A stretch of 62,859 nucleotides of DNA, the filler included, from Rhabdomonas costata (Eukaryota): NCBI GenBank assembly GCA_019059605.1. It is 18 parts of 18 records of this genome, joined end to end, with 100 filler letters (N's around TTAATTAATTAA, not from the genome) between each part and the next. Parts side by side here need not be neighbours in the genome. Positions count along the whole stretch, not along the records: positions 24,510 to 27,913 come from JAHMHO010000899.1; 17 more parts are not named here. The stretch is one strand, 5' to 3'. How positions within the stretch are numbered: the first letter of the stretch is position 1; each line of letters starts with the position of its first letter. The notes beneath the pieces are model-generated. The model saw only the letters and a list, made by a program, of their open reading frames with translations, was not told the origin of the DNA and did not search any database. This document shows positions 1-62,859 of this stretch, piece after piece. The translations under genes were made by a program, and so were the position numbers.

Positions 1-3000
1 GGTGTTGTGTGGGGTGACCTTCCTGACCTTGGCCTGTTCCCCATGGACGTGCCCTGCAGACCCCCAGCGGTATCTTTGGCTTCTTTTTTTTGCAGTGCAA
101 AGTGTGGGAAATCAAATTCTCTCGTCACTGCTGCGCGGCGATCGTGCGCCGTGTTTACCTCTGAACTTTTGAGCTCTTACTGCCCGGTTCTCAGGATGTG
201 GGAGCGTTTGTGGGCTGCTTCCTTTGGTGGGACACACCCACCAATTCCGAGCTGGAGCCTGGCCCCTGGGCAGAGGAGGTGGAGCCCTATCTTCTCTGCC
301 ACGGGTCGCATAGCCTGCGCTACCTTGTCGCTGTGCGAGGCTGCGAGGTGTCATTGTGGGACGTGCCCCTGCAGAGAAAGCTCGCAACCTTTCCGTGCAC
401 CGCCAGGTCACCTCCTTGGCCTGCTCTCTGCCAGCCTGTCAATTACTGAGCCCCCTTCCATCCCTCCTTTATGCTTTCAAGCCCGAAAACACCCCCAGTG
501 CTGCGCTTTCCTTTCAGAATTTTTTTTCGGTCGTTGCAGCATAATTTCTTGTTCCGATATAGAGGTCATCTTGGAGTTGCTTTCAAATGCCCCTCACCCT
601 GAACTTTTATGATTTGCAGGACCTTGAACAAGTCGAACTTGCTGTATGAACGGATGCCTATTTTGACGAGACACATGTCTGTGCCCCCCCCCCCGGTTCC
701 TTTCCCTTCTGATTTTCCTCCGCAGATTTTTTTCCCGCTCTCAATTCTTCTCGAAAAAGGCGCGAGCTAGTTTCCTGCAGCCTCACGGTTACCCCGGCGA
801 GCTCCGCTCCCCCTGAACTCACCCTGGCATGGTGGGGTGGCCCCTCCGTGGGCCTCCGGATCGCCTTCACCCCTCCAAGGAAGGGTTCGTGCGTTTTCTT
901 TTTCAGTTCTTTCTTCTTTTTCTTTTCAGTGCTTTTAGCGTTTTTGGAAACCAGGTTCAGTGAGTCCTGCCTCTCCTGCTGTGCAGGTTTGACGCTATGA
1001 CGCTGTGACGCTATGCTGTTGGATGAGTTGTGTGAAATTGGAAAGATCATCCCGATTCCCTCTTTTTACTTTTTCACTTCCATTTGGTTTTATTTTCTAT
1101 TGCTTTTGCTTTGATTGGCTTGGACACTATAAAACGGCGGTTTCACGATCAGTCTGCTTCACCATATCTGAAAAATCTGATGAATCTTATTACTTTCTGT
1201 GGTTGTTCAGAGGTTTTGTTTGTATGCTTAATGGTATTTCTTTTGACGGCAGAAGCCATGACTCGGACCTTTGGAGTCCCTTTCCATGGCCGGGAGGCAT
1301 ACTGCATTCGCTGGGTCACCGCCGCGGAGCTGCGTTCCATCACCAGGCCCCATGACCTCCTGGTATCCGTCTCCGAGGATACTGACCTGCGAGTTCTGCG
1401 GTACATCTCATCAAATCACAGCCTGGTGGGGTATGCGCTCCTCCATGCAGCTTCGCTTTCCCTCTCTCTATCTGCGCGGCTTCTGTGATGATGTGAGGCG
1501 TCGCTCTGGGGGGTTGTGAGCAATGTTTGTGAGTCCTTGCTTCAAACATTCTTTGCGATGCGACAGGAAGGTTGGCAGCGACCTGTATTGAATTGCTGAT
1601 TCGTCCCAATTTCGGTGCTATTGTACGTTAGGCATCTGTGGAACTGGAATCCAGGGGAACCGCTAAAATACAATGAACCTGACATTCATTGCCCAACCTT
1701 CTTGTGTCCTTCTTGTCCAATGGCGCGGGGATGTGCTCATCTGCATCACCTTGGTGTCGCAGGGGGCCGATGCTTCACGGTGGGCACAGCAGTGGAGTCC
1801 GCTGTGCTCGAGTGTGCCCCTTTCCCGTGGAGGAAACCGGCTCAGTTTCCTCGTCTTCCTTCGTGGTCTTGGCAGGAGGAGGTGAGGAGCAGCTCAGCGT
1901 CTGGCGGGTGTCCATTTCCTCCTTGGCACACTGCCTGCTGGCGAAGTGGAGCCTCGGTCATCACTTTGGGCATACATTTTCCAGCTGTTCTTCCGTCTTT
2001 TTGGAGCGCAACACGCAGCGCCAGGGCGAAGCTGACGTTACCGTCCCTGTCGCGCTTCCGCCTTGGCGCCAGCGCTCCCTTAAGCGGGACAGAACCCGGG
2101 CGCAGTTCAGGATTTTAGCGTTGGTCGTGCTTCTCGAGGCTCCGCTGCAGATACGGGAGCCAGCTTTGCCGGTTTCGTCGCGGTACATTGTGATAGTGAG
2201 CTCTTCAGACTGCCTGCTGAAGGTGTTTCGGCTGTGCTGTGAGGAGAAGCCGTCCGACATGGGGTCTGTACCGAGCTCCTCAATAGTTGGAGTTCGTCCA
2301 ACTTTTCCATCCCTGACGCCGATTGCCGTGGCTCGCTCCTGTTCTGGTCCGGTACTTGCGCTGGAACCCTTGATGTGCCCAGCAGAAACACAGCTTTGTT
2401 CGCATACAAAGCTACCGCCTCTGTGCGGTGGGTGCACTACGGGAGTTTGTGTGGTGTGGGACTTTGGTGTCTTCCCTGGCACCGCCATGGATGTGAACAC
2501 TGTCCCCGGGCCAGTGCTGGGATGGGGGTGCCACCAGAATGGCGTGAACACCCTTGCGGTTGTGGCCGTTTCCGGTGGTTCCCAAGACCCCGGTGGTTCC
2601 GAAGACGGGTTTCAGTTTTGGGCCATTGCCACCGGAGGAGATGATCAGGCCGTTCGGGTCTCTATTATCAAGACTCCTGTGCAGGGTGCAGGACCCAGTG
2701 AAACGGGAACGTCCCACAAGGTACTGGCTGATGCGAGGGCGGCCCTTATACACTGTGCTGCAGTTCGAAGTGTTCATATTGAGGGTGGGGGGTTGCTGCT
2801 GTCCTTGGCGGGGGACCAGAAGCTGGTGAGGTATCGCTGGAGGTGGTCATCCGAGGAGGGAGCTGGGGTTGTGCACGTCGAGGTTCTGGAGTGGATTTTG
2901 ACAGATGTGCAGAGCCCAGAGGGAATGGAGGTTCACCCGGTGGCCCCTGATGCTGAGGCCGAAGAAGCAAAAGGAAAGGCAAAAACAAGAGAAAGGGCTT

Positions 3001-3152
3001 TGACCAATCCTGACGCTGTGAAGCACAAGGAGGTGATGACAATGAATGACTGCTGTTGTAAATGTGCTCAAGCGGTTCGACTTGTAGCGGTGGTGGGATG
3101 TGGTGTGCAAGTCGTACGGATCGTGCGAACGTCCAAGACTGCAAGAGAATGA
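1..3152 (+). CDS. WDR6: WD40-repeat protein WDR6/Trm734-like (tRNA 2'-O-methyltransferase partner), 5'-partial, multi-exon
   Basis: Approximate exons 1-69, 195-406, 620-643, 781-885, 1253-1399, 1763-3152 (possible extra intron near 1908-2111), GT-AG. Motifs FHGREAYCI, LLVSVSEDTDLRV, GHSSGVRC, GGGEEQLSVW, HQNGVNTL, IATGGDDQAV and LAGDQKL..W match the C-terminal propellers of WDR6/Trm734. Confidence 0.8.
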
Positions 3153-3400
3153 AACGAAAAGTACTGCTTTCGGCCTTTTTCTGAGATGAAGGCTGGGAGG
3201 GATGCGAGAGACTCTTGTACGAGAGCCTCCCGGGGTGTTGTCATCACCACTGCTATTGAATCGCTTTTCAACTTCGGCACTCGCATAGCTGCCTGAATTT
3301 TTCTCGTTTAGTTTTGTCTGATCGGATTTGCTACTTTCCCGAGAGGGTGTCCAAGGGTGTGCGGCCGGGGGTTCGGAAAAACGCGTTTTTCCCAACCCCC

Positions 3401-3500
3401 NNNNNNNNNNNNNNNNNNNNNNNNNNNNNNNNNNNNNNNNNNNNTTAATTAATTAANNNNNNNNNNNNNNNNNNNNNNNNNNNNNNNNNNNNNNNNNNNN
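3401..3500. other. Artificial contig linker (N-run, TTAATTAATTAA, N-run); first of 17
   Basis: The same 100-nt spacer with stops in all six frames recurs about every 3.5 kb, starting near 6902, 10403, 13909, 17409, 20911, 24410, 27914, 31409, 34909, 38409, 41904, 45398, 48893, 52382, 55870 and 59369. Confidence 0.99.
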
Positions 3501-3554
3501 TGTATTGGGTGTGTTGGGTTTTTTTTTTTATGACACACCATTCCTTGGTAATGG

Positions 3555-4330
3555 CCATTTGGTCAAAATTGGAAAGTAGTCAAGGCCAATCAAGGCCATA
3601 GACACACTTGCAGGCGACCCGAATGGCGAGGGTACCGCAAGATCGATGTGGATCCATTTGCCCCACTTCCCGATACCTTCGGGCGGGTCCAACGGTGCCT
3701 TTGCGCGTTGTTTTTAAGACAGGATTGTCACGCAAAGAACGAGTGATGTGCGCACATTGAAGGGTCCACGTTGGCTTCCGCTTCCTATGGAAGCGGTGCA
3801 TTCACTTGCTCTAATCGCGGTAACAGGTATGAAAGCTCACAGATAGGTTCTAGACTGTTCGGGTGCTTCGACAATCTGCTCGCCGGTGGACAAATGCACG
3901 TTAGGTTAGTGAAACCATTGAACGTTACGGATCTTCACAATGGCGTAACGAAACCGAGCAAACGTTCCTGTAAACTACAGTTCAAAAGAACGCGAGAATT
4001 TGGTAACCAAAGATGTCCTCGTTCTCTTTCTCACAAATGACTGTTAATTGTAGAGTCTTGGAAGTGTGATCTGCCGGAGTCTTATCTTCACGATCAAAGC
4101 TGATCAGATTGAATGTGGTAACTGAAAATCAGCTGAAACGGGATTTTGAAGTCGGATCTTGATGTCACCAATCCGGAGGACTTGGCAAATGCAACTGTCG
4201 AAAAACTGTCCCTCCATCTGCTAACTGCAATGGGCAGTGGAAGGTCAAGCTTTTTCACAGCCACGTTGTAGCAGAAACCGGTGTCAAAAAGAGTGCAAAC
4301 AAGGTCGCCAATGTCAACCTGTTAATACAG
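3555..4330 (-). mobile_element. Degenerate LTR-retrotransposon pol relic: aspartyl protease followed by integrase N-terminal core
   Basis: Minus-strand translation gives QVDIGDLVCTLFDTG (retropepsin DTG, about 4280-4320) and EDIFGYQIL (protease C-terminal ILG-like, about 3995-4020), then KWIHIDLAVPSP...LIGLDYF..TKWP (integrase first Asp region, about 3555-3665). Frameshifts and stops present. Confidence 0.55.
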
Positions 4331-5803
4331 TAGAAGTTCTGGAGTTTTAAAATGTTTAGATTGCTCGCTATGCAATTGCGCAAGTGCCAAAATGTGTCCG
4401 GTCAGTGGCCGGGAGACCTACCGTGGGAGTCCAGGCGCTGGATGCTGTGTTTCATATTTGTCGACTGATTTGGGAGAATACGAACATTCCTGAGGTCGTT
4501 GATTGTAGTTGCACTGCTTCCGCCGACATTTGTCAGCGGACGTGGTCGAAGGCAGTGGTTGAAGGTGTTTGAAAAGTGATCAGCGATCGCGTAACCATAC
4601 GGCGATGACAAACGTAAGACAGAATTGAAATGATCCATAACATTTATTGATGACTTAGTACGAATGCAGTCTGCGGCAATAACGGCACACCACTGTACCA
4701 GAGAAGGGGAATGATGATACACGCATCGTATATGCCACTGGCACCTAACCGTGTATCAACGGCGCCGGATTTTTTCTTACACCCGCAGGATTGAACTTTG
4801 GGCTTTATCATCACGACGAGTTTTGTCCAGAGCCCCCTTGTCAGTGGCAAATTCATGGGTACGTGTAAATGTCACGACATACCGCTGTTCCAACTAAGGG
4901 CATGGTAGCTATAGCCGGCGAGCGAGCGCGCGAGAGAGAGAAAAGAGGTAGGAGCCTGTCAACTGTTGGCGGCGTTAGGTGCCGCACATTAGGGGTCATA
5001 ACCAGCCAAGGCAAAGTTCTTTAACGCCGGAACCGAATTAAGACAGTGTACAAAAGCAGGGGGGGGGGGCGCCGAGGGCGACCATGAAAACCCACCGCTG
5101 GCTTTTTATTATAGGGAAGGGCGGGGAAAAACAAGAACGGCAGAATAACGGCGACCACACGCGCCTCCACAACAGGGTTGATAAGAATGAAATAGGAGGA
5201 ACTCATTGAATATTCGACTTGATAGATGCCAAAGAAAACGGCCATTACGGGTTGCCAGGTTTCAAGTTTTTTCAAGGTTCAAGGTTCAAGGGTTCAAGCA
5301 GTACGCAGCAGCGAGCACAGAAGCACGAAAGGGTCGAGAGAATTTTCGACCGGAGGACGTCAAACGCGCGACTTTGCATACTAGTCTTGTTCAAAGGGGC
5401 CCTCGGGCCCCTAGCTACCATCTATGCCCAAGCATACGATCGACATGTTCGCTTTTCATCTTTTTCATGTTTTTTCGGGGTTTTTTTTTGAATTTTTTGA
5501 TTTAATCGTGTTTCTTATGGACTCGTCACAGGTCTTTACCAAATATTCGGGGGTATTTTAAAAAGGAGGTGTTTTTTGCCAAGCCCTTCTTTTTTTGTCG
5601 GAATTTTAGAATTTGTCTATGGATAGGATTCGGGTTAACGAATCCTTCCTGATTGGGCTGCTGGGCGTGGGGGCCGTGGGGGCTTACGTTGGGGCGCAGG
5701 AAGATCAATTTAGGAAGACGGCAGAAGTCCCAGACAGAGCATTTGCGCGCAGGCATTGACACGTTTGACCTTGAAATCGGAAACCACCAACGCCACTGAT
5801 AAT

Positions 5804-6100
5804 TTATCGCCAGTTACATGGGGCAATTCCACCCCACACCGGCGGACGATCAGAATTTGGACCACTAAAATAATAAATCAAGTCCGCGAGAAAATGGTGG
5901 CAGCCCAAGGGTGACTGGATCCACCCCAAAGTGTACCACACCCGTCGCTTGTGGGTAATTGATCGCCGTGTAACAACTTTTGCAAGGGCTGATTTAAAAC
6001 CAGGCCGATCATACAACATTGCAAGCCTTTCCGCCTTGCACATCTCCTCGATTCTCCGAGGGTCACGTCGGAAATGTCGTATTTCCATTGGATACGGCAT
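5804..6100 (-). CDS. Hypothetical 98-aa protein or terminal exon
   Basis: ORF MPYPMEIRHFRRDPRR...VWYTLGW...PCNWR with a pyrimidine-rich CAG acceptor about 23 nt upstream of the ATG. No recognisable motif. Confidence 0.25.
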   Translation of the reverse strand: MPYPMEIRHFRRDPRRIEEMCKAERLAMLYDRPGFKSALAKVVTRRSITHKRRVWYTLGWIQSPLGCHHFLADLIYYFSGPNSDRPPVWGGIAPCNWR

Positions 6101-7278
6101 TTTCGCGCAGAACAACGGGAGATCTGAGGAATGACAAATTGAGAGGCTCTTGTCATGCAATGTACCGCCAACAAACGTCACTGGTGCATTGCAAACAAAT
6201 GAGATACAGACAAAAACTGAACAAAGAAAATGAAGGATTACAACAATGGTGGGAGCTGGTGGAACTTTCCGAAAAGGCAGCGCGAGCTCATCAGGAACAG
6301 CACAGCCATCCCGCGCTCGAACGCCATGGGAAAACCCGAAGGGAGCCACGGAAGGGGACATGGGGAAGCACACTGGAAAGAGTGGGAGCGGGAGAACGCA
6401 CGTGTGCCAAGACAAAAACTAGAGTTGCATGTGCAGGCCCCGGGGCCAAACAGTGGAAAAGTATGAAACACAAGCACCAAAACGGGTATGCAGGAAAAAA
6501 TGGTGTCACATACGGGCAGGGAAAAGTGACCCACTTCTCGCCACCCTAGGACGAAGTGTGTGGAGATTAAAACTCATGGGACGCGGGCGATGTGGTCGCT
6601 GGCACTACACCCGAGCATGCCCTCTGCATCAGACAGCACTCGCTCGCCCATTGCGCCTATTGAAAAAATTGAAAAACTGAAAGCTTACTACAAGAGCACA
6701 AACCCAGTGCTCCACACGTGCACGTGCAGCAAAGGCAAAGCACATTTGACGCTCAGCGGGGCAGTGGTGATGCCGGACACCTGGGAAGTAGCAGCTCCGG
6801 CACACCACGGAAATGCACCAGCGACTTTGACTCTGATTACCCTGTGCACTTCTCCTCCATGCCCAAAATTCCAACTCACACAGTGATAAAGAAAAAAAAC
6901 ANNNNNNNNNNNNNNNNNNNNNNNNNNNNNNNNNNNNNNNNNNNNTTAATTAATTAANNNNNNNNNNNNNNNNNNNNNNNNNNNNNNNNNNNNNNNNNNN
7001 NTTCCCAATCTGAAGTAAATCTTTGGAGGGGCGTCGTCTTGCAGTTGACAACAGAGGTTCCCGTGAACTAATGCATGTTGTGGGTTGTGGGAGCAGAGAT
7101 GCACAACGTGGTTCGTGATCGTAGATCGCCATTCGTTCTTGTGATTGGCAATCCTTCTGGCTTTCTCGCTGCAACCCCGAAAATGCAGGCTTTGCTCAAC
7201 ACTATGGGCAATCCATCTGAGAAACAGTTCAAAGGTTGTAAGGCTCGACAACGGGATATGAAAGGGTGAAGGGGCTAC

Positions 7279-9761
7279 CTTGTAAACTATGTTGCGGAAC
7301 GCCAGCACGTACTTCTCCGGAACACTGGCTCCATCCAGCGCAAACCCAGGACCGGCCGCTCCAAGTGCAGGAGCATGGGATGGAGTCCACGTCGGCGACG
7401 CGTGCGGAGTGCCCGGAATTGAATGAGAGGAACCCACCTCAGGAAATGGTCCGAGCACAGCCCCGCACGCTGGCCCAGGCGCCAGCTTCAAAGCGGAACA
7501 GTCCCAGGAATCGTTCAGCGAAGCGCACCAACGGGGTAACGTCTGTGAGCCACCAAGCGACTGAGTACCAAGAGCCATAGGAGGAGCGCCAATGGGCCCT
7601 GGCGAGCCGCAACAAGGAGCCGAGACCGCTGGAAGTGCACCGCCCAAGTCCACGACATGCTCGTGCAGTCCCTCGCAGGGCTTTCCGGAGGTCGTGCTCT
7701 CGGGGGCGGCGCGAAAGACCTCAGGGAACCGGACATATTTCACCCCAAGAAAGAACGCGAAGACCATGAGCAGGAAGAACAGGCTGGTGAATAGGAAGCA
7801 CAGCCACTTGTACGGGGCCCATGTGATGAAGGTCTGAGCCTCCATGAAGGCCTGGCCATAAGTCAGGGAGCAAGGGTCCTCGGGGTGCACGAGCTGGCCG
7901 TGGAGGGGGGACAGGAACTCGTTGGCCACCATGGCGGAGTAGGTGTAGGACATGGGGGAGCTCCAGTAGATCCAGATGTACCAGGGAGGGATATCCCCTC
8001 TGGGGATCATGTACCCCGAGAAAAGCACGTAGATGTACACCACGAACGCGGAGGCCCCCTTACAGGCAATCCCGCAGGCAGCGTGACTCAACAACCAAGG
8101 AAAATGGACAACGCCCCAACGATGCCAGCACCCGTACTCGTAATTGCATTGGGGGGGGGGGGCTTTAAACGTTTAACGGTGTTTGAGGTTTTAGGACTTT
8201 GTAGATCGATTGGGACATCATTTGCTTTTAGGAGCGGTCGGGCGTCAAACCCAATACAACAGCCCTGCCATTGGGGCGAAGAGTTGGGTGAGTCGCACGG
8301 ATAAGGGGGCGGCGTCTACTTACACGAGGGTTTCCTGGCTGAGAAGTGGCGATGAAAACCAGAAAGTGAGACCCTGTTTGAATGCATCGGTCACCCAACG
8401 ACGGCGAACACGGAACAAACCAAGGGTAATGGAGGAGAGTGGGCTGGAGTGCACATTAGACCCTGGATATCGACCTGAAAAGTTCCCTAGGAGAGCGACA
8501 AATATGGCATGCCACAGGGATTCCATGCCATTTCTCAGGTATTTTGCACAGAAAAAGACGTGCGGGAGAAGGCTGCAAATTCGGTGCATCTCGGGAAGAG
8601 GCACACCAAGGCGACAGACTGGCTTGGCGCGATCATCGAGATGAACTGGTACCATCCGTTGAGGCAGAGGTCGTTGATGAAGAGGACAAGCACGCAGAAG
8701 AAATAGTTTCCCGCGTACGGAGCAAGCCCTGCATGGTAAGGGGTGCGGCACAGAAAAGTCTCACTCACTGGACCAGAGCTCCCTCAAAGTCACCTCGGTA
8801 CCTTGTAGTTCAAGAAACTTGTGCAAAGCTTGGTACCCGAGGGTAGGGTAGGAGTTCACTTGTGGCTGGCATACCATTTTTCTTGAGCATGTGGAGGGGA
8901 GTGCGTTCCGTCCCGTCCGCGTTTCCTCGATTTCTACGTTACAGACCCGAAGAAACAATAGTTTAGGATGTACAGCAGAGAGCGTATGCGTATGCAGAGG
9001 AGGTGCTTCTGTGTTGCGGCCGCTCCCCAGTACGAGCCTGAGAGTACTGTGACGGGAGAGGGGGCTGCTTTCACTATTGAGGTGGGTGGTCCAGTGCTTC
9101 CGCATTTTTATTACCATTCCTGACTGAAAACCTGAAAAAACTCGGCTGAGGACACCCCAGACAAAATGGCAGTGGAGAACCACCCAACCCGCCACAACCT
9201 ATGACTCAAGTCGGTCGTATCACTGACATGACGTGGCGTAAAACTCCCGATCTTTCATTATCTCGGTGTACACAAGCGTTTGGATGTTCAGCAGAAGTTC
9301 AATGCAACCACACAGAGTGCAGCAGGGAGCAAAAAGGGAAACAGCCAGTTGCACTGCGGCGATAAGATGGAAAAACGGTGAAAAAAGGGAGAAACTAGTA
9401 AATCGAAATAGAAAAGAAGTGTGGGAAGGTGGGGGACTACACATGCCATTTTGGTTTTTTTACCAAAGCACCAAAATGTTCGAATTGTTTCACCTTTTCC
9501 GGTGAGATGAGTGGTCAGGAGATGCTGGGAGAGTACCTCCCGGTTCTCCTTTCGCCAGTCCAGCCATGTGTCGTGACGATCATGATTCAGAACGTAATCG
9601 AGAAAGTCAGCACTAGTTACCGCGCGAAAAGAGAAATTCACCCCTGATCGAGAATGAGCACAAAAAGTAGTCACCCCCCGCCCCCTCCCAAACAAAAGCA
9701 CACCACTAAGCCAGTATATGATGGTGGTGAAGACAACAGTATCCAGAAGTGCTTGCGGAGC
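7279..9761 (-). CDS. ABCG/PDR-type ABC transporter, internal fragment (TMD1 to start of NBD2)
   Basis: Approximate exons 9761-9704 (APQALLDTVVFTTIIYWLSG), 8728-8607 (LAPYAGNYFFCVLVLF) and 8058-7279 (LFSGYMIPRGDIPPWYIWIYWSSPMSYTYSAMVANEF...LAFRNIVYK); all GT-AG. Confidence 0.92.
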
Positions 9762-10708
9762 CTGCAGAAAGAAACCCGAGCCCGTACAAATACACATGAA
9801 AGACACATCAATCACTACATTGTTGTAATTAGTAGAAACTATATTTCGCGTATTTTCGGGATGTGGTAAACGCACTATCACGGTAAGATGCATAATTGGG
9901 ACGATAGAATTGCCTTTTGCAACGGTGAACAGCTCGAAGAGGTTCTGTGGTACTGTACCTTACCATTTAAAAGAAGAGGTCTCTTTTTGCTCTTTGTTTT
10001 CAATTCGTGCGCGGATATCCCACCAGAAAGGAACGTGATGATGCCCGGCGTCAAACCTACGCAAGTTGGAATCCAGGAACTCTTACTTTAACCCTTGATC
10101 GTATAATGCGCATACCCTTACGAAATAGAATGTTGCTGACCAACCTCAGAGAAATCACGGTTACACCCCGAAACTCAGAAGAACGTACGTGACGTATTTC
10201 GACCAGAAGTGGCTCGAACGTAAACTATGGCATCTTCTTCAGTGTTGCGACAGTATGATCCAGGAATGCCGCCATTTTGGCGTGCACTTTTACGTTAGAA
10301 TATCCTTCCGGAAATTCATACTTATGAGCAGCGATCGAAAAGCCCCAGGAAACGACCCCCGAAGGCAGTAACACAGACCAGGACAATGAAATTCACCAGG
10401 GTNNNNNNNNNNNNNNNNNNNNNNNNNNNNNNNNNNNNNNNNNNNNTTAATTAATTAANNNNNNNNNNNNNNNNNNNNNNNNNNNNNNNNNNNNNNNNNN
10501 NNTGAATTTCTTTTTGTAGGCTATAGAAAAGAAGGTAATTTGAAGAAGGTAGTTTGATATTTTGGTGGATAATCAGATCATAAAGTGAGTAAATTGTTTT
10601 GATGTTGTTTGTAAACTGCCAGGTTTCGCTTGGATCTTGAACCACTTTGCGGTTCAAGACATCCGCGGGACAACGCAACCTGAAAGGCGGAAAAACGCGA
10701 TTTTTCCA

Positions 10709-11190
10709 AAAAAAAAAAATGCCCAATACCGAAATACCACACCCAGGGGTGTAGCATCCCAAAATGGGCCTAAATGATCCCCAGTTAACGCAAAAACAAC
10801 GAAGGAAAACGGATTCGACTACTCCTAGACATTCACTTTTTTCAAAAATGCATTCTTAACCGTCACTGCGAGAGTACCCTGTGAGAATTTTGTAACAAAA
10901 AGCGGTTTTTTTTTGAAATCTCTGCTGGTCATTGAAGTTGCGGAAGTAGTGAAATAATCCATCGAATTGCGTTATAGTAACGAAATAATGGTAAAAAATG
11001 GTTCCTGGACGAAATTGACGTTTTCCCCATACAAAAGCCCAAAACGGGCGAAAAATTTGGAATTTTTCAAAAAAAAAAAACTCCCGAATACTATGAAATG
11101 ATGTCCCGGGGGTATAGCACCCCCCCCAAAAGCGCTAAATATGCCCGAATTAACGTAAATATAACGAAAGAAAACTGATACTTCGAGATA
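10709..11190. repeat. Two diverged ~115-bp direct repeats in an AT-rich, probably transposon-derived segment
   Basis: 10709-10820 (A-run..AATAC..GAAAT..GGGGTGTAGCA..CTAAAT..TTAACG..AACGAAGGAAAAC) resembles 11071-11185 (A-run..AATAC..GAAAT..GGGGTATAGCA..CTAAAT..TTAACG..AACGAAAGAAAAC). Confidence 0.55.
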
Positions 11191-11430
11191 TGACCAGAAA
11201 AAGTCGAAGTTTTGGTCATTTTCGGGTCCTTGAAAATTTTCTAAGTCGAAATTTTTTTTCGAGTTTTCGGCTCATATCTCCTAGAAAACGTGTCGGTCAC
11301 GGGAGATCATATACTTTGGACACGTGCAAAAGGTCCCTGCGTCATAAAAAACGCGAGGAAAAATCCTTTAGGATACTTTGCTGGGCACGATGGTTAGACA
11401 CTTAGTTGCAGTTAGCCTTATGTATATAAG

Positions 11431-11458
11431 AGGGTTAGGGTTAGGGTTAGGGTTAGGG
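11431..11458 (+). repeat. Interstitial telomeric-type repeat AGGG(TTAGGG)4
   Basis: Four perfect TTAGGG units, internal to the contig, directly abutting a CRE-like ORF relic. Confidence 0.95.
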
Positions 11459-12390
11459 TGCTTCCACAGGGTTTTCTGCGGTCCTGCGGAAGATTTGTAT
11501 GCATTGAATGCCAGCTGATGGCACCCCTTGCGCCCCGCGGATGGTGCCAGCAGCGCCCCTCAGCGTCCAACCTGCCCAGAGGTCTCTTCGCACCACCAAC
11601 GGTGTGGGTCAACGCACGGTCACTTCCGCTGAGCTTCAAACTTCCTTTCTGACCGCACTCGACTTCGTGCCTTGCAGTCTCCCAAAATGGATTCTAGCAC
11701 CCTGCGCCAGGGGTGGTAAGCGGCACAAACATCAGTGCAAGCGCCGGCTTCGGCTGTGGACCTCAGACCAGCGGCAGTGGCTTTTGCGCTGAGTGAATGA
11801 GGAGACCGCAAGACTTGAATACAAACGCTTTGGGCGCAAGCCTGCTTCAGTCGACGATTGTGGTATTCCTCGGAGCACTCGACGCGCCGGTCTGCGGGCA
11901 CTGTGAAGGCTCACTCAGCAAGGCCTCAGAAATCTCCTGTGTTGGGACTGCAGGATGCTGGGCCCCGAGGCAGACACTGCACTGCGTGAGCGTCATCCGC
12001 CCCGCCGATCCCTGACATAGCCACCTCCCACACAATACCTACATTCTGCACTTGCAGGTTTCTGCACGGAGTTCCTCCAGGGTATGTTACCAGAGAGATC
12101 TTTTTTGCGGAGCCGGACTCATCGCACCGACGGTCCCATAGCAGTGGGTGAGACACAGCGCAGGCTGGCAGCAAATTGTCTGGTGGGGAAGTATCAGGCG
12201 TCGGTTGTACAACATCGTTGACCGTTCTGCCATGCTCCGAGCTTTTGCTGATCGCTGCCCACATTTCCTTCCATGCTCAGCTTAGTTACGGAGGTGCCTG
12301 ATGTTGGGCATGGAAGTTCGCTGCATGGTGGGTAGTCGGTTCCAGGTTCCGGGTTTGGGGTTTGGGTCCCTGTAGTAGTGACCATAATGT
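11459..12390 (+). mobile_element. CRE-clade non-LTR retrotransposon relic, 5'-truncated and internally deleted
   Basis: Colinear motifs across frameshifts: FLRSCGRFVCIEC (Zn-finger-like), LPKWILAPCARGGKRHK..RRLRLW, EGSLSKA, ALRERHP, FLQGMLP..FCGAGLIA, PIAVGETQRRLAANCL (RT RPIAVGE.LRRL) and YNIVDRSAML..RCPHFLP (NAFN..DR). Confidence 0.82.
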
Positions 12391-13337
12391 CACTACTGGC
12401 CTGCCGCTGACCAGCTTAAGTGATCTGGAACTTTGCCGTCCACTTCTGAGGTGTGCTCTCTCTTCACGCTTGGGAACAGCTGGACGCGCTACTCAAACAC
12501 ATCGAGAAGTGGTCAATTGCTTGTACAATGTGTCCCAATCGTGCTGTTGCCAAGTTCCCGTGTTCAGTTTAGCAAGGAGTTCACCTGCTAACCACACGTG
12601 AGAGCCCTCGACCACCATTCCAGTACCACACACAAACTTGGATCAGATGAAAAACCCTTTTGCAATACCCCACATTAGGACTCAAAGATGTCAGATTCGG
12701 TTTAACATTTCGAACCTTGTTCAATAATAGTAAATAAATTCCGGTCATTTTTGATTTTGGTATTCAAAATCTGCAGGCAGGAAACTTTTACAAGATTGGA
12801 TTACACCACGCAGCTTTTACAGCGGGGGACGGCAAAATGCAGCAGAGCACCCAGCCAGAATCCAGCATGCTTCCAATACATTCTGTGCAGTTTTGTAGCA
12901 CGATGATGTAATTTTTAATTTTCCGTGATGTTTTCAGAAAAATCACGGAGGTCAACCTCTCACAGTGACTGGGATTTCATTGTTAGGGTGAGCGTGGGAT
13001 ATCATCCCCATATCATCCCCGGCATCACGCCAGAAGGGCACTAAGGAGGCAATTTCCCGAAGCCTTCTCTATGAAGAATGTGTGTGCCTGGGGTTTTCAT
13101 GCGCAGTACTCCTCCTTCAACTTCTGCACGATGTGAACTTATTAGTGGTTGATTTGCTGTCTTGATGCTCACTGCTTTTTTTTGCTCCTGAATGGACAGG
13201 AGATGACGCACAAAATATTTTATAACAGTCACATTGCTTAAAACCAAGATTTGGAATGTATTGCCAGGTTCTGGCTTATGTATTTGCCTTGACGGCTGTC
13301 CGATTTGCCTTATTGCAGTGGCCCCCGCTGTAGCAGG

Positions 13338-13565
13338 ATGCAATCGAAGTTCTTGGGATATTGGGTGACAAGCTTGGCCATTATGACTGCGCTGATTGTG
13401 CATGCGACCTACTTGCATTCACAATTTTACCCCACTGTAGTTTGGCTCACGACATCAAAAATCAGCCGAGTCTCGATCGCAAACACGACCTTTGTTGTAC
13501 TTTCAATGCTGGGGAATGTGATTAAATGGGTTTTTTTCGGAACCCTGAAGCCGAGTGAACTCGAG
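13338..13565 (+). CDS. HRD1: ERAD E3 ubiquitin ligase HRD1/synoviolin, first coding exon (3'-partial)
   Basis: MQSKFLGYWVTSLAIMTALIVHATYLHSQFYPTVVWLTTSKIS..N..FFGTLKPSELE matches the HRD1 N-terminus (QFYP, FFG.L...E.E). GT donor after 13565. Confidence 0.9.
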
Positions 13566-14008
13566 GTGTGTCTTTAAAAAACCTCCGCTCCTGTTTGCCT
13601 TATTTTTTCCCGCTGTCCCTAACAGCCTCCTTGCCTCCTAACCGTGTTGCTGATGAGGCTCTGTGCTTCCCCACGCAAGCCGCTGGCATCTTGCAGGGCG
13701 GGTTACGCATGTACTGGTTTGCCGCTTTGAGAAGAGCGCTCTTTAGTGCGATTCCGCAACCTGGTCCCAGGCGGACTGTCTACTCGTCTACCCACACAAA
13801 TCAAGTCATTTCTGGCTTTACGCACGACTTTTTGTTTCACGGCTTTGAAACGAACGCTAGTCCCGACCGCGTTATTCCGGTCTGGGGCAAAGGGTGACGC
13901 TGCTTTTCNNNNNNNNNNNNNNNNNNNNNNNNNNNNNNNNNNNNNNNNNNNNTTAATTAATTAANNNNNNNNNNNNNNNNNNNNNNNNNNNNNNNNNNNN
14001 NNNNNNNN

Positions 14009-14955
14009 CTTGTCATCATGGAACCACCACCGAGTCTGTTTCGGGCTCTGCCCTGTGGCGCGGCACTTGCTGACGTAGGCGTCGTTGTCTGCGGGGTGGT
14101 GGGCCACGTCCCGAGTGGCGCTGCTGAGCATGGAGTGGATCGAGAGGCAGACCGCGCTGATCGTGAGGGCGGGGGACCACTTGTCGTACAGGATGTCCAT
14201 ACAGATGTGGCCGTTACTGTAGATGTGCTGGTGCTGCGGGATGTCTGAGCCCACGAAGATCACCTCGGGGCTCTCAATGGGGTACTGCGGGGCAAACTTG
14301 AACTGCAGCTGAAACTGGTGCCTAGGAAGCAACCAGGGCGTGCATACACAACCAGGTGCCCATGAAAACATCGCCTCTTTACTCATCCCCAAGCAAGGCA
14401 AAAAAGACGCCTTTGTTGGCCGCTCAAAGCTGACCTACTGAAATCAGCATTAACGATGAAGTATGCTCATATGTCGGAGTATGTTACCAAAATAGATGCC
14501 TTTAACGCATCGCCGTAAACAATGAAAGTGTCTGAAGGAAGAAAAGTGAACGCTGAAACGGTGATTCTGGAGTCCACGAAAAACCGAATGCCGCTTACCA
14601 ACAAATGTCAACAGTAATCAGAGGTACTTGAAACTTACGTCATCGGAATCAGTAACACCGAAGTCCGAAGTCCAGCTTCCGATGGCGTACTTTCAATGAA
14701 ATCTTACCGCACCACATAATGCACAGCAACTGAACTTGTGCACTGAAGTTCCCATCTTAGAAAAAATAATGTGCACGTGACCCTGTCACTCCCCCATTTT
14801 CCCTACAACCCTGAGTAGATCGTGCCCGAGGGGAAGGTCAAGTTCACCACCCAGAGCATCCGGTCTGGAGACACCGTGTGGATTCGTACAAACGGGGACT
14901 CCGGGCTGGAGAGCATCCGCTCCTGCTCCTTCTGCAGCCGCTTCGACGCGGCCAT
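14009..14955 (-). CDS. UBE2W: Ubiquitin-conjugating enzyme E2 W (UBE2W/UBC16-like), 2 exons; stop lies just beyond the contig end
   Basis: Exon 14955-14810 (MAASKRLQKE...GTIYSG) and exon 14321-14009 (FKFAPQYPIESPEV..HQHIYSNGHICMDIL..WSPAL..SMLSS..TRWWFHDDK). HIYSNGHIC and WWFHDD are characteristic. Phase-2 GT-AG intron. Confidence 0.93.
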
Positions 14956-15248
14956 CGGGCAACGGAAAGGAAGGTAGTGATTCCGGGAAAAAGACAGCGG
15001 ATGCAAATGGCACTGTCCTCTCCGTTTAAGTAGAGGAGGTCAGGCGCCCCCAAGGGGGGGGGGCAACGTTTCAGGGGAGCAGTCAACAGAAACCACAATA
15101 CAACGCAAGCGATCTGTTGCAAAAAAAAAAACGGGAGTACTGCACACGTATGCCACGCCAGGTCCATGGTCAAGGTCCACCAGCCAGTCAACGCGGGAAA
15201 AATGCGAACAAAACACCGAAAGCAATAGTGCTGGCATTTGCACAGGAC

Positions 15249-15289
15249 GGAATGGAATGGAATGGAATGGAATTCCATGGGATGGAATG
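15249..15289 (+). repeat. (GGAAT)n pentanucleotide microsatellite
   Basis: Five perfect GGAAT units followed by degenerate units. Confidence 0.85.
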
Positions 15290-15891
15290 CCATGTTTCAC
15301 CATAAACTGGGACAACATGTGCTGAGCTCAACGCCCGGATCACCATTCTAAGAAGCAGTAGGATCACCACAAATTCTTTTCTGGATTGCAGCGCCAAAAA
15401 ATGTGAAAGCTGTCGAATTCAGATGGTTGATGTCATAGGGATTCATACCAACGGCTCATCGATGGAGAAAGTGCGAATGAGCGCAGAGCAAGGTGAGAAA
15501 CTTGCATCACGACAGCGTATTCAGCACAAGGCAGTTTGGCAGTGCCTTACCATCACAGTTCCGGTTCGGCACAGCTCTGAGAAAAGGGGGAGGCCGCAAG
15601 CGCTGGCCCAGGGGCGGCGGGGCCTGACCCCTGTGCCCCTGGGCATCCCCCAAACAAATTTACAGCGCGTTCCTCTCGATGCTCTATCTATCGCAACTCC
15701 TCACAAACGCCCTCAGAAAACAAAAAATAGAGCCGCAAACGACAGCCAGCTCAGCAGGCGCGAACTCTAAAGGGGGGAGGTGTACAATACTCCAGAGGAG
15801 AAGGCCCGACCCCCCGAAAATCCCCAAAGGAAAAACAAAGCTCGGGGGTGGACACTGTTTGCAGCCCTGAGGCACGAGGCGCGCCGCTCTC

Positions 15892-16566
15892 TTACAGGAT
15901 CACACAGCAGTTCATCTCCAGCCGAGAAAGCCTGCACCTGGAGAGGTGCTCGCTTAAGGTGGTCACCTGGGGAGTCCTGCCTGGGGGCTCCTGCTCCATC
16001 TGAAATGGCACCGAACCGAGCTCCTCCGGCGGCAGGGCGACCCCTCCAGAAGGCTCCCGCACTGGGGAGAGCTGCTGGTGGCTCGCCGCCCGGGATGGCA
16101 GGGAGCCCAGAGCCTCGAGGATGGTCCCCGAGGCTGGCGGAGCTCGGGGCGGAGAGACCTCTTCCCCCTTGCCCTCGGGAGAGATGGAGGCGGTGCACGA
16201 CCGACTCAGCCCTGGCTCCTTGAGGTCCGGGGAGGCCACCGTTGAGGGCCGGCGAGGAGGGGAGTCCTCCATCAGCAGCCCCGCTGAGGTGTTTTCCGAG
16301 GAGAAGGGGGGCTGGCTGCAGACGGACATGGTGTCGCTGGCCGCGGTAGGGTTGTGGATCTCTGAGCTCACTGCGGCGAGCAGGGCGTGACCGGGGCGGT
16401 GCTTGGCGAAGGCTGAGGCCCTGTGGTGGGAGCTCACCAACCGGGCCAGGGAGGAGGTGGGGCGCGGGGGAAGGGAGACGGAGGAGCGCCGGGAGGACAC
16501 CGGAGAGGAGCCTGCCAAGGAGTCTGTGGTGTCCTGCTCCAGCTGTTCTGGTGCAGGCGAGGCCAT
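15892..16566 (-). CDS. Intronless Ser/Pro-rich disordered protein ending in CCVIL (CaaX prenylation motif)
   Basis: 224-aa GC-rich ORF MASPAPEQLE...LSRLEMNCCVIL*. CaaL-type end with an adjacent second Cys. Confidence 0.65.
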   Translation of the reverse strand: MASPAPEQLEQDTTDSLAGSSPVSSRRSSVSLPPRPTSSLARLVSSHHRASAFAKHRPGHALLAAVSSEIHNPTAASDTMSVCSQPPFSSENTSAGLLMEDSPPRRPSTVASPDLKEPGLSRSCTASISPEGKGEEVSPPRAPPASGTILEALGSLPSRAASHQQLSPVREPSGGVALPPEELGSVPFQMEQEPPGRTPQVTTLSEHLSRCRLSRLEMNCCVIL

Positions 16567-17339
16567 GAGGATTGGTTTGTTTTGAACACAAAAAAATGGG
16601 GGTAATACCGTTACAGGGTGAACAGAAAAAGTGCTGCACAGAAAACACAAGACCCAAACCTCAACTTCAGAGTTCAAAGCTGAACATCACAACCCAGCAA
16701 GCAGCAAGCGAGGTGGAGAGGATAGATTTTGGGCCTTGGGCAACTCAGTCCAACTAACCTGAGTTCGTTGCTTGGAAGGACGAATGGCAGCCAAAAGAAT
16801 CGCGTAACTTGCGAAAACACCACCGCCAATTCTTTGGCAAAACACTCAAAGCTTTCCGTTAAGATATCCCCTCGTATCACCTGTCACCAAAACAAAACCG
16901 GGACAGCGAGAAGGAAACGTCAGTTACACAGACTCCCCACCGCACACCACAGCCCCATCAGCTCGTATATAGGGGCTCATCACCCTGCTGCCGGAAAGTC
17001 GGTGAAAGCACACCCCATGAATACCACACCCGCCTTCTTTGCCATACTTCAAATGTCAATTAATCACCAGAAGTGCTCTTGTAGTACTCTTTCACAGGTC
17101 AACAACTGACGTTCTATCACAAGTAAGTGAAAAACGCCTTACCAACCGATTTGAGAGAAGAAAAAAATAGTCTCCGTGTCATACTGAGCCCAAGAACTAG
17201 AACTGAAACATCACACACAGAATGAGTGAGACCGGCGAACAAGGACGAAGGCCAGGCTTATGGGATTTGCACTCAAATCTATAAGATAAGGCTGGAGAAG
17301 AGGAAGCCGCAAACGCTTGTATTTTCGATGTTTGATTGA

Positions 17340-17402
17340 TTGTAGCCCACATCCAAGGAGGTATGGCTCAAGGAGGCATACCTCCTTGGATGTGGGCTAC
17401 AA
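17340..17402. repeat. Perfect 26-bp inverted repeat (hairpin)
   Basis: TTGTAGCCCACATCCAAGGAGGTATG, 11-nt spacer, CATACCTCCTTGGATGTGGGCTACAA. Confidence 0.95.
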
Positions 17403-17529
17403 CCAACANNNNNNNNNNNNNNNNNNNNNNNNNNNNNNNNNNNNNNNNNNNNTTAATTAATTAANNNNNNNNNNNNNNNNNNNNNNNNNNNNNNNNNNNN
17501 NNNNNNNNGTGTTGGGTGTGGTTGGTGGT

Positions 17530-18290
17530 GTTTGTGACCAAAGGAAGGGCCCGCGACTTTGGTGGGCTGTCAGACTCCTCCGGGCTCAATGTCCAAGGCC
17601 GCAAGGATCCCAATGCAGGAAGACAGCCCCATTCCGGGTGACAGTTATCAAGCGCCCCAGGTGGCTGCAAATAATGCCGTTCCAGCAATTGACCCCGCGA
17701 CCATCAGAAAATGTCTCCAACTCCCCTTGGCCGATTGGTGGGCCTTCGTGCTTCCGCAATTTGAACATGAGCCAGTGCTTAAAAGCTGGTGGAGCAAGGG
17801 CGGATGGAGTGCTTCAATGTGTTTGATCGTTTGTTAATACTCTCATTATGGGTTCATTTTCTCCAGGCATTGCTCGCATCATTTGCGCTGCATTCTCATC
17901 TTCGGGAAAACCATTTTTCTCTTAGAGGGAACAGCCTACGCGCCAAAGCACAAGGCTCAGCCTGTCCTCAGACCTGCGGGACTTTGTTCGTATCTGTCGT
18001 TTTGCACTCGCTCATTAACTCACTCTCTTCTCCTTGTATCCACGGCATGCGATGGTACCTAGCTGAAGGCCTGATCTGTGGATCTGCCTCTCACTTGAAT
18101 TGCGCCCTGCATACACTTTTCAAAAAAGTGCATCGGCTGGGACTGCACCTCAATATAACTAAGTGCTAGTTTTGGGCTCCTCAGGCCAGGTCCTTAGTGT
18201 GTCTAGTGATGGAACCCAGCAGTACTTCAGACTTACATCACATTTGCGTGAGATAGACCTCGTTAGGTTCACCTCTAAGGGGCTTTTAGG
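17530..18290 (+). mobile_element. Second CRE-clade non-LTR retrotransposon relic (reverse transcriptase domain)
   Basis: Colinear degenerate RT motifs: WPIGGPSCFRNL..SQCL, ECFNVFDRLLIL (NAFN..DR), KAQG..CGTLFVSVVLHSLI (QQGDPLG.LLF.L.LH), RWYLAEGLICG (WYLDDG), ALHTLFKKVHRLGLHLNITKC*FW (LGL.LN..KC) and LGSPL. Confidence 0.8.
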
Positions 18291-18970
18291 GTAGATTTTC
18301 AGCCATTTCAGCCCATTTGTTTTGGCTGCTTTTTGGACTGCCACAATTCCTTTTGTTCTAATTTAGGCCCCTACGGTGAGTGAGAAAATGCCGGCACGGT
18401 AGTTTTGTCTTGTAGAAGGAGCATAATAATGGGGGTAAACCTTCACATCAATTTGGTAACGCCGTAGGCTACACTAAAAGTTGAATTGAAGTAAATCTAT
18501 TGGAATTTTGCCTCCAATTAATATGACAAAACTCTAAATAAAAATGGGCTTAAAATGTACAATAATTCTGTATCTCGTTACCCCATTTCCCAGCCGGTCA
18601 ATGTTGGTCCCGAAAAAGTGCAGTACCGGGAGGACATACTAACACCATACTTTCCGATCCAATATTGACAATACGTGGGCACAGGGTTAGAATTTTTGGT
18701 GAAAAATGCCCTAAAATGGGGCAAATCCAAGCAAAGTTGGTCAGAAATGGGCAAAAACAGGCGAAAAACGAGCCCAAAATATGGCCCAGGCGCCATTGTC
18801 GGCGGAAGTGGAGTATTTTCAAAACGCTTCATGGTAACTAATTATTATCGGGAGGGAACAGGACCTGAGAAGCGTTTGCACGCGAGAAGGTGTGTTATTG
18901 TCAAATTTTTACACAGTGATGGACCCTTTTTAAATCGAGTTTTGTCAGCTACGTTCTGACGGTAGCCAGG

Positions 18971-20430
18971 TTGCAAGCTTCCTGCAGTCGTGTTCTTTCC
19001 CAAAGTTTCAAATATACCAACAACGCATTTATTAAACGCCCCCGTTTCTACACAATTAAATTGAGGGCTCTGATAACGTTTCATTACATTTATCAACGGT
19101 CTATATCAAAGCGGATTTGTAATACATCCAGAGACACACAAACAACCAGTACACTCTGCCCATACCTAACACTTTTCTTACAGCACTACTTGCAATGTGA
19201 CCAATTTCGTGCACTACATACTTGCTTGCATCTGGTCCATAGTCCTTTGTCATTCCAAACGCATCTCAGTGAGTCATTCTTTAAGTCTCACTGAATTTAT
19301 AGCACTCTGAACCTGCTCTTTGGAACTATTTGATATCCACTTTAATCCGCTTTTTGTCGCACTGATTTCAGTTTACGATTTTATGCCCCACTGATGAGCA
19401 GTTTTATTTACCAAATCAGGGTTTACAATAATCAAACCTGGCTCCTGACTTCTCCATCAACACTTTATAAGAGTGATCAATAAATCCGATGCTTCTGAGT
19501 CTACCAATGATCTGAATTGCAGTTCTACTAAAATTTACTGCCGCAACTTTGTCACCGGCTTTCAAGAATGCAGTGCTCCACAAAAAAGTCGCGTCCAAAC
19601 CTAATCGTGTCCAAATCCATCTGTGAATCTAATGAGGTCACTCATCTGGCCAACTCTTAATCTGAAATTTCCGCAAAAACATGGGGGTGTGAGTCTTGGC
19701 TTCCTGAAATACTATTAGGCGTAAATTACCTCCGCAAAAGTCTGGGGTCGATTTGCAATTACATTGTGTGTATATCACTCTCAGGTCCGCTTACAAAATG
19801 ATACAACAGAATGGCATATTTGTCGAACTTTTTCCACTTCAACCGATTCACCACAGTAATGAATTGCTGGTTCTAAAATAGTAAATTTCCTCCCACCATT
19901 TTGACTTCTCCAAACGCCACACAACACTTCAAATACAGGTCTTTGGGCGCCAACGTTGCTCAGTGCGTCTTTCAAAAGAACCAAGCGCTGCAGTGTGTAC
20001 AAAATTGCCAGTTTGTTAAAATTTGTTTAACATTTTTGAACTCCACAAATGCGATCAGCCAAGGCAAGACGTTTCAGTCGTAATTCGGAAACTATGGGTC
20101 ATTCTCATGCATTTTTCTCGGCACTTCTCCGAGTTTTTACTGGTCACCTGGCAACAATTTGTTGTCGTTTTACTGTAAATTTTATGCAAAATGCAGCCTT
20201 TGCGCAAGCGAAGAACAATTTTTGCGCTTGTTTGATGCTGAAACTTACACTGTCGGAACATCCCAGCCATCAAATGGACAAATTCTTGATGCTACGTCAA
20301 ATGTGGCCGACCAGTTGGCTGGTATCACTCGAAGTCTTGATAAGAAGATGTCGAGCCGAAATGGTGCATTGGGTTTTCCTGAACACTCCACAACATACGA
20401 ATCTTTCTCAAAAAAATTCCTCCTAGATTT
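18971..20430 (+). mobile_element. Highly degenerate L1/Tx1-like LINE relic (RT to C-terminal Zn finger)
   Basis: Scattered colinear motifs NNAFIKRPR (Q.AFIKGR), HFNPLFVALI, KHGGVSLGFLKYY (K..GGLGL) and AKCSLCASEEQ (CCHC start). Many stops and frameshifts. Confidence 0.42.
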
Positions 20431-21418
20431 CCTTTGGTCTTTCTGCCGGGCTTTTCAAGGAAGGACCTCGGACGGCATACGGTGCCCCTTCCTGGTTCAC
20501 ATGCATCTGGCAAACGAAAAGCGAAAGGGGGGTGGACTAGCCTACAGTTCCCTTTTACCGCCCTGCCAAGAGCAAAGGCACAAAACCAAAACACAGCACC
20601 GCCGCACCCACACATTGTGCCAGTGTCAAGCACCAGAGCGATTCTGGAACACCGCAGCTTTTTCCGGAGAGGAAAATCCAAGGAGATCACCTCATTCTGG
20701 CCTTGGCTGCCAAAAACATTCTATCGCATTTGCCGGCCAATCAATCGCCGCTATATCAAACCAAATTTATCGACATCCTGCTCAATTACTTGCTGCTATA
20801 TCTTCCCTCGCTTTGCTGCGCTTTTCTTTCTCTCACAGCCCGTGTTCTCACGCCAATCTCCTTTTCGGCCTTGTCCTTCCGTTCGCCCTCCGCCGGTTTG
20901 TTGGTATTTCNNNNNNNNNNNNNNNNNNNNNNNNNNNNNNNNNNNNNNNNNNNNTTAATTAATTAANNNNNNNNNNNNNNNNNNNNNNNNNNNNNNNNNN
21001 NNNNNNNNNNGTGTGTTGGGTACGCTACAATCAACCTCCCACCTCGCATGAACGTTCAAAAACCCCAACAATCCCGCCCGCCGGCAAACATCTCAATTAT
21101 AACAGAACAGTTGCTAAAACTGAGAGCATAAATTTTTACCTAAAAGCAATTTATGGATTTTATTACGAAACAATAGAAAAGAATATACTGAAATGGGACA
21201 TCACCTCCCCACTTTGCTTCGGTGCGTAGTTGTTTCACATGCTTCCTAATTGGATGTCAAAATTCTTACTTTTGATGTGAGGCGGGCCATAAGAAAGCTC
21301 ACTCCCACAGCATTTGCAGCAGGGAATTATGCCGAGAATTCCGCCCTGCCTGGCAACGAAAATGAGCGACACTTCCGCGCCGCAGAGTGAGCACGCCAGA
21401 CTTGCCACTGCTCCGCAC

Positions 21419-24227
21419 CTGGCCCTGGCGGTCCAAATCAACCACGACAAAGTCCACAATCGGACCCAAGTTGGTGAAGCTGTCGACGGGCTCCACTGTG
21501 GGGGGCCCACCTGGGGCAGAGCACAAATAGAAAGCGCATGCGTAGGAAACGACATGGTCTCAGGCAGGGAAGACATTGACTGCGCTGTCTAAGATGCAAG
21601 ACAATGATCTTTAAAATAAATCAAAAAGGGTGACTGTGTCCCCCTACAAAAAAGCTAAATATGTCTGTTAGCGGGGGAGTGGGGGGACGGGCAGCAGATT
21701 TGATTATGGCCATGTAACAGTCACTTACTCTCGTGGGCAAGGGTGGGATACCCATTCAGGACAACGTCCCAGTGTTGGGCATAGGGAGGAGTTTCTTTTG
21801 GGCGGTTTCCTCGGGCAGGCGGAGGGTCCCTGCCTGTTCTGTGGTGAGCCGCATGCTGAAAGCAGTGCTATGGGACCTTCTGCGCAAGCTTACCGGGGAA
21901 CCAAGCAGTGATGATGTGGGGTCGGAGCAAAAGCCACTCCCGGAGCCACACACCTGTGTCGGGGTGGGTCAGCCGAAGAAGCTGGGAGTCGGTGAAACAG
22001 CCCCCGACGAAGAGAAGCCCACTGCCCAGGTAGCACAGGCAGGACGGGATGACAGTCTGCAGACCAAGGGAAGCCAATTCAGGGCGAAGACGAGTTGAGT
22101 CAGGAGTATTAGGCCACCAACTCTGCCTTTGTTGGTTATCTGCGGGGAAATTTTATAGGAATGCGATCATTTAATGGCGCGGGTCTCGTTACAAGTGAGA
22201 ATAACAGCTGACGCGATAATTCTGCGAAAAACGGCCACTAGGTGAGATGTAATGACGCTTAAAACCCGTCTTAAGGTCCGGAAAATGCCTGAAATTTGCA
22301 CGTTCACTCGCCAACACGCGACGAAAATATGCCATAATACCGCCTTTTCCTGGTACGCGCGGATTCCTGTACCAACAGCCAGACTGTTGATTTCCTCACC
22401 AGACTTCTTGACCAGGAACATCGCCTGTCTGGCTGTTGGTACAGGAATCCGCGCGTACCAGGAAAATATGCCATAATACCGCCTTTTCCTGGTACGCGCG
22501 GATTCCTGTACCAACAGCCAGACTGTTGATTTCCTCACCAGACTTCTTGACCAGGAACATCGCCTGTCAGCTGAAAAAAACGTCCTTTAGTCCTCCTTAA
22601 GTGTACAGCCAAAAAAGGGTTGAAATGGCATGGCGCTGGTAAAGCACATCCGAATGGCACAGGAACGAGCTTCCGGAGGACACGTCTGGAAGGATTCTGA
22701 AGGAACCTCTGCAATGGTGGTGGTCTGCAAACTGACAGAGGCGTCCACTAGCTCCAAGGTCAGCAGGAAGAGCCGACCCAGCTCGTCGCCAAGAAGGAAC
22801 CTGCGGTGATAGCAGGGCGATGGGCGATATGCGAAAAACCAAGCTCACCATAATATCTGCTCCAGGTTGCAACGTCAGCGTGTGGTAGTTCAGTGTGCAG
22901 CATAATAAATAGCCGGAAGGGTGTACCAAGTGCCAGCCTTGTATGCACACATCTTGGTTTCGGTCTCGGTTGGTCGGTTCACGCGCGTGAAGTGCCATGA
23001 GAGGAAAAAATTATAGAAAAGTGAAAGAGAAAGATTGCAATGCAACAACCTTTGGGGACGCCAAAAATCGGAACCCATCAAGGTCGAGGGACAGAAAGCA
23101 TACCGGTGGGAATCCACGGCACAGCTGGCACGGATTTGGGCGGAGGTGTCGGCGCCAGAGCGCGTCCTCCAGCGCGTGGAACGGGTGCTGGAGCCGCTGT
23201 GGTAGGTCACCAACTCCTCCCCCACAATCAGAAGCCCTCCACAGGGAAGCGTGACCTGAAAAAACCCCAAGTGAGAATGTTAACTTTTGGAGTCAAGTTT
23301 CTGCACAGCGCTCCGACGGGTTTGCTCACTTAAGAAAGTACAAGACGGTGCACACTCAACAGTGAGTGACTGAATATTTTAGATACAGTCAAAATTCACA
23401 AAATTCACACTAGGAGCACACAGATAGATGACCCAAAGTACTGAGAATAAAACAAAAAAAAGCAACCGTCCGAACAGAATCATTCATGACCACCGTGCAA
23501 CAGGACCAAAAACAGGTAATTTTCAGTCACGGTCATGATGGTAACCCGCCCTACTGATGAAACCGACGGACCAGGAAGCTGTCAATGTCATATCCAAAAG
23601 AACAAAGCCGCGTGGTTCCAAGCGCGCACCGGCAAAAGCATGTTCGCAGTGCTCTCCACGTTGCTCTGCGAGAAGGGTCCGTCCAGCAGGTCCTTCTCCT
23701 CCACAGCAACGATGTAAGTGTTGGGGTGGCTGCAAAGGGACCATGGGTGGGCGCGCGGACGAGTTCAGTGAACTACCACTAAGAATTTGAAGGGGCGATC
23801 TCCTGAACAACCATAGAAAGCCCATATACAAGAAAGGAGGCGAGGTGCGACATGAAATGAGAGAATATTGGTAGGACAGTTCCCTAACAGGGCCGTTGGA
23901 AACCGGCCCACGCAGGCTGTTAGCCACGGGTGCTCGCGAGAGGTACCTTCGACTCCGACGCCCAGCGTTCCGCATTCGGCAACCTTCCTTCTGCCCTACA
24001 TGTGTGTAAGTGTGCTGTTGACGTGCCGGTTTCGCTTGCTGTCCTCAAAGAGCACAGCGATGATGTGGGGCCCCGAGGAAGCGCCCGAGGAGGACGAGGA
24101 TGAGGAGGAGGACGGCGCCCCGGGGGCCTCGAAGGCAGAGGTGGAGGACGCGCCCGAGGGGGTGTAGGCGTAGCCCCCAGACGCAAGCTTGACGTAGCAC
24201 ATGTCAATCAGCCGCAGCTCTTCAACT
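21419..24227 (-). CDS. DDB1: DNA damage-binding protein 1, internal fragment, 6 exons
   Basis: Exons encode RVEELRLIDMCYV..IAVLFED..RH; TYIVAVEEKDLLDGPFSQSNVESTANMLLP; VTLPCGGLLIVGEELVTY; RFLLGDELGRLFLL; TVIPSCLCYLGSGLLFVG..DSQLLRL; and SFTNLGPIVDFVVVDLDRQGQ, all colinear with DDB1. Confidence 0.95.
22323..22568. repeat. Direct-inverted-direct duplication inside a DDB1 intron
   Basis: 107-bp exact direct repeat (22323-22429 and 22462-22568) bridged by a 40-bp inverted copy (22427-22466 is the reverse complement of 22345-22384). Confidence 0.95.
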
Positions 24228-24509
24228 CTGGCGAACGAAAAGATGCACACACACAATTCGGAAAAACGGTTCAAGGCAAGAAACAATTCCAGTCCGCAGC
24301 GCGAGGGAACAAACACAATTACCGTCCTGCCGCTAGAGTTCACAAATCAGCACCCGTCAGGGTGGAGGTATTATCTTGGTCTAAGGTCACATTCAGAGTA
24401 TACCCACCCNNNNNNNNNNNNNNNNNNNNNNNNNNNNNNNNNNNNNNNNNNNNTTAATTAATTAANNNNNNNNNNNNNNNNNNNNNNNNNNNNNNNNNNN
24501 NNNNNNNNN

Positions 24510-26889
24510 GGGGCTTCGTCTCACGGAGCAGGAAGTCCTCCAGCGCGGCGTCGCCCTGCTGCCGCCGCTCGTCGTAGGCTTCACACGTCAAGCCGGCGTG
24601 CCTGAGGGGGGGGTGGGTTTACAACTGTAGCGGAAGGAGAAACTCTTTTATGAGAATTAATGCAACCACACTAAATAGAGGGTCAGTGATCGGTTTGAGG
24701 ACAACAGTTCCCAAGGATATTTTTGGAAAACCAAAACGCGGCACTACCCTTCACTGTCCACGGTCCACGAGTAAATACGCCGAATACCTACAAGGAAATC
24801 ATGTACAAACCAAACCGCTATCCGAAGAGTACGCCACAGGCCAAATAAAGCATGACAACAGGGTCCAATGGGGGGCTGGCCCATTCCAGGGCACGCTGTG
24901 GGCAAAGCACGTCTTGCCCTTGCAGCTGTGACAGGTCATGATGGGCGCCTGGGCGCCGCTCTCGTGCAGCTGGCCAGAGCCACAGGTGGAGCTCGCCATG
25001 CACCACCGGAACTCCGGTTGGGCCTGCAGGAAGCCGTTCAGCGCCAGCCGATCGTACCTGCAGGCCACCCACCAACGCACCACAAGAAAAGAGAAAAGGA
25101 GCTAAGGGGCGAAAACAGCCCAACAGCACAACCTAATACTACTAGTGCTGCTGCTGCCGCCGCCACTGCTGCTATGCAGAGACCATCAACCTTCCACTCC
25201 GTACCGAAATGGAAGAACAACTTACGCGTCGACCCTTGTAAGGTGATGAACTCGATCAATGCAAGGAAAGCTGCGGAAAGCTGCTTTTTGTGGTGTGTGT
25301 GTGTGTGCACATGAGAGTGCAGATAACAGAGATCCTGAAGGCCCATTTAATTCATCCGACAGTGCCGTATGTCGAATACACAGGCACATGCCATGTCCAA
25401 CATTAACATGCCGCCTGCTGAACGACCCACGGAAATATTTTGATGGCAAGTGGCAAGTGAAAAGCGTACCGCTCGAAATCCGCTGCGGAGGCAGAGCGGC
25501 GGACGTCCTCGAAGCCCAGAGGTTTGCGGCAGCACGGGATGGGGCAGCGGACTGCAGTGGCCTGGCCTTTCTGGTTCAGCTCCTCTGAGGCAAACACACA
25601 CAAACACAAAAGAAGGCAGTGGATCGAAAGCCCAATCGTTTCCAAAATAAGGTTGAGAGGAGGCTCTCCGCCCACACAACCACCAAATGCGCTATTCGTG
25701 CGTCCCAAGGGAAGGCACGAACCTCCAATGAAAATCCGCCGGACAAGCTGCGGGCCGTTTGCGGGACACCCAGCCGCAACTGCATTCCATACCCTCCCAT
25801 CATTCCTCTTTCTCAAATTATTGCGATGGGAGGAAAAGCATACAAATATTCGCAGTTTTCATAGCCTTTCTCACTCAACGCTTTCCCTCCGAAGTTAGCA
25901 ATTTTATCGGGCGATGGGCATCACGAGCTTAGAGTGGGGAAGAGGGAATGGATTGAGAGGAGGTGGAGTGTGCCTGAGACGTGGCGCTGCAGGCAGGCCC
26001 TGCAAGTCCTTTCGGAGGGGTGCGCGCAGTGCCCCGGCACCGCGGGCAGGGGCTCCTCGTAGAGCTCCTCCGTGCAAATCACACAGCTGCCCACCACTGC
26101 ACCACTCTGAAAGAGAGAAAGACACAGCGCAGTGCAAGTCACAAAAACACCGCTCTGGGTGGGAGGGAAGAGGATCGGTTGGAGATCGAGGGGTGAGCCA
26201 TCCGCATCAAGTGGCCAATTATCGAGGGAAACCTTAGTGGTGGTGGGGTCAGCGACATTCTGGACAGAACAGAGGGGAAGAAGAGATCCCCCAATTCGCA
26301 AGTACTCCCACCCTCTTTCCTCATGGAATTTGCACGTGCCAGAAGCTGCACTAACCGGGCTCCTGGAAAGATCGCAGATTGCCAGAACTGTGCCCCGGAT
26401 ACATTTTGAAAATGTTTTGTGGCGACTATTTTCTTCAGATTTTCAGCAGTTTTCAATGAAAATTGCATATTACTCCATGGTAACCCTCCTGGATTATAGT
26501 TCGCCAAATTAATGAGGCCAACCGCACGAGATTCTTTGGCTCTTCATCGCTGAAGCCTTGTTTGCATGTGCCACAGATCTCCTACCCTCATACCCTGAGC
26601 CGACATTTACACTAACGTGGTATCCGCAACCATGGACCCACAACTCCACGCACAAAAACACCACAAGGAAGAGCGTGCTGCACTTAGGGATGCGGCACTC
26701 CGTGAGGGTGCGGCTGCCCTCCAGGAGCTTTCCCCCGAAGCCCAGCCTCTGTGGGGAGTCAGCCGATGGGGCCTCTTCTGCCCCTTCTCGCTGCGCCTGA
26801 GCCTTCGCCATGACGGCGCCGATGGTGTCCGTGGGCTCCACCGTGAGGGTCAGTGTCTTCCCCGTGGAGGTCGTCACGAAGACTTGCAT
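24510..26889 (-). CDS. RBR-type E3 ubiquitin ligase with N-terminal ubiquitin-like domain (Ubl-RING1-IBR), 3'-partial
   Basis: Exons 26889 to about 26662 (MQVFVTTSTGKTLTLTVEPTDTI..QRLGFGGKLLE..TL..KCSTLFLV), 26106-25974 (CVIC..CAH..CRACLQRH), 25584 to about 25470 (CPIPCC), about 25057-24887 (FRWC..CGSGQ..CHSCKGKTCFAHSVPW) and 24601-24510 (HAGLTC..ETKP). Confidence 0.9.
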
Positions 26890-27881
26890 GGGTTCTGTGT
26901 GCAGAACCAAAGGAAAGGGTGTGGTAGGTTTAGCCCACGAAAGGAAGAAGCCATCTTCGAAGCGACTGGTCTCGCATCTCATCCTCGTGCGAAAATAGGG
27001 TAGAGAAAACACACAAATAGCGTATAGCTTGACCAAAGGCTGCAGCACTTGGGGCATTCGAGCCCACTCCGGTGCCAGCACAAAGTACTTCTGGGTTCTG
27101 CCCTTAGGTAAACAGCTAAGCAGCGAAACTTTAGGTTCGCTGTACAGGCCCGCAAGGACCCAAAAAGGTCACGCCATGCCGCAGCTGTCCGTACAGATGC
27201 AGCCAGTGCTTTCAACTCAGGAGTACAGCCATCCCACCAAGCGCAACCCAACCGGCCAGGTTACCTCAAGTTAAAATCGAGTCCACTCAGCTCAGGAGTG
27301 CTACGCACACCACCAAGTATGGGCTCAACTGGCGATCGGGTCGCTGATGATGAGCGAATAGGGTGAGGAACAAACCCCAATGTGTGCCTATGTGTGCTGG
27401 AGGATGGGCGGGACAGAGCAGTGACCACCTGCACAGTTGTGTGTGGACCGGAACCAGAAACCTTTTAGTGGTGCCTCTCTCGTGTGCAGATTCTTTTTTT
27501 CCGAAAAAAGTCACTCCAGTGACTTCTTGCTTTGGCTTGCGCATATGCTTGTGGAAACTTGAAAATAACCACCACCGTAATAGTCCCCGTTTCTAGGTGA
27601 CCCCTGAAAACTGGGGCTACGCACTGGCCCCCCCCCCTTTTCACTTTGGCGTAGCGGCGCTATTCATACCGTGAGTGGCCATCGCTGCTAAGATGCTAGT
27701 GAAGCTGCTTACACCGCACACACACACACACACACGCACAGCCAGTACAGCAAACTCACAGAGTGGCTTCACAACCACAACCACCACCACACCACCACTC
27801 CCTCCTGTGGCAAACTTCGTCCCAACCGAATCCTTGCCGAAAACCCCCACCCACCTATAGGAAGTGGCCAGGCCAGCTCAA

Positions 27882-27882
<1 letters not shown>

Positions 27883-27913
<31 letters not shown>
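27883..27913 (+). repeat. (CT)n microsatellite at contig end
   Basis: About 15 CT units ending the contig. Confidence 0.9.
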
Positions 27914-28259
27914 NNNNNNNNNNNNNNNNNNNNNNNNNNNNNNNNNNNNNNNNNNNNTTAATTAATTAANNNNNNNNNNNNNNNNNNNNNNNNNNNNNNN
28001 NNNNNNNNNNNNNGTGTTGGGCGTGTTTGGTGTTGTTGTGCAAAACAGACGCTTCCCCCTTCCCCCACATAGGCAATGGTGTTTCAAAATGGAGCACGCT
28101 GCCTACCATAAAAGTCAACGCGGCGCAAGGGGATCGAGGTGGGAAATTGTTAACAAAAGAAAGTGCATTTAAAGTCATGCTTTGTGATCTGCCCGCCATC
28201 GCACACCGATTTGTTTTATTGCAGGCACAACGTGTGGATGCAAAGGTCCAAGAAGGGAC

Positions 28260-28834
28260 CTGGAACCGGCGGAACGGGTCGAAGTTGGGGTGAGCCTTCC
28301 GGGGACCCCCGGCAGGATCCTCACAGAGCCACTGGACCGGCGGGAGCGGTTGAGCCCCAGGCCCTCCCAAGGCGAGGCCACCATCCCCACTCCCAGCTGC
28401 TCCCATGTCACGTTAGGGGGGTCCATGACCACCCACGGCTGCCCAGAGCGGGGGCTAGGCTGCGGGGGGGCCTGCGACTCCCCCAGCAGCGAAAGGTCAT
28501 CCGTGGGGATCCGCGCAATCGGGCTGGCGGTGTGCTGAGTACGCGGTGAGGGCTCCGGGCACGGCAGCGTCGGGGCGGCACTGACGAAGCTCCGCACCGA
28601 GCGGGTCTCTGCCAGCGTGCCCTGCACCCCATGGACAAGGCTTGCCAAAAGCGCAGTGCTCTCCGTTGGAGTGCAGGAAAAGGTGTCGACCTCGGACAGG
28701 CTCTCCAAGGCTTCCAAGAGGGAGGCAGGGTCTACCCCAAGGGCCAGCGAGGCCTCGACCAGGGAGCGTGCGCGGGTCTGGGGAAGGATTCTGGACCGCT
28801 TGCGCGGAGTGGGGGGCACGGCAAGCATTTTCAA
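28260..28834 (-). CDS. Exon of an uncharacterised Pro/Ser-rich protein
   Basis: GC-rich open frame (..RSLVEASLALGVDPASLLEALESLSEV..) preceded by the acceptor CTTTTCCCTCCCCAG, with a GT donor near 28259. No family motif. Confidence 0.45.
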
Positions 28835-30014
28835 CTGGGGAGGGAAAAAGACAATGTTTCAAAAGGGAATTTTTCGCAATGCACGCCACTCCATTTCACG
28901 TCATTGCAGAAAACAGCTCATGGGGGTGCTCGAAAAAATGCAGGAAATATTGTATCACATTTCGCGAATCGCGGTCATCTGGCAGAGAGGGAACGACAAG
29001 GGAAACATACATATGGAAATGCGTATAATGCGAACAAGCGGCTATTTTGCTAAGTCCGCATGCCGTGTGGGGACTTAATACGGAACTCCTGGTGATGTGA
29101 ATGGAGCAGCTGCCGTCCGAGGCACGAGGTACGACACATGTTTTCCTGTCCCAAAGAAAGAACGGGGTCCCTTTGTGATCCAGGACCAGACCTATCTCGA
29201 AGCGGCGTTCCAAATTAAGTGACAACGGGCTGCAAACCTTCCCCAACTTTAAAAACGGTTCTCTCATGTTCAGATCCATATCATCTTAACCGCTTCAGTG
29301 CCGTATGTGCCCCCTGTGTACTGATGGAAAAACTGGGTCAAAAAGCCCCTAGGCCAATTGCTGTCAATTAGAGTTCACAGATACAAAGCTGAAAATGCAG
29401 GTTCCCGGCCAGACGAGTTTGGCACCCAAAGTGCAATCGCGTTTACCAAAAAACCCCTCATTAACAATAGACCTTCATTTAAATTAACTATTTCTTGGTC
29501 CGATTTGGTCCGGACGTCCCTCTTGGTTTGGACAATATCAGAAACCTTTTGATCACTCCTATTCTACTCCAGCGAGAAGCACCGTCCCGAGTCGCGAAAA
29601 ACCACAAATCACCTTGGCAAAGACGGAATACGGTGCAGCTTTCGGTGGTTTCCTGGTCCTCAGCGAATGAAAGTGATTTATTTGCTGAATCAATTATAAA
29701 CAGTACCGGAGCTCGAGTACGCCCTCCGCAAGAATCCACATCGTCCATCGTCCAATGGCGACAATGAATCGCACGAATAAAACGCAGAAAGGAGTCGCAA
29801 GGAAGGGCAACGCCAACAGCCTCGCGTGCTTTTGTGCAATACGAAACATAAATCAGCCCAGGATTGACTGAATTGGAATGAGTGTACAAAGACGTCCGCG
29901 CAAGTGGAATAAGGAGATGACTCTGATCAAAAATCTTCAGAAGGGCGAGGGGCGTGTCAGTACATCGCGTAGTGTAGAAAGAGCAGAAACCACTTGCGAC
30001 ATTCTGACGAAGAA

Positions 30015-30554
30015 TCACGCACTTCCCTTGAGGCAAGCATGCCATAGCTCTCCCAGAACATCGGGCCCAGAAAAGCTCAGGCCGTCCTTGGCGATCTTCC
30101 CGCCCCAAAACAGGGCTTTCTCCGCGACACGCTGCTCGAGGTGGACAAAGCGGACCCCATTCGCCACCATCTTTCGGCACGCAACCATTCTGGGGTCGGT
30201 CTGGTGGGCACGGAACTTCGCCTGCACAATGCCTTCCATCACCTCCCGGCGCTGGCGATACCACCGCTCCACATCCAGCTTGGCCCCAACCTTGGAGAAG
30301 GCGCCCTTCGTGCCGGCGCTCTTAGCCTTCGCGGGGTTGTCCCCCACATACGAGGATGACCCCATCTCGAACCGGTGGGCCTGCTCGGGCATGTTCGAGA
30401 ACAGCAGGAACTTCTGAGCCTGGAAGGCGTGTTCCGCGGTGGCATAGCGGCGGCCATTGTAGGAGAAAGGAGAGTGGGCGAAGTTTGACAGAAAATTCGC
30501 ATTGGGATCTGCGGACCTGGAGAAAAACGAGATCAGCTTGGGTCCTGAGGACAT
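30015..30554 (-). CDS. NADAR/YbiA-family protein, single exon
   Basis: 179 aa with FLSNFAHSPF...YATAEHAFQAQKF, PAKAKSAG, W...R.EVM..IVQAKF and FWGG...G.DVLGELW, following the NADAR motif order. Confidence 0.9.
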   Translation of the reverse strand: MSSGPKLISFFSRSADPNANFLSNFAHSPFSYNGRRYATAEHAFQAQKFLLFSNMPEQAHRFEMGSSSYVGDNPAKAKSAGTKGAFSKVGAKLDVERWYRQRREVMEGIVQAKFRAHQTDPRMVACRKMVANGVRFVHLEQRVAEKALFWGGKIAKDGLSFSGPDVLGELWHACLKGSA

Positions 30555-31532
30555 TGTTCTGTCCGCGAGACAAATAAAGAGCACAGCAAATGTGCCTGAA
30601 GTGAAAAATACAACAAATAAACGCAGTATAAAAACAGTATAAAATCCAACAAAAAATTGCGGATTACAGCTGAAGAGCGACGCTTAAAGCCACAGGAGCC
30701 CATCCTTGCCGTGCATCTTTGCGGGGGGTGGAGCTGATATTCGACTCCTTATTTTTCAACCTTGGCAAGGCAAGCAGCCGCGCAAGACATCAGGGGCTCA
30801 ACGACGCTCAACAACGAGCAACTCGACCCCAGCAAACAAGGAATCAGGAAGCGCACCTCATCACAACCCGTCACAGCACTTCAGTGCCCACAACCATCAC
30901 ACGCTGATTTCTCTTCGCTCGGGGGTGCCACCAAATTCAAGTGAGATGTCGAACATGCTTCCGAGCAAGCAGCTGCATGGACTTTGCTGCACTTAACCGG
31001 CCAGCATTCTCCCAGCCTCTAACAGCAGAGCATAAGCCTCTCCGGAAGCCGCAGAAGCGTCGGGCAGCCACCTTGTGCCAAGCCCTCAAGCCAGGTTCGA
31101 AGGCGACTGCGGACTCTCACGAAGCCCAATAATTTCACTAAAAATCATCAACCTGTTGAAAACAACATACACAGGGGAATTGCGAGCAGGAAATGCGACC
31201 CAAAAGCTGCGCATGTGCACGTTTCCAAGCGCTCATCAAAGACGAGACTGAGAAACACGGCGCGAAGTGTCTTGTTTGTTCCGGCATGTGTTCCAACCGA
31301 CGCTGGTCAGCACCTTGTAAGGCTTTTTGGGATGGAAAAGATTAGTTGACCACACCAGCTAAACATACCGGAACGGGAATGGGTTCCACCCCGTACCCCC
31401 CCAAAACANNNNNNNNNNNNNNNNNNNNNNNNNNNNNNNNNNNNNNNNNNNNTTAATTAATTAANNNNNNNNNNNNNNNNNNNNNNNNNNNNNNNNNNNN
31501 NNNNNNNNGGGGGTGTTGGGAGCGAGAGGTAC

Positions 31533-33218
31533 GTGGGTGCTGATGCAGGTGGGGCGGATGTACAAGGAGTAGCCCTTCTTTTTGGGGATCCAGGGCTTCT
31601 CCAGCAGCACCAGCTTCTTGAGAGACTCCAGCATCTCTTTGGGATCCGCCAGCTGGGAAAAGGTTCCGAGCAAAGGACATTCAGCCAAGTCAAGCCAAGG
31701 GAAGATGATGACCATCCACGACCAGTTTCAGTTACTCTGTGCGTTCCAGCTCGTCATTGATGGAGAACCTGGTGCTGGTGGTGCCCGTCAACAGTAAAAA
31801 CGGTGCGAATCTTAATCACGCAGGGGGGCACGGCGTCTGGTCGCACAGGAGTGTGCATCGACCTCTAGTTCTGCTGAATCACAGGGTGAGCTGCGACCTC
31901 AAGCGCCGTCATTGCTAAAGGACATGCGCCATGCTCCCCACCCCAAACAGGGATGGGTGGGAAGACGTATCACCCCATGTTACTCACGCTTTGAATCGGG
32001 AGAAAGTCTGGTGGGGCATAGAAAGAAGCCCACCGAGGCGGCACTTCTTTCACCCCCCACCCCCTCCTCCATTCATAGCATTCTCACCGGAAGGCCGATG
32101 CGCTGCATGGACCGCAGCATTCTTTGGAAGTTCATCTCGGGCCGAAACAGGCGAACCTTGCCCTGGGCGTCGATGTAAGCCTTCATGCCCTCGAAGCACT
32201 GCAAAGGTGAACCGACACTCCAAACACAATGCACTGCCCGTGAAGGAAGTGAATCAAAAGGTGGAAATTGAAAAGCAAAAGTTTCCACCTGCCTCACACA
32301 ACTGAACAACAATCAGAGTGTTATCACCATCGTTATTTTTTTGGGGAGGGGGGGGGGAGAAGCAGGGACTGGACAGAGGGAAAGTAAGGAATCGTTCGTG
32401 GTTGGTTTCACACAACAAATTAGCGGAGGTGTCAATGAGGACAGGATGCAGTGTACGTGCCCGTCCCAGTCAATGACAACCGCTAAACCACTAACTAACT
32501 GCATTGCGCTCGAGCAATAATGAAGTGAATAACTCAAAACAAGTCACTAGAATCCAACCAACCCCAAAGGGCCAGAAACAGGATCACCTCGCGCTTCACC
32601 GCCACGAATGCGCGTGTGAAGAATGCATTGTGTGCACTGCGTGGGTGTTGGGTTGGTATCGAGGGGGTTGGGAAATGGGGCAAATGCCTCCAAGGAGTAG
32701 TGCAGAGTGGAGCAAGCCGGGGAGAGGGAGATGTCATGAGTCTCCACAATCCGTGGGGTGCCCCACCCCTTCCCGGCCTCCCAGTCGCACTCAAACATGT
32801 GGTTGGTGAAGATCTGCCCGAACTGAAGCGTCTCAATCTGTGGCACCGCGTGTTACCGCCACCGCACAGGCAGAAGGAAGACGGGGATAGAGGGCGTACC
32901 ACAGAAGAGGTAAACCGAAAAAAAGGAATGCGCGACATTCAAGCAACAAAACGAGATCCGATGTCCGAGGGCCAAGTCCAATACGATTTTGTAGCAAACT
33001 AAGAAGCCGCAACAGGGAAGATAACAAAACTAACCCACCACAGACAACTGCCCAGCACAATTATGCGCCCCACTGGGCAGCTTGAGAAGTCTTGACCACA
33101 ACAAAGGGGGCACGACGCAGAGGAGAGGACGAAAGCCGGAAGCGTTTTCCTGGCACACCGGAGGCAGCTCAACGGGCTTTGGGCTCTTGGTTATCTGCAG
33201 CGAGGATGTCTTCCAGGT
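31533..33218 (-). CDS. BCAT: Branched-chain amino acid aminotransferase (class IV PLP), internal fragment, 4 exons
   Basis: Exons 33218-33159 (LQITKSPKP), 32837-32688 (LQFGQIFTNHM..GWGTPRI..LHYSLE), 32198-32088 (CFEGMKAY..RLFRPEMNFQRM) and about 31653-31533 (WIP..GYSLYIRPT). Confidence 0.95.
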
Positions 33219-34640
33219 CTGTGCACACACAGAAAGAGCCCTTCCAAACAAGGTAAACTCGATCCTGCATTCTCTGAACCCTCTCTTTCCTGGGATCACT
33301 GGGATCATATGCCTAAGCTATCAACATATGTGTGCACGATACTGATTCAACAATCAATAAACACCGACCGCTGAGATGGGCCGTTTGGTCTTCACAGGAA
33401 TGTTCCTGGCCTGTGGACTGTTTTCCCCCCAGGCGTGCGAAGGGCAGGCTCCATGTTTGGAAGAGTAGTTGAAGTCAATTTCCATTCCCTAGCCGCTGCA
33501 CACATGTATTGGGTGTAAAGGGAAAACACTGATTCGGATACTGTCAGGCGCCGAAATCGGCTCAAATCCGTATTCACGGTCAACCACACTGATCTCGCAC
33601 AGGCATGCTGGTGAAGAAAAAACCGACCCAACCAGTACTTCCTCCGGGAAACTAAGGAGCCAGCAGGTGCCTCAGGTTGGAAACTTAAGTTGCCTGAAGG
33701 TGACGGGAGTCTCGAGCAGTCGCGAGACTTAAGACTTAAGATGATAGCTGAAAAAGGTCTCACAAACACATACACTCTCCCCCTCTCCCGCTCAAAAAGG
33801 CGGCCTTTTTCGAGCCCTCTGAGGAAAGCGCATGAGCGGGTACCACAATCCCGTTTTCTTTCGAGATTCGTGTTTTTACAGCTCTGTCCTGCAGGCCTTG
33901 TAACCGCAAGTGGGGAGTTTTCGCACACCCGCAATAACGGGAACAGGGTTATATACAATCGCAAATTCCTGAGGGCTGGAATCCTCGTGGACGGGGGGGG
34001 GGTGAGGGAGAATAGAAAGTCAAACCTCCTTCCAAGCGGGCACACCCGCAACTCCGCTGACCTTCTGCTTCTTACTGCTCGGGCTTCCATCTGCTGACGC
34101 GGCAGACATTGCGCTTACACAAAGACAAAGACTGCATCAGCACAAACAGCAAGGGCGCCCCCCCCTCTCTCCATCCAAGCGGAGACTGCGACAGAACTGA
34201 CGCCACATGTCTCCTTGGCAAATCAATGGTCGAAATCATGGCGACCTCTAAATGCGTCAATGATTTAGTTTTTATTCTATCCTCAACAAACTCAACCATC
34301 CAGAGGGACAATCAGGCGAGTAATTGCAGAAGGCAAAATACCAACAAGGGTGCCAACAAAAAAGTAGAAGAAAAAGTAGAAGAAAAAGTAGCTCCGACTG
34401 ATCCTACCACTACCACCACAACAAATATGTAACGCCATAGCGCCTCGGCCACAAAGGAACGTATACACCCCACAAAGTCTGGGCAGTTATCCGTGAAATA
34501 ACGTCAGACAGCCAGGGAGGAACCTGCCCCAACTCATAACCGCAATGGTCGCTCGGGACTCTCGCGCACAACGGTGCTACGGGTATGTCAGCAGAAAACT
34601 TGCCCCCATTGGGCAAGGAACCCCTGTGCTTCTCACCCCA

Positions 34641-34908
34641 CTACGGCGTCGACCCCGTGGGGTCTGCCGCAGGGGCATGCACAGGGATGGGCAGGCCACG
34701 GCGCCGGCAGTACCGCTCGCACGCCGTAAATGTGTTGGAGTAGATCTCGCCGCGGAACTTCTCTGGGGCGGCCAGGTAATGAGGGCAGAGCTCGTCGCAC
34801 AGCAGGCTGCGTGGTGTCTCGGCAAGGCGGGGCAGCAGGGCCTTGTTCTCCTGGTCCACGGCCAGCATAGAGGCCAAGAAGATCCCTGCCAGTTGCAGCC
34901 CAAACACC
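34641..34908 (-). CDS. C-terminal exon of an unknown protein, 5'-partial
   Basis: GC-rich coding-like frame FGLQLAGIFLASMLAVD..LCDELCPHY..ACERYC..GSTP*. Confidence 0.5.
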
Positions 34909-37900
34909 NNNNNNNNNNNNNNNNNNNNNNNNNNNNNNNNNNNNNNNNNNNNTTAATTAATTAANNNNNNNNNNNNNNNNNNNNNNNNNNNNNNNNNNNN
35001 NNNNNNNNGCAAGACAATACCGCAGCAAATTAGGAAAACCTCAACTGTCGTTTTTGTGGTGAAGCGGGACAGTCTGACATTTGACACCCCCCCCCTCTCA
35101 TATGAAATGTGAAAGATTGTTGGGCTGAAGTGGCTGAACTGATTCAGATGCCAGAGGTTTATGGCGAGCATATCAGCAGACCCCCTGTGCTGCAGACGCC
35201 ACCCATTACCATGTGACATTCCACGTGCAGGTGATTTTCATTAGCTCAATGCTACAGAGTCTTCCCATCCCCTCCTGACCTTTCTTCTCCGTACGCAATT
35301 ATGCTGTGTTGAATGGACTTTTTTGCAGTCGTCCCACACTATTTTTTGTTTTTGTTGGGTAGTTGTCGTGATTCGTGGCGCCTTCACCAGGGCGTTCCAG
35401 CTCTGCTTCTTGGCCTGCGGTCCAGCAAGTGTTTATCGACCTCACTCTTTGTGTGCGTGTGTGTGGGTGGGTGGGTGACCCCCGTCCCTGTGGTGAACCA
35501 ATGTCACAAAACTCCTCGCTCTTCAACCCTCTCGCCCGGCCCTCATCAATGGAAGGACGAGACAACACCGTATCCTCAGAGGTGCAAGCTTGACTTTCCA
35601 CTCTAATGTTTCCAGCGCTTTCGGGTTGAGTTCTATATTCTGTGTGGCCCCTCAAAGCTGGATCCGTTACCCCTCCGTCGCGAAGCCTGTTGACCCAAAT
35701 GGAAGGTCGAGGCGCCCATCAAGTCGTCAGGGCTTCGGTGTTTTTTCTTCAGGACTTTATTTTCTTGGGGTTTGAAAGTCAACCGCTTTTGTGTTTTTGA
35801 AGACCGCAGCGAGCTACGATTTGAAAAGGAGACAGGCAACGAGACGGTAGGAACTGCGGTGTGAGATCCCTGCAGAGGTTGGGCTGAAAAAACACGAAGT
35901 CCAGTTTGCTCGCGAGCGTGGCACAAGTCCAAGTAGCACAAGTCGTTGAAGAAGCGAATTCTGCCCTTCGGTTTTACACGTTTTTAACATGATGCAGAGA
36001 GCACGACCAGGTAAGGTTTCTGACAAGAGAACAAATAATTGCGCTGAGTTGCTCGTGATGTGAGAGAGGCCCAAGGTATTAGAAATATACAAAGGGCTGA
36101 ATCTTTCCACGACATCTGGTTTGCTGTTTCCATCACTCAGGTGTTCGGGATGCCGCAGACCACGGTGCGCTTCGCTAGCCTGTTATTTACCGCTTCTCAC
36201 GCCTTCGTTGTGAACCCACGCTGGCCACTTATGAATAAATAATTCATGTTTTTTTTAACGCACGACATCCAAACAAACAGGCACACCCAGGGTGCTGTGA
36301 ACTTGAGGGGCTCGTGCTGGTGGTCGTTGGTGACGCGCTGCTGCCTCCCCTGCACCAGGAAAACGGGTGTTTCAGCTTTGAAGTAATTCGGGCTCGGATT
36401 TCCTTACGCTGTCCTGGTTTTCTTTCTTTTCTCGAGCTCCACTCTTTTTTCCTCAGCGGCTTACGCTAATGGCGGTGGAGTCCGCAGGCGCACTCCCTGT
36501 TGAGCTTGTATGCCCTGCCTCCGCCTGCTTTCACCCAAACCCTTCTGCCAAACAGTTTCCTGGCCTGGCATCGAGGGATGAATGTTCGGGCACCTGCCTG
36601 TTTATCCATGCCACCGCTGCCACTGGGCACGAGAGACTTTTTGGGTGGGCCATGGTGCTGATTACCTTGTCAGTAGACTGAGCGATGGGGTCTAGCTTGC
36701 AGCGAGACATTAGACTTCAATTGACAAAATTCCACATACATAAAATTCCATAAAATTCCATAGTACTTATCTTTTTCACGAAGACGTCATATACTCTTTC
36801 AAAGCAACTTCACGAAGAGATTGGCGAAAAGGTTTGGATCTCTTGCATCCTCTCCTGCTGTTCTTTTCGCCCCGTCGTCTAATGTGGGGAGAGCAGTAAC
36901 TTTCATTCCAGTCCGTCGTGCCCTTGTTCCTCATCGTCGTGGGCTTGTGTAGTAATGCGAAACGTTTCTCGGCCTACTGCTCTCACGCAGGTACCAAGCC
37001 CACAGACCCCACCGACCCAGCCGTCTCCCAAGCCCCCCACGCAGCCTGTATGCCTTGCTTTGACGGAGCCGATTCTATGCTTGGAGTGTGGACGGCGTGC
37101 TGAATGCTCAAACTTTTTCTTTCGTTTTTTTACTTTCATAATGAGTAGGGCACCAGTGGCACACGCTGAACTTAGTTCCGCAGCGGTGGATGAGTAAGAA
37201 ACCTCACATTACAAATGGGACATAGCAAAAATGAAAGTGCGAACCGCTGAACCGGGAGCAGCATGGAACGAATGGATGAAGTGCACAGGCTGATACAACA
37301 GCAATCCAAACCGCCGGAATTCAGCTTTTGGGATTCCGTGCTTGGGTCATTTCCGGGGCCAAACGAGTCAGAGTAAGCCCGCGACGCCAGTGGGCCAGCC
37401 CTCTTGACGCTTACTCAGGTCAATTTTGTTGCCATCTTAATTATCTTAGTTTCTTTCGAAAATGTTCGAGAGTCCGTTTTGGGAATCGATTGGTAGTTTG
37501 AGATCGGGATTGAAGCCCCCCCCCCCGCCTTGTTCAATTCCCGCGGCTGTGGTTTCTTTAAATGGAATCAGAATCACCTGTCACAGTTTATTACCTCCCG
37601 CTCTGATAATGAATGAGCTTGGGGGCTTGAGAGGTTGCTTCCTTTATCCGTAGCCGCATCACTCTCCCAAGAGCTCCGCGCAGCAGCAGCCTGTCTCCAT
37701 CCTCTCCGTATGTCTCTCCCTCCCCAGCCGTTGTCACATTGCCTGCTTACCATTTGATCGCTACGCACATTGCTACCACCCGCTTCGCCCGAAAGAGGAT
37801 TGGGGGCGGAACAACTTTCTTTGTTATGAAGCGGTAAATCGGGGGTGAGCAGATGAAAACGCAGGAACATTCAACCGCTCAGCCCAAATTAGTCCTAGGT

Positions 37901-38726
37901 GCCAGGTACGCGTTCATTGGGTTTGATAACACTGCCAACAACCATTTCCCTCTCCTCTCCCCCCGCGTAATCGTTTTCTTTCTGCTTTTTTCTTTATGTT
38001 GTTGCGTCCGTCCATGGATCTCCACGCTGGAGTTAGGTTACTTGGGGTATCTGCTCTGAGATACAGTTGTGACCGCATAAGTTGCCAATAATGTGCGTGA
38101 AAGTTGTCAAAGGCATGCATGAGCCATTTTTGAACCTGTGATGATCGATGAGTTATCCACGGGTGATGCCCCCGCTATCCCATCAAGGGCAGGTCCAGAG
38201 TGAGTGGTCTATGCCCGACATCACGGCTTCATGGCCTGTGCCATGCTTGGTTTGAGATGCAGTGGTGTGCTCCCAATCTGTTTGCTTTCGCGTGTCCAGG
38301 CGCTACGGTCACCGAAGTTCGCCGCCACTTCCCAGCGAGAGCTACGTGCAACTATACACCCCGTACTGCGTGCCCCCCCCCCTCGCTTTGTTTGATTGTC
38401 CACCACTCNNNNNNNNNNNNNNNNNNNNNNNNNNNNNNNNNNNNNNNNNNNNTTAATTAATTAANNNNNNNNNNNNNNNNNNNNNNNNNNNNNNNNNNNN
38501 NNNNNNNNCAAGGGAGAGAAGGTTGAATCCAATCGAACTGAGCACAGGTTTGCATGATTTTGTTGGATTTTGACAGAATAGGCACAAGGTACAAAGGTGC
38601 ACAAAAGATCTGGAAAGGGGGGAAGGAAAGAGAGGGGGGGGGGTTAGAAAGATGGGCAGATGGGCAAGGTGGTTGTGGAATACCGGGCGACTCTGTGAGC
38701 AAGGAGATAATAAGGTAACGGCATGC

Positions 38727-41054
38727 CTGAGGTCTGGCCTCGGTCGTCATCGGGGGATTCCGAACGCGAAGAACGGCTGCGGCTGCGGCTGCGGTGTCGT
38801 GGGGTGACTCCGGGCTGCTCTCTTCTCGGTGGTGGCGGTGATGGTGGCTGTGGTTGCGGTGATGGTTGTGGTGGTGGTGGTGGTGGTGACGCCCGGAGTG
38901 ATGGTGGTGACGACGCCCGGAGTGATGGTGGGAATGGCTGTGGCTGTGCCTTCCGTGGTCGAAGTGCCGCGGAGGAGAGGCGGTTCGAGGGCGGATGGAG
39001 AAACTCTGAGGGATCTCCGCCGGGGCAGGCCGGGGAACTTCCACAAAAACTCTGCAAGGAAAAGAGAAAAGACAGGGGAGCGGAAAATACGTGAAACTGG
39101 CAGACCAAAAAATGCGAGGCAAAACTGAAAAAAGTCTAAATACAAAAAATAAAAAGCATTTCAAGAAAAAAGCCCGAGTATTGTCTTCTGAACCCAGTTG
39201 GAGGAACCCAAAATAACAAAAAGAAACGCACAGTAAAACCCAGCAAAATATCGACGTGCATTGCTAAGCCGAAGCAAGCCTGCGGTCTTGTATATACAGC
39301 AGGCCTCCCGAAAAGGTACTTGGCCGGTCCTTGGGGTCAGGTGTATGCTGGGGTGTCCTTGGTCGGTAGTTCACTGCACAGCACTGCACCACACGCGCTA
39401 CAAACACGTTCAATCGTTTGCAAGGAGGGTCATGTTGCAAGAGATCATATGTTCTCTGCTCTGCATGAAGCAAATAAAAATTCGACCCTCCTGCAGGCGC
39501 TTTTCTTCGCCCCTCTCGCTCGTGTTCTCTGCATGCACTCTTCGAACCCCATGTCCGCAGCGACACAAACACGCACTCACTTGCCAATCCTCCAAACTAT
39601 GAAAATTGCCGTTGATGCGCTGTCATACACGGACAGCTTGACAATTCTTATGTCGTATGCGAATGTGTGGGTTTAAATGCAAAAGAAAATTATCTTTTTG
39701 TACTCCCGGTAAGTTACAATGAACCATTGAACAGAGATCTTTTTTGATTTACGGCATTCCAAGAGAAAAATCACTGACTTACGGGGACTTCTCGTCTCGG
39801 TTATAATGTGGTGGTGACGCCTCGAAACATATTTGGCCACCAAAATCAATCAGGCGCGTCACCATGAACGCCTTCCCAAGTGGCGGGCTGTTGGGTGTGT
39901 CCTTGCGTATGCTGACCGACTGCCCTCGCGTAAGCATTGGGGAGCAGTCAACAGAGAGACAAAAAAGGCAAGCAGAAGGAACGAAAGGTGAAGCACATGC
40001 ATCCGCGACAAAACAAGCGAAAACCTTTCCACTCGAGGAGAGGCCCAGCAGGTTTCTGTGTTGACCGAGGCATCTGTGACGCAGATTCCTCGAGGGGGGG
40101 AATGCGCGAAGTCAGGACAAATTGCTACTGAAGCAGAGGCTCCGGTCAAAGAAGGTCGTGAGGGTTGCGGAGTGACTTGCACCGACGATGGCTGGGCAAA
40201 AGGAAGCTGCTGCGGACGAGTTGCCCAAACAGAGTCCAAAGCACACGGCTGAGCGGGGTGAACAAAAGTCGCGCTCGGCATTGGGCGAGTAAGGGCCTGG
40301 GCCAGAGACTGAAGCAAGCCAATCTCGTACTCCAATCGACAACGGGCTTCTGAATGAAGGGCCGCAACGATTCAAATTCTAAAGATTCAAAGAAAAATAG
40401 ACTCGCGAAAACTCCAAAACCTAGGCAGTTCTCAAAGACGACGCGGGAGAACGAAGGTGAAAACTTCTGAAGGCGAACATAAAAGAATCACGAGAACATC
40501 AATATCACACCTGACTCGGCGGAGGTGGAGAACGGAGTGTCCTTCACCTCAGAAGCAGCATCCCTGGCGGAACAAAATGGACCCTGTATCGTGTATGCTC
40601 GACGTGTTCGGGTGCGCCCCGAGAAGCAGGCTGGCAAGAGGCTCGGGTTTTGTGGTTTGTACGACGTTTTTTGCACCACCTACTCTACACAGACATGCTC
40701 AGCTGGGGTCTCTCGCCCCAAGTTTAGTGACCCCACCAATTATGGGTCCGCCATTTTGGAAATAAAAAAGGAGGTGCTCAGAAAAAAGGGAATAATTGGA
40801 AACAGGTAAAGGCCCCCACCTCAGCGAAGTGTGTAGTAAAAAAGCAAACACCCAAAAGTCCCAGTCCTCGCAAAGTATCAGCGCAAAAAAAACAGAGACC
40901 CTGAAAGACCGAAAGTTCGCGGGGTGAATGGCGCTGCCGTGCCCATGCCCATCACGGCTGGGATCCGCACGGGCTTCGGGCTGCATGGGCTGCGGCGAGC
41001 TTCCACAGGAGGAGGGGTTCTCAAGGTGTCCTCCACTACCGAGTTTTCTTTCTC
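38727..41054 (-). CDS. Uncharacterised low-complexity protein with a long poly-His tract, multi-exon fragment
   Basis: Approximate exons 41054-40910, 40349-40026 and 39051-38727. The phase-2 join SPRVER/VFVEVP selects the His-rich frame. The last donor is CAG/GCATGC. Confidence 0.6.
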
Positions 41055-43255
41055 CTGAAATATCTCGGTGGTTTGAACCTCCTGGAAAGTGACGAGTGAA
41101 GACGACAACCAAACCAAAGAGCACTCTTACACTTTTATTACGATCACGTCCGCACGCCTCCTTCTTTGAACTTCCTTCTTAAAAAGCTGTGAGTAGCACA
41201 CCACGTTATGTGTCCTCAATCTTAATTCATTTAGAAAAGGTGATCATTTGCTGAGTTCTGCTTCATAGTCCACAGTTTCAGTTTGGTAACGTATTCACAT
41301 AAAATGAGCTTTTTACTTGCTCAGAGGGCATCCACAGACCTTTAAAATCTCAGTTTGTGTTGAAGGTAATGAAGAAAAATGACTGCCCTTAGCATTATGA
41401 GGGCAAAGTCACACTATGCTAGTGAACATTTTTGTTAGGAAGTCACCAAGCGCATATAATGACTGCTGACTTCATCAACTTTGATCACACAATACAGTTC
41501 CACAAGAACATTTGCGTAGCTATCCCAATGTTATCTTTCAGTTGTGTAACCACATCTGAAATTGCAACCCTCTGGAAGCTAGGAGCACAGTGTTCGTTAA
41601 CTATAAATATTGTGTGCGTAGATTCATTCATGTTTAACCAACTGTACACACGTTTTCTAGTAGAGCTGGAGACTGATTTCTGGAATACATCTATCGAGTT
41701 TTATCAGTTTTCACGAAATAGTAAAGCTTTTTAACGTAATCCAAACAAAATGTTGAAGATTTAATTAAATAAACTCTCAGATCTTGGTTTTATTGAACTG
41801 ACAGTTTTACACTATTTTAAACAAAATTCAACTAAAACTTCCGTTTTTAACTCAACTTTTGGCAATTTATGCCATCGCAAGTGTGTACTACTACCACACC
41901 CCCNNNNNNNNNNNNNNNNNNNNNNNNNNNNNNNNNNNNNNNNNNNNTTAATTAATTAANNNNNNNNNNNNNNNNNNNNNNNNNNNNNNNNNNNNNNNNN
42001 NNNTGTGGTTGGGGTGAGGCATTTGCCACTCATATGCCCACACGGCCAGTTAATGGCATCAATTTCGACTGGATTGAATGGTTTTCGACTTTCTTTGCAA
42101 CTTTGCAACTTTCTCACCCTTATCTTGTCTAATGGCCCTTCTGCTTCTGGAAGGCTGACCACAGTGACCTCCAAAATGACGTCATCAAGGCCTTTTGCGG
42201 CATATTTGGCAGTTTTGTGGAAGAATAACGTGATATTTGCCCAGAAATGTGGGTAAAAGACATTTTGGAAGCAGTTTCAGGGTACAATTGGCCCCAGGAT
42301 GTGCTGAATGCCATTTTATTGGACAATATTTTCTCTCATGACCTTCTGGGCTTCGACAAAAATACCGCAAGGACACAATGACAGCACCCAGGCTGACCAA
42401 TTATTTTCCTGGAAAGCGCTGCTCGCATACAGGTGTTTGCTGCACTTACACCTCTAGAAGTGCAGTCCTATGGTTTGCTGCCAAGGGAGTGGCGGAACAC
42501 CTCTGGCGAAGCAACTCCAAAGACTGAGTTCCCCACACCCCTCATCCCACCTCCTCCTGTGTTGCCGAGTTGTCCACCCGACCCTTGAGGACTAATGCCC
42601 GTGAGCAGCGGGAATAGGAGCAGCAGCACGGAGAGAGCCACAGAAGCCCCACGTAGCAGCTACCCACCACCCACAGACACTCGGAAACCACCTGTTGGCG
42701 GAATGTGGCCAGGCGGAGCCCACAACGCCAAGGAATAGTCCGCATGGTACCCCCTTCTGGTTAAGACCCACCTCCACCAGAGGTTCCGCCCAGCACCACC
42801 CAAAAGCAGCAAAAATTAAACTTTTAAAGGTTTGTCCAACAGTTAAGAGTCGGAAAACCACTCCTTACAAATCCGTTCAGGACAAAATCCGGCGTAAAAA
42901 CCTCGTGTGAAAGTGTGTCACGAGCAGGGTTGGTAACCGGCTACCAGAATGGCTGCTCCGCACGGAAACCAGGAAACTAAGACCGAGTGATGCGGACCGC
43001 TGCTAGGTCCAATCCTCAACAATAATCGGGATAAAATACCCCATAGCGTTTCCACTGTAATGAAGCCATTCTTCATTCCCGGAGACCGCCAAGGAGCAAA
43101 ATGCAAGCAGGAGAAAAAGCGCCGCAACAAGCCAGTCTGGCACAAGGTGCCCTAGGTATGGAACGCCAAGCCCCTTGTGTCAAAGGATTCCGGTAACCGT
43201 GGTATGGTGGGACCGTCGCGGAAATTTCAATGTCAAAGCGGTTCCATTTTGATTT

Positions 43256-45300
43256 TTGGCTGTGCTGTTGCTTGCCTTCGTGCTCTTTGGTACGCTCTGT
43301 GAGATGCTTGCGGCGCAGCAGATGTTTTCCGAGCGCAGAGCCCAAGCCCAGCAGCATCTCTTCGAGCAGTTGGAATCATCATCACAGACAGACCAGCTCA
43401 AGTTGAGGGAGAAAGGATCTATGTCCACTTCCTACACAGGCAGCAAGGATCACTTCCTGCACTGGATCCTGGAGTTCCAGATCATTAAAGAGCAGCTGAA
43501 GCTTCCGGGTGCATTGGCCATCCAGTGTGCAATCATCACTTTGGTAGAACATGTCATTGGTCTGTTTACCATTGGCAAGGAGTTTGCGTCATGGGATCTG
43601 TTCTGCCAGTAACTCAAGCCCAGATTTCTCCATCACACAAATTAATGGAGTCTGATTTAGGAGACTGTAAACTGGAACATGAGAGGTAATTGGCCAAAGT
43701 TCCATTCAACAGTGCATACATACAAAATGTTCATTCAAGATCAGTTTCATCCTCATGATGCTGAACATGATCAAGTGTTTGGACAAATTTATTCAGAGGA
43801 AAGTGATGAAACACCCAAAGCCAAGCACACTCGATGAAGAAGTGGAGCGCGTGTGGGAAGATTTCCTGATTCTCTGCTCCGCAGGAGGCGTAAGCGCCGT
43901 TCTCGTTGCAACCAGGGCATCAATGGCCGCAACCGATGCAGTTGGATACGGGGAGGCACTCGCAGCTCACGTCCACACCCATGTCATCCAATATGGGCAG
44001 AGGTTGCAATTCAACGTCTTTTAGTGACGACCGGTCGAGCAAAAATTCGGAATGAGCTGCTATCCTCACATAGAGCTTTCGCAGGTCTTCATCTTGCAGC
44101 AATAACGCAAGCCTCGACGCGGAGATCTGCAGAGCTACAGGAAGCGAGACAAGAATATTGTTGCCACACAAACCCCCACTATCCTGCATCCTTCCATAAG
44201 TCTCGGAAATCCTCAGCTTCTTCCAGCTCCAGCAGACGACACTTATACCAGAGAGAGCGTACACATCTTCGAGAAAAAGATCGGAGAAGAGAAGGTAAAG
44301 ATTGCAGGGACACCGATACAGCAGAGATAGCGACAGACTGCGAAGTGGAGAGCGCATGGACAAAGTCGAACGCCGATCGTCGCCAAATTCCTCGCGTGAA
44401 TCCAGCGGGAGAGCCTGTTTTTATGCGGTGCGGAATACCATTGGCCTTCCACGTGTACCAAGAAGCGATATGATAAGAGAAGGTACGGGAAGAGCAGAAT
44501 TGAGAGGACACAGTTCGGCGTCCTCCTCTTCGAGGCAGTCGGAAAATGTGAGCTGCCGTTGAGTTGGGATTCATCAACAAAACAGTGTGTGCTCAGCACC
44601 CAACCGTGTCAGTGTGATAACGTATCTCCATTTATTGACATCTAGCATTATTTCCGACAGGGACACCAAGTTCACGAGCGCTTTCTGGAAGACCCTGTGC
44701 GTCATTATGGAAATCAAGCAGCGCATGACTTTCCAGTTCTATCCGCAGGCAAATGGCGCCGCGGAGAGAACAAACCAGGCAAGGAAGCGAACGATTTTAC
44801 TCGCCAAAATGCCCAAATCGGAAACACAGACCATAATTCTTGAACCTGTTCTTCCACCATAGCTTCTTTGACGTCACCAACTTCGACGAGGAGAGGTAAA
44901 CCGTCGAGAACACGGTGACGATCAAGAAATGGCTTGCTCAGCTGAACTCCAACTGGACTTTGTGTACCGTGCTCTGAACCGTAAAGGGTCAATGGCAGCG
45001 GATTTAGGCAACAGCAAGCGTGCCAATTATCAATTCGCGGTTGGGCATGACGTCTTGGTCAACCATGGGAAGCACCACAGGAACCAGCTGGGCCCCGCTG
45101 TTTACCTGGCACCAAAGGCCGTTGGTACTGACAATATCAAGAGGCAGATCACAAAACACAGATCACAGAACACCTTCGAGATTTACATCCCTGCCAATAT
45201 CCGGAAGAAGATGAGGCCAGTATTCTATTACAGCAATATGATCCCATTCGAGACGATGGATCTGGACCCGTTGACCAGCTTCCACCGCACGAACAGGCTG
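43256..45300 (+). mobile_element. Degenerate Ty3/Gypsy LTR retrotransposon (gag and integrase remnants; PR, RT and RNase H absent)
   Basis: Gag-like SYTGSKDHFLHWILEF..FASWDLFCQ*LKPRF; integrase SIISDRDTKFTSAFWKTLC..FYPQANGAAERTNQ (44644-44777); GPF/Y region FAVGHDVLV..LAPKAVG..NTFEIYIP..RPVFYYS. Stops and frameshifts present. Confidence 0.88.
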
Positions 45301-45639
45301 ATGACCCATTTCTTCAATTGGAAGAACAACTGGAGCTGGAACAAGCGCGGATGTTTCCGCTGGGAGATTACAATGTCACGGCTTATCAACAGCAAGANNN
45401 NNNNNNNNNNNNNNNNNNNNNNNNNNNNNNNNNNNNNNNNNTTAATTAATTAANNNNNNNNNNNNNNNNNNNNNNNNNNNNNNNNNNNNNNNNNNNNTGT
45501 GGTTGTGGAGCAGGCGCAGATTAACATGTCGCCACCTTTCTGCCACGACGCGGAATAGCCTGAATCCGGCATAATTGATGCTGCTGAAGCAATAGTATCT
45601 GGAATTCCGACTTGCTACTTTCCCGGTTCCACCGCCCAG

Positions 45640-47050
45640 GCGGCGACGACGACGGGGCCATGGTAGCTTGGTTTACCTGTGGGACTCCGGAGACCTCGCT
45701 GTTCTGGGAGTGCAAGCCCCTGCGGGAGCCCTTCGTCGCGTTTGAGGTGCAATCTGGTTCTCTGATCTCAGTGGCTCTCGCGCCGCGCCGGCTGCCAACC
45801 CTCACGGAGCTCGCTCGCCAGGCGCCGCCGGGAGGCACGGCGGAGCTCAGGGGAAGCCGGCTGACAGAGATCGCTGGCACCCTGCACTTCCCGGACTTCT
45901 ACGAGGTGGTGCTGGGGGATCACAACAACAGGGGCTGCTGCCTTCGCAGAGGAAAAGCCGGTGTGGGCGTGAGTGCATGGGTGAGGCACCAGAAGCAGTG
46001 TAGGAGGGCAGAAGGTTTTTGTCCTGTTAAGGGACCTTCAGCAGTAGTGAAACGTGCACAGAGCACGCACGCTCAGAAGTATCGTCAGAAGCTCCAGTTG
46101 GTATTATGTCAATGTTTTGTTGTGAGGCAAAGGTTTTGAGGGATGAACCCTGCCGAGAAGAGGGGGGAGGTGTGACGCAGTGAGGCACTGAGCAGACACA
46201 GAAGGGGTCTCATTGGGTGGGAAGCTCGAACAGAGCTCCCTTAATCAAACATGCTGTACTTTGTTGCTCATTGTTGGTGTGCGTTACAGCGCAATGAACA
46301 GGGACGACATCAGCGGCGGAAGTTTCTGCAGGGAACAGGTGAGATGGAAAAGCAGCCGAGTGAAGAGCCATGGGGAGTATGGCCCGCTTTTGTGCTGGCG
46401 AATGCATGCATGCTCAGGGTTGCGTATGCGACATTCGAAACTTCGCCTGACCTGTGATGCATAGTGCAGTTCTGCGGTGCTGCGCTGTTCAGCCTGCCGG
46501 TTGACTTGGATCGAGATGTAGCACCGGGCATGCTGGTGAGTCATCATCTGTATCATTCCCTCATCCATCCTGCTGTCTCTGATGTGCAGGTGTCGAGATT
46601 GCTCGAGGTATTCTTCCTACGGGTCTCAGCCCCCATCACTTTACCGGCTTTTGGATCCGAGTCAGCCCAGGCCTCGTGGAGGTTGGCTTGCGAGGCCACT
46701 CCGAACCCTTCCTCTCCGCGTCAGACCCCGAACTCAATCTTCGGGTTGGCTTCCTTGCCTTTCGAAGCGGTGCGTCTTTCGGATCTCGAGCCGCTCCATC
46801 CAGTGCAGTGTGGCGGTTCTACAAAAGAGCTGGGGCCCGGTGTCCCACCTTGGGCTGCACTGTGGTGTTCTCTTACAGCATTACAGGGCCCGCGGTTGTG
46901 GGGAAGCCATTCGAGATCACTGTCAATGGAATGAATCTGCCTCTGGCTGGGGATCGACTCAAGGTTGTGCCGGCAACTCAGTCTGGAACTGGGCCTCCCG
47001 TGGGTGGCTCAAGTGTGGTGACAAAACTTTCCGGGAGTTCCTCCGAGAGG
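45640..47050 (+). CDS. Uncharacterised multi-exon protein fragment
   Basis: Coding-like segments at about 45640-45980, 46470-46535, 46590 onward and 46879-47050, with AG/GT boundaries. No confident family. Confidence 0.45.
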
Positions 47051-48230
47051 GTCGCTTGTCTGACCTTCACAGAGACTGTCTTATTTCCTCTCATCGTATG
47101 GTATGCGCCTCGTTTCCAGCCCCATTACTCCGCGAACTTACTTTTAGTTTTCGTTCTTGAATCACAGTCTTTCACATTATCGCCGTTATCCTTTTGCTTT
47201 GAAAGTGAGTCACTGAGCATATGCTCTCAAGTACATGTTCCCGCTTGTGCTCCAGAAGCCCCTTTTTGTGAGGTTAGTTGCTGGGGGGGGGGGGTTCAAG
47301 TTCCGCTGCATCCCCAGAGCGGAAGTCAGGCTGTCAGCATCTCGCAAAGAGTTCCGCGGAGGCCCAAATGGGAGTCCCCTACACCGCTCCAGTACAGTCC
47401 ACTCCCCATGGCACGAAACCGCCAAAACCGCATTGGAGCCGCATTGGTGAGCTCCCACTGAACAACTGCTAGGACGAGGGCATGTGAAAGTTCGTGAAAG
47501 TGGGGCGAAAAAGAGCGCCCTCTGTGATCCCACAGATTTCCCTTCTTTGGAGATGGAAAAATATATTGCTTTTGCCGGGGCCGGCACGAAGCCATCTCCG
47601 CCCAAAACCTCATATTTTCTATGGAGCAGCAAATATAACAACCTAATCTCACCTCAAAACCACACATATCTTGTAAAAGAATCTTAGGACCTTAATATCG
47701 AAACCAAAACACGAAACAGAGCGCTAAAAAGCGGTAAAATTGACGCGGGGTTCAACTGTAGCCAACGAATACAAAACCAATGCTGTTCTTGGTTCGGTCC
47801 TTTCTTGAGCCGAGTGCCTGATCGATTCCGATCGTTGTTGTGCTGGTTGTTTCTCTCCTCGCAAGTGACCGATATTCAGCAAAAGGTTCCACAGCACAAC
47901 CACATCCACAACCACACTGAACAGAAATGAAAAAAATGAAGAAAAAACAGGAACAACAGTGCGCTGAGCATAAACTCCATAAACTCTGACATACTCCCCC
48001 ATGTCCCCAGTGGCAAGGTATATAACAAGACAAGCGACCTCCCTCGGATGCAGAGAAAGGGTCCGCTTTTGAAGAAAAGCATAATTGCCGCCCGCTCAAC
48101 GGAAACCACGCGCAAGAGACAACAGCGCGCCGACCATGCTCGATACACTTCATGGGTGGCGGTGTTGGTAAGAAGACAAAGGCAGGCAGGAAGGGTGGCG
48201 CAGAGGGGAGGAAGGGAGGTGGGGGCACAC

Positions 48231-48774
48231 CGCCAGCTTCTTCACCATCGCTCCAAAGTGCGCCTGGATGTCCGCAATCTCCTTGAACGGGCTGCGCCGA
48301 TCCTCACAACCCTCCAGGTGCATCTCCGCAACCAAACCCATCTGCACGCTCAGTCGCACAAGCGGAGTGGCAACCACAAATGAGATCCCCACAGCCGCCG
48401 CAGCGCTCAACAGCACCACTGCAATGAAGGTGAAGCCTAGGGTGCGGGCTGCCGCGGCGTTGATGTCGGAGAAGAGCTGCGTCAGCGAGACCACCGCGCT
48501 CACCTGCGCCGCACCCCATGTCCTCCCACATAATTGAACAAGTCTTAAAAAACTTTCTTGCCGAAAAATCCCGGACCGATTGGGGATAAGTCTCACAGCG
48601 TTGAATACTTGGCATATTGGAGATGCACCGCCCTCCTGCCAGCCCCCAGACGACTTGGTCAATGAGGCCTCGATCCTCCCCAGGGGGCAAGAACATTGCT
48701 CTCGCTCTCTCTGCGACCTTCTGCAGGGTGGTTGAATTCATGACCTCCCAGTATTCCTGAACTACATACATCTG
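48231..48774 (-). CDS. Transmembrane helix plus HAMP domain, receptor adenylate/guanylate-cyclase-like fragment
   Basis: Exon 48503-48231 encodes TM TLGFTFIAVVLLSAAAAVGISFVV then ATPLVRLSVQMGLVAEMHLE..SPFKEIADIQAHFGAMVKKL (HAMP pattern). Upstream exon about 48774-48640. The cyclase domain is not seen. Confidence 0.7.
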
Positions 48775-49273
48775 GGTGCTTCAAGAAAACCGACATCCCA
48801 CTGTTATCGGCTCTTTGCTTTCTCCAGTGCGCAAAGCCATGGCAACGTATCATCAGGAGATCCCGCTGCTCACACTAACTCCTGTACAAACCNNNNNNNN
48901 NNNNNNNNNNNNNNNNNNNNNNNNNNNNNNNNNNNNTTAATTAATTAANNNNNNNNNNNNNNNNNNNNNNNNNNNNNNNNNNNNNNNNNNNNGTGTGGTG
49001 GGTGTGGACAACATAACTTTTGGGAGAGAAGCGGGTTGAGGCTCCTAAGTTGGGTTGTGCATGGGTGGAATGGTAGCAACCCTGAGATGAGCTGGTTGGC
49101 CGCTTCCTCGCCAGCTGCTTCCCCACTTTGACGCAATGGTCTCTATTGCAACTTCTTATGGGGGAGACAACAATTGCTCCCAGTAGTTCCAGTAGTTGAA
49201 TATTATCAGAACCGGTCGTGGCCAACTCAAACAACAATCGTGCAATGTACTGTTGTTTTCTGTTTCCTTTCAG

Positions 49274-52087
49274 GAGCGGGAAGAGCGGCGCCTGGAAATC
49301 ATGGACAAGTACAAGCTTCTGGAGAAGGACAAGAACCGAATCCTAGCTTATCCTGTCTTCAGGATACCGCTCAAGAACATGGTGGACAATCACGTCATTG
49401 AATATGTATTCTTTGGAGTGAAGGAGGAATCCTGCACGGAAGTGACCGTGTTTTTCCAGGACAAAGGTGTGAATTTTTCGCGCTCACCTCAATGATCCTG
49501 GGTATTTTAGTGGATTTTTAATCGAATTTCATTGAATTCTTTCGCAACAAAACATCACGGCACTGCGGCATTTAGGGTCAGCACAGAGAGGACAACAATA
49601 ACAGACTGGAAGAACAAATAGATCATCCTCAATCGCTTTGAAACGTGTAAAAGATACAGGCTTATCGTCGTTGCTGCATGGTCATAAATAATCTCAGTAA
49701 TGTTTGCGCAAAGTGCACAGACCGCGCAAAGTGATGAGTTAATGCATAAAAAGTATGTCTGATTTTTTTTCTTGCACAAGTCATTCTTTTTGAGACGGGC
49801 ACTTACGAGACGGTACCCGACGTCTGACAACAATAGCATAAATCGTTGCAGGTGGGCGGCCGGTTTGCCAGCCTACCGTTCTTTCTCTTGTCAATTTTCT
49901 TATCCATATGCAGGCCTGCAAAGGACCAAAAAAGGGCCCTTGCAAGCCTGTGTAAAGGCAAAAAGGGCTCAAAAACAACACAAAATGGCCCTTAAATGGC
50001 CTCTAGCATGGCTCTAAATCGAAGCATTCCGGCCCACTCCGGTGTCAGCATGAAGTACTCCTGGGCTCTACCCTTAGGTAATTAAGCAGGCCCGGCCGAA
50101 AACTTAGGCTCAGTATGCATTTCACAACAAATCGCGCCCGGCTGCTGCCAGAGAGCGTAAGTGGATTTTCTAATTTTTTATTGGAAACGGACAGAAAAAA
50201 GTTAACTCAGAACATTTACCATTCTTTTGCCTCCACGATTTTTTTGCTTCGTTTTTTCCCCTACCATTTTTCACTTCACCATATAATAAAACCAGGCCAC
50301 CTTTTCCGGTCGTAAGCAATGTCAACTGTTGCTGTGTTGCTTCTTGAAAGCACAAAGCACGGAAACTCCTCACCACCGTACCTCTTTAAGTTTCTTTTTT
50401 AACTTTTGACTGTTCCTTTGCAGAGCACGAGAAGGAGATTGTTGAGAGGCAGGGCATGAACTTCTCCATGCTGAAGGACGACAGCCGGCAAGCATACTCG
50501 ATGATCGCCTTCACCCACACCTGGAGCGCGGACGAGACATGGGACAGCCCTCCTAACGATGAATCTCACACCTTCCGAGTTCCCTACGCGGAATTTGAGA
50601 AGCAGGATCCCCCCAAACCTGCAGAGGGTGGTGCAGGAGGTTGCTTCCGTTGTCTGCGTACTTTTGCTTCGTAAGGATCAGCAGAGCGCGATTGTCCCGG
50701 CGGTTTTGACGGCACATTTCCGGGTTTTGGCTGCACATATTTCCGGCTTGGCGGTTGATTTGGACACACCGCAATCTTCATTTTTACATGCGAGACACTT
50801 TTCACTCCATTCCACTTCATTCCACTCATTTAGAATGTTACTCCAGATTCGAGGGGACAGAAATTGGCACCAATATGCGTTATTCTGCCTGTTGCAGCTA
50901 AGTTACTTCGCTTTTTTCTGAAGCAGGGATTTCTTTGGGGAGCAAGCTTGAAACGCAATTTTTGTCATGCAGACCTCCTTATCAGTTGGGAATAGAAAAG
51001 CACAACACGAAACGCGAGCCCTTTTTGTCGTTTTTTCAGAACGCGTGCACTCTGCCCCGAAGTGATTGCTGACGAAAATTTCCAGTCCTTTTTGCCATGG
51101 TGTTATTGTGAATGCAACGCTGATGGTGTTTCTTTTCCTTTCATCTCAATAGCTCCCAGGCCCGTTATATACGTAAACACGGCCACTCACCTGCTCGGCA
51201 ACAAAAACAACAACACGGATTTGGAGATGGCCACCGTGTCCGACTACCCCATGTACGCTGGGACTGCAAAGCAGGTTGCCCCCAATTGCCGTGCGATCAT
51301 ACATCCGTTCTCTTTCTTTGCTTCACTGGCTTGGCTGGTGTATGCATGCTTGTGGCTTCAGGCAACGGAAGTCCTTCTAAAGGCCTGCGAGGCTGCAAAT
51401 CCTGACAAGAAGGCGATCTCTCCCTTAGCCTCGGTACCCTACACGCGATGTTTTGCTCTCTGCTCAGAAGTGAGAGGCGGGGTCATCCGTTAAGATCCCG
51501 CCACTGTACCCTTGCAATTCAAGCCAAATGGCAAAGCAAGGTTCCAAGGGCTCGCCCCATGCCAATCCGTAAAAGAATCAATGATGGGTCACTACAAATA
51601 ATGGAATCTGCACATCCCTTTGCTCCCATTTCTTTCCCACTTTTTCCAAAATGTAGGAGTACCATCTTTCGTGGATGGAATGCCCGAGCCCATTTTTCGA
51701 ACGAAAAGGCAATGTTAGCGAGTTGCTGTCATTTTTTGTTGATGTAGTTTGTGATAAACCAAAATTCGCTCGCTCGCTCAGACGCAAAAAAGAAAATCAT
51801 AGGCTGTGGAAGGTCGCACGAAACGGCACAGTATGAATTTCGGTACATAATTTCGGTGATATATCTGGTACCACTTTTTCGACTTTCTTTTGAATTGCGA
51901 AACTCAGATTCAGAATTGTCTGTGCGCGTTAATCATTGACGTGTGTTTCTTCTTCCTGTTTCGGTTTTCCGTGTTTTAGCTCATCCCTGTTCGGACGACC
52001 CACGCCCCGCCCAAGAGCGCCAAGGAAAGAGAGAAGAAAGCCGTGGCTTCTGGATCGTCAGGGGCTACAAGCTCGGGAGCTCGTTGA
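49274..52087 (+). CDS. Uncharacterised protein, last 5 exons, 5'-partial
   Basis: Phase-compatible GT-AG exons at about 49274-49466, 50424-50627, 51153-51274, 51362-51433 and 51980-52087 (stop). Confidence 0.65.
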
Positions 52088-53307
52088 CGGCTACGCTCTC
52101 CTCCTCCGCAATCTGTGCTACGCACATGCCAAGACTGGCTTCAGCGATAGGTGGAGCAAAACTTTTGCTCCGCTGCCTGCGTTGCGCTGTGATCCCGTGT
52201 GAGCTTTGGCGTGCGCGGTGGACATTTGCTGGTCTTCCTTCAATTGGAAGACCAGCTCTTCCTCACCCGTGTGTAAAATGTTTGTCGCTTTTTTTTTTGC
52301 ACTTGGATGTTTGGCGCCAGTGTTGAGTTCCTCTGCTGCTGCCACAATGGATCTTGCGATCTCGGAATGAGGCAGGGGTCCNNNNNNNNNNNNNNNNNNN
52401 NNNNNNNNNNNNNNNNNNNNNNNNNTTAATTAATTAANNNNNNNNNNNNNNNNNNNNNNNNNNNNNNNNNNNNNNNNNNNNGCACTTCCGCTGATAACTG
52501 CTGCGTCCCAGGTCTGTCCAAGATTTCTGGCACACGTGTCCTTCACGTGTTGGTGTGCATATGTAAGTTGTTCATCACACAAAGACACTCCGTCGCGAAC
52601 AAATAATAGTAAACATTACTGCCACGGCATGGTCATGCTTGCTCTGGAACACTGTCTCTTAAACTAACCCTTGGCCCTCCCCACATCTGCTCTTGTTCCT
52701 GGAAAAAAGCCTTGAAGGCGATCGTTTTGTCCCTTCCCTCCCCTTCGAAGGTCGAGGATCGAATTTTTTTGCACCTCTGTTCAAACAAGTCTTTCGATCC
52801 TTTTGTGGTATTCTTGGCTGAGAGTGTCCAGCGTTTGGGTTGGTGTTTTTTCTAATGTCAGTTAACTGGCATCGACTGTCACGTTGCCTCATCTTGTGCC
52901 GTGGCATGAGCGCATCTTCCGGTTTCTTTAGTGCTCTCGGTCCAAGATCTGGGTGGGGTTCGGGGACAGCGGTAGCCGAACCCCAATGCAATCTGTCCTT
53001 TCCGGAGGGAGTCGCGCTCTGAACTCGAATCTATGAAGAATAACACACAAAGTTGTTACTGTGCATCCCTTTTACCCGCGTCTTCTCTCGCGCGTTCGCA
53101 TCCCACTGTTTTGCACTGTTTTGTCTTTCACATTCCATATCAGATTTTTCTCGCTTTCCAAATTCAACATGAAAGCGGAAAATAAACGCGAAATGCGGAA
53201 TGTTGAATTTTCGCCTCCCCCACCCCTGTGATTTCTGTCTTTTTGTGGTGAGTTCTCGGAGAGGACTGCAATTTCGTCTTGTTTTGTATCGGCCGCTCTT
53301 TTCATAG

Positions 53308-55577
53308 TTTGCAACGTCTCTGTGAGCGGCCGTGTGGGGTTTCATACCGAGATCAACGGGGTGTACCTTGTCTCTGACGAACTTTTTAACGAGCGACCGT
53401 ACTACTACAATGGCGACTCCCGGCTTTACCTTTTCTTTCGAGAGTACTTAGTCTGGGCGATCAGCCGCGAACTTGGGGGGCTCTACCTTCTCGCGAGGAA
53501 CCCTCAAGATGCGGCCACTCCGGATCTTCTGAGCACAACCTGGGAGTTGAACGGTGGCGTGGTTTTGGGGTTCGGCACAACTTTCGAGAAGGACCCCTTG
53601 GTTCAGTCTCGATGTTCAGGTGCACTTGCGTTTCTCAATGGCAATTGTTTTGTTCGGAGAGGGATGAAGCGAAACGTTGAGCAGTGCTATCTTCTGAGTT
53701 TGGCTTTTTTTCGGCTTGCGAGGATTACTCCGAGACACAACATATGGTGGCCCTTACGAGTTTTCGTGCGTTTGAACAACCTAAGCCTCCACTTCACTCA
53801 AACTCTTTCCTTGATCTTCTTGCTCTATTGAGAAATATCGTTCAAACGAAGTGGGTTTTCCGGGAAGTTGCGTGTCACCTTCCCATCAAACAGACCCCTC
53901 CCGCGACCCGCTGATGAAGTTCCTGAGCCGAGTGCAGATCTGTGACCTCGCCACCACCTGGTTGGTCCCAAACACCGGGCCCTGCACCCACTCTTGGGTG
54001 GGAGTTCACTGCGACCTTGACCACAATGTGGTCGGCCTGAACCTGACTGGGATGGGATGCTTTGGCCCCTTGTCCCTCTTCATGCTGGCGCCCCTCCCGC
54101 TGCAAATGCTGGATCTAAGTGGCAATTCCTTTTATGGCACTATTGACATGTATGAGCTTCCTCGGTCGCTTCAGGTGCGTTTGTGTTAAGGCGGGGTGCT
54201 TGGGGTAACGGGCTCGTACCCGGTTTCTCATCTAAAATTATACTGATGTTGCTCAGCCCTTTTCTCACTGTGTGTAGGACATTTTTTCTTACGCACGTGC
54301 CCGCGCTCCTTCCCACGAAAACAATGTTTTGGTTCCTCTGGGTGTTGACATCCAAAACAAAAGTGTATCGTGTGTGCTACAATTGTTGGTGCGAACGTGG
54401 TTGTCCATTGGGGGAATGTGCCGTGTTCAGAGCCACAATAGCAGCAGTGAAAATGAGGTCGAGGTGGGGGTGCCGATTTCGACGACGATGTACACCGATC
54501 TGTTCGAGGGCAATAACATGGAACAAGGGTTGGAGTGTTCAGTATCCACTGTCACGCCGCTAACTGAATACACGTCAACGAAGTGTCAGTAGTCGCTTGC
54601 ATGTGGCATACCCCTTTTTGTTTACCCTTCATTGCGCGCCCACTTCCCTTCACTTTCGCTCATCGCGTTGTCTCTGGCTCTCGTTTTCAGTTGCGGTGTT
54701 CCCTCACCTTTGATTGAGCTCACATCTTGCTCGCTGCACTGTGATGTTTCGGCCCTCAATGAAATAACCACAGGTGTACTCCCTGCGGAAGAATCCGCAG
54801 ATTACTGGAAGTCTCAACCTGAGTGGGTCCCCGCCAGGCCTCCAATTCCTGGACTGTAGCCAGTGCAAGTTGTATGGCTCCTTGGACATCAGCTCCCTCC
54901 CTTCCTCCATCCGAGTACTCAACCTGGGCTCCAATTTTCTCACCCATGTGGTGCGTCCTGCCCCCCTGCCAAACCTGTGGCGCTTGGACCTCAGCAACAA
55001 TGCTCTGCAGGGCACTGTGGTTTTGGATCGGCTCCCTCCCTCGCTTACTTTCCTGGACTTGTCACAGAACATGCTTTTCTGGAGCCTCTACCCAGGTGCC
55101 GTCAATATGAGTCTGGTCTATCTCGACCTGAGCGGGAGCGCTGTTGTGGAGATGTTTAACTTCTCCAGCCTTCCTTCAGCCCTCAAAGTAATGCGGCTTT
55201 CCGGGTGCAAGCTCTCTGGAACCCTGAACTTTTCGTTGATGCCGCCTTCCCTCACTGATATACACCTGGGTGCAAACCTCTTCAGTGGCCCCCTGTTGGA
55301 CCTCTCGAGGCTTCCTCATTGGTTTTGTGCGGTTCGGTGTGAGACCTCATTCATTTTTTCACTCGTTTTCCATTGGGCAGAAACAAATAACCGGAACGCA
55401 GGCTGACGCGGCAGCTCACAGAGCGAGCTGCGGAACGGGACAGCGGGGCGCTTCGGCTGGCGGAGACGGAGAGGAAGGGCGAGCGTGACCTGGAGAAGCT
55501 CGAGGTTGAGCTGGCCCAGCTCACGGAACGCAACAAAGCCCTCTCGCAGAAGCTGGAGCGCCTGCCGGGCATCGAGA
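53308..55577 (+). CDS. Leucine-rich-repeat protein with an upstream beta-rich domain and LRR N-cap; possible downstream coiled-coil exon
   Basis: Exons 53308-53619 (GRVG..INGVY..NERPYY..LYLFF..WAIS), 53894-54174 (PCTHSWVGVHC cap; LDLSGNSFYGTID..LP) and 54774-55321 (repeated LP..L..L.L..N...G.L.L units). Putative exon 55402-55577 is coiled-coil. Confidence 0.85.
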
Positions 55578-55969
55578 GGCATCTTGAGATCGCTGTGGAG
55601 TTTTTGGGGGGACAGTTTAGGAGAGGGTGAGTTCTGGCAGTGTGACCTTCAGCACCACAACAATTGATGTGACGAAAAGGAGTGATAGCTGGTATTTGCA
55701 ACACTGTAGGTGCAGATTTTTTTTGAAGCGAACTCAAGGAACGGCACAGCTAACACAGTCGCGGGAGCTTCACCAAACAAGCATGGCACTAAGAAAGCAC
55801 ACAGCATAGACTCAAATTATGTCCACTGCCGTCACAGACAATGCGAAAGGTGGGGGACACGACACCCAANNNNNNNNNNNNNNNNNNNNNNNNNNNNNNN
55901 NNNNNNNNNNNNNTTAATTAATTAANNNNNNNNNNNNNNNNNNNNNNNNNNNNNNNNNNNNNNNNNNNN

Positions 55970-58058
55970 TGGTTGGTGGTGTACTGGGTGGGGGAGATGG
56001 GCCCCAAGCTGGACAAGGAGAAGCTCAGCAAGATCGCTCCTCGTGTTTTCAAGGGGTACCCTGGGGAGCAGCCCCTTGAGGTGGGCGTGGGTGTTTTGCT
56101 GCCCCAAGCGTTCATTCACGTTTGAAATACATGTATAAAAAAAACTCGAAAAAAAAGTCAGAATCTGGACGTTTGATCGGTCATTAGTTACGAAATATAC
56201 AAGCAAGGTTGGTAGTCTCCGGCTATTGATTTCAACCTCTAGCTTTTAAAGCTCACATGAGAATTCTTTTGATTCCATTAGCTCCCCTCTCTCTCTGCAA
56301 ATGGGTACTTTCATCGGGGTTGTTTCCGCTGTTTTTTCTTGTGAAGGAAACCAGGACACCGGTTTGGCATTGATGGATCTGCTGGACTCTCCTCTTGATT
56401 GACTCCTCTGAGAAAACGGAAGACCCCCGTTGTACTGTTTGCCTTTTGCAGACATGCGGGTTGGAGCTGAGTCGGCAGGTTAAAGCTGTCACAATCCGTC
56501 GGGATTGCCCTGCTGTGTGTGACCGGACAGAGACTAAGTCCAAGTATGTGCAGTGGTGGTGCTCACTCGCCGCAGTTTTTGTCATCATCAGATTTTGTCA
56601 TCTGACTTAACGTGAGTGACGTGCAATGTGAGTTTGTTTTTGTCTTTTTGTCCTCAGGTACGTCGTGGGGCTGCTCAAGCGGTGAGTTTCAGCTATCACA
56701 GCCATGTAGAATGTTCTTGCTAATGTGGCGGTGCATTTGTGCCTTCTTTTGAATAAATTAGATCAATCTGGGCTCATCAAAGCGGAAGGGAGGCGCATCC
56801 AACGAACACTCTCTGATGCGATGAATATTAGTTATCCGTGGTCTTTGCAATCGTAGATGCAATCGTTATGAAACGATGATATTTAATCCTTTTGCGATTT
56901 TTGTGCAAGGACCCCTTGTCACGATGTCATTTGAAGTCTGACCAGACTGCGAGGAAAACCATCGCGGAGTCAACACTACTTCCCCGTGATGCACTCAGGC
57001 GGTCGTCCTTTTGGCCCATCTTTCCTCGTCTTCACTGTTTCGAACCCTTCCATAGGATCCGCTGCGCTTTTTGTTGTCGATATTGTCTTATGTTTTGCTT
57101 TGTTGGTGTACGAGGTAGATAAGTGTGGTGTGTGCATTTCAGAGGTTTACTCTTTAGAAATGCGTCGCTGCTCCGCGTATCCCGGGTCGGGCGCGGCTCC
57201 GCCCCCGAGCCAGGACCTCGCCGTGCATGCAGAAAACCTTGTTCTGCTAAGAAAGCTGAAGGAAGGCAGCCATGAGAGGAATGAGTTCAAGAAGCAGTGT
57301 GAGCAGCTGCAGATTGATCTGAAGAAGGTGTTTGCCACTCGGACCCCAGCAGCAAGAAGCGTTCAGAACTTTACCACTGCGTGTCTCAACTCCAACCCAA
57401 TAGACGGGCACTCCAGTCTATTAGCTTTTGTGGCGGGACGGGACAGTGCGCGACTGCTGTGCCTCGTTAAACTCTGGTGTTGAGACGCAATCCTTATGAC
57501 TGGCAGACTCTTCTCGCCAAAGGCATCAGATTTCTGCTCCATATTCTCCCTCTGAGATTCGTCACCCTTCCTCTCGCAACTTCACACCCCTACCTTCCCT
57601 GGTAACAACCCGGCGCGAAATACTCTGCCACCTTAACAATTTAACCTTTCCCCACGCTTTGAACGATTCCTTTCTGATTCACCCAAACACCGTGCCTGTG
57701 AAGGCGGTCGTGAGTTGTGGTGTTTTGGCTCTTCCTTGAGCTCATTGTTGACGTCGTCAGCGATGTGATGTAAAAGCTCCACCTTTTCTTCATTGGCTAG
57801 GCTCAGCTGGAGGTGGAGCGGGCGGAGAAGGGACGCTGTGACATGGCACAGCAGATCAGCCAACTGGTTCGGGAGTTAGACCTGTACCAGCGCGAGCTCA
57901 AGAATCCCGCCGTGAGCATGGAGACCCAGAGTATCTACCGGAGGATCACCACCAGGGCCTCTGCAATAGCCCACCGCCGGAGCTCCACTTTCTCTACCAC
58001 GGAGCCTGTGGCGGGTGCGCAACCCCAAGACCCACCACCACCACCATCGCACTGCTGA
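55970..58058 (+). CDS. Uncharacterised coiled-coil protein, multi-exon fragment
   Basis: Approximate exons 55970-56080, micro-exon 56658-56681, 57158-57327 (LLRKLKEGSHERNEFKKQCEQLQIDLKK) and 57801 to about 58013 (QQISQLVRELDLYQREL). Confidence 0.55.
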
Positions 58059-59672
58059 TTTTTTTTTTGCATTTCGCGGCGATTCCTCGCTCCTGCTTTC
58101 CGACCCTGATTTGCCTGGTAGGTAGTTGGCGCCAGGCACTTGGGATCAGCTTTCGTGCAGCTCGTGAATGGGGCAAATAAGCTGGCCGCACAGATGTTGC
58201 TCAGCAACGCTTTCGTGCGTCAGACGGAGCAGTGATCGGCTGCCGATCGACCTGCTCCATGCTCAAGATAGCAGGAATCCATGGGACCCTCGTTAGCCCT
58301 CCGTCCGTACCCCTGAGAAGGCCATATTTAAGGAAATCCTGCAAACGGCAGGAGGCAGAAGCGATGGCTGAGCTCTCACTAGCTGAATTCTCCGCGAAAC
58401 TAATGCAAGCTGCTGGCTCCCGCTCCGAGCCCCGAGTCAGAAGGGCAAGGCCAGTACTGTTTCGAGTGCACTGATGGGTTGTGGTTGCAAGGGAGATAAG
58501 AGCGATGCGAACTCGAACAGCCCTCAAAAACCTGCGGTGGTTTGGTAGTAATTATGCGCAATCCCCATTTTCTCAAAAGCAAAGCCCTCACGCGAACACG
58601 CACAGCAGCAGCACACACTTACAAGAGCTCTGAATCCCCAGGTCCTCCGCGGGTGAAGGAGGATAAGCCAAAAGCCGAAAATGGGGACAGCACCCGCCAA
58701 AAACCAAAATCGTCATTCGAAGGAAGCACCGTCAGAGAGACTGCAACAGCAACGGGAGAGAGGGCCGCGAGAGAGGCAGGAAACGAGGGAGAGAGGGCCA
58801 GAAGCCGAGAGGCGGGGAAAGAGGGTGGCGGGAATCAAGCACGGAGCATCCAGGGAGAACAGAGACGCAGAGCAGGAGAGGCCGACCGCAGAAAAGAGAC
58901 CCCCGACACTCCCAGGGGCGAGACATGAAAGCCGCAGCCGAAAGCAGGTGGAAGACGAGCACGTGTGCCCCAGGAGTGTGATGCTGGCACGGTATATCAT
59001 GCACCCGAGGGAGGAGCACCTAGAACAGACCCGCGTAGAGACGGACCCAGTGCCGGACCATCGAGCTTCGCAAGAAATCAAAGTCCTAATTCCAGGTCTA
59101 ACGGGAAGCCAAAGTATTCGCAGACGCACCAGGGCAAAGAGTCAGTGAGGCAGCCAAGCACCTTTCCCATCATCGCTCCGAACGCTGCTTTGTCTCTTGG
59201 ATTCCTTCCCTTCCCCCGCCAGACTCTGACCACCTCGTCAGTGGTGTTGTGGTGGACGCCCCATGCCTGGTGGACAGTCCCTTTTTTGAGCCCTCGCTGT
59301 GCAGTTTTCGGGAGCCCACGCCCCAGCAGGGGAGCTCGTGGAGCGACGAGAAGGCCGCCGCAGTGCAGNNNNNNNNNNNNNNNNNNNNNNNNNNNNNNNN
59401 NNNNNNNNNNNNTTAATTAATTAANNNNNNNNNNNNNNNNNNNNNNNNNNNNNNNNNNNNNNNNNNNNGTGGTGGTGTGTAGTGCATCGCAATGTTGGCA
59501 CAAAGCAATTGACAGAAGAAGAGAAAGGGAATCTGAATCAACTTCGAGGGCAAACTACGTGTGGTCACTTTGCGAAGAATGGGAGGCATAAAAAACGCAG
59601 CACCAGCACACTGACTCCTCACATAATTGAAATTCCAGCTTTGACATGATACATCGATACGCACGGACATGC

Positions 59673-62600
59673 CTTCTTTTGGATGTTGACTAGGAGGGTA
59701 TCGGCAATGAGCCGACAGTTGGCACGGACACGAGTCACGCTCTCCTTAAACTCGTCAACGATTTTCTGCACCTCGGCGCACTTCTTGCGGCAGTCCCTCA
59801 CGAAGTACTCCACGATACCCTTGGTGGACCAGTACAGTTTGTTGTTCCCTGCGTAAAAATCGCCCAAGGAAACCAAAAACCGGGGTCACTCGAGCACAAA
59901 CTCGATCGACAAACGCGACAGGGGCTTTGCGGCGATTACGGTTTTCAGTTTCGTACACCACAGAAGGTAATCCCGTAGAACCGCGCAAAAAAGGACTAGA
60001 TCACCAAATTACGCCTCCGCCCTCGGGGTAGATAGATGTATTGACCTACCTAGACAGCTCGACCTGCTACCGTCACCCTGAGTGAAGTATACATGCCATA
60101 CATAATACAACTAATTGTACTGTGGTGGTTGCGGTTCCAGCCTTTCGCTTTCCCTCCAGCAAAGGCCTCAAACCGCAAAAAGTTACATCGTCAGTGAAAC
60201 AACCAACCTGCACATGAAGTGGCGACATGAAAATGCTTCTGTTTCTTGAGTAACGATCGAAAAAAAAATCGAATGACAGACCCACCAATAAATCCTCAGC
60301 ACAACTGATAAAAGGAGAAAGAGAGCGGACCGGGGTTGATCTTTTTGTCCAGGAAGGCAATGCGCTCCGCGAACAGCCTACGTTCCTCGCTGCTCAGGCT
60401 GACGACGATGTTGTTGTAATCTCGCACAGCCAGGCGGACGTTCTCGCGGTACACCCGCAGCCTCTCCTCCTTTCCGCACAGCTCAACCGCGGCCGGCGGA
60501 AGCGTGAACCCCAGCCGCTCCCAGTATCGAACCTAAGCAATTGATTTCATTTGAGTTTTTTTTGGGGGAGGATCACTGCTACATGTTTTTGGATTTTTGG
60601 GGGGACTGGGGGGAGCGCCGCCGTTAGGCCAGAGCGTGGCTGAGCTGGGGACGCTCTCATTGTTTGACAATGTATACCGAACAATCTCCTGATGCCATCT
60701 TTCGAGAGCAGGGGTTGGAAAAAATGTTCCGGCACCCCCCTTGATGCTATCCGCCTGCTGTCGCATTGCCCTTAACGGCACTATAAAAAACACTTCAAAG
60801 TTGGTCAGGGGATGCTTCCGGTGCCGTAAGTTGTACTAATTTACGATTAAACTTTCATAAAGCGAGAACAAATATTGACACTACTTGGGAAATACTGAAT
60901 TCTAAATGACTACACTGAGTCTGAGCGCTGAGGGGGGAGAATAGCTCACCTCCTCGAAGACTTGCAGCAGGTCGTTGTGGAAGTTGCACTCCAGGGTCGG
61001 AATGCTGTTGGGCCCGGCGACCTTCACGATAAGGTTGGTCTCCAGCAGGGGCTGCAGGGTCTCCCCGATGCTGTCCTTCCAGTCGTTGTACGTGTTCATG
61101 ATGTACTGCACACAGGGAAGCATACGAAGAAAGAGCGCAGTGCCAGCAAAGAGAAAAGTGTCTGTCCACTTGGGCGCCTGCCCACCGACTGCAGACAGGT
61201 TCAGGTGCAGGGGGCTCCAAAGATCAAGTGACGCAAATTTATTTGAAAAATGGAAATACAGAAAAAAGGGGACCGTCATGAAACAACGGAGAAATGAAAG
61301 AGAACCCAACCAGTGCGTCGTTGCCGGAAGGATGTCTTCACTTGCCTCACGGCTCCCGAGAGCATGAACAACGCTGACCCACCATACTGACCGCAAGATT
61401 TGCACGAAATATGAGCGCGTCATGCATAATGCACGGAGCAGTTCGCACGTGCGAACTGGGAGAGAAAAAAGGTTCGACGTTTGGCAACACGTCACGGGGG
61501 GGGGACGGTGCCTGCTCCAGGGCACTGTGAAGGGACTTGTAGGTAGCCAGGGCCTCAGTCTTTTCGGCAGACTCCGAGAGGTAGTACGCCACCTCCAGCA
61601 GCCTCTGGTCGCGCTCGATCCGCACCTTGAAGTTGTTCGCCCAGATCGCCCGACCTGAGATAAAGAGAGAGAGAGAGAAATTGAGTGGTGAGTGGCGTCC
61701 ATGTCCCAGGAATGAGCTTTCATTCCGACCTCGACGGTGGGTCGTCGCTATCATTGTCGGTCCCCTTCTTCCCTATTCGAGAAAGCTTTTGGGCCACAAG
61801 CTCACCCCGTGGTCAACACACTGTCCGACACATGCATCACAGTGTTTTTGGGGTTTTATTATGTCTAAAATCCAGTCTAGGCTGGACGTCACGCTCGCGC
61901 GTTAACAATCATTAGCGTTAACAAAAATTCGCGAGCAAACCGGCGGCCTTCGGGTGAAACCACTCCACAGGGGGATCCGTCTTGCGCTTGGCAAAGTCGT
62001 TCTTGATTTGGTTCAGCTCAGCATTGAACAGCTTGTAGACATCCACGGTCTTGCGCTGCACCGCGCTGTGCACAAAAACACAACACTGGCACCACACTGA
62101 TCATCACACATCGAATAACAGAGTGGTTTCGCGTCACTGAGTGTAAAAGCTATTTTCGGTTGTACAGTTGACAAGTCCGCCTTTGTTGTTCCCCCTCTTT
62201 TTCCTTGGGAAAGGCGAAAGGAATACGCTGTCACAAGATAGATATGGATACAAGCAAGTAAACAGGAAGCCCTCTGGAGCAGCTGGTCACTTACCAGCAC
62301 ATTATAATGTAACCATATGAATCAAAGCACCGACCCACAAGGTTGAGGGAAGGTGCTGGGCAAAGGCCATGTTTAAACGCAAAAAAGCATAGAACTCCAC
62401 AGGGGATGGGGATGGGTGAAAAGTTTGGGTGGGAGCCAACCGCTTAATGTTCTCTCGCTTTGCCAGAAAGGAGAAGGCCTCCAGCATCTCCACCCCTACA
62501 AAAACGGACAAAGCCATTTGAATGGATCCTGAGACGTTTGAAATCGGTGACATCGCTGCAGAGCAATCACATCTGCGCCTTTGTTCGAAATGCCAGCCTG

Positions 62601-62721
62601 CGCTTACTACCACTATTTGTTGTAGACAGAATTGAAACTCAAAGCACAATCGCGGCCACACACCGGACTCCACGGTGCTGGTGATCTCAAAGGCGGCACC
62701 GATGACCTTGTTCATCATCAC
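59673..62721 (-). CDS. DNAH2: Axonemal inner-arm dynein heavy chain (DNAH2/I1-beta-like), N-terminal tail fragment, 7 exons
   Basis: VMMNKVIGAAFEIT..GVEMLEAF..AKRENIKR; EVRYWERLGF..LRVYRENVRLAVRDYNNIVVSLSSEERRLFAERIAFLDKKINPG..KLYWSTKG..FVRDCR..VQKIVDEFK match the DNAH2 tail. All intron phases are consistent. Confidence 0.9.
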
Positions 62722-62859
62722 CTGTGCACGACAGAATGCGAGCATATCGTTAAGCCACATCCATGTGTGAGGGGAGGGTCCAGAGACAACCAGCACAATT
62801 TGACAGAAACGTGGATGTTAGCGATATTACTTGAAGGTTGCAACAGTTGACAAAGCCAG

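Follow-up and report, generated by a model that had tools for sequence, protein, structure and literature searches.

A DDB1 intron of the colourless euglenid Rhabdomonas costata that opens with a degenerate copy of the exon behind it

The DDB1 gene piece and the borders of its first intron

The window, by which we mean the whole 62,859-nt stretch of Rhabdomonas costata DNA that was analysed, carries on the minus strand a gene piece of five introns (Table 1) whose closest protein is P0001, a transcript-derived R. costata DDB1 fragment identical to the window at ∼247 of 249 exon-encoded residues. P0001 matches the Pfam families PF10433 (2.4e-60) and PF23726 (1.1e-15), as well as solved DDB1 chains in the PDB at 3e-109, and these sequence matches identify the gene as DDB1, of the RSE1/DDB1/CPSF1 beta-propeller family. 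Human RHVKTY is aligned at the site of the first intron in the PDB chain match, in agreement with an earlier note on this DNA, which had named RHVKTY as the conserved DDB1 motif at this junction. A search of the whole window for further DDB1 exons outside 21011..24409 returned none, and a frame of 489 codons at 1683-3152 had no protein match. Spliced matching to P0001 resolves introns 2-5 as GT-AG introns, all four of which have a G at position -1 and end in CAG.

Table 1. Coordinates of the DDB1 piece, its introns and the repeats around intron 1
Feature	Position	Strand	Details
Genomic piece with this part of DDB1	21011..24409		3399 nt; edges are N44-TTAATTAATTAA-N44 linkers
CAG acceptor ahead of exon 1	24230-24228	minus	
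Exon 1 of the piece	24027..24227	minus	P0001 residues 160-227, identical; end at 24027 assumes the GC donor
Intron 1, GC-AG reading	23730..24026	minus	297 nt; donor CG/GCACGT, acceptor TTTGCAG/C; in frame
Decayed exon 2 copy (pseudo-exon)	23904..24025	minus	122 nt; adjoins exon 1; donor-like GT next to it, 23903-23902
CAACA direct repeat, 5′ copy	24016..24020	minus	with an intron start at 24020, CAG occupies +4 to +6
Exact 9-nt direct repeat ACACTTACA, 5′ copy	24005..24013	minus	spacing of 292 to the 3′ copy
Alternative in-frame GT donor	23998..23999	minus	context AT/GTAGGG
In-frame TAG within the pseudo-exon	23996..23998	minus	met on reading through from exon 1
C-rich pyrimidine tract and CAG acceptor	23730..23758	minus	
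Exon 2	23630..23729	minus	100 nt; P0001 residues 230-259, identical; end set by exact spliced match
CAACA direct repeat, 3′ copy	23719..23723	minus	within exon 2
Exact 9-nt direct repeat ACACTTACA, 3′ copy	23713..23721	minus	within exon 2
Intron 2	23256..23629	minus	GT-AG, 374 nt
Intron 3	22801..23103	minus	GT-AG, 303 nt
Intron 4	22057..22706	minus	GT-AG, 650 nt
Intron 5	21511..21953	minus	GT-AG, 443 nt

On the minus strand, exon 1 reads through as CGG CAC GTC AAC AGC ACA CTT ACA to an in-frame TAG, and the 3′ side reads TTTGCAG/C CAC CCC AAC ACT TAC A, so that both ends are exon-like and repeat one another, as the earlier note had described. The three competing splice solutions that it listed were all recovered with their products: a GC-AG excision of 297 nt (24026-23730) giving RHPNTY, a GT-AG excision of 270 nt (23999-23730) that adds 10 residues, and a 297-nt excision inside the CAACA repeat giving RHVNTY. 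The last of these can be drawn in six equivalent registers, none of which has GT-AG or GC-AG ends. Borders other than GT/GC-AG would be called for only by a requirement for RHVNTY, as an in-frame GC-AG pair is available at 24026/23730. The repeat itself extends further than first claimed, since the first third of the intron corresponds to a complete exon 2, donor included.

An exon 2 copy and a one-period intron

When 24025-23902 is aligned end to end with 23728-23628, through the CCG/GT at the exon 2 donor, the two segments share 75 matches, with 21 mismatches and 33 gap columns. The score of this global alignment of 124 nt with 101 nt is 16.5. The null, made up of 3000 real 124-nt pieces of the window, has a mean of -9.5 (sd 5.1), and none of the pieces scored as high. 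The first 42 nt of the intron score 12 against the start of exon 2, a value reached by 0 of 1000 shuffles and 11 of 3000 window pieces; for the two separate collinear blocks between pseudo-exon and exon 2 the counts are 11 and 14 of 3000 window pieces. Applied to the other four introns, the exon-copy test was negative, with scores that 353, 365, 100 and 310 of 500 shuffles reach. The copy remains in frame with exon 1 until the TAG breaks it, and its decay comprises, in addition to this stop, a 5-nt insertion, further indels and ∼22% mismatches. An additional 15-nt repeat pair (24000-23986 and 23705-23691) is 80% identical.

The spacing from CAC to CAC in the two copies is 297 nt, exactly the length of intron 1 in the GC-AG reading. 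A full copy of exon 2 together with an intron length equal to the repeat period supports an origin of the intron via internal tandem duplication. Compared with intron 2, the rest of the intron (23905-23731) scores 9.5, where shuffles average 13.1 and 993 of 1000 of them reach the observed value. Because this part lacks similarity to intron 2, the duplicated unit is invisible beyond the exon copy, as would be expected if both copies drift freely.

The earlier note had left the choice between gain of the intron by duplication and gain by insertion, and of these the exon 2 copy with its donor supports duplication, while insertion of a mobile element finds no backing in the window. The further copies of the intron that a transposon-born intron might have left, and which the note had suggested looking for, did not turn up: the best non-self blastn match in 61 kb, a weak test of copy number, is 18 nt long (E = 0.053), and the intron has neither terminal nor border inverted repeats of the kind that would mark an element. 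A search of the intron for an RNA gene with Rfam gave a chance-level match only, below threshold. A perfect 9-bp inverted repeat does link 24033-24025, which spans the end of exon 1 and the GC donor, with 23907-23899 at the old donor of the pseudo-exon; we discarded it as a meaningful pairing, as by a rough estimate about one such pair is expected by chance in 450 nt, and as a structure, as it is absent from the minimum-energy fold. A metagenome scan for related loci found three, at 37-40% identity and too distant for intron comparison. A fragment from the euglenid Dinema validum (P0099), available as protein sequence only, ends near the same site.

Splicing of intron 1 and the expressed transcript

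At a probability of about one half, our preferred reading is that intron 1 was born by internal tandem duplication in DDB1 and is most likely spliced as a GC-AG intron from 24026 to 23730. The sequence itself shows the duplication, its geometry, a conventional acceptor and a lack of nonconventional features, whereas the succession of events and the choice of the GC donor are inferred. In the ancestor exons 1 and 2 would have formed a single exon, an intron-free state that is indirectly supported by the way exon 1 runs straight into the upstream copy. Tandem duplication of a unit comprising the final 99 nt of this exon plus flanking intron would have left the upstream copy fused to exon 1, where it later decayed. 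A working mRNA would then have to skip the upstream copy and the spacer behind it, which amount to one 297-nt period, and the spliceosome would do so by joining the GC donor at the start of the upstream copy (CG/GCACGT, 24026) to the acceptor before the downstream copy (23730). The competing solutions and the exon-like ends would arise because any join between corresponding positions in the two copies removes one period and so restores the frame.

The borders of the GC-AG reading are conventional, with an in-frame GC donor, an AG acceptor and a pyrimidine tract. The donor has a G at -1, as do the GT donors of introns 2-5, and a G at +5, which in E. gracilis GC-AG introns is the one position that stands out (excerpt of PMC11170887); the acceptor, with its C-rich tract and CAG, resembles those of the four neighbouring GT-AG introns, and conventional Euglena introns typically have a C-rich tract (excerpt of PMC11170887). 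The class makes up roughly 1 in 15-20 conventional euglenid introns (excerpt of PMC11170887; PMC8219788): E. gracilis has 659 GC-AG and 11,527 GT-AG introns (excerpt of PMC11170887), and in the R. costata supplementary tables GCAG or CTGC occurs 634 times and GTAG or CTAC 9461 times (PMC8219788). By comparison, just 7 nonconventional candidates were manually accepted in R. costata (excerpt of PMC8219788), and the published transcript-based screen, with 26 annotated non-GT/GC-AG candidates, does not list DDB1. What speaks against the GC-AG reading is its product and its competitor. Across an alignment of 150 DDB1 representatives the junction site is never Pro (V 65, I 40, L 33, F 7, M 3, A 1, gap 1) and the next site is Asn only once (K 98, R 27), and a rival GT donor lies 27 nt downstream, of a type ∼15 times commoner.

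The P0001 junction is RHLKTY rather than the RHPNTY or RHVNTY encoded by the window. An exhaustive donor-acceptor search of this DNA gave no single excision that yields the P0001 junction, and back-translated patterns for LKTY, as a micro-exon or alternative exon would contain, had no match in the window. With no excision giving RHLKTY and LKTY itself absent, the expressed mRNA may stem from another haplotype or copy, which is the likely source of a mismatch that is otherwise unexplained; a genome/transcript clash of two residues placed exactly at the junction suggests the same. In its stronger form, in which the copy in the window is an allele or paralogue in decay and the P0001 mRNA comes from another haplotype or copy with a different junction, this account strikes us as rather unlikely. 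The only two differences in ∼249 residues are adjacent and at the junction, P0001's residues there cannot be produced from this DNA, the transcript's L-K fits the family consensus from which P or V followed by N departs (150 representatives), and the published R. costata assembly is incomplete, with 43.5% of transcriptome reads mapping (PMC8219788). However, the other exons are identical at the protein level and the GT-AG introns intact, where a pseudogene should show damage elsewhere; the gene is visible over 3.4 kb alone; and such an account is silent on how this copy is itself spliced, which makes it compatible with every other reading. P0001 also bears on the view that intron 1 is a conventional GT-AG intron from 23999 to 23730, adding 10 residues to the first beta-propeller: it is in register with the 297-nt excision and lacks the 10-residue insert, which speaks against that pair of splice sites. 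The donor at 23999 is the sole in-frame GT donor, belongs to the class that strongly dominates in the species (the 9461 against 634 occurrences above) and, as GTAGG, has a G at +5, and the chimera of the terminal 10 nt reaches -5.2 kcal/mol, a value of no known relevance to conventional introns. Against these points, none of 40 representatives viewed from the 150-member alignment has an insertion, apart from a scatter of gaps further upstream, position -1 holds a T where all four verified donors of the gene have G, and the added residues would be the dead start of the pseudo-exon. We consider this GT-AG intron very doubtful.

The earlier note had also raised a repeat-bounded nonconventional intron, which in a euglenid would mean spliceosome-free excision inside CAACA to give RHVNTY. 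The idea has attractions beyond the host, as Val is the commonest residue at the site (65 of 150 representatives), short border direct repeats are the rule in Euglena, being present in 84.4% of E. agilis introns (excerpt of PMC12501133), and the register that starts at 24020 has CAG at +4 to +6, which agrees with the 5′ part of the Euglena signature. That signature consists of N3-CDG at the 5′ end and CH′G-N5-6 ahead of a purine at the 3′ end and is carried by 61.2% of E. agilis nonconventional introns (excerpt of PMC12501133). Here the 5′ half occurs in that one register only (CAA CAG), and the 3′ half (CTG, 5-6 nt, purine exon start) is missing in all six. Nor do the ends pair: in each of the six registers, 85-212 of 300 shuffles match the duplex energy found for the terminal 25 or 40 nt, folding of the entire intron gives z = +1.13, and the test on the terminal 10 nt (after PMC11170887) gave 0.0 to -1.7 kcal/mol, with 0.0 in four of six registers, whereas most Euglena nonconventional introns fall between -10 and -2 and ∼3% at zero (excerpt of PMC11170887). 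All seven candidates listed for R. costata (PMC8219788, Table S6) start with GC and precede an exon G, five of them end in CC, and they have long complementary stretches near both ends; no one register in intron 1 combines this pattern, as the GC start is confined to register 5 (GCACAC, with the 3′ end AACA/C) and the CC end to registers 0 and 1 (with 5′ CA and AA). In addition, intron 1 ends in an ordinary acceptor, the duplication already accounts for the repeats, P0001 has L-K and not V-N, and DDB1 is absent from the published candidate list. A nonconventional intron of the known euglenid type is improbable. Excision at the duplicated segments, in CAACA or elsewhere between the copies, by a new nonconventional variant guided by the direct repeats and using neither GT/GC-AG nor paired ends appears to us quite a long shot; were it true, imprecise or allele-specific joining could account for the L-K of P0001.

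Relation to known intron classes

Few introns have a birth that is still readable from their sequence, and intron 1 still displays the defunct upstream copy of the exon, the former donor of that copy and a geometry of exactly one period. The origins of euglenid introns are debated, and nonconventional introns are usually attributed to mobile elements.

The closest parallel to the duplication proposed here is the widely cited AGGT-duplication model of intron gain, for which a potato RdRp gene supplies a case (excerpt of PMC4974935). Both involve a tandem duplication across an exon-intron boundary, a donor drawn from once-exonic sequence and an mRNA restored by the removal of one period. As far as the excerpt describes that model, the DDB1 intron departs from it in three ways: the putative donor is GC and AGGT is not involved, an entire upstream exon copy of 122 nt has been intronised rather than a small segment, and the duplication is old, with 78% identity, many indels and an intronic part that is unrecognisable. 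If the GC donor is indeed used, intron 1 also resembles the GC-AG introns of euglenids (excerpt of PMC11170887; PMC8219788) in its GC donor, G at +5, C-rich tract and AG acceptor, differing from them in that donor use is deduced from the DNA and in the unusual Pro-Asn of its predicted product.

With euglenid nonconventional introns (excerpt of PMC12501133; PMC8219788, Table S6) the DDB1 intron shares a euglenid host and a junction that can slide along a border direct repeat, but its ends are unpaired, the 3′ motif is absent, the acceptor is normal and the GC...CC/G pattern does not fit. In a euglenid, border direct repeats combined with a more plausible protein product are not by themselves proof of a nonconventional intron, and pairing and motif tests are needed before one is called. 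Finally, Introners and other transposon-born introns, as portrayed in an excerpt of PMC9860276, likewise have flanking direct repeats of which one copy is kept in the exon; the repeat in DDB1, in contrast to their short target-site duplication, is ∼100-120 nt of exon.

Gene identity and make-up of the window

Using the translation of exon 1 as query against the protein collection, we recovered one protein among 361 candidates, P0001 (511 aa; EP00906_Rhabdomonas_costata_P037101, RCo052151), which is 97% identical across the full query and belongs to a set described as predicted from the R. costata euglenid transcriptome, not the genome (PMC8219788). Judged by its sequence P0001 is DDB1, with Pfam matches to PF10433 (2.4e-60) and PF23726 (1.1e-15) and a match to solved DDB1 chains at 3e-109. 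Six of its exons were located by tblastn, all on the minus strand and within one piece; residues 1-158 and those beyond ~408 are without a match anywhere in the window, and the encoded residues are identical to P0001 everywhere except at the junction of exons 1 and 2. This identity places the DNA in R. costata or a very near relative. In all, 18 pieces of ~3.39-3.41 kb, with N44-TTAATTAATTAA-N44 linkers between them, make up the window, and a feature seeming to span a linker is not to be trusted because neighbouring pieces need not adjoin in the genome. A 489-codon open frame found no match at E <= 1e-10 among proteins of 268-856 residues in a large collection.

Exon 1 also encodes a Ser/Ala/Gly-rich low-complexity insert (P0001 residues ~171-213) that human DDB1 does not have; the alignment of P0001 with solved DDB1 is interrupted between residues 170 and 216. 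At this place P0099 (EP00994_Dinema_validum_P003899), a DDB1 fragment from the single-cell transcriptome of another euglenid with 60% identity to P0001, carries a shorter Ser run. A 14-nt direct repeat (86% identity, spacing 351 nt) joins the IIAV codons of exon 1 to the IVAV codons of exon 2; it could have arisen by chance or reflect the repeated blade structure.

Coordinates of the features in and around the DDB1 intron
Feature	Strand	Positions	Remark
Linkers		3401-3500, 6902-7001, and so on	
Open frame	plus	1683-3152	489 codons
Piece holding the DDB1 intron		21011-24409	
Exon 1 translation used as query	minus	24226-24017	
Low-complexity insert	minus	24180-24070	exon 1
14-nt direct repeat	minus	24066-24053, 23715-23702	
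9-bp inverted repeat	minus	24033-24025, 23907-23899	perfect
GC-AG intron	minus	24026-23730	297 nt, RHPNTY
GT-AG intron	minus	23999-23730	270 nt, ten extra residues
CAACA-internal intron	minus		297 nt, six equivalent registers, RHVNTY
In-frame TAG	minus	23998-23996	
Aligned intron start	minus	24025-23902	finishes in GCCG|GT
Aligned exon 2 with donor	minus	23728-23628	finishes in GCCG|GT
Junction codons, P-N	minus	23725-23720	
Junction codons, V-N	minus	24022-24017	

Likeness of the intron start to exon 2

The ends of the intron read as the earlier note had described them. The 5′ side is CAC GTC AAC AGC ACA CTT ACA, leading to an in-frame stop, and the 3′ side TTTGCAG|C CAC CCC AAC ACT TAC A; their duplication is confirmed as an exact 9-nt direct repeat (ACACTTACA) and a 5-nt direct repeat (CAACA). 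A repeat search added a third collinear repeat between the intron start and exon 2 (15 nt, 80% identity), and the similarity spans all of exon 2, its donor included (75 matched, 21 mismatched and 33 gapped columns). The global alignment score of 16.5 was reached by 0/3000 real 124-nt window pieces (mean -9.5, sd 5.1, maximum 10.5). Taken alone, the first 42 nt give a score reached by 11/3000 real pieces and 0/1000 shuffles, and the next 104 nt one reached by 14/3000 and 10/1000, respectively. The same exon-copy test was negative for the other four introns, whose scores were reached by 353, 365, 100 and 310 of 500 shuffles, and the remainder of the intron shows no resemblance to intron 2.

These alignment tests identify the opening 122 nt of the intron as a dead copy of exon 2 that continues exon 1 in frame; it bears an insertion of 5 nt, other indels and a stop codon. 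The two copies lie 297 nt apart, which is the intron length. An internal tandem duplication is very probably the origin of the intron, which supports the earlier suggestion of a gain by duplication. Joining at any homologous points of the two copies restores the frame, and the seeming competition of several splice solutions follows from this.

A 9-bp inverted repeat could, by pairing, join the exon-1 end and the GC donor to the old donor of the pseudo-exon and loop out the dead copy; by a rough estimate, one such pair is about the chance expectation for a region of this size.

Competing modes of removal

All three proposed splice solutions exist in the sequence, the CAACA-internal one having ends other than GT/GC-AG. 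The last would suit a nonconventional euglenid intron, a class defined in the published accounts by non-canonical borders, paired intron ends and the Euglena signature N3-CDG ... CH'G-N5-6|R (PMC12501133, PMC11170887). One CAACA register does place CAG at +4 to +6, but the 3′ CTG motif and a purine exon start are absent from all six, and their terminal 25- and 40-nt duplex energies are reached by 85-212/300 shuffles. In the terminal-10-nt chimera test (method of PMC11170887) the registers give 0.0 to -1.7 kcal/mol, with 0.0 in four, against a reported majority between -10 and -2 and only ~3% at zero for Euglena nonconventional introns (PMC11170887). For the whole region, the fold is no more stable than those of shuffled sequences (z = +1.13). 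Nor does any single register fit the pattern of the seven R. costata candidates in Table S6 of PMC8219788, which all begin with GC and have G as the first base of the next exon, in most cases end in CC, and carry long complementary stretches; DDB1 does not figure among the 26 annotated non-canonical cases of that transcript-based screen. From the pairing, fold and motif results, therefore, the intron lacks the testable defining features of the class, and the repeat-bounded euglenozoan intron envisaged in the earlier note is unlikely.

Of the mechanisms considered, inferred removal as a conventional GC-AG intron has the strongest support. Positions -1 and +5 of the in-frame GC donor are both G, and the intron closes with a C-rich tract and CAG, as has been reported for conventional Euglena introns (PMC11170887); in each of the four introns next to it, all GT-AG, position -1 is G and the 3′ end CAG. 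The GC-AG class is common in R. costata, with 634 GCAG or CTGC entries vs 9461 GTAG or CTAC in the supplementary tables (PMC8219788), and the same screen is described as accepting only seven nonconventional candidates (PMC8219788). The GT donor at 23999 would add ten residues that P0001 does not have at the junction, which argues against it as the main site. For tandem duplication and GC-AG removal together we put the probability at about 0.5.

Residues at the junction

P0001 reads RHLKTY, neither RHPNTY nor RHVNTY. Its residues 228-229, L-K, are the sole two differences from the genome in ~249 residues and fall exactly at the junction. Within the searched ranges, no donor-acceptor pair reproduces the P0001 junction, and the window holds no match to its back-translated pattern. 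At the first of the two sites, 150 aligned DDB1 representatives carry V in 65 cases, I in 40, L in 33, F in 7, M in 3, A in 1 and never P, and at the second K in 98, R in 27 and N in 1; because of these counts L-K is the family norm and both P-N and V-N are unusual. The simplest idea is a suspected second haplotype or copy with other bases at 23724 and 23720. To the published R. costata assembly, described as incomplete, only 43.5% of the transcriptome reads could be mapped (PMC8219788).

In the Dinema fragment P0099 (residues 200-226), the family sequence is lost within a few residues of the R. costata junction site, and the fragment stops 19 residues further on; a retained intron at this position or close to it could account for the break.

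Follow-up and report, generated by a model that had tools for sequence, protein, structure and literature searches.

Euglenids possess two intron-removal systems that operate side by side, and we know of no trans-acting factors described for the nonconventional one. In Euglena agilis and E. gracilis, nonconventional introns follow the code N3-CDG ... CH'G-N5-6|R, with the two motifs paired (PMC12501133). The consensus given for E. gracilis comprises CCAGG at +3 to +7, CCTG at -9 to -6, and terminal pairing; conventional introns of this species begin with a GTGTG donor and have a C-rich tract before CAG (PMC11170887). For Rhabdomonas costata, seven nonconventional introns have been accepted, with inverted repeats of 9-12 bp near their ends (Table S6, PMC8219788), and none of these seven is of the GA-AG type.

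GA-AG introns are already known elsewhere, as a minor U2-type class (PMC7072748), and the intron described below would add one in a lineage known for non-canonical introns. GC-AG and GA-AG introns have also been tabulated jointly (as GC|GA-AG), with large percentages in some of the compared genomes (PMC7789003). The intron tables published for R. costata contain 4549 GTAG and 4912 CTAC entries, 308 GCAG and 326 CTGC entries, and 90 GAAG and 95 CTTC entries (Soukal et al. 2021, PMC8219788). Tables S2 and S3 comprise 11,418 and 1,164 rows of data, respectively; non-canonical rows are found in both, and five of them also in Table S5. Because the non-canonical rows are listed in both S2 and S3, the GA/AG entries correspond to about 90 introns, that is, 0.8% of all introns and 7.7% of the non-canonical ones. 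In the raw tables, GA-AG is the commonest of the one-letter variants, with 185 occurrences compared to 82-139 for the others. This excess is only about twofold, and consequently part of the class may be noise. Among the read-verified noncanonical introns with homologs (Table S5), 5 of 26 are GA/AG (PMC8219788). The class is listed in these tables without comment, and the available extract of the main text is silent on it (PMC8219788). A full-text literature search combining GA-AG with euglen* returned no paper on the subject, as judged by title and abstract.

The intron considered here lies in a window of 62,859 bases, which is the whole stretch of DNA that was analysed. The window is composed of 18 pieces of 3,388-3,406 bases, which are not contiguous and are joined by linkers consisting of 44 N, TTAATTAATTAA, and 44 N. 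The piece at 24510-27913 carries, on its minus strand, an RBR gene truncated at 24510 by the end of the piece. When longer proteins were searched with the IBR exon of this gene, the sole match (one among three candidates) was P0003 (EukProt RCo006828, 248 aa), with 79% identity, full coverage, and an E-value of 2.6e-23. The RCo prefix denotes the R. costata protein set (PMC8219788). The sequence-only reading had pointed to both euglenids and dinoflagellates; the former agrees with this closest protein, by which the window is probably euglenid, and a dinoflagellate origin finds no support in the homology. When P0003 was aligned with the window by tblastn, four colinear minus-strand exons were obtained, with 79% identity in the IBR exon and 53-62% in the other exons. 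No protein identical to the gene's own product was present in either protein library searched, and the representative protein library held no match above 61% identity. A metagenome scan for orthologous loci produced one locus only, with a 10-residue match. Within the joint explanation favoured below, which is given a roughly even chance, the gene would encode a predicted Ubl-RBR E3 ubiquitin ligase with the following layout:

26662..26889, minus strand: exon 1, with the start codon (26889-26887) and a ubiquitin-like domain; 3' end putatively at a GT donor (26661 GTGTTT or 26664 GTGGTG)
26107..26661, minus strand: intron 1, putatively GT..AG, with a GTGTTT donor, a ctttcag acceptor, and phase 0 at either end
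25974..26106, minus strand: exon 2, first half of RING1 (..CVICTEE..CRACLQRHVS); P0003 residues 14-53 align by tblastn to 26094-25975
25585..25973, minus strand: intron 2, GC..AG, from the junction scan; the join HVS|EEL resembles HVSEEM of P0003
25470..25584, minus strand: exon 3, second half of RING1 (EELNQKGQATAVRCPIPCCRKPLGFEDVRR..FER); P0003 residues 47-93 align by tblastn to 25606-25466
25058..25469, minus strand: intron 3, GT..AG (GTACGC...CCTGCAG), from the junction scan; its ends can pair
24887..25057, minus strand: exon 4, IBR up to ..CFAHSVP plus TG, from Pfam IBR; P0003 residues 92-150 align by tblastn to 25059-24883
24602..24886, minus strand: intron 4, 285 nt, GAATGG...CCCACCCCCCCCTCAG, junction placed by protein homology
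24880..24881, minus strand: competing GC donor boundary; GC dinucleotide at 24880-24879 in the context GG|GCCAGC, 6 bases downstream of the GA donor
24510..24601, minus strand: exon 5, G plus HAGLTCEAYDERRQQGDAALEDFLLRETKP, completing the IBR zinc site; P0003 H150 to 179 align by tblastn to 24600-24511; truncated by the end of the piece

The four introns of the predicted gene would be, in order, GT-AG (putative), GC-AG, GT-AG, and GA-AG. The open reading frame of exon 1 matches the Pfam ubiquitin family (E 1.7e-11), and its strand, order, position, and frame suggest that it belongs to the RBR gene. A BLASTP comparison of this ubiquitin-like domain with the Ubl-RBR homolog P0018 gave no significant match. 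The junction of intron 1 is covered by no homolog. Exon 2 shows a weak match to Pfam zf-RING_2, and the position of intron 2 can slide by 5 nt owing to a CTCAG repeat at both junctions. Exon 4, which translates as YDRLALNGFLQAQPEFRWCMASSTCGSGQLHESGAQAPIMTCHSCKGKTCFAHSVP, matches Pfam IBR with an E-value of 7.9e-10 over profile positions 3-56 of 65 and is 78-79% identical to P0003.

On the minus strand, exon 4 ends in CAC AGC GTG CCC TG (24900-24887) and is followed by GAATGG (24886-24881), so that the intron starts with GAATGGGCCAGCC. The tail of the intron, CCCCCCCCTCAG, ends at 24602, and the sequence G CAC GCC GGC TTG ACG TGT begins at 24601. These exon ends, their coordinates, and the length of 285 nt are as the sequence-only reading had given them. 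Joining TG to G produces the peptide HSVPWHAGLTC, which no other join yields. The junction can slide over three G's, giving the registers 24886/24602 (GA..AG), 24887/24603 (GG..CA), and 24885/24601 (AA..GG). GA at 24886-24885 is the donor in the sole register with an AG acceptor.

The junction was evaluated in a scan of 8192 in-frame, stop-free donor/acceptor pairs, with donors at 24990-24741 and acceptors at 24720-24541, scored by an HMM derived from 45 aligned homologs. The GA..AG junction and its two slid registers were at the top, all with 111.3 bits. The best of the 55 GC-AG pairs, combining donor 24880 with acceptor 24602, scored 103.2 bits and inserts Asn-Gly, which leads to W-N-G-H. 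Lower scores were obtained for the best of the 32 GT-AG pairs (95.9 bits), the best AT-AC pair (93.5), and read-through of a retained intron (78.4). This ranking bears out the earlier statement that W and H are not made adjacent by any GT or GC donor. The GC option that had been described as deleting Pro-Trp does exist (donor 24892, 96.5 bits), but the account of nearby GC sites was incomplete, as it overlooked donor 24880 (GCCAGC), which retains Trp. Control scans were carried out for two other introns of the gene. For intron 3, the top junction includes the GT-AG register (110.0 bits, 3619 candidates), and for intron 2 a GC-AG junction is best, with 54.3 bits versus 41.5 for the best GT-AG (4324 candidates).

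The alignment of exons 4 and 5 with P0003 is gapless across the junction (..CFTHSVPWHTDLTC..), and residues 92-155 of P0003 cover Pfam IBR positions 2-65 without indels. Exon 4 leaves 9 profile positions, which are exactly filled by V-P-W-H-A-G-L-T-C. In all 45 homologs the spacing C-x2-[HC]-x3-[WFM]-H-x4-C is fixed, with no residue between the aromatic residue and His. It had been stated earlier that IBR domains end in W-H-x-G-x-x-C. The H and the final C are indeed invariant and W is present in 43 of the 45, but the G is variable, as in WHTDLTC of P0003. A wider set of 146 proteins (P0003 and 145 representatives) was examined with a regular expression for the zinc knuckle, which matched 126 proteins and failed in 20. 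The matched proteins contain 133 motif occurrences, with x4-H-x4-C in 122 and W directly before H in 117. Other spacings (x1, x3, x5, x6, x7, x9) account for 11 occurrences, some of them in second Rcat-like motifs, and both x5 cases carry the extra residue ahead of W. The final zinc site of the IBR domain, C-x2-[CH]-x4-H-x4-C, is completed solely by the GA junction. A functional IBR zinc finger needs ...CCCTG joined to GCAC..., and therefore the intron would have GA..AG ends (or GG..CA / AA..GG). The predicted spliced mRNA would read CCCTGGCAC across the junction, and this protein homology suggests that the GA junction is probably the one used in vivo.

The question of which machinery would remove this intron depends on the signals at its ends. 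The C[AGT]G motif is absent at +4 to +6 in all three registers, which have TGG, ATG, or GGG there; the sole CAG lies at +9 to +11. Neither CTG nor CCG occurs in the last 12 nt of the intron. The duplex between its first 40 and last 40 nucleotides has an energy of -8.8 kcal/mol, compared to -11.6 +/- 3.1 for shuffled sequences, and 82% of 500 shuffles do equally well. Perfect inverted repeats reach 4 nt at most. The fold of the whole intron with its flanks gives a z-score of -0.22, with 39 of 100 shuffles at least as stable. In the 10-nt terminal pairing test of Gao et al., a value of -2.9 kcal/mol was obtained, which lies within the range reported for nonconventional introns and also within the range of many GT-AG introns. 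For the GT-AG intron 3, the end pairing amounts to -21.6 kcal/mol, and 3.8% of shuffles are as good. A possible exon-exon helix of 7 bp (GCGUGCC/GGCACGC) was rejected, as 22-24% of random or shuffled pairs are equally good.

At its 3' end, CCCACCCCCCCCTCAG|G, intron 4 has a C-rich tract and CAG, which is the same as the conventional pattern of Euglena (PMC11170887). The other donors read in the window are GTGTTT, GCACAC, and GTACGC in the RBR gene, GTTTGC, GTGAGC, and GTCCGC in a dynein gene, and GTGTGC in an ABC gene. A G is found at -1 in 7/7 of these and at +5 in 5/7, and GAATGG has both. Compared to these seven donors, GAATGG matches in the G's at -1, +1, and +5 and differs at +2 and +6. 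Intron 4 is read as spliceosomal in type because the nonconventional signature is absent and the 3' end looks conventional. The U12-type donor consensus is [GA]TATCCTT, and a U12-type intron was rejected in view of the donor GAATGGGCC. No second copy of intron 4, as would be expected of a repeated or mobile element, is present in the 62,859-base window. Inspection by eye revealed no plausible inner intron whose removal would recreate a GT (twintron or recursive splicing), and neither U1 nor any other snRNA was matched when the window was scanned with Rfam (0 matches).

Among known systems, the U2-type GA-AG class described for human FGFR genes, the copepod Eurytemora affinis, and Oikopleura dioica resembles intron 4 in the GA 5' end, the AG 3' end, an ordinary polypyrimidine tract, and an A at +3 (PMC7072748). 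The FGFR case has another splice site at a distance of six bases (PMC7072748), and in intron 4 a GC site lies six bases downstream. The nearby canonical site of FGFR assists the use of GA, and the GC site of intron 4 recalls this arrangement, as a lead only (PMC7072748). Intron 4 differs from this class in its euglenozoan host and in that it is known from sequence alone. The roughly 90 GA/AG introns among the 11,418 transcript-mapped introns of R. costata (PMC8219788) have the same boundaries as intron 4, and the comparison extends to the boundary dinucleotides only.

As a rule, dinoflagellate introns have a G after the acceptor AG. Intron 4 shares with the dinoflagellate GT/GC/GA donor repertoire its GA donor, as well as an AG followed by G (24601). 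It differs in that the closest homolog of the RBR gene is euglenid, not dinoflagellate, and in that most of the donors otherwise read in the window begin with GT.

The closest described systems in the probable host lineage are the nonconventional and intermediate introns of euglenids (Milanowski 2014/2016; Gao 2024; Nomura 2025). An intron of this kind would be removed by non-spliceosomal machinery that recognises structure, and its AG end would be accidental. Intron 4 is like these introns in its border other than GT/GC-AG, in its slidable junction, and in the purine that begins the downstream exon. Its single canonical border is shared with the intermediate/nonconventional subtype described in euglenids, although in intermediate introns the canonical border is usually the 5' one and here it is the 3' one (PMC4770533). 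Nonconventional introns are moreover the majority in E. agilis, where the CDG/CH'G code is missing from 38.8% of them (PMC12501133). However, intron 4 has neither the defining CAG...CTG motif nor a terminal helix, and its ends do not pair above chance. Its inverted repeats are at most 4 bp long, compared to 9-12 bp in the seven introns accepted for R. costata, and the C-rich tract with CAG is a conventional 3' pattern. Consequently, removal by the nonconventional machinery is regarded as unlikely, and we do not think that intron 4 is one of the structured euglenid introns. Slightly less weight is given to the use of GC donor 24880 with the same acceptor, which would produce a GC-AG intron of 279 nt and place Asn-Gly between Trp and His. 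This donor is the second-best class in the scan, and with its C at +6, in addition to the G's at -1, +1, and +5, its context GG|GCCAGC fits the pattern of other donors in the window better than GAATGG does. GC-AG introns, at 634 of the 11,418 predicted in R. costata, are about 7 times commoner than GA-AG introns, intron 2 of the same gene is also GC-AG, and the 11 of 133 motif occurrences with spacings other than x4, found in distant relatives, count against the GA junction. On the other hand, W and H are not separated by any residue in the 45 homologs, the GC junction scores 8.1 bits less, and W directly precedes H in all 117 x3-x5 occurrences that contain W. The two inserted residues would come to lie within the final zinc-binding loop. 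On this protein evidence, our estimate is that the GA junction is strongly to be preferred to the GC donor.

Two further explanations concern the sequence of the donor itself. If the A at 24885 were due to a miscalled base or a mistake in the assembly, or represented a minor allele, the true donor would be GTATGG, resembling the window donors GTGTGC and GTTTGC, and the intron would be an ordinary GT-AG intron. The short contigs of the fragmented assembly from which the window is built speak for such an error, but the flanking sequence bears no sign of low quality and a substitution error that hits exactly this base is, a priori, much rarer than the approximately 0.8% of predicted R. costata introns with GA-AG ends. 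An error at this base is therefore considered improbable. Alternatively, the gene may be a paralogue that is silent or in decay, in which a mutation turned the GT donor into GA and the intron is no longer removed. The lack of an identical protein in either library is compatible with this, as is the divergence from the closest expressed protein, which is only 79% identical in the IBR exon and 53-62% identical elsewhere, as expected of a paralogue. Nevertheless, the four RBR exons are all open, with no frameshifts or stops, every zinc ligand kept by the homologs is also present, and the other three introns have usable ends. Of all the readings weighed here, decay of the gene is the one given the lowest probability.

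The explanation that we favour, with a probability close to even, is that 24886-24602 on the minus strand is a genuine intron of the Ubl-RBR gene of a euglenid close to Rhabdomonas, with GA..AG ends, of conventional type, and removed by the U2-type spliceosome. In this mechanism, the U2-type spliceosome would remove the intron despite the presence of A, and not T or C, at +2. Recognition would proceed via the G's at -1, +1, and +5, and also via the polypyrimidine tract, which is ordinary and rich in C, and the CAG|G behind it. The proposal of a GA donor accepted by a spliceosome that tolerates non-GY 5' sites is upheld as far as the junction is concerned: the join needed by homology is exact and its only AG register has GA. 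The part that names the spliceosome as the cutting machinery is an interpretation of the signals at the intron ends and is presented as the reading that we favour.

A broader reading is also conceivable, and we hold it more tentatively. In the Rhabdomonas lineage of euglenids, GA-AG introns that are unstructured and have conventional 3' ends may form a third recurrent class, beside the GT/GC-AG introns and the structured nonconventional ones. Its members would be removed by a spliceosome able to accept A at +2, perhaps via a variant U1 or relaxed U6 pairing. Such a class would amount to about 0.4-0.8% of introns, would have gone unremarked in the published tables, and would parallel the situation in dinoflagellates, Eurytemora, and Oikopleura.

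Intron 4 combines non-canonical borders with the lack of both the nonconventional code and a terminal helix, and it thereby sits at the boundary of the two euglenid systems. Knowing which machinery removes it would reveal how much latitude the euglenid spliceosome allows at position +2, as well as what share of the "nonconventional" tally of genome surveys consists of sloppy spliceosomal sites. In gene annotation, predictors limited to GT/GC-AG introns would break the IBR zinc finger of this RBR gene. As a single, predicted case, the intron carries modest weight, unless GA-AG introns prove to be a distinct spliceosomal class in the lineage.

Other genes in the window were compared with known proteins as well. 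A search of the PDB with exon b of the dynein gene, made for the b/c junction with its possible GC donor GCACCG, gave no match, and a 281-aa open reading frame had no PDB match either. The window also contains a single-exon NADAR gene, which has only one protein match, at 36% identity. The c/d junction of the dynein gene is exact with respect to PDB chain 8glv_Co, where it falls between residues 682 and 683.

Two further introns of the Ubl-RBR E3 ubiquitin-ligase gene lie upstream of the probable GA..AG intron that interrupts its IBR zinc finger, and a simple repeat is found where the piece carrying the gene ends.

25585-25973, minus strand: intron 2, with GC..AG ends (GCACAC...GCCTCAG)
25058-25469, minus strand: intron 3, with canonical GT..AG ends
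27884-27913, very end of the piece: (CT)15 microsatellite, read as (AG)15 on the gene strand

The junction of intron 2 is slidable because of a 5-nt direct repeat (CTCAG). In the junction scoring against an HMM of homologs, the best GT-AG alternative for this intron lies 12.8 bits below GC-AG, and its use would remove Val-Ser-Glu. Despite the canonical ends of intron 3, its first 40 nt can pair with its last 40 nt (-21.6 kcal/mol), with 3.8% of shuffles being as good. The combination of GT..AG and pairing ends makes intron 3 similar to the conventional/intermediate introns described in Euglena. The microsatellite may be the reason why the contig stops at this point.

The whole window is made up of 18 separate pieces, each approximately 3.4 kb long, strung together by linkers. 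Features are not to be read across these linkers, each of which consists of 44 N, TTAATTAATTAA and another 44 N. The linkers and the features outside the RBR gene are as follows.

3401-3500, 6902-7001, ... 59369-59468: linkers, throughout the window
7003-8783, minus strand: ABC-2-type transporter membrane domain, two exons
14009-14434, minus strand: ubiquitin-conjugating enzyme exon (UQ_con, E 1.7e-19)
22323-22568: repeat cluster, two 107-nt direct repeats, 100% identical, with 139 nt spacing
30018-30554, minus strand: NADAR-domain protein gene, 179 aa, apparently single-exon (Pfam E 2.1e-11)
60331-62065, minus strand: axonemal inner-arm I1 beta-type dynein heavy chain, four exons (Pfam DHC_N1)

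The transporter exons are split by a GT-AG intron, the donor of which (GTGTGC) fits the GTGTG consensus of conventional introns in Euglena. In the PDB, the dynein exons are matched best by DNAH2 and Chlamydomonas 8glv_Co. Exons a and b are joined at a GT-AG junction, as are c and d; at the b/c junction the donor may be either GC (CAG|GCACCG) or GT, the latter lying 21 nt further downstream. The ubiquitin-conjugating enzyme exon is cut by the piece end. For the NADAR protein, no close relative was found in the protein library, the best match having 36% identity. In the repeat cluster, 47-nt inverted repeats (94% complementary) are interleaved with the direct repeats, and the cluster is located close to a fragment that matches an RSE1/DDB1/CPSF1 beta-propeller.
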